This document shows positions 1 through 31,330 of a stretch of 31,330 nucleotides of DNA, piece after piece. The DNA lies in assembly GCA_043748395.1 (NCBI GenBank), contig JAYTNH010000120.1, forward strand, positions 1-31,330. Reading direction: 5' to 3'. The DNA comes from Ilumatobacteraceae bacterium. GTDB taxonomy: Bacteria; Actinomycetota; Acidimicrobiia; Acidimicrobiales; Ilumatobacteraceae. Under the pieces are notes generated by a model, which searched no databases, had not been told where the DNA came from, and saw only the letters and a program-made list of their open reading frames with translations. Position 1 is the first letter of the stretch. The number at the start of each line of letters is the position of its first letter. The position numbers and the translations under genes were made by a program.

Positions 1-106
1 CAGGCAGGCGGGCGACACGAACCGCCTCAGCCACTGCCATCACCTGGGGGAGATCGTCGTACTCACCCAACACCGCCCGGGGCCCGTACGGCAACAATCT
101 GGTCAC
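1..106 (-). CDS. pxpB: 5-oxoprolinase subunit PxpB (allophanate hydrolase subunit 1-like), N-terminal fragment running off the window
   Basis: Read by hand from GTG at 106: VTRLLPYGPRAVLGEYDDLPQVMAVAEAVRVARLP, resembling the PxpB N-terminus (LPYG.RA.L.E). GTGA overlap with the pxpA stop. Only 35 codons visible. Confidence 0.7.
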   Translation of the reverse strand, partial: MTRLLPYGPRAVLGEYDDLPQVMAVAEAVRVARLP

Positions 107-831
107 GAAACGAATGGGGCCAGGTTCAAACCGGCTGCATTCAGCGCGTCGGCCACCGCCCGAGCCAACGTCGCAGCGCCAGGCGTATCGCTGTGCACGC
201 AGATCGACCGAACGTCGCGCCGAGCCAACAGCACGGCCTGGGCAGCCACAGCTGGGGCGTCGACGAGCACCGCCCCAGGTTCGCCACGCGGCACGAGTCG
301 GCCGTCTTCGGTGTACGCACGATCGGCGAAACCCTCCGCTACGAAGGCCAGCCCTGCAGCCGTCGCGGCGGTCATGCTCACCGACTGCGCCAGACCGAGC
401 AGGGGCAACCCAGGGTTGTAGGTGATGATGGCATCGACCACGGCCGCAGCCTGTTGTGGATGGTGCACGATGGCGTTGTACAGCGCGCCGTGGGGCTTGA
501 CGTAGCGCACCGAACTGCCCGCAGCACGAGCGAACGCCTCGAGCGCACCGAGCTGATACAGCACCGCGTCGCGTAGATCGCCGGCACGCATGTCGACGAA
601 CCGACGACCGAAGCCGACCAGATCGGGATAGCTCACCTGGGCACCGATCGCGACCTGATTGGCAACCGCTAGCTCGCAGGTGGCATGCATGATCGATGGG
701 TCGCCAGCGTGAAACCCACACGCCACGTTGGCCGACGTGACGATTCCCATCAGCTCGGCATCGGGTCCGCCCGGCCACGCACCAAAGCCCTCGCCGACAT
801 CACTGTTCAGGTCGATGCTGGCCGTGCTCAC
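103..831 (-). CDS. pxpA: 5-oxoprolinase subunit PxpA (LamB/YcsF family)
   Basis: Motifs IDLNSDVGEG, ANVACGFHAGD, VKPHGALYN, ICVHSDTPGA. Start placed at GTG 831, 7 nt after the prcA stop; the ORF-track start at 900 overlaps prcA. Confidence 0.93.
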   Translation of the reverse strand: MSTASIDLNSDVGEGFGAWPGGPDAELMGIVTSANVACGFHAGDPSIMHATCELAVANQVAIGAQVSYPDLVGFGRRFVDMRAGDLRDAVLYQLGALEAFARAAGSSVRYVKPHGALYNAIVHHPQQAAAVVDAIITYNPGLPLLGLAQSVSMTAATAAGLAFVAEGFADRAYTEDGRLVPRGEPGAVLVDAPAVAAQAVLLARRDVRSICVHSDTPGAATLARAVADALNAAGLNLAPFVS

Positions 832-838
832 TGGTGGT

Positions 839-1567
839 TCAGCCGGCGAGGCTGGCGGTGACGGCCGCGTTGTCGAGACGTTGGAAACATCTGCGACCAT
901 TCGATCGAGCGAGCACCGCCGCCTCGAGGTCGTCGGCCGTCAGCGTGCGATCGGGGCCGGCGAGCGCAGTTGCCGCCGCCCGCACGGCGGCACTCAACGT
1001 CATGTCGGCGTTCACGGTGCCGTCGAGTCGGGTGTTGATCGCCTCGGCATCGCCACCGAGCACACAGAACGACCCTTCGTCCATCACCGTTCCGTCGTAC
1101 AGAATGCGGAACATCTGATCGCCGCTGTTCGTGGCGCCATTGGTCTGGTCGCTGCCGCTTTGGGCGACCCCAACCTCGGCCACCCCAACCTCGGCCACCA
1201 GGATCTCGACCTCCATGGGCTTCATCTCGTGGGTGAAGATCTGGCCGAGTATCTGTGCGTATTGGTTGGCGAGGCTGCGCGCGTCGACATCGTCGCGGCT
1301 GTACTGGTAGCCCTTCAGGTCGGCGGCACGAACGCCCGCCACACGGAGCTGATCGAACTCGTTGTACTTGCCCACCCCGGCAAACGCGATGCGGTCGTAG
1401 ATCTCGCTGATCTTGCGCAACGTGTTGCTGGGGTTCTCGGCGACGAGCGCGATGCCGTCGACGTAGCGCACAGCGACCATGGCCCTGCCTCGCGAGATGC
1501 CCTTGCGAGCGTAATCGGCGCGATCTTTCATCACCTGTTCGGGGGCTACGTAGAACGGCATGCTCAT
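839..1567 (-). CDS. prcA: 20S proteasome alpha subunit
   Basis: MPFYVAPEQVMKDRADYARKGISRGR N-terminus, LRKISEIYDRIAFAGVGKYNEF, ILYDG; directly downstream of prcB with a 4-nt overlap. Confidence 0.97.
   Translation of the reverse strand: MSMPFYVAPEQVMKDRADYARKGISRGRAMVAVRYVDGIALVAENPSNTLRKISEIYDRIAFAGVGKYNEFDQLRVAGVRAADLKGYQYSRDDVDARSLANQYAQILGQIFTHEMKPMEVEILVAEVGVAEVGVAQSGSDQTNGATNSGDQMFRILYDGTVMDEGSFCVLGGDAEAINTRLDGTVNADMTLSAAVRAAATALAGPDRTLTADDLEAAVLARSNGRRCFQRLDNAAVTASLAG
1167..1199. repeat. Perfect 15-bp tandem duplication inside prcA (VAEVG-VAEVG)
   Basis: ACCCCAACCTCGGCC at 1167-1181 and 1182-1196, plus 3 nt of a third unit. Confidence 0.95.
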
Positions 1568-2346
1568 CGGCTTCGAACCTCCGCTGCGATCGACTCGAAC
1601 ACTCCGGCAAGTTCGCCGTCGTCGAGCCGTGTCCAGCCGTCGGCGGTGATGGAGGCAACGACCGGATAGATACCTCGTAAAGCGTCAGGGCCTCCGGTAG
1701 CCGAGTCGGCGTCGGCGGCTTCCCAGAGCGACCGGCATGCCAACGCCACCGCGTCGGCACGACTGAGGTCGTCGCGGTAGGCAACCTTCACCACGGTGCC
1801 GGCATGCAGCATGCCCGAACCTGTGGCCACGTAGTCGTGCTCTTCGTATCGTCCACCGGTGACGTCGTAGGTCCACAGTCGTCCGGTTCGTCGGCGCAGG
1901 TCGTACCCGGCGAATATCGGGACCACCACCAGGCCCTGCATGGCGGCCGGCAGGTTGCCGCGCACCATCATCGACAGTTGGTTGGCCTTGCCCTCGAGGC
2001 TCAGCGACGAGCCCTCTACCTTCTCGTAGTGTTCGAGCTGCAGTTGGAACAGCTTGATCATCTCCATTGCCGGACCGGCGGCACCGGCGATTGCCACGCC
2101 GCTGTGGCGGTCGGCCTGCACCACCTTCTCCATGCCGCGATGGCTGATGATGTTGCCGCTGGTGGCCCGTCGATCACCCGCCATGATCACGCCATCGGCG
2201 TAACGCAGCGCGACACAGGTGGTGGCATGAGGCACCGACACTTCACCGTGCAACGCCTGGGTCGACACGCCAAGACCGAGGCGGCGAAGTAGTTCGGGGA
2301 AGTTCGAGCCGGGGTCGTCGCCGGGGATGAACAGGGGCATCGACAT
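1564..2346 (-). CDS. prcB: 20S proteasome beta subunit with propeptide
   Basis: PHA/TTCVAL..DGVIMAGDRRAT..NII...MEK gives mature Thr1, Asp17, Lys33; also ATGSG and D..SGG-like DSATGG motifs. Confidence 0.97.
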   Translation of the reverse strand: MSMPLFIPGDDPGSNFPELLRRLGLGVSTQALHGEVSVPHATTCVALRYADGVIMAGDRRATSGNIISHRGMEKVVQADRHSGVAIAGAAGPAMEMIKLFQLQLEHYEKVEGSSLSLEGKANQLSMMVRGNLPAAMQGLVVVPIFAGYDLRRRTGRLWTYDVTGGRYEEHDYVATGSGMLHAGTVVKVAYRDDLSRADAVALACRSLWEAADADSATGGPDALRGIYPVVASITADGWTRLDDGELAGVFESIAAEVRSR

Positions 2347-2351
2347 GGTTG

Positions 2352-2546
2352 CTACTGGCCGCCCTTTTGCACGTACGACTTGACGAAGTCTTCTGCGTTG
2401 GTCTCGAGCACATCGTCGATCTCGTCGAGCAGATCGTCGAGCTCGGCCTTCAACTTGTCGCCACTGCCGGCCACCAGGGGCGCGGCCTCAACCTCCTCTT
2501 CGGTGCGGCTGGGTGTCGGTTTCTGTTTCTGCGTTCGTTCTGCCAT
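2352..2546 (-). CDS. pup: Prokaryotic ubiquitin-like protein Pup (Gln-terminated)
   Basis: 64 aa ending [29 protein letters not shown]; GAGGA SD upstream; lies between dop and prcB. Confidence 0.98.
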
Positions 2547-2564
2547 GGTGTCCTCGTTCGTACC

Positions 2565-4049
2565 CTAGGCGCCGAGCCGGGCAAGGAGCTCGGCAGGTGT
2601 CTGGCTCTCGTCGATCAAGTTACCCACAGATTCGGCCGTGCCACGGAGCGGTTCCATCATCGGTACCCTGCGCAACGGGTCGCGACCCAGGTCGAACACC
2701 ACGCTGTCCCAGTTGGCAGCGACAACCGACTCGGGCCACTTCGCGAGGCACCGACCCCTGAAGTAGGCGCGAGTGGTGAGCGGCGGCTCGGTGATGGCGG
2801 CGATCACATCGTGCTCTGATACGAGCGTGACGAGCCCAGCGCGGGTGGCAAGACACCGATCGGTGCGCATGTCGTGGTACTGCAGATCGAGCGCCTTCAG
2901 TCGGGCGTCGTTGGGCCTGGCACCGTGTCGATCGGCGAAGCCGTCGATGATGCGGCGCTTCGCCACCCAATCGACCAGGTGGGCCACCGACTCTGGGTCG
3001 GATTCGAGACCCGTGAGCATCGTCTCCCACAACTCCAGAACCTCGGCACCGACCGCAACATCGACGGCTTCGAGGCCGTGAGAGTGCTGGTACTTGCGAG
3101 CCTTCTCGAACAGCCCCCATTGCAGTTCGAGCGCTGTGGCTCGCCGACCGTTACGAAGCAACACGGTGCATTCGAGCGATGGGTCGTGACTCACTTGCCG
3201 GATGGCCCGCACCGGGTTGGCCAGCATGAACTCGTCGCCCAGCACATCGTCTTCGATCATCGCCAGCAGAATGGCCGTGGCCCCTACTTTCACCAGGGTG
3301 GCGGCTTCACTCATGTTGGCGTCGCCGACGATCACATGCAGTCGGCGGTACTTCGAGGCATCGCAATGAGGTTCGTCGCGCGTGTTGATGATGGGGCGCT
3401 TCATGGTGGTCTCGAGACCGACCTCCTCCTCGAAGAAATCGGCGCGCTGGCTGAGCTGGAACGGCACGTCGTCGAACGCGGCGCCCGGCTCCTCGCAACC
3501 AACCTTGCCTGCGCCAATCACCACCTGGCGGGTCACGAAGTGGGGAGTGATCTGGGCGACGATGCGGGCGAACGGCACCTCGCGCGCCAGCAAGTAGTTC
3601 TCGTAACAGCCGTAGCTGTTGCCTTTACCATCCGAGTTGTTCTTGTGACACAGGATCTCGGCGCCATCGGGCAGCAACGACCGTGCCGCGGTCATGCTGG
3701 CCCGCACGATCTCTTCGCCGGCTCGGTCGAAGCGCAACGCATCGCGAGCGGTGAGGCACTCGGGGGTGCTGATCTCGGGGTGAGCGTGATCGACGTAGTA
3801 GCGAGCACCATTCGTGAGCACCGCGTTCACAAGGTGCGTGTCGACCTCGGCGGCGAGCAGATCGTCGACGCTGAAACCCCGTGCGTCGCGGCCGGGATGT
3901 TCGTCCTCGAAATCCCAGCCCACTTGGCGGTGCGCAGCCGACAGGTAGGCCGTGATGAGCAGCGACGACGCCGACACCGGGTTGCTGTCAGCCCCGCGTA
4001 CGAGAATCCCGTACTCGGTCTCGATGCCACAGACCTTGGGGATCGCCAT
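2565..4049 (-). CDS. dop: Pup deamidase/depupylase Dop
   Basis: GIETEYGI, Dop-loop WDFEDEHPGRDARGF, LTNGARYYVDHAHPE, YRRLHVIVGDAN, LDLQYHD; immediately upstream of pup. Confidence 0.95.
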   Translation of the reverse strand: MAIPKVCGIETEYGILVRGADSNPVSASSLLITAYLSAAHRQVGWDFEDEHPGRDARGFSVDDLLAAEVDTHLVNAVLTNGARYYVDHAHPEISTPECLTARDALRFDRAGEEIVRASMTAARSLLPDGAEILCHKNNSDGKGNSYGCYENYLLAREVPFARIVAQITPHFVTRQVVIGAGKVGCEEPGAAFDDVPFQLSQRADFFEEEVGLETTMKRPIINTRDEPHCDASKYRRLHVIVGDANMSEAATLVKVGATAILLAMIEDDVLGDEFMLANPVRAIRQVSHDPSLECTVLLRNGRRATALELQWGLFEKARKYQHSHGLEAVDVAVGAEVLELWETMLTGLESDPESVAHLVDWVAKRRIIDGFADRHGARPNDARLKALDLQYHDMRTDRCLATRAGLVTLVSEHDVIAAITEPPLTTRAYFRGRCLAKWPESVVAANWDSVVFDLGRDPLRRVPMMEPLRGTAESVGNLIDESQTPAELLARLGA

Positions 4050-4055
4050 GAGCGC

Positions 4056-4061
4056 ACACTA
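4056..4061 (-). promoter_or_regulatory. -10 box TAGTGT, leaderless dop promoter
   Basis: TANNNT 6 nt before ATG 4049; no SD. Confidence 0.65.
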
Positions 4062-4089
4062 CCGCTGCGCCGTGCGAGTGGGTCGACCG

Positions 4090-6126
4090 CTACCCCGCCG
4101 GTGGCGGATTGGTAGGAGTGAGCCCGCGGTTGTCCGGATTGATACCACTACCGCCACCGGAGTTGGCGAACAAGGTGGTGGCAGCGGCCCAGAGGTCATC
4201 GACGAGGTCCCAGCCGGCCGAGTTGGTCTCTTCATAGTGCCCGTCCGGCTCGCCCAGCTCGCGACCGAGCGCCTGCCCATAGCGACAGGTGGCCTCGAGC
4301 GCACTGCGCAAGGTTGCGTCGCCTGTGTACTGATCGGGATGGTCGGCCAACATGCGACACGTCGGACCGTCGACGGCGTCGGGGGTGAGCAGCAGCCCTG
4401 CATCGAACAACTGCTGGCAGGTGGTGCCGCTGGGCAGCGCAAGGTCGAGACACTTCAGCCGCACCTCGTTGATGGGAACCCAATAACCCAGCTCGTCGCC
4501 ACCGAGACCCACCGTGAACGTGGTCGGCTCGTCGACGAGGTCGAGCAGATAGCCCGGAATCTCGTATGCGGCCCCCACGGCATGCAACTCGGGCTCTTCG
4601 TAGAACGGTGCCGGATCGTCGTTGAACGTCGCCGGCAGGCCCACGACCAGCTCGGGTGGCAGTTCGCCAGGCATGAAGAGGAATCCGACATCGCCGAATG
4701 ACACGTGGATGAGCTGTGTCTTCACCACGTCGGCGACCCTGATCTGGCTGTCGACGAGTGGCGTGAGCAGCACATCGTCTTCGAGCGCACCGTCATCGGA
4801 CGTGCAGGTTTCGTCGGTGAACGGTTTGGCGGTGCATGTGTAGCCGGGCGGATCCTGCCAACCGAGCGAACCGTCGGCGAGCAACACACGAAATCCGATG
4901 TTGCTGAGGCGGGTGTAGAACTGCTGCTCGGACCACACCACCTGGGTGACCGCCACGGTGTCGGCAGCCTTGGTGAGCTCGACCACGTGCAGCGCCAACT
5001 GCTCGCCGATTGCTGCGGTGCGGGCGAAGTTGCGGGTACGCAGGTCGGTTGCCCCATCCACCGGTTGCGCTCCGGCCGGAGCTGTCCAACCGTTACCGAT
5101 GGGATGCTCCGCGTCGACCTTCCAGATGTCGGCGCTGCCAGGTCCGATCTGGCTGCCGATCGGTCCGTTGAAGTACAACACCTCACCGCCGATCGCGGCC
5201 TGCACTCGTTCGCGCAACACGCCCGGATAGTCGGCCGTGAGGTACCGACCTTCGGCAGTGCAATCGTCGCCCTCCCATCCCTTCACAGCACACTGCTCGG
5301 TGAAGTCGCCCGGCGGCGACCAGTTGAGGGTGACCTCAGGGTGGCTCGACCACTGCACAACGGTGGCGATGGTGGCATCGTCTGCAGCCGACTTGATGGA
5401 CAGAACGTTGAGCCGCGGATCGAACACGATGGGATCGCGACCGTCGACCATGCCGAACCGGTGCTCATCCGTGGCGACCGACATCGTTGCCGGCTGCAGG
5501 TTGGCAACCGACTCGGCGATGGCCGCTGCCATCTGGTCTGCCATCTCGGCGTACCAGTCGTCGTTGATGCTGAAAGCCGTGTCGGGGCCCTCATGGTTGT
5601 GCGTTGCCGAGATGACGATGCGCGCGCTCTCGGTCACATCGGCGGGTAGCAACGCACGGGCGCGTCGGGTGATCTCGGCGGCATCGGCGGCGAAGATCAT
5701 GTACACATCGGCGTTCGCCATCACCACCAAGTCGTTGCCACGTTGCACCGCAACGGCGGTGGTGCGAATGTCGTCGTGCACCCACGCCGAGTCGTCGGAG
5801 CCGTTGCCCACGTCGATGCGACCCTGGTCCCATGCCGGAACGAACAGGCCGGGGTCGTTCGGGTTGCTGGTGTCCCAACCCGGCGCATCGGCGAGAAAGT
5901 CGCGATTGCCATTGATCGTTGGGAGCACGCTGCGGCTGGCAGCACCAGCGAGCACTACCCGCTCGGGCGACGTGACCACGGTGTCGGCAGGAACCGTGCT
6001 GACCGCCGGCTGGGTCGTGGGCGCCAACGTCGGGGCAGGTGTCGACTCGTCGGTCGTTGTGCCGCTCGAACAGGCCGCCAGCAACAGCAGGGCGACCGCG
6101 CCGGCTGACATCGTTGATCGTCTCAT
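4090..6126 (-). CDS. Secreted lipoprotein with neutral/alkaline ceramidase-like metallo-amidohydrolase domain
   Basis: Lipobox LLAA-C19, Pro/Thr-rich linker, SATHNHEGP (compare ceramidase SATHTHSGP), WSSHPE, MPGELPPE, GHYEE; paired Cys residues; GAGG SD 8 nt upstream. Confidence 0.7.
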   Translation of the reverse strand: MRRSTMSAGAVALLLLAACSSGTTTDESTPAPTLAPTTQPAVSTVPADTVVTSPERVVLAGAASRSVLPTINGNRDFLADAPGWDTSNPNDPGLFVPAWDQGRIDVGNGSDDSAWVHDDIRTTAVAVQRGNDLVVMANADVYMIFAADAAEITRRARALLPADVTESARIVISATHNHEGPDTAFSINDDWYAEMADQMAAAIAESVANLQPATMSVATDEHRFGMVDGRDPIVFDPRLNVLSIKSAADDATIATVVQWSSHPEVTLNWSPPGDFTEQCAVKGWEGDDCTAEGRYLTADYPGVLRERVQAAIGGEVLYFNGPIGSQIGPGSADIWKVDAEHPIGNGWTAPAGAQPVDGATDLRTRNFARTAAIGEQLALHVVELTKAADTVAVTQVVWSEQQFYTRLSNIGFRVLLADGSLGWQDPPGYTCTAKPFTDETCTSDDGALEDDVLLTPLVDSQIRVADVVKTQLIHVSFGDVGFLFMPGELPPELVVGLPATFNDDPAPFYEEPELHAVGAAYEIPGYLLDLVDEPTTFTVGLGGDELGYWVPINEVRLKCLDLALPSGTTCQQLFDAGLLLTPDAVDGPTCRMLADHPDQYTGDATLRSALEATCRYGQALGRELGEPDGHYEETNSAGWDLVDDLWAAATTLFANSGGGSGINPDNRGLTPTNPPPAG

Positions 6127-6147
6127 GGTGGTTGCCTCAGTTCGCGG

Positions 6148-7893
6148 TCAGAGGTACTGACCGGTTGCGACACGCTCGATCGAGCGACCGCCTTCGCGTT
6201 CTTGTTCGATCTTGCCCTTCACCAACGTGCGGATGAACACGATTCGCTCACCCTTCTTGCCACTGATCTTCGCCCAGTCGTCCGGGTTCGTGGTGTTGGG
6301 CAGGTCTTCGTGCTCTTTGTACTCCTGCTTGATGCTGTCGAGCAGATCGGTGGTGCACACGCCTCGGGCACCGCCGGCAATGACCCGCTTGATCGCCAAC
6401 TTTTTGGCACGGCGAACGATGTTCTCGATCATGGCGCCCGACGCAAAGTCTTTGTAGTACAAGATCTCCTTGTCACCGTTCTGGTATGTGACTTCGAGGA
6501 ACTGATTGGCCTCGTCGGCGCGATACATCAGCTCGACGGTGGTGGCGATCATGTCGTCGATGCGCTCGTCTGCAGCGATGGGAATCTCGTCGGTGAGGTA
6601 CCGGGCAAAGATCTGCCGCGCCGCCTGCTCGCCAGGGCGTTCGATCTTGATCTTCACGTCGAGTCGGCCGGGTCGCAAGATTGCGGGATCGATGAGGTCT
6701 TCGCGGTTCGTGGCGCCGATGACAATGACGTTGGTGAGTCCCTCGACACCGTCGATCTCGACCAGCAACTGAGGCACGATGGTGCTCTCCATGTCACTGG
6801 AGATACCCGAGCCGCGGGTGCGGAACATCGAGTCCATCTCGTCGAAGAACACGATGACCGGCCAGCCTTCCTCGCTCTTCTCGCGGGCCCGCTGGAACAC
6901 GAGCCTGATCTGCCGCTCGGTCTCGCCGACGTACTTGTTGAGCAGTTCGGGACCCTTGATGTTGATGAAGTAGCTGCGACCCTTCTCGCCACCCGTCTTT
7001 TCGGCCACCTTCTTCGCCAGCGAGTTGGCAACCGCCTTGGCGATCAGCGTCTTGCCGCAACCCGGCGGCCCGTACAACAAGATGCCCTTCGGGGCGGGCA
7101 GTTGATGTTCGGCGAAAAGGTCGCGGTGCAAGAACGGCAATTCGACGGCATCGGCGATCTGCTCGATCTGCACGTCGAGCCCACCGATGTCGGAGTAGCT
7201 GATGTCGGGTACTTCTTCGAGCAGCAGGTCTTCCACCTCGGGACGCGGCAGCTTCTCGAGCAACATGCTGGTTCGCGGGTCGAAGCGCATGGAGTCGCCA
7301 CTGCGCAGATGCACACCGCGCAAGGCGTCGGCGAGCTCGCATATGCGTTCCTCGTCGGCGCGGCCCACCACGAGCGCGCGCACGCCGTCGTCGAGCAACT
7401 CTTTGATGGTGACCACTTCGCCGGTGATCTCGGGGCGACGCGCCTCGACCACGTTGAGGCTGTCGTTGAGCACGACCTCGGCGCCACGGGCGAGCGAGTC
7501 GTGGTCGATGTCGGGGTGCAGGTTGACGCGCATCTTGCGGCCGCTGCTGAGCACATCGACGGTTCCGTCGTCGTTCTTGCCGACGATCACCCCATAGGCC
7601 GACGGCGGTTGTGAGAGCTTGTCGACTTCGTCGCGTAGTGCGGCGATGTGCTCGCGGGCCTCGCGCAGGGTGTAGCTGAGCTTCTCGTTCTGCGAAACGG
7701 CCTGGGCGAGCTGACCCTTCGTCTCGAGGAGGCGTTCTTCGAGGGCGCGTTGGCGCTTGGGTGCGTCGGTGAGGCGGTGACGGAGGTTGGCGATCTCGTC
7801 TTCGAGGATCACCAACTGCGCCTGCGCTACCGCGAACGCGACATCGTCGTCGAGGTCGTCGGGCTGATCGCCGGTCGGACGTTCATCGGCCAT
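6148..7893 (-). CDS. arc: Proteasome ATPase ARC/Mpa
   Basis: N-terminal coiled coil, OB domains, Walker A GPPGCGKT, Walker B FFDEMD, RPGRLD, C-terminal GQYL. Confidence 0.98.
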
Positions 7894-7900
7894 ACGGGCG

Positions 7901-7906
7901 AAGCTA
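7901..7906 (-). promoter_or_regulatory. -10 box TAGCTT, leaderless arc promoter
   Basis: TANNNT 7 nt before ATG 7893; no SD. Confidence 0.65.
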
Positions 7907-7962
7907 CACGACCTGGGTCGTCAGCGACGTGAGTCTTGACACATGCGCGCGGATGAGTGCCT

Positions 7963-7977
7963 GCTCACCGAGTGAGC
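7963..7977. promoter_or_regulatory. Palindrome GCTCAC-N3-GTGAGC, candidate operator
   Basis: Perfect 6-bp inverted repeat ending 4 nt upstream of TATGAT in the divergent arc/ferredoxin spacer. Confidence 0.4.
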
Positions 7978-7981
7978 CCTG

Positions 7982-8019
7982 TATGATCGGCCAGGTCTGA
8001 CCCTTTCAGTTATAGGAGA
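7982..8019 (+). promoter_or_regulatory. Ferredoxin promoter -10 (TATGAT 7982-7987) and SD (AGGAGA 8014-8019)
   Basis: Near-consensus -10; SD 9 nt before ATG 8029. Confidence 0.6.
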
Positions 8020-8028
8020 CAACATCAC

Positions 8029-8274
8029 ATGAAGGTCTGGATTGACCAGGATCTATGCACCGGCGACGGACTCTGCGAAGAGATCGCCCCCGATGTCTTC
8101 ACACTGCTCGACGATGGCTTGGCCTACGTCGTTGAAGGCGACAAGGTTTTCGCGACCGCCAAGGGCAATGCCCAAGGCGCAGAGGGCATGGCCGAGATCC
8201 CCGATGGCCAGCTCGATGGCGTCATCGAGAGCGCTGAAGAGTGCCCCGGTGAGTGCATCTTCATCGAGCCCTAG
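8029..8274 (+). CDS. Single-cluster ferredoxin (3Fe-4S/4Fe-4S, CxxDxxC...CP)
   Basis: MKVWIDQDLCTGDGLCEEIAPDVF ... ECPGECI; strong SD. Confidence 0.93.
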   Translation: MKVWIDQDLCTGDGLCEEIAPDVFTLLDDGLAYVVEGDKVFATAKGNAQGAEGMAEIPDGQLDGVIESAEECPGECIFIEP

Positions 8275-8298
8275 CCAAACCCTTACATATTTCGAACG

Positions 8299-8324
8299 AC
8301 GAGGCGGCCGCAAGGTCGCCTCGT
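8299..8324. terminator. GNRA-capped hairpin, probable terminator after the ferredoxin (possibly bidirectional)
   Basis: ACGAGGCGGCC-GCAA-GGTCGCCTCGT: 11-bp stem with one G-U pair, 24 nt after the stop. No clear U-tract. Confidence 0.6.
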
Positions 8325-8405
8325 TCCGCGTTCACACACCCTCGGCCAGACAGCCCGCAGGCACCGCGCCGGCACTCTGCCGGCATCGAGCTGGTCTGTT
8401 CGCGG

Positions 8406-8458
8406 GTTTGTGTGACCACACAAACGATCCGGGCGAGTTCGTGCGCTCAACACAAACG
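8406..8458. repeat. 9-bp perfect inverted repeat plus a direct copy of one arm
   Basis: GTTTGTGTG-AC-CACACAAAC at 8406-8425; ACACAAACG at 8418-8426 and again at 8450-8458. Confidence 0.85.
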
Positions 8459-8493
8459 CTGCTCGGCTCGACGTCCGTAGGTCCAGACCGCGT

Positions 8494-9264
8494 TCAGCCC
8501 AAGAAGCGCGACACCGTGAGAAAGCCGGTGTGGGCCACCATGCGGTGGTCGGGCCGCACTGCTTGGCCCTCGACGTACCAGCCGCGGTGCAGCACCTCGA
8601 TGGTGCGCGTACCGTTCCACGACTTGTTGGCCAGCACATTGCGCAACTGCGACACCTGCGTGATCGACGGGTTGTAGGCCACGAAGATGCCGCCAGGACG
8701 CAACGCCTCGAGCGCGTGCGGCACGACCTTCCACGGCTCGGGAAGATCGAGAACCACGCGATCTACGTCGCGGGCATCGATTCCCTCGTAACAGTCGCGC
8801 AGTTCGGTGTGGTAGCGCTCGAGCGCTTCGTCACCGAGGAAGCTGCGCACGTTGATTCGAGCGCGATTCAGGAAGTCTTCGCGTAACTCGTAGCCGATGA
8901 TGGTTGCACCCCAGCGCAGCATGGTCATGCTGAGTGCACCAGACCCGATGCCACTCTCGAAGACGGTGACCCCCGGGCCGATGTCGGCCAACATGCAGAT
9001 GGGTGCAAGGTCTTTGGGGTAGATGACCTGAGCACCACGTGGCATCTCGAGTACGAAGTCTTCGAGGGTGGGCCGTAGCGCCGTGTAGTTGGCACCCTTG
9101 GTGCTCTTCACCACCACGCCTTCGGGCTGGCCTACCAGTTCAGCATGTGTGAACAGGCCGGCGTGCGTGTGGAACTCGGCGTCCTGCACGAGTGTGATCA
9201 GGTAGCGCCGTTGCTTCGAATCGAGGAGCAACACCTTGTCGCCGTAGTCGAATGGACGATTCAT
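8494..9264 (-). CDS. trmI: tRNA (adenine58-N1)-methyltransferase TrmI (Gcd14 family)
   Basis: RPTLEDFVLEMPRGAQVIYPKD, ESGIGSGALS, LDLPEPW, VRPDHRMVAHTGFL. Start ATG 9264 from the ATGA overlap with the ttuA stop. Confidence 0.95.
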   Translation of the reverse strand: MNRPFDYGDKVLLLDSKQRRYLITLVQDAEFHTHAGLFTHAELVGQPEGVVVKSTKGANYTALRPTLEDFVLEMPRGAQVIYPKDLAPICMLADIGPGVTVFESGIGSGALSMTMLRWGATIIGYELREDFLNRARINVRSFLGDEALERYHTELRDCYEGIDARDVDRVVLDLPEPWKVVPHALEALRPGGIFVAYNPSITQVSQLRNVLANKSWNGTRTIEVLHRGWYVEGQAVRPDHRMVAHTGFLTVSRFLG

Positions 9265-10229
9265 TTCTTGCCCCTGCCCTTGCTGAGCACCAGTTCGACA
9301 GGAACCGGGGCATGTTGACTCGCCTTTTCTTGCAGACGACAAAAAGCGCACACGTCGCCGGTCGTTGGCGCTCCACAGCTCGCACATTGGTTCAGGCCAT
9401 CGATTGCCGCCGCCGAATGGCCCACCAGAAGCGGTGCCATGTTCTCGATGAAGTTGAGGTAGAACGCCGCCTTGCTACCCGGCGATTCGGTTTCGATGAC
9501 GTTGAGGGCCGACTTGTAGGCCAGGTGTTTGTTGCCGAGTGCGATGGGACACTCCTCGACCTGATAGTCGATGCCGCGCACGATGCACCATGCCGCCATC
9601 TCGCGCTCGCTGAGCCGCACGAGTGGCTTCACTTTCTTCGGGAATCCGTCGCGCGCCGGAAGCACCGGCAGTTGTCGAGCGAGGTAGTCGATGTCCCACC
9701 GCAGCGTGTTGCCGAGCAGCACCGCTGCCTCGTCGTCGAGGTTGTGGCCGGTGACCAGCACGGTGTAGCCGCCATCGAGCGCTGCCTTGTCGAACAGGTG
9801 GCGTTTGCTGAGGCCGCACGCCGAGCACGGCACACGACGGGTGGCCTTCGCCGCGGTTGGTATGTCGTAGCCGTACTCGTCGCGTAGCGAGACCTCGATG
9901 AGCTTGAGCCCCCGTTCGGCCGCAAATGCACGCGCATACTCGCCGGAGATGTCGCTGTAGTCGCCAATGCCGAGCCCTACGTACAGTCCGTCAGCCTTGT
10001 ACCCGAGCTCGCTCAACAGGTCCCACACAGCCAGGCTGTCCTTGCCGCCAGACACCGCCACCAAGATGCGATCGTCCTTGGCGAGCATGTCGAAGTGCTC
10101 GATGGCTTTGGTCACCTGCCGACGGCACAATTCGATGAAGTGTTCGGCACAGAAGTTGGCGTTGTGGCGCGGCAAGTCGATGATGGCCGGCCCGCGACAC
10201 GTGCGACACTTCGAACCCACCGCAACCAT
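9261..10229 (-). CDS. ttuA: tRNA 2-thiolation enzyme TtuA (TtuA/Ncs6 family, Fe-S PP-loop)
   Basis: N-terminal Zn finger CRTC..CAEH, PP-loop AVSGGKDS, PCSACGLSKR, TGHNLDDEA, EECP, C-terminal CASCGAPTTGDVCAFCR. This motif layout matches Thermus TtuA as I recall it, rather than TtcA. Confidence 0.88.
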   Translation of the reverse strand: MVAVGSKCRTCRGPAIIDLPRHNANFCAEHFIELCRRQVTKAIEHFDMLAKDDRILVAVSGGKDSLAVWDLLSELGYKADGLYVGLGIGDYSDISGEYARAFAAERGLKLIEVSLRDEYGYDIPTAAKATRRVPCSACGLSKRHLFDKAALDGGYTVLVTGHNLDDEAAVLLGNTLRWDIDYLARQLPVLPARDGFPKKVKPLVRLSEREMAAWCIVRGIDYQVEECPIALGNKHLAYKSALNVIETESPGSKAAFYLNFIENMAPLLVGHSAAAIDGLNQCASCGAPTTGDVCAFCRLQEKASQHAPVPVELVLSKGRGKK

Positions 10230-10426
10230 CAGCTGCCACCGGAGATGACAGGTCTGATCTCCACCACGTCGTCGTCGGTCAGCTCTGCGTCGCCGGGCAC
10301 CAAGGTGCCGTTGCGAATGACCAAGTGCGCTTCACGGCTGAGATCGAGGCTGTCGAGCAAAGCATGCACGCGTCGAGGACCAGGAACATCGATCTCGCGT
10401 CGTGGATTGCGGAGCAGCACCTTCAT
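10229..10426 (-). CDS. ttuB: Ubiquitin-fold sulfur carrier TtuB (ThiS/MoaD family), 65 aa, ending ISGG-S
   Basis: MKVLLRNPRREIDVPG...VVEIRPVISGGS; TGATG overlap with the ttuA start. Start at ATG 10426, not the ORF-track start 10618. Confidence 0.88.
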   Translation of the reverse strand: MKVLLRNPRREIDVPGPRRVHALLDSLDLSREAHLVIRNGTLVPGDAELTDDDVVEIRPVISGGS

Positions 10427-10441
10427 CGGCACAGTGTGCCG
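10427..10441. promoter_or_regulatory. Palindrome CGGCACA-G-TGTGCCG overlapping the putative leaderless -10 (CACACT, 10433-10438, minus strand) of ttuB
   Basis: Perfect 7-bp inverted repeat abutting the ttuB ATG. Confidence 0.5.
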
Positions 10442-10466
10442 GATGCCGCTGCGAATGAGTCGCGCG

Positions 10467-10721
10467 TCAGCGCGCCGCCGACCGACGTTGTTTGCGGGTG
10501 GGTGCGGCGATGGCCTCGATGCGCACGAACTGCCCGGGCTTGAGCTCCTCGATCGACAGCACTTCTTCGGAGCGACCCAACAGTTTGCGTGCAACGCGGG
10601 GAGCCCACAACACTGCACCGACTGCGAGCCAACCGCGTCGGCCCCCGAACACGCCTTGGTGTAGCGCGTTGCGGCGCAGCAGCGCCATCGGAGAGAACAG
10701 ACTCGACGTACGGCGCGCCAC
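10467..10721 (-). CDS. Small basic hypothetical protein with one hydrophobic segment
   Basis: 84 aa; GTG start 3 nt after the upstream stop; fills the gap in the operon. No family recognised. Confidence 0.65.
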   Translation of the reverse strand: MARRTSSLFSPMALLRRNALHQGVFGGRRGWLAVGAVLWAPRVARKLLGRSEEVLSIEELKPGQFVRIEAIAAPTRKQRRSAAR

Positions 10722-10724
10722 GCG

Positions 10725-10931
10725 TCAGACCCGACGGATCTCGACCAGCGTGGTCTTCTTCTTGCCGCTGCGCTTACCGAGGAAGAAGAACAACAGCAAG
10801 ATCACGACGCCGCCGACCGCAGCGATCGCCATGAGCGTTTGCTTCTTGTCGTCGACCTTGCCCTGAACGTCGTCCTGCAAGGCGCGAAACTTGGCCTCGA
10901 GGTCGTCACGTGTGATGCGTGGTTGAGCCAT
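10725..10931 (-). CDS. Small coiled-coil, tail-anchored membrane protein (DUF3618-like)
   Basis: MAQPRITRDDLEAKFRALQDDVQ... then TM AIAAVGGVVILLLFFFLG and basic tail; TGATG overlap with the holin-like gene. Confidence 0.7.
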   Translation of the reverse strand: MAQPRITRDDLEAKFRALQDDVQGKVDDKKQTLMAIAAVGGVVILLLFFFLGKRSGKKKTTLVEIRRV

Positions 10932-11290
10932 CAGCGCTTCTCCTTCTGCAACGATTTCTTTCCGATACGTGATGCCGCAATGCCGGCGACGACAAGGCTG
11001 AAGACCAGCGCGATGAGGTACGGCACGAGCGACATCCAGCGCCCATGGAACGTCGGTGCATACTCGGTTTGCACCAACCGCAGCACCCCGAGCACCAAGA
11101 ATGCTGTTGCCAGCCCGATGAGCAGCGCTCCGGCGACGCCGAACCCAATCCAGCGGCCAGCACCCTTGAGTGGCCCGAGCGTCTCTTGACGCGCGTACTG
11201 CTTGACGAGGTCGACGACCTGAGCCACCTGACCGGCGGGTTCGGACTTCTTGTCTCGCTGGGTTTCGAGCTTCGCGTCTGACTTGGCCAC
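10931..11290 (-). CDS. Actinobacterial holin-like (Holin-X/DUF1469-type) membrane protein
   Basis: VVDLVKQYARQETLGPLK..G followed by two TM helices and a basic C-terminus. Confidence 0.75.
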   Translation of the reverse strand: MAKSDAKLETQRDKKSEPAGQVAQVVDLVKQYARQETLGPLKGAGRWIGFGVAGALLIGLATAFLVLGVLRLVQTEYAPTFHGRWMSLVPYLIALVFSLVVAGIAASRIGKKSLQKEKR

Positions 11291-11342
11291 GCACTAGTAC
11301 TACCACGCGATCTCCCCAACGACCTACTGGCTGTCGGTAGGT

Positions 11343-11972
11343 TTACGACCGGAGGCGGAACTGGAGCATGGGTTCGACGTCGTCGAGCATCGCCCCGAGC
11401 GCCTCGAGCCTGGCGCTGGCCGTTGGTGCGCAGAGCAACTGGTACCCGTCGGCTGGGCCCAACGGTGCCAACGCGGCCAGTTGGTAACTGGCGAGAATGG
11501 GGTCGTCACTGAGTTCGTCGGTGCTCAGCCGCTGTGGGTCTCCGAGTTCGAGCGCCAGTGCCGATGCACGCCGCACCCGCTGGGCGATCGATCGAATCAA
11601 TTCGGCGCTGCTCAGGGCATCGTTGGCATTGTCGGCGACGTCGGGCCACTCGGTCACTTCGGCGAGCGGGTAGGGAGCATCGGGTAGCCACGCATCGACG
11701 CGAATGCGGTGAGTACCGACTGCAAGAACGGCGAACTGGCCCGCCTCGAGTTCGGCGACCTTCACGATTCGTGCCGCTACCCCGACACCGAGTCGCTGGT
11801 CGCCGCCGCCGACCTCGCGGCCGCGCTCGATGAGCACCACACCGAACTCGTGTGGTTCGGTCGCCATGCAATGTCGAACCAACGCCTGGTACCTGGGCTC
11901 GAACACATGCAGCGGAAGCACTCCCCCAGGCAGCAACACGCTGCCGAGCGGGAACATCGGCATGACAACCAT
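11343..11972 (-). CDS. Stand-alone Lon peptidase N-terminal (substrate-binding) domain protein
   Basis: MPMFPLGSVLLPGGVLPLHVFEPRY, FGVVLIERGREVGG; no AAA+ or protease domain; TGATG overlap with dacB. Confidence 0.88.
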   Translation of the reverse strand: MVVMPMFPLGSVLLPGGVLPLHVFEPRYQALVRHCMATEPHEFGVVLIERGREVGGGDQRLGVGVAARIVKVAELEAGQFAVLAVGTHRIRVDAWLPDAPYPLAEVTEWPDVADNANDALSSAELIRSIAQRVRRASALALELGDPQRLSTDELSDDPILASYQLAALAPLGPADGYQLLCAPTASARLEALGAMLDDVEPMLQFRLRS

Positions 11973-13423
11973 CAGCGCGGCGCGAGCACTTCTACGGTGG
12001 GTCCGCTCGGGTAGGCCCCGATCACCTTCGCGAACAGGTCCCAGATGGGCCGGTAGGCCACTTGCTCGGCGATTTGCGGCCCATTGAGCAGCATCGAGAA
12101 CTCGATCTCGCCACCGCCTTCGAGTGACACGTATCCGCTCAGTGTCTTGACTGCCGGCTTGCCGCCGATCCCGTCGTCGTAGTTGTACAACGTGCCGGTC
12201 TTGGCGCGTAGACGACCGGCCAGCTCCGTGTCGCCGAATGCGTCAGACAGCGTGCCACCGGGTGCTCCGCCGATGGGCAGACCCACACCAATCGAGTCGC
12301 CCACCGAACCCCGAACGAGCAACGCGAGGAACGCTGCGCACGTCGCGCGGTTCTCGTCGCTCAGACCCGAGCCGTCGACCAGCACCACGCCGTCGAGCGG
12401 AATGCCCCAGGTGGTGAGGCGATCAGTGACCACCGCAAGCCCGGCTTCGCGGGTGCCCCCAGCGCCCGCGTTCAGCCCGATCTCCTTGAGCACCATCTCG
12501 GCCGTGTTGTTGTCGCTGGTGGTGAGCATCTCGGCAAGCACGGCGGGCAGCGCCTCGGACTGCACACTGGAAATCGTGACAGTGGACGGAGCCGTTCCGG
12601 ACGCCGGCGCTCCCGCCACCGGTACGCCACGTTCGCGCAACAGATCGGTGAGTACTTGCGCGGCACCTTGCACCGGATCGTTCGACGACTTGTCGACCTG
12701 TTCGCGCGAGTCGTTCACGAGCAAGGCCGACACTGGGCCCCCTTCGATGAAACGTACGTCGGCTGTCCATGTGGGCGCGTACCACTCGTCGTCGTACCGC
12801 GACGCGTCGCCCACTACCCGACCGGTCACATTCGTGACTCCGGCAGCCACGACTGCTTCGGCCAGTGCCTCGATGGAGGTGACGTTGAAGGGCGGGTACT
12901 TCTGGTTCGGGCCCTTCCACCATGTGCTGCTGAGCAGCGGGTCGCCACCTCCGATGAGGTACAGGTCGCCATTCACCACTCCGTCGGTGCCGATGGTGCC
13001 AGCCACCGTGGAGGTGAAACGAAAGTCGGCACCGAGCACATCGAGAGCGACAGCGGCGGTGATGAGCTTGACGTTGCTTGCCGGGCGCAGCGATGCGGTG
13101 TCGTTCACCACGCCGACCGGCTGGCCGTCGACCGCCACCGAGAGACACGAAGTTGCATCGATCTGTGCGAGCAGCGGCTGCAGATCGGTGATGAACGAGT
13201 CGGCGTTCACCACGCGCGACAACGTCGTCGGAGCTCGCCGAACCGACAGCAGCGGCGTGTTCAGCGGATTGGGCACCGCGACCGGTGCCGACGAATCGGT
13301 GACAACGATGACACCGTCGGCGGGAGCCTTGCCATCGGCAATGCGCCACAACGCTGCGAGGCCGAGCGCCGGCACCAACGCCACAATCACGAGCGCCGGC
13401 AACGGGTTGCGTCGTGTAACCAC
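11972..13423 (-). CDS. dacB: D-alanyl-D-alanine carboxypeptidase/endopeptidase (PBP4, peptidase S13)
   Basis: N-terminal TM anchor; SxxK (PASNVKL), SxN (SDN), DGSGLS, KTGT. Confidence 0.93.
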   Translation of the reverse strand: MVTRRNPLPALVIVALVPALGLAALWRIADGKAPADGVIVVTDSSAPVAVPNPLNTPLLSVRRAPTTLSRVVNADSFITDLQPLLAQIDATSCLSVAVDGQPVGVVNDTASLRPASNVKLITAAVALDVLGADFRFTSTVAGTIGTDGVVNGDLYLIGGGDPLLSSTWWKGPNQKYPPFNVTSIEALAEAVVAAGVTNVTGRVVGDASRYDDEWYAPTWTADVRFIEGGPVSALLVNDSREQVDKSSNDPVQGAAQVLTDLLRERGVPVAGAPASGTAPSTVTISSVQSEALPAVLAEMLTTSDNNTAEMVLKEIGLNAGAGGTREAGLAVVTDRLTTWGIPLDGVVLVDGSGLSDENRATCAAFLALLVRGSVGDSIGVGLPIGGAPGGTLSDAFGDTELAGRLRAKTGTLYNYDDGIGGKPAVKTLSGYVSLEGGGEIEFSMLLNGPQIAEQVAYRPIWDLFAKVIGAYPSGPTVEVLAPR

Positions 13424-15598
13424 TTAGTCGATACCGCGACGCTGCAGAAATTGTGCGTACTGCCACAGATGCCCGAGCGCCGTGACGGCGCGGTTGCCGC
13501 TGGCATAACACAGACGGCCTGTAGCCCTCACCGCCGCCGGACCGGCATTGGCAGGGTCGGCCACGGCGAGTTCGGTGGCCGTGAGGATCGGCTTGTCATA
13601 CCGCACAGACAGCTCGTGTGCGGCCACAGCAAATCGTTCGTCTTGGCGCTCGTGGTACAACACGATGCGCTCGAGCCCATGGTCGGGATAGAACGCACCC
13701 TCACGCATGAGCCGCGCCTGATTGCTCTGGATGCCGAGCCCGAGGTAGATCATCGAATGCACGTCGGGGTGGGCGGCGATCAGTTCCATCACCTCGGGAA
13801 TGGTCTCACGCGTCTCTCCGCCGGCACAGTCGACCGGATTGCTACGACTCCATCGTGGAGGCAACTTCTCGTCGATCTGGGCCAGCAGATCGTCGGGCAA
13901 TGGCAACAAGGCGAGCCGACCGTCGCGCACGATGGCATCGCTGGTGACGACACCCCACCCACCAGCGGTGGTGAGCACCACCACGTTGGGGCCTTTCGGG
14001 AGTGGCTGCGTAGCGAACGTTGCCGCTGCCTCGAAGGCTTCCTCGACCGTTGTCGCACGGGTGACGCCCGCCTGCCGGCATGCACCGTCGAACACCTTGT
14101 CGTCGGCGGCCAACGCTCCCGTGTGGCTTGCCGCAGCCTGCGCGCCACCTTCGGTGGAACCACCTTTCACCACTACAAGCGGCTTGAGGGCAGCCACTGA
14201 TGCGAACCGCTGCAGCAATGACCGGCCATCGACAATGCCTTCGACGTAGGCCAACGACACCGCTGTTGCGTCGTCGTGGGCATACCAGTCGAGGTAGTCG
14301 GCGGGGGTGACAGCAGCCGCGTTGCCGGCAGAGACGGCGCGGCTGATGCCGACACCCGTTTGACGCGCATAGTTCAAGAAGCTGCTCACGAAGTTGCCGC
14401 TCTGGCTGGCCACCGCAATGCGGCCGACTGGCGGGAACGGGGCGACGATCTGCGCACACAACCTGGCCGGTGTGCTCACCACGCCCTGGCCGTTGGGGCC
14501 CGCGAGCAAGATGCCCAGTTCGTCGGCGAGCGCCACGAGTTCGGCCTCGGCCACCCGGCCGGCCTCGCCTGCTTCGCCGTAACCGGCGCTGGTGAGGAAT
14601 GCGGCCTGCACACCCTTCGCTGCGCACGCGCGTAACAGGTCGGGGTTGGCGCTGGCGGGAGTGCACACGAAAACCAGATCGATGACATCGTCGGGCAGTT
14701 CGGCGATGTCGGCGACGGTGCTGATACCGAGCACCTGTTCCCCCTGCAGGTTGGTGCCGTACACCCCGCCGGCATATCCGCTGGCCAAGATGTTGTGCAG
14801 GCTCACGAAGCCGAACTTGCCGGGGTGCGAGCTGGCACCGGCGACCAGTACCCCCTTCGGGTTGAACAGCGCCTCGAACTGCTCGTCGGTGGGGCGCTGT
14901 CGCGCCGAACTGCGGCCGGCATCGCTGGCGGCATCGCTGGTAGCACCGAGCTCGACCAGCGCATCGACCGCGACTGGCCGACCGTCGGAGCCGATGATCA
15001 GCGGGTTCACGTCGACGCTCGCAACATCGGGACGGGCCTCAGCCAACGCCGACAGGCCAGTGAGCACTGCTACGAGCTGATCGCGGTCGATCGCGGCCTC
15101 GCCGCGAAATGCTCCGAGCAGCTTCTGAGTAGCCAGCGACTCGATCATCTCGGATGCATCGGTGGCGGTGATCGGCACAGGACGGAACACCACGTCGGCC
15201 AGCGCCTCGGCGAGCACACCGCCCACACCCAACATCACGTTCGGGCCGAACTGCGGGTCGCGAACTACACCGGCAATGAGTTCGCGATTGCCGCTGATCA
15301 TTGGCGCGACGAGCAACGTGACCGCGCCGTCGGCGGTAGTGGCCTTGCCCAACAGTTCGTGACCGGCGGATTCGACGGCTGCCGCGTCGGCCAGGCGTAG
15401 CTTCACCAGACCGCGTTCGGTCTTGTGGGCGATGGCGTCGCCGCACAACTTCACCACCACCGGGAATCCCAGCTCGGCTGCGGCTACTGCCGCCTCGGCG
15501 GCAGTAGCGACCTCACGCTCACCAGCGAGGGGCACACCGAATTGACGCAGCAGCGCTTTCGAGTCGGATTCGGAGAGCGTGCGAGCAGCGGTGTCCAT
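13424..15598 (-). CDS. ADP-forming acyl-CoA synthetase (acetate-CoA ligase family), beta(ATP-grasp)-alpha fusion
   Basis: N-terminal LSESDSKALL..FPVVVK..HKTERGLV ATP-grasp; then GASSHPGKFG, GPNGQG, SQSG, phospho-His ASHTGALA, NPVD. Start ATG 15598 chosen from the leaderless -10. Confidence 0.9.
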   Translation of the reverse strand: MDTAARTLSESDSKALLRQFGVPLAGEREVATAAEAAVAAAELGFPVVVKLCGDAIAHKTERGLVKLRLADAAAVESAGHELLGKATTADGAVTLLVAPMISGNRELIAGVVRDPQFGPNVMLGVGGVLAEALADVVFRPVPITATDASEMIESLATQKLLGAFRGEAAIDRDQLVAVLTGLSALAEARPDVASVDVNPLIIGSDGRPVAVDALVELGATSDAASDAGRSSARQRPTDEQFEALFNPKGVLVAGASSHPGKFGFVSLHNILASGYAGGVYGTNLQGEQVLGISTVADIAELPDDVIDLVFVCTPASANPDLLRACAAKGVQAAFLTSAGYGEAGEAGRVAEAELVALADELGILLAGPNGQGVVSTPARLCAQIVAPFPPVGRIAVASQSGNFVSSFLNYARQTGVGISRAVSAGNAAAVTPADYLDWYAHDDATAVSLAYVEGIVDGRSLLQRFASVAALKPLVVVKGGSTEGGAQAAASHTGALAADDKVFDGACRQAGVTRATTVEEAFEAAATFATQPLPKGPNVVVLTTAGGWGVVTSDAIVRDGRLALLPLPDDLLAQIDEKLPPRWSRSNPVDCAGGETRETIPEVMELIAAHPDVHSMIYLGLGIQSNQARLMREGAFYPDHGLERIVLYHERQDERFAVAAHELSVRYDKPILTATELAVADPANAGPAAVRATGRLCYASGNRAVTALGHLWQYAQFLQRRGID
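14917..14940. repeat. Perfect 12-bp tandem duplication in the beta/alpha linker
   Basis: CGGCATCGCTGG twice (14917-14928, 14929-14940), encoding SDAA-SDAG. Confidence 0.9.
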
Positions 15599-15605
15599 CG
15601 GTGCC

Positions 15606-15611
15606 ACGGTA
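15606..15611 (-). promoter_or_regulatory. -10 box TACCGT, leaderless acyl-CoA synthetase promoter
   Basis: 7 nt before ATG 15598. Confidence 0.6.
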
Positions 15612-15645
15612 GCCAATCGCCCGCCGTTCCGAGGGGCCGCGAGCC

Positions 15646-16107
15646 TCACCCTGTCGAGACGTTGCCGGTCGAGACGTTATAGGTGAGCATGCTGCGCGCC
15701 ACGAGCACGTCGTCACCGGCGCGACGAACCTCGGCCTCGCAGAACACCACGCGTCGACCGCGCTTGACGATCCACCCCTCGGCAACGGCGTCGTGCTGCA
15801 CCAACGGCGAGAGGAACTGGATGTGCATGTCGACGGTCGAGAACCGGGTGTCGAGCGGATACGAGCTACCTACCGCCGGCACCATCACGGTGTCGAGCAA
15901 CGTGGCGATCGCTCCCCCGTGCACGATGCCTGCCGGTTGGTCGAGTTCGGGCCGGTACGGCAATCGCATGCGGCAATAGTCGACGCGTATCTCCTCGACA
16001 ACGAGACCCACGAACGACGGAAAGTACGTGCGCTCCCACGCCCCGAACTTCGACCACCGTGCCGCCGCATCAGCCTGGAGCGGCGCGAACTGGTGGGCCC
16101 GATTCAC
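15646..16107 (-). CDS. PaaI-family hotdog thioesterase
   Basis: LDQPAGIVHGGAIATLLD, STVDMHIQFL, GRRVVFCEAEV. GTG 16107 overlaps the hydrolase stop (GTGA). The C-terminus ends NVSTG-NVSTG. Confidence 0.9.
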   Translation of the reverse strand: MNRAHQFAPLQADAAARWSKFGAWERTYFPSFVGLVVEEIRVDYCRMRLPYRPELDQPAGIVHGGAIATLLDTVMVPAVGSSYPLDTRFSTVDMHIQFLSPLVQHDAVAEGWIVKRGRRVVFCEAEVRRAGDDVLVARSMLTYNVSTGNVSTG

Positions 16108-16889
16108 GACGCCGCAACGTGGTCGTGCAGCAGGCGCGCCACATCGGTGGCAAGCTCCTGAATGACCAGGTGCCCAGCCGGCAGAACCGCCAGGCGGGCC
16201 CCCCGGATAGCACTGACCAACGCGTGACTGTGACGAATGTCGACCCACCGATCTTGTTCGCCACCGATCACCAACGTTGGCGCCACGATGGCCGAGAGCA
16301 ACGCCGTGAGGTCGACGACCGCATCGAGATCGAGATGGGCAGCCGAGCCCGGCGCAATCGAGCTGCCGCCCATCGCGATGACCCCATCGAGCATCGGTTC
16401 GAGGCCGGCGATGGCATCGGCTGTGAATCCGTCGGCCACCGCATAGCGCATGAACAACTCGGGACTGACGTCTATGAGGCGCTTCCACAGATCGAACGTC
16501 AACCGCATGCGGGCGTCGGTGACCGCCCATCCACAGAGCAGTGTGGCGCTGGCCACCCGTTCGGCGTGCAACGCGGCAACACCGGCCGCCACGACCGCGC
16601 CGAGTGAGTAACCGGCGACGTGATACCGGTCGTGACCAAGATGGCGCATCACCGCATCGGCCTGATCGGCCAAGCCCTGCACTGTGAGCGGGGCCACCGG
16701 CATGGACGACTCGCCCGAGCCGGGGAAGTCGACCATCACGTACTGCAAGTGGGCAGCCGCTGGCATCGCTGCGCGAACCATGTCCCATGCAGTGCGGTTC
16801 ATGGTGGTGCCGTGCAACAGCAGAACGGGAGCGCCGGCGCCCTCGACTGCGTAACCGATGACCTGATCTTCGAAGGTGAAGCTGCTCAT
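16104..16889 (-). CDS. Alpha/beta hydrolase
   Basis: LLLHG, DFPGSG, nucleophile elbow GYSLG, GGEQD, AGH. Confidence 0.9.
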   Translation of the reverse strand: MSSFTFEDQVIGYAVEGAGAPVLLLHGTTMNRTAWDMVRAAMPAAAHLQYVMVDFPGSGESSMPVAPLTVQGLADQADAVMRHLGHDRYHVAGYSLGAVVAAGVAALHAERVASATLLCGWAVTDARMRLTFDLWKRLIDVSPELFMRYAVADGFTADAIAGLEPMLDGVIAMGGSSIAPGSAAHLDLDAVVDLTALLSAIVAPTLVIGGEQDRWVDIRHSHALVSAIRGARLAVLPAGHLVIQELATDVARLLHDHVAAS

Positions 16890-16896
16890 CTGCGCG

Positions 16897-16902
16897 AACG
16901 TA
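16897..16902 (-). promoter_or_regulatory. -10 box TACGTT, leaderless hydrolase promoter
   Basis: 7 nt before ATG 16889. Confidence 0.6.
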
Positions 16903-16935
16903 CTCGGGGTTTGGTCCGCTTCGCACTCCGCGTCG

Positions 16936-17550
16936 TTAAGGAACCAAGGCGGTGCGAAAGAACCCGATCACGTACTCACGGCGACGGCGTAGCGCATCGG
17001 CTCCTAACGGGTCTTCGTCGACGAGACCTCCCAGGAACGGTGCGTCGGAGAAGTAGCTCAGCAACGCCCCATAGCCGGTGAGGAGCAACTGCTCTGGATC
17101 GTTACGACGGAACACCCCTGCATCCATCTCACGCCCGAAGTAGGCGATTGCTCGATCCCAGAGCGGCCGCAGAACCCCGGCAAGGTCGATACCGAGGTGG
17201 GCGCCGCCATCGAGCGCTTCACGACGGAGCAAGCGAACGAAGTCGGGGTAGTCGGCGAAGAAGTCGAAACCGGCGCCGATGACGGTTTCGGCCTTGGCCC
17301 ACCCGGTCTGCACTTCGGCCATGGCGGCTGCGACGCGAACGAACCATTCACTCAGCGCCCGCTCGAACACTTCGTGGTACAGCGCATCCTTCGACGCGAA
17401 GTGGTGCAACAAGCTTGGGCGGCGGATGCCGACACCGGCGGCGATGTCGTTCAGCGAGGTGCCGTCGTATCCGGCGTCGCCGAAACATCGAAGCGCCTCG
17501 ACCAGGATGAGGTCGCGCGTCGAGAGCGCCTCCGACCCATGTTCGACCAT
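16936..17550 (-). CDS. TetR/AcrR family transcriptional regulator
   Basis: [32 protein letters not shown] helix-turn-helix. Confidence 0.93.
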
Positions 17551-17556
17551 CGTCGC

Positions 17557-17562
17557 AGCCTA
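17557..17562 (-). promoter_or_regulatory. -10 box TAGGCT, leaderless tetR promoter
   Basis: 6 nt before ATG 17550. Confidence 0.6.
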
Positions 17563-17624
17563 TCCACGCGCCCCACCCGACTCCGGCCGTACCGGGTGCG
17601 GCCATGACCTGGCATTCTGTAACG

Positions 17625-18719
17625 GTGACATCGATCTACGCGTCGCGAGTGCTCGCCCACAACGGCTGGCGCGGACCGAGTCTGGTGAGTATCCGCAACG
17701 GCGTGATCAGTGCCATCGAGCCGACCAACCGGGCAGTGCCCGATCGGGTGCTGGCACCGGGTTTCGTCGACCTGCAGGTCAACGGCATCGACGACGTCGA
17801 TGTGAGCACTGCTCGCGGACCTGATTGGACTCGGCTCGACACGCTGCTACTTGCTCAGGGCGTCACGACGTGGTGCCCGACCCTGGTCACCATGGCACTC
17901 GATCGGTACGCAGCGCCACTCAGCCGCATCGCCGGTGCGATGGTTCGAACCTCGCCGTCGCGCCCGACCATCGTCGGCGCGCATCTCGAGGGCCCATTCT
18001 TGGGTGGAGCACCCGGCGCCCATCCGGTCGACCTCATCATTGGCCTCGATCTCGACTGGTTGCAGCGCCTCCCCACCCATGTCGCCGTTGTCACTCTGGG
18101 TGCCGAACAGCCACTCGCCTCCGTTGCCACACGAGCTCTGGTCGATCGCGGCGTGCTCGTGTCGGTCGGCCACTCCCGTGCCACCGAATCTCAGTTCGCC
18201 GCTGTGATCACGGCGGGAGCGCGGCTGACGACCCACCTGTTCAACGGCATGAGCGGAACCCACCACCGCGACCCTGGGGTCGCAACCTGGGCGCTCACCG
18301 ACCGCCGAGTTGCGGCATCGATCATCGCCGACGGTGTACACGTTCACCCACGCACCATCGCCCTCGCCTTCGACGCGCTCGGCGCAGACCGCGCCGTGCT
18401 GGTCACCGATGCTGTTGCGTGGCGCGCCGGACGAGCCGGCCAGATCGGCCTGGCGATGACCGACGGGGCGCCACGGCTCGGCGATGGAACGCTGGCCGGT
18501 AGTGCCGTAGCAATGGATACCGCCGTGCGCATCTGTGTCGGGGCCGGCGTCGATCTGGCCGCTGCCCTCACTGCGGCGAGCACCAATCCAGCTGGGCTAC
18601 TGGGCCTGAGCGACCGCGGTTGCATCGCAGTGGGCCGCCGCGCCGACGTGGTTGCGCTCACCACCCAGCTCGAGGTCGAGCAGGTGTGGGTTGCGGGCGA
18701 CGCGGTGTTGCCCGACTAG
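17625..18719 (+). CDS. nagA: N-acetylglucosamine-6-phosphate deacetylase
   Basis: PGFVDLQVNG, HLEGPF, VGHS, THLFNGM, DGVHVHP, VTDA, LAGS. Start either ATG 17604 or in-frame GTG 17625, which has CATTCT 6 nt upstream. Confidence 0.92.
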   Translation: MTSIYASRVLAHNGWRGPSLVSIRNGVISAIEPTNRAVPDRVLAPGFVDLQVNGIDDVDVSTARGPDWTRLDTLLLAQGVTTWCPTLVTMALDRYAAPLSRIAGAMVRTSPSRPTIVGAHLEGPFLGGAPGAHPVDLIIGLDLDWLQRLPTHVAVVTLGAEQPLASVATRALVDRGVLVSVGHSRATESQFAAVITAGARLTTHLFNGMSGTHHRDPGVATWALTDRRVAASIIADGVHVHPRTIALAFDALGADRAVLVTDAVAWRAGRAGQIGLAMTDGAPRLGDGTLAGSAVAMDTAVRICVGAGVDLAAALTAASTNPAGLLGLSDRGCIAVGRRADVVALTTQLEVEQVWVAGDAVLPD

Positions 18720-18754
18720 CACTCCCCGCCCCTGGGCATGCTCGACCGCGCCGG

Positions 18755-18760
18755 TAGCCT
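18755..18760 (+). promoter_or_regulatory. -10 box TAGCCT, leaderless promoter of hypothetical gene
   Basis: 7 nt before ATG 18768. Confidence 0.6.
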
Positions 18761-18767
18761 CCCGCTC

Positions 18768-19166
18768 ATGCACATCGTGTCCGCCCTGTTCGTCGAAAAC
18801 TTCGAAATGCGTCAGGCGCCCGGTCCGTCGACACGCATCGACCTCACCGGCGCGATGTTCTCGATGGCGGCCCCCTCGTCCGTTCCCGTCACCATCGCCC
18901 CGCACCTCGTCGCGCTCATCTATTGCCCGGCCGACGAGAATGGGTCGGGAGTGTTCGAGGTCGTGTTCCGCAAGGGTGAAGGCGCCGACGACGAGCAGGT
19001 GGCGCGCAATGTGAGCCCGTTCACCGTCGATCCGGGAAAGTTCACCTACCGGCTGGTTCGGGGCGAGCTCGAGTTCGACGAATACGGCCAGATCTTCGCC
19101 CATTGCCGCGTCGGGCAAGGGCCCTGGCACCTCGTTCCGTTCACGCTGTTGCCCCCAACTGCCTGA
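18768..19166 (+). CDS. Hypothetical beta-rich protein (DUF6941-like)
   Basis: 132 aa, alternating beta-strand patterns, own leaderless -10; family call tentative. Confidence 0.7.
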   Translation: MHIVSALFVENFEMRQAPGPSTRIDLTGAMFSMAAPSSVPVTIAPHLVALIYCPADENGSGVFEVVFRKGEGADDEQVARNVSPFTVDPGKFTYRLVRGELEFDEYGQIFAHCRVGQGPWHLVPFTLLPPTA

Positions 19167-19193
19167 CGCACTCGCGCCCGGCTGCCACGCGGG

Positions 19194-19199
19194 TACAGT
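19194..19199 (+). promoter_or_regulatory. -10 box TACAGT, leaderless tkt promoter
   Basis: 7 nt before GTG 19207. Confidence 0.65.
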
Positions 19200-19206
19200 C
19201 GGCTGC

Positions 19207-21171
19207 GTGACCTTCGAGCTCAGCTCCACCCACGATCAGCAGGCAATCTCACTCATCCGCGGGTTTGCGATGGATGCTCCGCTGTATGCCAAAAGTGGCC
19301 ACCAGGGCACCGCCATGGCGCTGGCCCCGCTCGCCCACGTTCTGTACAGCCGGGTGATGCAGCACGACCCCACCGATCCCCATTGGCCCGACCGCGACCG
19401 GTTCATCCTGTCCAACGGCCACGCCTCGATCCTGCAGTACTCGCTGTTGTTCCTCTGCGGGTACGGCCTCGAACTCGATGACATCAAGGCCTTCCGCCAA
19501 TGGGAGTCGCTCACCCCCGGCCACCCCGAAGTCGGCCACACCACTGGGGTCGAGGTCACCACCGGCCCCCTCGGCCAAGGCTTCGCGAATGCCGTCGGCA
19601 TGGCTCTCGCCGAGCGCCGTTTGGGCGCGGCGTACGGCACCGACGTGATGCATCACACTACGTTCGTGCTTGCCGGCGACGGATGTTTCATGGAGGGCGT
19701 CAGCCACGAGGCCGCTTCGCTCGCCGGCCATTTAGGCCTGGGCAGTCTGGTGTGCGTCTACGACGACAACCACATCACCATCGACGGCGATACGGCTCTT
19801 GCCTACAGCGACAACGTGCCCGAACGCTTCGCGGCGTATGGGTGGCACGTCGAGCAATTGGGTGAGATCGCCGACGACCTCGATGCGCTCGAAGCCGCCC
19901 TGCGCCGCGCAGTCGCGGTCACCGACCGGCCCAGCCTGCTCGTGCTGCGCTCGCACATCGCGACACCCAGCCCCGACCTCACCGACCACCACGAGGCGCA
20001 CGGCAATCCGTTCACCGCCGAACAGGTGGCACGCACCAAGGCAGTGATGGGCATCCCTGACGAGCCCTACTGGGCACCCGACGAGCTCGTCCACGCCTAC
20101 CGCTCACATTGCAGTGAGCGGGGTCGCGCAGCACGCAACCAGTGGACCGAACGGTTCGAGTCGGCCGCGATCGATCGGCGGGCTTGGGATGCGGCTTGGG
20201 CAGGCACCGGCGTCGAAGGCTGGAAGGCCGACCTCCCCACATTCGCACTCGGCGAAAAGATCGCCACCCGCGTCGCCATCGAGAAGGCCTTCAATGCGTC
20301 GCTCGACTCTGTACCCGGCTTGGTAGCAGGTGCCGCCGACCTCACCGGTAACACCGGCACCAAGTTGGCCGGCCAGCTGCCACAATCGGCTGCGCAGCGC
20401 GATGGCCGCCAGGTGTACTTCGGAGTTCGCGAGCACGCGATGGGCTCGATCATGGTGGGTATGGCCCTGCACGGGGGTGTGCTGCCTGCTGGCGGAACGT
20501 TCTTCGTCTTCCTCGACTACATGCGGCCGCCGGTGCGTTTGGCCACGATCAGTCACGCCAAGGTGGTGTTCGTGTTCACCCACGACTCGGTCGGTGTCGG
20601 AGAAGACGGCCCGACCCACCAGCCCGTCGAGCACTTGGCAACCTTGCGTGCCATCCCCGGCCTGCAGGTCATCCGGCCAGCCGATGCCAACGAAACGGTG
20701 GCCGCGTGGGTGGCTGCGGTCGAACACGATGGCCCGACTGCGCTGGTCCTCAGCCGCCAGGCCATCACGGTGTGCACCGACGGTTCTGCGGTGGCCACGG
20801 GGGCCGCTGTCGTCCGCTCCACCGCATCGCCCCGAATCATCCTCGTGGGCACCGGCAGCGAGGTCGAGGTATGTGTGGCCGCTGCCGACCTGTTGGCCCA
20901 ATCGGGCGTGGCCGCCAATGTGGTGAGCCTTCCCTCGTGGGACCGCTTCGCAGCGCAGTCCGCAACCTTTCGGTCCTCGGTCTTCCCTGATGACGTGCCC
21001 GTGTTGTCGGTCGAGGCCGGCGTCACGTTCGGTTGGGAACGCTACGCCGATGCATCGGTGGGCATCGATCGATTTGGTGCCAGCGCGCCCGGTGCGCTGG
21101 TGCTCGAACGCCTCGGCATCAGCCCAGCAAATGTCGCTGCACGTGCAGTCGAACTCGTCGAGAAGGGATGA
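19207..21171 (+). CDS. tkt: Transketolase
   Basis: SGH, DRFILSNGHAS, TPGHPE, TTGPLGQG, ThDP motif GDG..MEGVSHE...DDN, FGVREHAM, GEDGPTHQP. Confidence 0.97.
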   Translation: MTFELSSTHDQQAISLIRGFAMDAPLYAKSGHQGTAMALAPLAHVLYSRVMQHDPTDPHWPDRDRFILSNGHASILQYSLLFLCGYGLELDDIKAFRQWESLTPGHPEVGHTTGVEVTTGPLGQGFANAVGMALAERRLGAAYGTDVMHHTTFVLAGDGCFMEGVSHEAASLAGHLGLGSLVCVYDDNHITIDGDTALAYSDNVPERFAAYGWHVEQLGEIADDLDALEAALRRAVAVTDRPSLLVLRSHIATPSPDLTDHHEAHGNPFTAEQVARTKAVMGIPDEPYWAPDELVHAYRSHCSERGRAARNQWTERFESAAIDRRAWDAAWAGTGVEGWKADLPTFALGEKIATRVAIEKAFNASLDSVPGLVAGAADLTGNTGTKLAGQLPQSAAQRDGRQVYFGVREHAMGSIMVGMALHGGVLPAGGTFFVFLDYMRPPVRLATISHAKVVFVFTHDSVGVGEDGPTHQPVEHLATLRAIPGLQVIRPADANETVAAWVAAVEHDGPTALVLSRQAITVCTDGSAVATGAAVVRSTASPRIILVGTGSEVEVCVAAADLLAQSGVAANVVSLPSWDRFAAQSATFRSSVFPDDVPVLSVEAGVTFGWERYADASVGIDRFGASAPGALVLERLGISPANVAARAVELVEKG

Positions 21172-22280
21172 ACATGGATCGCCTCAAGCACCTCTACCAC
21201 GAACAGGGTCAGAGCCCTTGGCTCGACAACCTCAAGCGCAGCTACCTCACGTCGGGCAAGCTCGATGACCTGATCGAGCGCGGCATTCGTGGTCTCACCA
21301 GCAACCCCACCATCTTCCAGAAAGCCATCCAGGGCTCGCCCGATTACGACGAACAGTTCAGCAGCCTGGTCAAGCAGAACAACCCGATCATCGACGATTA
21401 CTGGTCGATGGTGCTCGCCGACATCCACGGAGCCCTCCAGGCATTCGACGAGACCTACCACGAGAGCTTCGGTGGCGACGGATACGTCAGCGTCGAGGTC
21501 GATCCCGGTCTCGCCCACGACGGACCCGGAACCACCACCGCGGCGCGCGAGCTACACGAACGCATCGACCGCCCGAACATCATGGTCAAGATCCCGGGCA
21601 CCGAGGAGGGCTTGCCAGCCATCCGACAGATGATCGCCGAGGGTCGCAACATCAACGTCACGTTGATCTTTAGTCTCGATCGCTACCAGCAGGTCATGGA
21701 TGCCTACATCGACGGACTCGAGTTGTACACCCAACACATCGACGCCGACCTGTCACGGGTGGCCAGCGTGGCCAGCTTCTTCATCAGCCGCGTCGACACC
21801 GAGATCGATGCCCGGCTCAATGCCATCGGCTCGCCCGACGCTCTCGCCCTGCGAGGCAAGGGTGCCGTCGCCCAAGGCAAGCTTGCCTACCAGGCATTCT
21901 TGCGCACGTTCAGCGGGCCACGCTGGCAGGCGCTGGCCGATCTCGGGGCGGTTCCCCAACGGCCCTTGTGGGCCAGCACATCCACCAAGAACCCCGACTA
22001 TCCCGACACCTTGTACGTCGACGAACTCATCGGGCCGCACACGGTGAACACACTTCCCGATGCCACCATCGAGGCCTTTGCCGATCACGGCCACCTTGCA
22101 CGGCGCATCGACGTCGACGTCGATCAGGCAGAGGAGGCATGGACCGGCCTCACCACAGTGGGCGTCGACCTCGACGATGTCGCCACGAAACTCGAACGCG
22201 ACGGCGTCAGCAGCTTTCAGGCCAGCTTCGACGAATTGCTCGCGGCGCTCGAGGCGAAAGCCGCCGAGCTTCGGGGATGA
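21168..22280 (+). CDS. tal: Transaldolase
   Basis: QSPWLDNL, GLTSNPTIF, VSVEVDP, MVKIPGT, NVTLIFS, SFFISRVD, LWASTSTKNP. Start ATG 21168 (ATGA overlap) or 21174. Confidence 0.97.
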   Translation: MNMDRLKHLYHEQGQSPWLDNLKRSYLTSGKLDDLIERGIRGLTSNPTIFQKAIQGSPDYDEQFSSLVKQNNPIIDDYWSMVLADIHGALQAFDETYHESFGGDGYVSVEVDPGLAHDGPGTTTAARELHERIDRPNIMVKIPGTEEGLPAIRQMIAEGRNINVTLIFSLDRYQQVMDAYIDGLELYTQHIDADLSRVASVASFFISRVDTEIDARLNAIGSPDALALRGKGAVAQGKLAYQAFLRTFSGPRWQALADLGAVPQRPLWASTSTKNPDYPDTLYVDELIGPHTVNTLPDATIEAFADHGHLARRIDVDVDQAEEAWTGLTTVGVDLDDVATKLERDGVSSFQASFDELLAALEAKAAELRG

Positions 22281-22338
22281 TCGCCAACCACCTCTGAGTC
22301 ATGACGTAGAACGGACAAGTTGTTTCGATGGCGTGTCG

Positions 22339-22344
22339 TAGAGT
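22339..22344 (+). promoter_or_regulatory. -10 box TAGAGT, leaderless LOG promoter
   Basis: 6 nt before GTG 22351. Confidence 0.65.
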
Positions 22345-22350
22345 GCCCTC

Positions 22351-23421
22351 GTGACGGCAGCCGAAGGCGAATCCGCGGCCTGCGCTCCAACGCCCTCCGA
22401 TCCAATCGCCGCTGCACTGGTGGCGCTCTTGGCCGCACTGGCACCGCAGCACGACGCCCGACTCGCTGAACAACTCATCGAGTCGGCCGCGAGTCTCATC
22501 AGCGACCAACCAGCCACGCTCGATCTGAAGATCGCATCCGCCGCCCTCGAGGAGATGCGTCAGGCATTTCTCGTGTTCGCTCCGTGGCGCGATCAGCCAA
22601 AGGTCACCATCTTCGGCTCGGCGCGCACCCAGCCGAATGACCCGCTCTACGCGCAAGCGCGCGACGTGGCAGCACGACTCGCAGCCGAGGGATGGATGGT
22701 GGTCACGGGTGCCGGACCCGGCATCATGCGCGCTGGCATGGAAGGCGCCGGACGCGATCACTCGATCGGAGTATCAATCCGCCTGCCGTTCGAGCAAGGC
22801 GCGAACCCGATCATCGCCGGCGACGAGAAGTACGTGAGCATGAAGTACTTCTTCACACGCAAGCTCATGCTCATCAAAGAGAGCCGCGGCTTCGTATGCC
22901 TCCCTGGAGGGTTCGGAACACTCGACGAAACGTTCGAGTTGCTCACGCTCACGCAAACCGGCAAAGGGCTGCCGGTGCCGATCGTGTTCCTCGACACCCC
23001 GGGCGACCCCTATTGGGAACGGGTGCACGAGTTCGTGCTCGACCAATTGGTCAAGCGCGGACTGGTCGCACAGCCCGACACCAACCTCTACTTCATCACC
23101 GACGACTGCGACGCCGCCGTCGACGAAGTGCTGCGCTTCTACCGCAACTACGACTCACTGCGATATGTCGGCGAACAACTCGTCCTCAGAGTGAAGCAGG
23201 CTCCGTCTCCTGATCAGTTGACCCAACTCAACGATCGGTTCGGACACCTGTGTTCGTCGGGAAGCATCACAGTCGTCGAACCGTTCGGGGTGGAGCGTCG
23301 AGAAGACGATCGGCTCACGATGCAGCGAGTGTCGTTCGCGTTCGCCAAGCACGGGTACGGTGATCTCAGGGCGTTGATTAACATGCTCAACGCGTTCGCT
23401 ACCGAGTCGCTGGAGGACTGA
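22351..23421 (+). CDS. LOG-family (TIGR00730-type) nucleotide phosphoribohydrolase, long form
   Basis: VTIFGSART, VTGAGPGIM, KYFFTRK, PGGFGTLDE, with N- and C-terminal extensions. Confidence 0.9.
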   Translation: MTAAEGESAACAPTPSDPIAAALVALLAALAPQHDARLAEQLIESAASLISDQPATLDLKIASAALEEMRQAFLVFAPWRDQPKVTIFGSARTQPNDPLYAQARDVAARLAAEGWMVVTGAGPGIMRAGMEGAGRDHSIGVSIRLPFEQGANPIIAGDEKYVSMKYFFTRKLMLIKESRGFVCLPGGFGTLDETFELLTLTQTGKGLPVPIVFLDTPGDPYWERVHEFVLDQLVKRGLVAQPDTNLYFITDDCDAAVDEVLRFYRNYDSLRYVGEQLVLRVKQAPSPDQLTQLNDRFGHLCSSGSITVVEPFGVERREDDRLTMQRVSFAFAKHGYGDLRALINMLNAFATESLED

Positions 23422-23422
23422 C

Positions 23423-24262
23423 GTGCATATCGACCAACTGTGGCGCTACCCCGTGAAGTCGATGATCGGCCAGACAGCCGACTCGGTCGACCTCACCCCG
23501 ACCGGCGTGGTGGGCGATCGAACCTGGGCCGTGCGCGACGAGGTGCGCGGCGGTATTCGGGGCGCGAAGAAGATCGGCCAACTCATGCAGTTCACGGCTC
23601 GGTACTCGAGTCGGCTCGGCGGCGACGTCGAGATCACGTCTCCCGACGGTTCAACGATCACCAGCAGCGACCCCGACGCGAACGCGCGACTATCAGAGGC
23701 ACTCGACCACCACGTCACCCTGTGGCCGTTGCAGCCCCCTACTGACCTCGACCACTACCGGCGCGGCGCCCCCGACACCGATGACTTCATGGCCGAGCTG
23801 AACGGAATCTTCGGGCGCGAAGACGGCGAGCCGCTGCCCGATCTCAGTGTCTTTCCACCCGAGATCATGGAGTTCGAGTCGCCGCCAGGCACCTATCTCG
23901 ATGCCTTCCCGCTCATGCTCATGACAACATCTGCTCTACGGTCGCTGCAGCTCGCCTTGCCCGAATCGACCATCGACACACGCCGGTTCCGCCCCAGCCT
24001 GGTCGTCGACACCGGCGATCTGCCTGGTCACCCAGAGTTCGACTGGGTGGGCCGATCGGTCTCCGTCGGTGACGTCGAGCTCGAGATCATCACAGGGTGC
24101 CCACGCTGCGTCATGGTGACCCGCGAGATCGCCAACGACGTACCCGTCGATCGCAGCCTGCTGCGTCACATCGTGAAAGATCTCGGGCAAAACGTCGGCG
24201 TCTACGCCCGCGCGAGATCGGCCGGAAGCATCTCGGTCGGCGACGGTGTCGTTGTGAGCTGA
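23423..24262 (+). CDS. MOSC-domain molybdoenzyme (mARC/YcbX-like)
   Basis: LWRYPVKS, GDRTWA, DAFPL, RRFRPSLVV, CPRCVM; starts 1 nt after the LOG stop. Confidence 0.9.
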   Translation: MHIDQLWRYPVKSMIGQTADSVDLTPTGVVGDRTWAVRDEVRGGIRGAKKIGQLMQFTARYSSRLGGDVEITSPDGSTITSSDPDANARLSEALDHHVTLWPLQPPTDLDHYRRGAPDTDDFMAELNGIFGREDGEPLPDLSVFPPEIMEFESPPGTYLDAFPLMLMTTSALRSLQLALPESTIDTRRFRPSLVVDTGDLPGHPEFDWVGRSVSVGDVELEIITGCPRCVMVTREIANDVPVDRSLLRHIVKDLGQNVGVYARARSAGSISVGDGVVVS

Positions 24263-24286
24263 ACCACGTTTTCGGCGATTCGACTG

Positions 24287-24490
24287 CTAGTCCGAGTCGA
24301 ACGCATCGGGAGGTCGAAGGAGCCGGATCGCTTTTTCGACTGCGCGCCGAGCCTGCGTGAGACGCTTGTCGTCGACCGGCCGATCGGCACGTTCGGCCGC
24401 CGCCTCGCGGAGCTGATCGAACGCGATCTGGTCGAGTTCTTCGACGATCGCCTCGAGCCGGTGGGCGAGGTGGTCGTACGCGCCGCTCAT
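24287..24490 (-). CDS. Small helical hypothetical protein (67 aa)
   Basis: MSGAYDHLAHRLEAIVEELDQIAFDQLREA...KRLTQARRAVEKAIRLL; ATGA overlap with the glcF stop. Confidence 0.7.
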   Translation of the reverse strand: MSGAYDHLAHRLEAIVEELDQIAFDQLREAAAERADRPVDDKRLTQARRAVEKAIRLLRPPDAFDSD

Positions 24491-25626
24491 CGCAACGCTT
24501 CGGCGAGCAAATCGATGGGATGTCGGGTGGCGGCACCGGCAACCGCGAGATGCATCGCACATCCGGGGTTAGCGCTGGCCACCACTCCCCCGCCTGCTCG
24601 CTCGATGGCGGCAAGTTTACGGGCACGAATGTCGCCGGCCAGTTCGGGTTGCAGCGCCGAGTAGGCACCCCCAGCGCCGCAGCAGAGCCCGTCGTCATCA
24701 AGTTCCACCACATCTCCGATGGTAGCCATGAGGGTTCGGACCGATGCGTGCGTTCGCTGGACGTGACGGAGATGGCATGGGTCTTGCACGATGATGGGCC
24801 CGGTTCGATGAACGGCAGGAAGCCGATCGAGGTGCGCTGCCACGAACTCGTTCACGTCGACGACGCGTGCGCTGAACGCGTGAGCCTCGGCAGAGCCGAG
24901 CAGGTGGCCGTACTCCTTCATTGCTGCGCCGCAACCGGCCGAGTTCACCACGATTGCTGCATCACCCGGCATCGATCGCAGAACGCGCGTCGCCAGCGCT
25001 CGCGAGGCATCGGTAAGTCCGGCGTGCGTGTGTAGCGCTCCGCAGCATGCTGCGCCTCTGTTCGGGACTTGCCAGCTGAAACCCATCGAGTGCAGCACCT
25101 TCGTGGTGTTGTGGTGGGTGTCGCGCATCCATGCGTCCATCACACAGCCCGTGAACAACCACACGTCGGTGCCGGTGCTCACCACGCTCGCTCGACGACG
25201 CAGCGCGAGTCGGGGAAGCCCGAAGCGCTTGGGGATGAGCCGTGCACGCTGCGCCAGCGCAAGAAGTGTCGAACCCGCAAGGAGAAGCCGATGATGCCCG
25301 AGCACCCCGAACCCGAGCCGCTGCCAGCGCGGCGTGATGCGATGGCTGCGGGCAAGCGCGGTGCGAGTGCCTTCCATCAAGTGTCCGAACGGCACCCCCG
25401 ACGGACACGCTGGCTCGCATCCGCGACATTGCACGCAGGTCTCGATGAAGTGCACGAACTCGTCATCGGCCTCGGTGCCATCAATGTGCACCGAACGCAT
25501 GGCGGCGATGCGACCACGGGGCGACAGCGCTTCCTCACCCGTCACCCGAAACGTCGGGCAGTGCGGCAGGCACAACCCACACGCCACACACGATGCGAGT
25601 TCGTCGTCGTCTAGGTGCAGGTCCAC
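24487..25626 (-). CDS. glcF: Glycolate oxidase-type Fe-S subunit GlcF
   Basis: Two 4Fe-4S motifs (CVACGLCLPHCP, CVQCRGCEPACP) and CCG domains (ACCGA, AGCG, DPCH, LCCGAGG, NPGC). Confidence 0.88.
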   Translation of the reverse strand: MDLHLDDDELASCVACGLCLPHCPTFRVTGEEALSPRGRIAAMRSVHIDGTEADDEFVHFIETCVQCRGCEPACPSGVPFGHLMEGTRTALARSHRITPRWQRLGFGVLGHHRLLLAGSTLLALAQRARLIPKRFGLPRLALRRRASVVSTGTDVWLFTGCVMDAWMRDTHHNTTKVLHSMGFSWQVPNRGAACCGALHTHAGLTDASRALATRVLRSMPGDAAIVVNSAGCGAAMKEYGHLLGSAEAHAFSARVVDVNEFVAAHLDRLPAVHRTGPIIVQDPCHLRHVQRTHASVRTLMATIGDVVELDDDGLCCGAGGAYSALQPELAGDIRARKLAAIERAGGGVVASANPGCAMHLAVAGAATRHPIDLLAEALR

Positions 25627-25635
25627 GGCCTTCTC

Positions 25636-25700
25636 ACGGTAGCGGTGCGCACTGCCTCACGGCGCCACCCGCGGCGATCAGCCCACCGTGCCAGTACCCT
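25636..25700. promoter_or_regulatory. Divergent -10 boxes: TACCGT (minus, 25636-25641, 9 nt before glcF GTG) and TACCCT (plus, 25695-25700, 6 nt before nei GTG)
   Basis: TANNNT matches in the 80-bp glcF/nei spacer. Confidence 0.55.
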
Positions 25701-25706
25701 CGCCCG

Positions 25707-26501
25707 GTGCCCGAAGGCCACACCATCGCCAGAATTGCTCGCGACCACACCAAGTTGCTGGTGGGCCGACGCGTCACGGTGTCGTCACCACAAGGCAGAT
25801 TCGCCGCCGGCGCTGCACTCACCGACGGAGCCGTCCTCGAGTCGATCGAGAGCTACGGTAAGCACCTGTTCTACCGATGGTCGACGGGGTTGGTGGGCCA
25901 CGTTCATCTGGGACTCTTCGGCAAGTTCAAGGTCGACATCGGGGAGGCAGCTCCAGCGCCGATCGGCGAGATTCGCATGCGGTTGGCAGTGAACGGCGCG
26001 ACTGTTGACCTTGCCGGGCCGACGGTGTGTGCGCTCATCACCGAAGCCGATCGCGACGCGATCGTGGCCAGGCTGGGCCCCGACCCACTTCGTCGCGATG
26101 CCAAGCCCGAGCAGGCGATCAAACGCATCATCGCCAGCCACCAACCCATCGGTGCGTTGTTACTCGACCAGCGAGTGCTGTGCGGGGTGGGCAACGTGTA
26201 CCGAGCCGAAGCCCTTTTCGTGTGCGGCATCAATCCGGCCAGACCAGGCGATCACTGCTCGACGGATGACCTACTGCAGTTGTGGAGCACCGTGCGCGCC
26301 ATGCTGCGCAAAGGCGTCAACGATGATCGCATCATCACCATCGACCGGCGACTCCACCGCGTTCCAACAACGGCACGTCGCCGTGGAGAGAACACGTACG
26401 TGTACCACCGCGACGTGTGTCTGCGCTGCTCCGCCAGCATCCTCACAGTCGAACTGGGCGGCCGGCCGTGCTACTACTGCCCGGTGTGTCAGCCGCGTTG
26501 A
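25707..26501 (+). CDS. nei: Fpg/Nei-family DNA glycosylase/AP lyase (Nei1-like)
   Basis: N-terminal PEGH after GTG, SSPQGRF, GKHLF, H2TH LLDQRVLCGVGNVYRAE, C-terminal Zn finger CLRC..CPVCQ. Confidence 0.95.
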   Translation: MPEGHTIARIARDHTKLLVGRRVTVSSPQGRFAAGAALTDGAVLESIESYGKHLFYRWSTGLVGHVHLGLFGKFKVDIGEAAPAPIGEIRMRLAVNGATVDLAGPTVCALITEADRDAIVARLGPDPLRRDAKPEQAIKRIIASHQPIGALLLDQRVLCGVGNVYRAEALFVCGINPARPGDHCSTDDLLQLWSTVRAMLRKGVNDDRIITIDRRLHRVPTTARRRGENTYVYHRDVCLRCSASILTVELGGRPCYYCPVCQPR

Positions 26502-26507
26502 GGCGAC

Positions 26508-27401
26508 CTACCGACCGGCGCCGTGCCACCGTTCAGTGCCCAGACGCACACCAGGATTGAGGCGCCGTACTGGGTCGAACTGCAACTTGATGCGCTCTTC
26601 GAGTGCCGTCAACGAGGGGTCACGACTCGATCGAGTGGTTGGTTGGGCAGACCGCCAGTGCACCACGCCGACACCGACCTCGGCAACGAAACCGCCCGTG
26701 AGGTGCTCGATAGTCGCTGGAGCAACGCTGGTTCGTCCGCCCACCGGTAGCACGGGCGGCTCATCGGCGACGTCGAGGTGAGCTGTTGCCGCTTGCGCCG
26801 CAACGTCGGCGCGATGGCCCTCGAGCAACGCCCAAACGCGCTCACCGTCCCACAGCACAGCGACCGGTCGATAGAGCGCGGCAAATACCGTGAACGGTTC
26901 CGCAGCGGTCGTGGTGTACCACTGCGAGCATTGCGGCAGCGGCCGGGTGCGTACGATCACCTCCCCCAAGAAACCGAGCGTGCCGCGCGACCCGACCAAC
27001 AGCCGACAGAGATCGAAGCCGCTCACGTTCTTCACCGTCGGGCCACCGGCCTTCACAACCTCGCCGGCGGCCGAGACATAACGGGCCTGCAACAGCACGT
27101 CGCGCACCGGTCCGTAGCCGAGCCGCCGTACGTCGCTGAGGCCGACCGCGAAGGCCCCGCCAATGGTGCCACCCTGCGGCAACGCAACGCACTGGCCCAC
27201 CTCACGCAGCGCAGCGTCGAGGTCGACCACCGGCGTGCCGGCGCCGCAGCACGCCGTCATCTCGTCGGCCTGCACCCACTCGATGCCACTCGGAGCGCGC
27301 ACCGACCGCACGTCGGGTACACCACCGCCACGAGTGCCCTGCCCGACGATGGTGACGGCGTCTTGCGAACCAACCGCCGCAGCGAAATCGTTCAGATCCA
27401 T
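26508..27401 (-). CDS. glcE: Glycolate oxidase-type FAD subunit GlcE (short form, 297 aa)
   Basis: GTIGGAFAVGL, GPVRD, AGG.TVKNVSGFDLCRLLVGSRGTLG, C-terminal IK..FDP...LNPG; 10-nt overlap with glcD. Confidence 0.85.
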   Translation of the reverse strand: MDLNDFAAAVGSQDAVTIVGQGTRGGGVPDVRSVRAPSGIEWVQADEMTACCGAGTPVVDLDAALREVGQCVALPQGGTIGGAFAVGLSDVRRLGYGPVRDVLLQARYVSAAGEVVKAGGPTVKNVSGFDLCRLLVGSRGTLGFLGEVIVRTRPLPQCSQWYTTTAAEPFTVFAALYRPVAVLWDGERVWALLEGHRADVAAQAATAHLDVADEPPVLPVGGRTSVAPATIEHLTGGFVAEVGVGVVHWRSAQPTTRSSRDPSLTALEERIKLQFDPVRRLNPGVRLGTERWHGAGR

Positions 27402-28813
27402 GCGCCCTCGGGCACGTGCTGCACATCGCCGCATGCCGCTGGCGAGGGCAGCACCTTCCACGGATTGGCCAGCCCGACCGGGTCGAAGGCGCGCCGCATC
27501 GCGGCCTGCGCTGCCAGGTCGGCAGGAGCGAACATCAGCGGCATCAGATCGCGCTTCTCGAGGCCGATGCCATGCTCGCCGCTGAGCACTCCCCCAGCCG
27601 CGACCGACACCCGCACGATCTCGTCGCCCGCGGCGTGAACTCGTTCCATCACGCCTGGCTCGCGCTTGTCGAAAACCAGCAGCGGGTGCAGGTTTCCGTC
27701 CCCGGCATGGAACACGTTCATCACCATCAGGCCGTACTTCTCGGTGATCGCGTACACCTCGCGCAGCACCTCGGGAAGCCTGCGGCGAGGCACGACCGTG
27801 TCGTGCAGGTAGTAGTTCGGCTTGATCCGTGCGATCGCCCCGAATGCTGTCTTGCGGCCCTTCCACAGCAGGGCACGTTCGGCTTCATCCTGCGCAATGC
27901 GCACCGTGCGTGCCCCGTGTTCGCGACCGATCTGTACGATCCGTTCCACATCGCGCTCGAGTCCGAACGGCAGCCCGGCGACCTCGACGAGCAGAATGGC
28001 GGCTGCGTCGACCGGTAGTCCAGCGTGGATGTACTGCTCGACCGCGATGGTGCAGAGTTGATCCATCATCTCCAGTGCGGCTGGCACCATGCCGGCAGCG
28101 ATGATCGCACTCACCGTCAGGGCACCGGCATCGACAGTGTCGAAGTCCATCAGCATGGTGCGCACCGCGGGAGCATCTTGGGTGAGACGAACACAGATCT
28201 TGGTGGCAATGCCGAACATGCCTTCACTGCCCACGAATGCACCGCGCAGGTCGTAGCCGTGGGGCTCTGGGTCCTCCCCGCCCAGCATGACAACCGAGCC
28301 GTCGGGCAACACCACCTCGATCGCCACGACATGTGCTGCGGTGACGCCGTCGGCCAGGCAGTGCGGCCCACCCGAGTTGTTGGCGACGTTGCCGCCGATC
28401 GAACAGCTCTGCTGACTGCTGGGGTCGGGTGCGAAGTGCAGACCGTGCCGTGCCACCGCACGCGTGAGGTCGAGGTTGAGCACTCCGGGCTCGACCCAAG
28501 CCTGACGGTTCACCGTGTCGACCGAGAGCACCCTGTTCATCTTGGTGGTGACGATCACCACCGCGTGGTCAAGCGGCGTGGCACCACCGGCAAGCCCGGT
28601 GCCAGCGCCTCTGGCGACGAACGGCACGCCGTGTGCCACCGCCGCCCTTACGCACGCCTGCACCTCGGCTGTAGTGGTCGGAAAACACACCACCCCCGCC
28701 GCTCCCTCGATGTTCGAGGCGTCGCGCTTGTAGAGGCCGAGTTCAGCCGCCCCATGGCGCACGTGACGAGCCCCGATCGCCGACTCGAGATCGGCGACGA
28801 GCGCCGCCGTCAT
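27392..28813 (-). CDS. glcD: Glycolate oxidase-type FAD-linked subunit GlcD
   Basis: ARGAGTGLAGG, APDPSSQQSCSIGGNVANNSGGPHC, GSEGMFG, HAGDGNLHP, GEHGIG. Confidence 0.92.
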   Translation of the reverse strand: MTAALVADLESAIGARHVRHGAAELGLYKRDASNIEGAAGVVCFPTTTAEVQACVRAAVAHGVPFVARGAGTGLAGGATPLDHAVVIVTTKMNRVLSVDTVNRQAWVEPGVLNLDLTRAVARHGLHFAPDPSSQQSCSIGGNVANNSGGPHCLADGVTAAHVVAIEVVLPDGSVVMLGGEDPEPHGYDLRGAFVGSEGMFGIATKICVRLTQDAPAVRTMLMDFDTVDAGALTVSAIIAAGMVPAALEMMDQLCTIAVEQYIHAGLPVDAAAILLVEVAGLPFGLERDVERIVQIGREHGARTVRIAQDEAERALLWKGRKTAFGAIARIKPNYYLHDTVVPRRRLPEVLREVYAITEKYGLMVMNVFHAGDGNLHPLLVFDKREPGVMERVHAAGDEIVRVSVAAGGVLSGEHGIGLEKRDLMPLMFAPADLAAQAAMRRAFDPVGLANPWKVLPSPAACGDVQHVPEGAWI

Positions 28814-29157
28814 GTGCGACGGCGGCGACGCGTTGCGCTGTGGTCGCGCACCTGACGGAGCACAACCACTTTGCCGGGCTCTACCAGGGTGCCATCGACC
28901 AACACTGCGTCGCCTTCTTCGAGGTTGTCAGCAAGCGACTCCGCGGTACCGTCGAGCCGTGCCCGCAATTCGGACTCGCGAGCGCGCATGGCCCGCTTGC
29001 CCTCGCTGATGGCGTCACGTATCCGTTGCGATGCGGCACGCGCCATCTTTGTAGGCGCCAGATCGGCCGCCTTCTCCTTCACCTTCTTCTTGGCGATGCC
29101 GGCACCCGTGATGCCGGCGATTGCACCGCCTACGAACCATGTGAGGCGCTTGATCAT
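28810..29157 (-). CDS. Small membrane-anchored hypothetical protein
   Basis: MIKRLTWFVGGAIAG.. then basic/coiled-coil region; ATGA overlaps at both ends. Confidence 0.75.
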   Translation of the reverse strand: MIKRLTWFVGGAIAGITGAGIAKKKVKEKAADLAPTKMARAASQRIRDAISEGKRAMRARESELRARLDGTAESLADNLEEGDAVLVDGTLVEPGKVVVLRQVRDHSATRRRRRT

Positions 29158-29543
29158 CTCGACTTGGTCTCCTTGCGACGAAGGCGCCGTACCGCCCGTG
29201 AGGTGCCGGCCGCAAGTGCTGCGGTCTTGATCACTGGTGTACTGAGTGCGGCACGAGCGACTCGACCGCCACCCGAGACTGCGCCGCTGATTGCTTCTGC
29301 AGAGCCCAGCACCCGGTCGAAGCGATCGAGATCGTCGCGAGCGGCGGCCATGGTGGCCTTGGCATCGTCGGTCGACGCTCGAAGCTCGAGCAGCAACGGT
29401 CGGGTCTCGGCGCGCAACGACTCGACCTCGGCGCGCACCGCCGCGAGGCTGTCGAGCACCTTCAGCAGTACTACGACCAGCGCAGTGAACGCGAGCGAGC
29501 AGAGCACTGCAGCAACGATTACGACGAGATCTCTCGCGCTCAT
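29154..29543 (-). CDS. DUF948-like membrane/coiled-coil protein
   Basis: N-terminal TM (LVVIVAAVLCSLAFTALVVVLL), heptad region, PVIK.AA..AG tail; ATGA overlaps at both ends. Confidence 0.78.
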   Translation of the reverse strand: MSARDLVVIVAAVLCSLAFTALVVVLLKVLDSLAAVRAEVESLRAETRPLLLELRASTDDAKATMAAARDDLDRFDRVLGSAEAISGAVSGGGRVARAALSTPVIKTAALAAGTSRAVRRLRRKETKSR

Positions 29544-30817
29544 AGCTTGCGTTCCTCCATTCGTCGGGCGACGTCGGCCTCGCGACCGTGTTGGCTGGGC
29601 TCGTAGTACACCTTGTCGGACTGTGCGGCGGGCAGGTAGTGCTGGTCGACCCGACCATCCGGTGCATCATGAGGGTACTCGTATCCGACACCGTGCCCCA
29701 GGGATTGGGCTCCCTGGTAGTGCGCATCACGCAGGTGCGCCGGTACCTCACCGATGGCGCCGTCGCGCACGTCGCTGCGCGCATTCCAGATCGCGAGTGC
29801 TGCCCGATTGCTCTTCGGTGCTGTGGCCAGGTAGATCGCTGCTTGGCTCAAGTTCAGTTGTGCCTCCGGCAGGCCCACGTGTTCGAGGGCCTGCGCAGCG
29901 GCGACGGCAACCACCAGCGCCTGCGAATCGGCCAGCCCGATGTCCTCACTCGCGAAGATCACCATGCGACGCACGATGAACCGAGCGTCTTCTCCGGCTT
30001 CGAGCATGCGTGCCAGGTAGTACACAGCGGCTTGCGGATCGCTGCCGCGCATGCTCTTGATGAACGCGCTCACCACGTCGTAGTGATCGTCACGGCCGTA
30101 CCGCAGGGCCGATGTGCCCAGCGCCGACTCGACATGTTGCAGGTCGACTTCGGCCGTGCCGGCGAGGGCGCACGCAACTTCAAGCGCGGTGAGCACCTGA
30201 CGACCGTCTCCGCCCGATCGATCGGCGAGCAACTGCCGAGCTTCGTCGGTCGCCGTCATTCCCTCGGCCTCGAGGCCGCGCCCGATGAGCACTTCGATCG
30301 CGGTTCGGTCGAGCGGCTCGAGCCGGAACAGCGTGCTGCGGCTCCGCAGTGGCGGGTTCACCTCGAAGAACGGATTCTCGGTTGTCGCCCCAATGAGGGT
30401 AAGCGTTCCGTCCTCGACAGCGGGCAACAAGGCGTCTTGTTGGGCCTTCGAGAATCGGTGGATCTCGTCGAGGAACAAGATGGTGCCCCGACTGTGCTCG
30501 CCGAGTCGCTGGCGGGCGCGTTCGATCACCTCACGCACGTCCTTCACGCCTGCGGTCACCGCACTCATCTGTTCGAAGGCGCGCTTGGTCGTGCCGGCCA
30601 CCGCAAGGGCGAGCGTGGTCTTGCCTGTGCCGGGTGGCCCCCAGAAGATCGCGCTGGTCAATCGATCCTGCTCGACGAGTCGCCGCAACGGCTTGCCCGG
30701 CCCAACGAGATGGTCCTGCCCCACCACGTCGTCGATCGACCGCGGTCGCAGACGTGCAGCCAACGGCGCGTGCGATCGGAGGTGTTGTTCGGCCGCCGAA
30801 CTGAACAAGTCGCTCAC
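29540..30817 (-). CDS. rarA: Replication-associated recombination protein A (RarA/MgsA)
   Basis: PLAARLRP, WGPPGTGKTT, LFLDEIHRFSKAQQD, GATTENP, SAFIKSMRGSD, ASEDIG, Y.YPHD. GTG 30817 from the GTGA overlap. Confidence 0.96.
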   Translation of the reverse strand: MSDLFSSAAEQHLRSHAPLAARLRPRSIDDVVGQDHLVGPGKPLRRLVEQDRLTSAIFWGPPGTGKTTLALAVAGTTKRAFEQMSAVTAGVKDVREVIERARQRLGEHSRGTILFLDEIHRFSKAQQDALLPAVEDGTLTLIGATTENPFFEVNPPLRSRSTLFRLEPLDRTAIEVLIGRGLEAEGMTATDEARQLLADRSGGDGRQVLTALEVACALAGTAEVDLQHVESALGTSALRYGRDDHYDVVSAFIKSMRGSDPQAAVYYLARMLEAGEDARFIVRRMVIFASEDIGLADSQALVVAVAAAQALEHVGLPEAQLNLSQAAIYLATAPKSNRAALAIWNARSDVRDGAIGEVPAHLRDAHYQGAQSLGHGVGYEYPHDAPDGRVDQHYLPAAQSDKVYYEPSQHGREADVARRMEERKL

Positions 30818-31266
30818 AGCGTGCCGAGTACACGCGTGTACGCGGCCCGTCGCCACTCGAGCACGTGCTCCAGCATCCACGGCACCGTAACCCATTGCCA
30901 CGCGACGAATTCCGAGCCGTCCGGGCAAGGCTCGATGTCGGGCGACACGGCGTCGAAGATGAACCAGCGCTGCACCTGGCCAAGTCGGCGGCCGTCGCGG
31001 CCATGATCGCGCCGCACTTCCGGCGGCCACTGGTACGCGACCCATTCGGGGAACTCGACGCGGGCGATCACATCCGCGGCGGTGAGCCCAGTCTCCTCTT
31101 CGAGTTCACGCCAAGCACCTTCAATCGGCTCCTCCCCAGCATCGAGCCCACCCTGGGGAAACTGCCAGCTTCCGGGAGCATCGGAACGCTCGAATACCAT
31201 GACCCGGCGGAGGTCGGGGTGCCGCACGATGATCACCACCCCGGCCCGAAAATGCTGTCCACCCAC
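30814..31266 (-). CDS. rppH: Nudix hydrolase, RppH/Ap4A-hydrolase-like
   Basis: FRAGV, WQFPQGGLDAGE...AWRELEEETGL, GQVQRWF, EF..WQW. Start GTG 31266 (TACGGT 7 nt upstream) or GTG 31275. Confidence 0.72.
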   Translation of the reverse strand: MGGQHFRAGVVIIVRHPDLRRVMVFERSDAPGSWQFPQGGLDAGEEPIEGAWRELEEETGLTAADVIARVEFPEWVAYQWPPEVRRDHGRDGRRLGQVQRWFIFDAVSPDIEPCPDGSEFVAWQWVTVPWMLEHVLEWRRAAYTRVLGTL

Positions 31267-31273
31267 GTCCGCC

Positions 31274-31279
31274 ACCGTA
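31274..31279 (-). promoter_or_regulatory. -10 box TACGGT, leaderless promoter for the Nudix-rarA-glc chain
   Basis: 7 nt before in-frame GTG 31266. Confidence 0.55.
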
Positions 31280-31330
31280 CCGCCCCGTCACCCCACCCGC
31301 GTTTGCCGCCACGTTTGCCGCCCGCCCGCC

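Follow-up and report, generated by a model that had tools for sequence, protein, structure and literature searches.

For the stretch of DNA analysed here (the window, 31,330 nucleotides), a cassette of three overlapping minus-strand ORFs was read in a metagenome-assembled genome (MAG, 79% complete) of the Ilumatobacteraceae. In the order of reading these are: a ttuB-like sulfur carrier gene of the ThiS/MoaD fold (10426-10229, 65 aa), which encodes a precursor with an ISGGS-stop end; ttuA, encoding a PP-loop tRNA 2-thiouridine synthetase of the [4Fe-4S] type (10229-9261, 322 aa); and trmI, encoding a tRNA (adenine58-N1) methyltransferase (9264-8494, 256 aa). The junctions were read directly from the DNA. 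The ttuB stop and the ttuA start overlap by 1 nt in a TGATG at 10229 (GGC AGC TGATGG), and the ttuA stop and the trmI start overlap by 4 nt in an ATGA at 9261-9264 (AAG AAATGAATC); the three genes and both overlaps lie exactly where the sequence-only reading had placed them. In relatives of the same class, the junctions had the same overlaps or gaps of 0-18 nt, many with a gap of 0-3 nt or an offset of -3, and this recurrence argues that the tight junctions are not due to chance. A longer trmI ORF (297 aa, starting at 9387) was rejected: it overlaps ttuA, and the starts of homologues agree with the ATG at 9264 instead.

The single promoter that had been proposed for the three genes was not confirmed, since a consensus scan of positions 7800-11400 returned no sigma-70-like site. 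Terminator-like sites in this interval showed no excess over shuffled sequences, and no Rfam RNA family was matched across the whole window. Among the sequencing runs listed with this DNA, no RNA run was present. Upstream of ttuB, a conserved ORF of 84 aa with no assigned family (10467-10721, minus strand; no Pfam or NCBIfam match) has homologues in the corresponding position at many loci of Acidimicrobiia. Because this ORF is on the same strand and ends 41 nt upstream of ttuB, the cassette transcript may begin further upstream, and the ORF is possibly carried on the same transcript as ttuB. On the other side, a single-cluster 4Fe-4S ferredoxin gene (8029-8274, plus strand, opposite to the cassette; Pfam Fer4_15, 2e-17) separates trmI from arc/mpa (6148-7893, minus strand; Pfam AAA and Prot_ATP_ID_OB), which encodes the proteasomal AAA ATPase at the head of the Pup-proteasome locus. 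The adjacency of trmI and arc is kept across Actinomycetota. The ferredoxin is kept between them in Acidimicrobiia loci (63-92% identity). In other classes, it was not seen at this position in most of the loci, which have trmI directly next to arc.

The family of the 322-aa enzyme was assessed with domain models, curated protein families and solved structures. Pfam domains TtuA_LIM_N (3e-10) and PP-loop were matched, and the NCBIfam models scored 261 bits for TtuA, 108 for NcsA and 59 for TtcA. Against the PDB, the best score was for Thermus TtuA (299 bits, E 5e-88, residues 8-305), followed by Pyrococcus TtuA (243 bits), with NcsA at 93 bits. By these scores, the enzyme falls with the TtuA subfamily, and not with NcsA or TtcA. 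The score of 261 bits misses the curated cut-off of the Pyrococcus-type TtuA equivalog (NF049949, 450 bits), a cut-off passed by one of the six matching control genomes, Thermus being among the six; the model covers less than the whole TtuA family. For a tree of 215 TtuA rows (FastTree), which is unrooted, has many long branches and was built without named thermophile references, the label Actinomycetota-versus-other needed 3 changes.

Residue conservation was scored in an alignment of 23 TtuA sequences. In the ATP-binding PP-loop motif SGGKDS (residues 60-65; 10035-10052, minus strand), S60, G61, G62, K63 and D64 were invariant and S65 nearly so. The three cysteines of the Fe-S cluster (span 9549-9827, minus strand) are C135 (9827-9825), C138 (9818-9816) and C227 (9551-9549); all were invariant, and they align, as C-S-A-C and E-E-C-P, with the CxxC and EECP of Thermus TtuA, where the cluster is bound by Cys130, Cys133 and Cys222 (PMC7025502). 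The N-terminal (C8, C11, C27) and C-terminal (C282, C285, C294, C297) zinc fingers were conserved in the same alignment. Both zinc fingers, the PP-loop and the three cluster-type cysteines described from the letters were therefore located and conserved, and all catalytic, cluster and zinc residues of the enzyme were invariant.

The third gene product was matched by Pfam GCD14 (8e-26) and TrmI-like_N (1e-19). Its best PDB match was M. tuberculosis Rv2118c (199 bits), and the TrmI proteins of Thermus and Aquifex scored 132-136 bits. In Thermus, TtuA is accelerated by m1A58 (PMC6418473), and this finding of faster thiolation agrees well with trmI being translationally coupled to ttuA.

To describe the spread of the cassette, loci were compared at the levels of class, phylum and beyond. 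The order ttuB-ttuA-trmI was kept in 30/30 class loci, in 23 of the 25 loci of a phylum-wide sample and in all actinobacterial named loci, and the cassette was present in 93 of 249 sampled Actinomycetota genera. It is thus a phylum-wide trait and not peculiar to this genome or window; cultured carriers exist within the class. The adjacency of ttuA and trmI was also found in three phyla besides Actinomycetota, in records labelled Binatia, Nitrospirota, Polyangiaceae and a delta proteobacterium (L128, L139, L135, L148). The proposal of a writer and its prerequisite packaged as one gene block holds well with this constant gene order. The suggestion of an undescribed system is not borne out, because each component is orthologous to one of a system already described.

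The TtuB product was matched by Pfam ThiS (4e-9; 37 bits, cut-off 22.5) and SAMP2 (2e-6). In the PDB matches, its G63-G64 aligned with the C-terminal Gly-Gly of SAMP2 and of Thermus TtuB. Direct reading of the codons for Gly63-Gly64-Ser65 (10232-10240, minus strand) showed that a single additional residue masks the reactive Gly-Gly: the encoded protein ends in GG-Ser and has no free C-terminal Gly-Gly. Residues past the GG were encoded in 98 of 109 Actinomycetota loci; the residue that follows the GG was Ala at 60 loci and Ser at 23. Of 14 loci that were clearly not actinobacterial, 13 had a TtuB ending at the GG. In actinobacteria, TtuB is nearly always either extended past the GG or fused to TtuA, and must therefore be cut before use. 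One JAMM/Mec-like protease gene was found in the genome, adjoining a CysM-like PLP enzyme; no JAMM or other protease was linked to the cassette. Of the 161 class genomes of high quality, 146 had a JAMM gene, whether TtuA was present or not, and this independence does nothing to single out JAMM as the protease that acts on TtuB.

The TtuB-TtuA complex was predicted with a score of 0.88 (best control 0.00). Scores at this mark were obtained for 51 of 78 solved complexes and for 2 of 108 mismatched pairs; the score of 0.88 may reflect memory of the solved Thermus complex 5GHA. In this model, which may draw on the same memory, TtuB residues 58-64 contact TtuA residues 62-64, 165-166 and 224-227, i.e. 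the PP-loop and the Cys227 region. A tail so placed in the TtuA active site would speak, with that reservation, against a TtuB that serves chiefly as a ubiquitin-like protein modifier tied to the Pup-proteasome genes, with tRNA thiolation secondary, and so does the translational coupling, or even fusion, of TtuB to TtuA, which points to a sulfur-carrier role. Some features do resemble a modifier: the Gly-Gly is masked as in ubiquitin precursors, archaeal SAMP2 is among the PDB matches, Thermus TtuB reportedly forms protein conjugates (as described by Shigi in 2012), and throughout the phylum the cassette immediately precedes arc, although the trmI-arc adjacency may be nothing but inherited gene order. 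On balance, we regard a chiefly protein-modifying TtuB as improbable.

The rest of the pathway was sought in the same genome, and the search that had been suggested for ttuC, ttuD and mnmA yielded both a fused E1 and MnmA. A single ThiF-type protein with a fused rhodanese domain would serve as E1, three strong Aminotran_5 matches represent cysteine desulfurases, and mnmA adjoins a cysteine desulfurase gene. With ARAGORN, 17 of the 18 tRNA genes detected carried the T-loop UUCRA (positions 54-58). Since MnmA is present for U34, TtuA is not needed at that position; together with the orthology and the trmI linkage, this leads us to infer thiolation at position 54. An enzyme acting instead at U34 (as NcsA/Ctu1), at C32 (as TtcA) or on a non-tRNA RNA, next to trmI for historical reasons, is conceivable because fold and chemistry are common to TtuA, NcsA and TtcA, so that the site is not certain from sequence. 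It would have to be squared with bit scores to characterised TtuA three times those to NcsA, with U34 being already covered by MnmA, and with a ttuA-trmI coupling found in more than 100 loci and recurrent in other phyla, and appears quite improbable.

For the C5-methylation of U54, TrmFO and TrmA-type enzymes were searched. Neither was found in this genome (no TrmFO; no match at all to PF05958), which for a 79% complete MAG is weak evidence when taken alone, and TrmFO was detected in none of the 201 class genomes, 161 of them of high quality; the supposition that the host has no U54 methylase is thus supported by these searches. Weak matches to PF05958 (TrmA/RlmD family) occurred in 30/201 class genomes, 8 of these TtuA-positive, and mostly in families without TtuA. 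The PF05958 family also takes in rRNA methylases. With no detectable U54 C5-methylase, s2U54 is expected rather than m5s2U54, and the product is likely to be s2U54 beside m1A58. The same enzymes could yield the canonical m5s2U54, if the methyltransferase gene lay in the 21% that the MAG lacks or belonged to an unrecognised family: the 8 TtuA-positive genomes with weak PF05958 matches leave room for this, and m5U54 is nearly always present in wild-type Thermus (PMC6418473). We consider this rather unlikely, given the zero count for TrmFO in the class and for PF05958 in this genome, and given a family that is found mostly where TtuA is missing and includes rRNA methylases. In Thermus, methylation and thiolation of U54 are independent events (PMC6418473), and the unmethylated s2U54 remains the expected product.

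Growth temperature was estimated from crude ORF calls with an empirical formula and no thermophile control. The predicted optimum of the host was ~23°C (IVYWREL fraction 0.382; CvP bias 2.4), the G+C content of its tRNA was 61.6%, and its DNA was present in sediment and freshwater-sediment metagenome runs. For seven other TtuA-positive complete Actinomycetota genomes, the predicted optimum was 22-40°C; G003 was left out of this sample because it had too few ORFs under the GC3 filter. The host and most carriers of the cassette thus look like moderate-temperature organisms, in agreement with the mesophilic host that the sequence-only reading had entertained. The m5s2U54 modification and the TtuA/TtuB pathway have been reviewed as thermophile-specific and as a means of making tRNA melt at a higher temperature (PMC6313347, PMC7912444, PMC13602947). 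As the modification is reported only from thermophiles (PMC6313347), the cassette might be seen as an inactive relic of a thermophilic ancestor. A relic is scarcely credible with all catalytic residues invariant, with intact frames and conserved overlaps in more than 100 genomes of many families, and with 93 of the 249 Actinomycetota genera sampled having carriers.

Taken together, these data make it probable that the locus encodes a working TtuB-TtuA-TrmI cassette, which would modify the T-loop (elbow) of tRNA in a moderate-temperature Acidimicrobiia bacterium. By homology, TrmI would methylate A58 to m1A58; the TtuA PP-loop would then adenylate C2 of U54, and the adenylate would be exchanged for sulfur on the free iron of the TtuA [4Fe-4S] cluster. 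As the model of the complex suggests by its resemblance to the solved Thermus structure, the sulfur donor would be the thiocarboxylated C-terminus of TtuB, with its tail inside the TtuA active site. TtuB would be charged by the single rhodanese-fused ThiF-type E1, with sulfur from a cysteine desulfurase, as expected from homology. A peptidase would first expose the Gly-Gly of the GG-Ser precursor, a need read from the sequence, and the JAMM/Mec-like protease is the obvious candidate, as a guess. Finally, s2U54 would pair with m1A58 and the elbow would be stiffened. Our best guess at the purpose in a mesophile is general stabilisation of the elbow in a lineage without ribothymidine, possibly tuned via Fe-S and sulfur supply.

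A wider reading is offered tentatively, as less probable than not by a good distance. On this view, the tRNA elbow would routinely carry s2U54 without the methyl group, paired with m1A58, in Actinomycetota and probably also in some members of Chloroflexota and Nitrospirota; the modification would have no link to heat and would replace ribothymidine. Its synthesis would be gated by a cut of pro-TtuB like that made in ubiquitin precursors, the GG being followed by Ala or Ser or TtuB being fused to TtuA. Such a cut would make thiolation switchable, and TtuB could perhaps also serve to tag proteins, next to the genes of the Pup-proteasome. About one third of the actinobacterial genera sampled have the pathway genes, intact, conserved and tightly coupled, and the predicted growth temperatures of the hosts are 22-40°C; the genes also occur in Chloroflexota and Nitrospirota from soil and sediment. 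If U54 is truly the site of the sulfur, the modification has a non-heat role, many mesophiles carry s2U54 instead of T54, and the carrier needs a maturation cut that is not required in Thermus.

The cassette can be compared with four kinds of known systems. Archaeal NcsA-SAMP2 and eukaryotic Ctu1/Ncs6-Urm1 belong to the same superfamily, work by the same Fe-S and PP-loop chemistry and likewise draw sulfur from a thiocarboxylated protein of ubiquitin fold; they differ in scoring only 93-108 bits and in targeting U34, which is served here by MnmA. Sulfur carriers of the QbsE/QbsD and CysO-Mec+ type are masked and are trimmed by JAMM proteases before adenylation by the E1. The TtuB described here resembles them in the residue past its Gly-Gly, and one JAMM gene is encoded in the genome, although no protease is linked to the cassette and the JAMM assignment is a guess.

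The s2T54 pathway of Thermus thermophilus consists of TtuA, TtuB, TtuC (E1), TtuD (rhodanese), IscS/SufS, TrmFO and TrmI (PDB 5GHA, 5ZTB, 5B4E). It differs from the system predicted here in several respects: the present host is a predicted mesophile, trmI is joined to ttuB-ttuA by translational coupling, TtuB has one residue after the Gly-Gly at which Thermus TtuB ends, rhodanese and E1 form one polypeptide, and no TrmFO was found in this genome, so that s2U54 is expected rather than m5s2U54. The two systems share an orthologous TtuA with an identical motif set (299 bits), a ThiS-fold carrier with a Gly-Gly, placed in the TtuA active site by a model that may draw on the Thermus complex, and an encoded E1, rhodanese domain, desulfurases and TrmI. 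Sulfolobus acidocaldarius has s2U54 without the m5 group, and its genome encodes TtuA and TtuB with no TrmA, Pus10 or TrmY (PMC7912444). This organism is an archaeal hyperthermophile, for which trmI coupling and a masked carrier are not reported; it has in common with the present host the TtuA/TtuB pair, a genome without U54 methylase and an unmethylated U54 as the expected substrate.

The cassette was found by ORF reading on the minus strand, exactly where the sequence-only reading had placed it: a ttuB-like carrier ORF (65 aa, 10426-10229), ttuA (322 aa, 10229-9261) and trmI (256 aa, 9264-8494). Both gene overlaps proposed in that reading were present, with one base shared at the ttuB/ttuA junction (TGATG) and four at the ttuA/trmI junction (ATGA). 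A 297-aa trmI ORF starting at 9387 was rejected, because it overlaps ttuA and because homologues start at the ATG at 9264. On the same strand, an 84-aa ORF ends 41 nt before the ttuB start (a family match was looked for and none was obtained). Further upstream lie genes for a holin-X-like membrane protein, a Lon-N-domain protein and a PBP4-type carboxypeptidase; the cassette may belong to a transcription unit of more than three genes. The one-strand order from the carboxypeptidase to ttuB (10467-13423, minus strand) is common to many Acidimicrobiia loci.

Downstream of trmI, on the opposite strand, a ferredoxin gene (8029-8274, plus strand) precedes arc (the proteasomal AAA ATPase gene of the Pup-proteasome locus), a lipoprotein gene and dop/pafA. 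In Acidimicrobiia, few genes around the cassette are conserved as well as this small, single-cluster, antisense ferredoxin (63-92% identity); in the other classes of Actinomycetota it is mostly missing from this position, trmI and arc being direct neighbours. No RNA family was detected by an Rfam search of the whole window, and a 93-nt ARAGORN call of tRNA-Ala(agc) at 19454-19546, devoid of a normal T-loop, is probably a false call within coding sequence.

Judged by its sequence, the middle protein is assigned as TtuA. Pfam identified the TtuA N-terminal LIM/zinc-finger domain and a PP-loop domain, and the TtuA matches far outscored those to NcsA and TtcA (NCBIfam: 261, 108 and 59 bits, respectively). 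The best solved structure was TtuA of Thermus thermophilus (299 bits, E 5e-88, residues 8-305), followed by Pyrococcus horikoshii TtuA (243 bits) and Methanococcus NcsA (93 bits). The motifs noticed in the sequence-only reading were conserved in an alignment of 23 sequences (identity down to 33%): the two zinc fingers, the SGGKDS of the PP-loop and the three cluster cysteines (C135, C138, C227) were invariant or nearly so. Grouping of the enzyme with TtcA or NcsA, which would have spoken against the sequence-only reading, is thus not borne out. The window protein falls below the curated cut-off of the NCBIfam TtuA model (450 bits), which is Pyrococcus-type; as only one of the six matching control genomes (Thermus included) exceeded it, this value was not treated as a family boundary. 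The 256-aa protein was identified as TrmI (GCD14 domain and TrmI-like N domain), with Mycobacterium tuberculosis Rv2118c as nearest structural relative (199 bits).

The 65-aa protein is a ThiS-fold carrier (Pfam ThiS, 4e-9). Its G63-G64 correspond in alignment to the Gly-Gly that ends Thermus TtuB and SAMP2, and are followed by one further encoded residue (GG-Ser). A complex model of TtuA with TtuB(1-64) scored 0.88 (best control 0.00; this mark was reached by 51/78 solved complexes and 2/108 mismatched pairs) and placed the TtuB tail (58-64) against the PP-loop and Cys227 region. The model is in line with TtuA-TtuB binding; since a like complex has already been solved (5GHA), it shows likeness and not binding.

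Residues beyond Gly-Gly were encoded in 98 of 109 actinobacterial TtuB loci, whereas Gly-Gly was terminal in 13 of 14 clearly non-actinobacterial loci, as in Thermus TtuB. Among all loci, Ala follows Gly-Gly in 60 and Ser in 23. In 18/126 loci, TtuB and TtuA were fused in frame, with a linker of 2-7 residues after Gly-Gly leading into the TtuA zinc finger; the 30 Acidimicrobiia loci contained no such fusion, all 18 being from the phylum-wide and named-genome sets. These tail and fusion counts are approximate, some genomes having possibly been fetched by two routes. The fusions include the fetched loci L055, L058, L060, L062, L064, L065, L107, L109-L111, L122, L125, L126 and L144. As Gly-Gly is masked or fused in most of these actinobacterial loci, cleavage of TtuB after Gly-Gly is predicted to be required in Actinomycetota. 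The single JAMM protease gene of the genome immediately precedes that of a CysM-like PLP enzyme. JAMM is near-universal in the class, with TtuA present or absent, and is a candidate TtuB protease, not a finding.

The genome search for pathway partners yielded one ThiF-type E1 fused to a rhodanese domain, its ORF being truncated by a contig end. In this E1 the rhodanese domain is N-terminal to ThiF, the reverse of the MoeZ/Uba4 order, and the gene adjoins a Sir2-family gene. Three further ThiS-family genes and three strong desulfurase matches were present; MnmA, adjoining a cysteine desulfurase, was also found, so U34 thiolation is covered. The T-loop UUCRA was encoded by 17 of the 18 tRNA genes called by ARAGORN.

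No match to TrmFO or the TrmA/RlmD family was found in this genome (79% complete), and TrmFO was detected in 0/201 Acidimicrobiia genomes. PF05958 gave weak matches only, in 30/201, most of them in class families lacking TtuA (f3, f23, f26 and f27), which hints that U54 methylation and thiolation may be alternatives; few independent lineages are involved and PF05958 also includes rRNA methylases. By family, weak matches occurred in 4/5 (f3), 9/9 (f23) and 4/4 (f27) genomes. In Thermus, U54 thiolation and methylation are independent of each other (PMC6418473), and Sulfolobus acidocaldarius, a TtuA/TtuB carrier that lacks TrmA, contains s2U54 (PMC7912444). Given these precedents and the search results above, s2U54 is the expected product here, although an unrecognised methylase may be present.

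The assembly is a MAG (2.56 Mb, 541 contigs), and close TtuA homologues bear the name Ilumatobacteraceae. The IVYWREL fraction of the proteome (0.382) corresponds to about 23°C by Zeldovich's relation and its charged-versus-polar bias was 2.4. Mean tRNA G+C was 61.6% (genome 65.5%), and the window DNA was present in sediment and freshwater-sediment metagenome runs. These estimates are rough, resting on crudely called ORFs and having no thermophile for comparison, but all of them point to a mesophile and not to the thermophilic host that would have spoken against the sequence-only reading. For seven other TtuA-positive complete genomes sampled in the phylum, predicted optima were 22-40°C.

TtuA matches were obtained in 85/161 high-quality Acidimicrobiia genomes (60/103 sampled genera), and gene order was identical in 30/30 class loci, with tight junctions conserved. 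Within the class, 47 genomes of family f17 (~1.1 Mb each) lack both TtuA and JAMM, and in the family to which the window belongs TtuA is absent from the smaller genomes (~2 Mb). Across the phylum, 132/401 genomes (93/249 genera) were positive, a tally that takes in the unpublished G201, G245, G283 and G312, from which no locus used here comes; several large families in this tally lacked TtuA, as did the Corynebacterium glutamicum control. The order ttuB-ttuA-trmI was kept in 23/25 phylum-wide loci, usually with arc directly after. Named genomes with the cassette belong to Ilumatobacteraceae, Iamiaceae, Acidimicrobiales and Nitriliruptoria, mostly from soil or sediment surveys.

Elsewhere, TtuA (48-58% identity) occurs in Dehalococcoidia, Anaerolineae, Chloroflexia, Nitrospira, Rokubacteria, Binatia and others, and ttuA-trmI adjacency was also seen in Binatia (L128), Nitrospirota (L139), Polyangiaceae (L135) and a record labelled 'delta proteobacterium' (L148). 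In a quick TtuA tree, the Actinomycetota-versus-other label required only three changes, consistent with mainly vertical descent within the phylum. From this and the phylum-wide spread, the cassette is judged to be an old trait of Actinomycetota, which model actinobacteria with trmI-arc only appear to have lost. Two MAG loci labelled 'Acidobacteriota' (L096) and 'Bifidobacterium sp.' (L079) carry a full Acidimicrobiia-type block (TtuA identity 60-71%), accompanied in L096 by the ferredoxin and arc; both taxon labels look wrong.

Reviews report m5s2U54 in thermophiles, not mesophiles, and group TtuA/TtuB with thermophile adaptations (PMC6313347, PMC7912444, PMC13602947). Our literature search found no link of TtuA to Actinobacteria in the present sense, and the titles and abstracts of s2U54-term literature since 2019 contained no apparent report in a mesophilic bacterium. 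Some close homologues are already annotated publicly as 'tRNA-5-methyluridine54 2-sulfurtransferase'. The cassette would contradict the 'thermophile-specific' label, and is readily testable. As far as computation goes, the Thermus-type TtuA/TtuB and TrmI reading is supported; the 'undescribed system' first suggested is instead the known Thermus-type system in a variant form, neither of a new kind nor special to this window. It differs from that system in its predicted mesophilic host, the translational coupling of trmI, a carrier predicted to be a precursor needing cleavage, the fusion of rhodanese and E1, and the lack of a detected U54 methylase.
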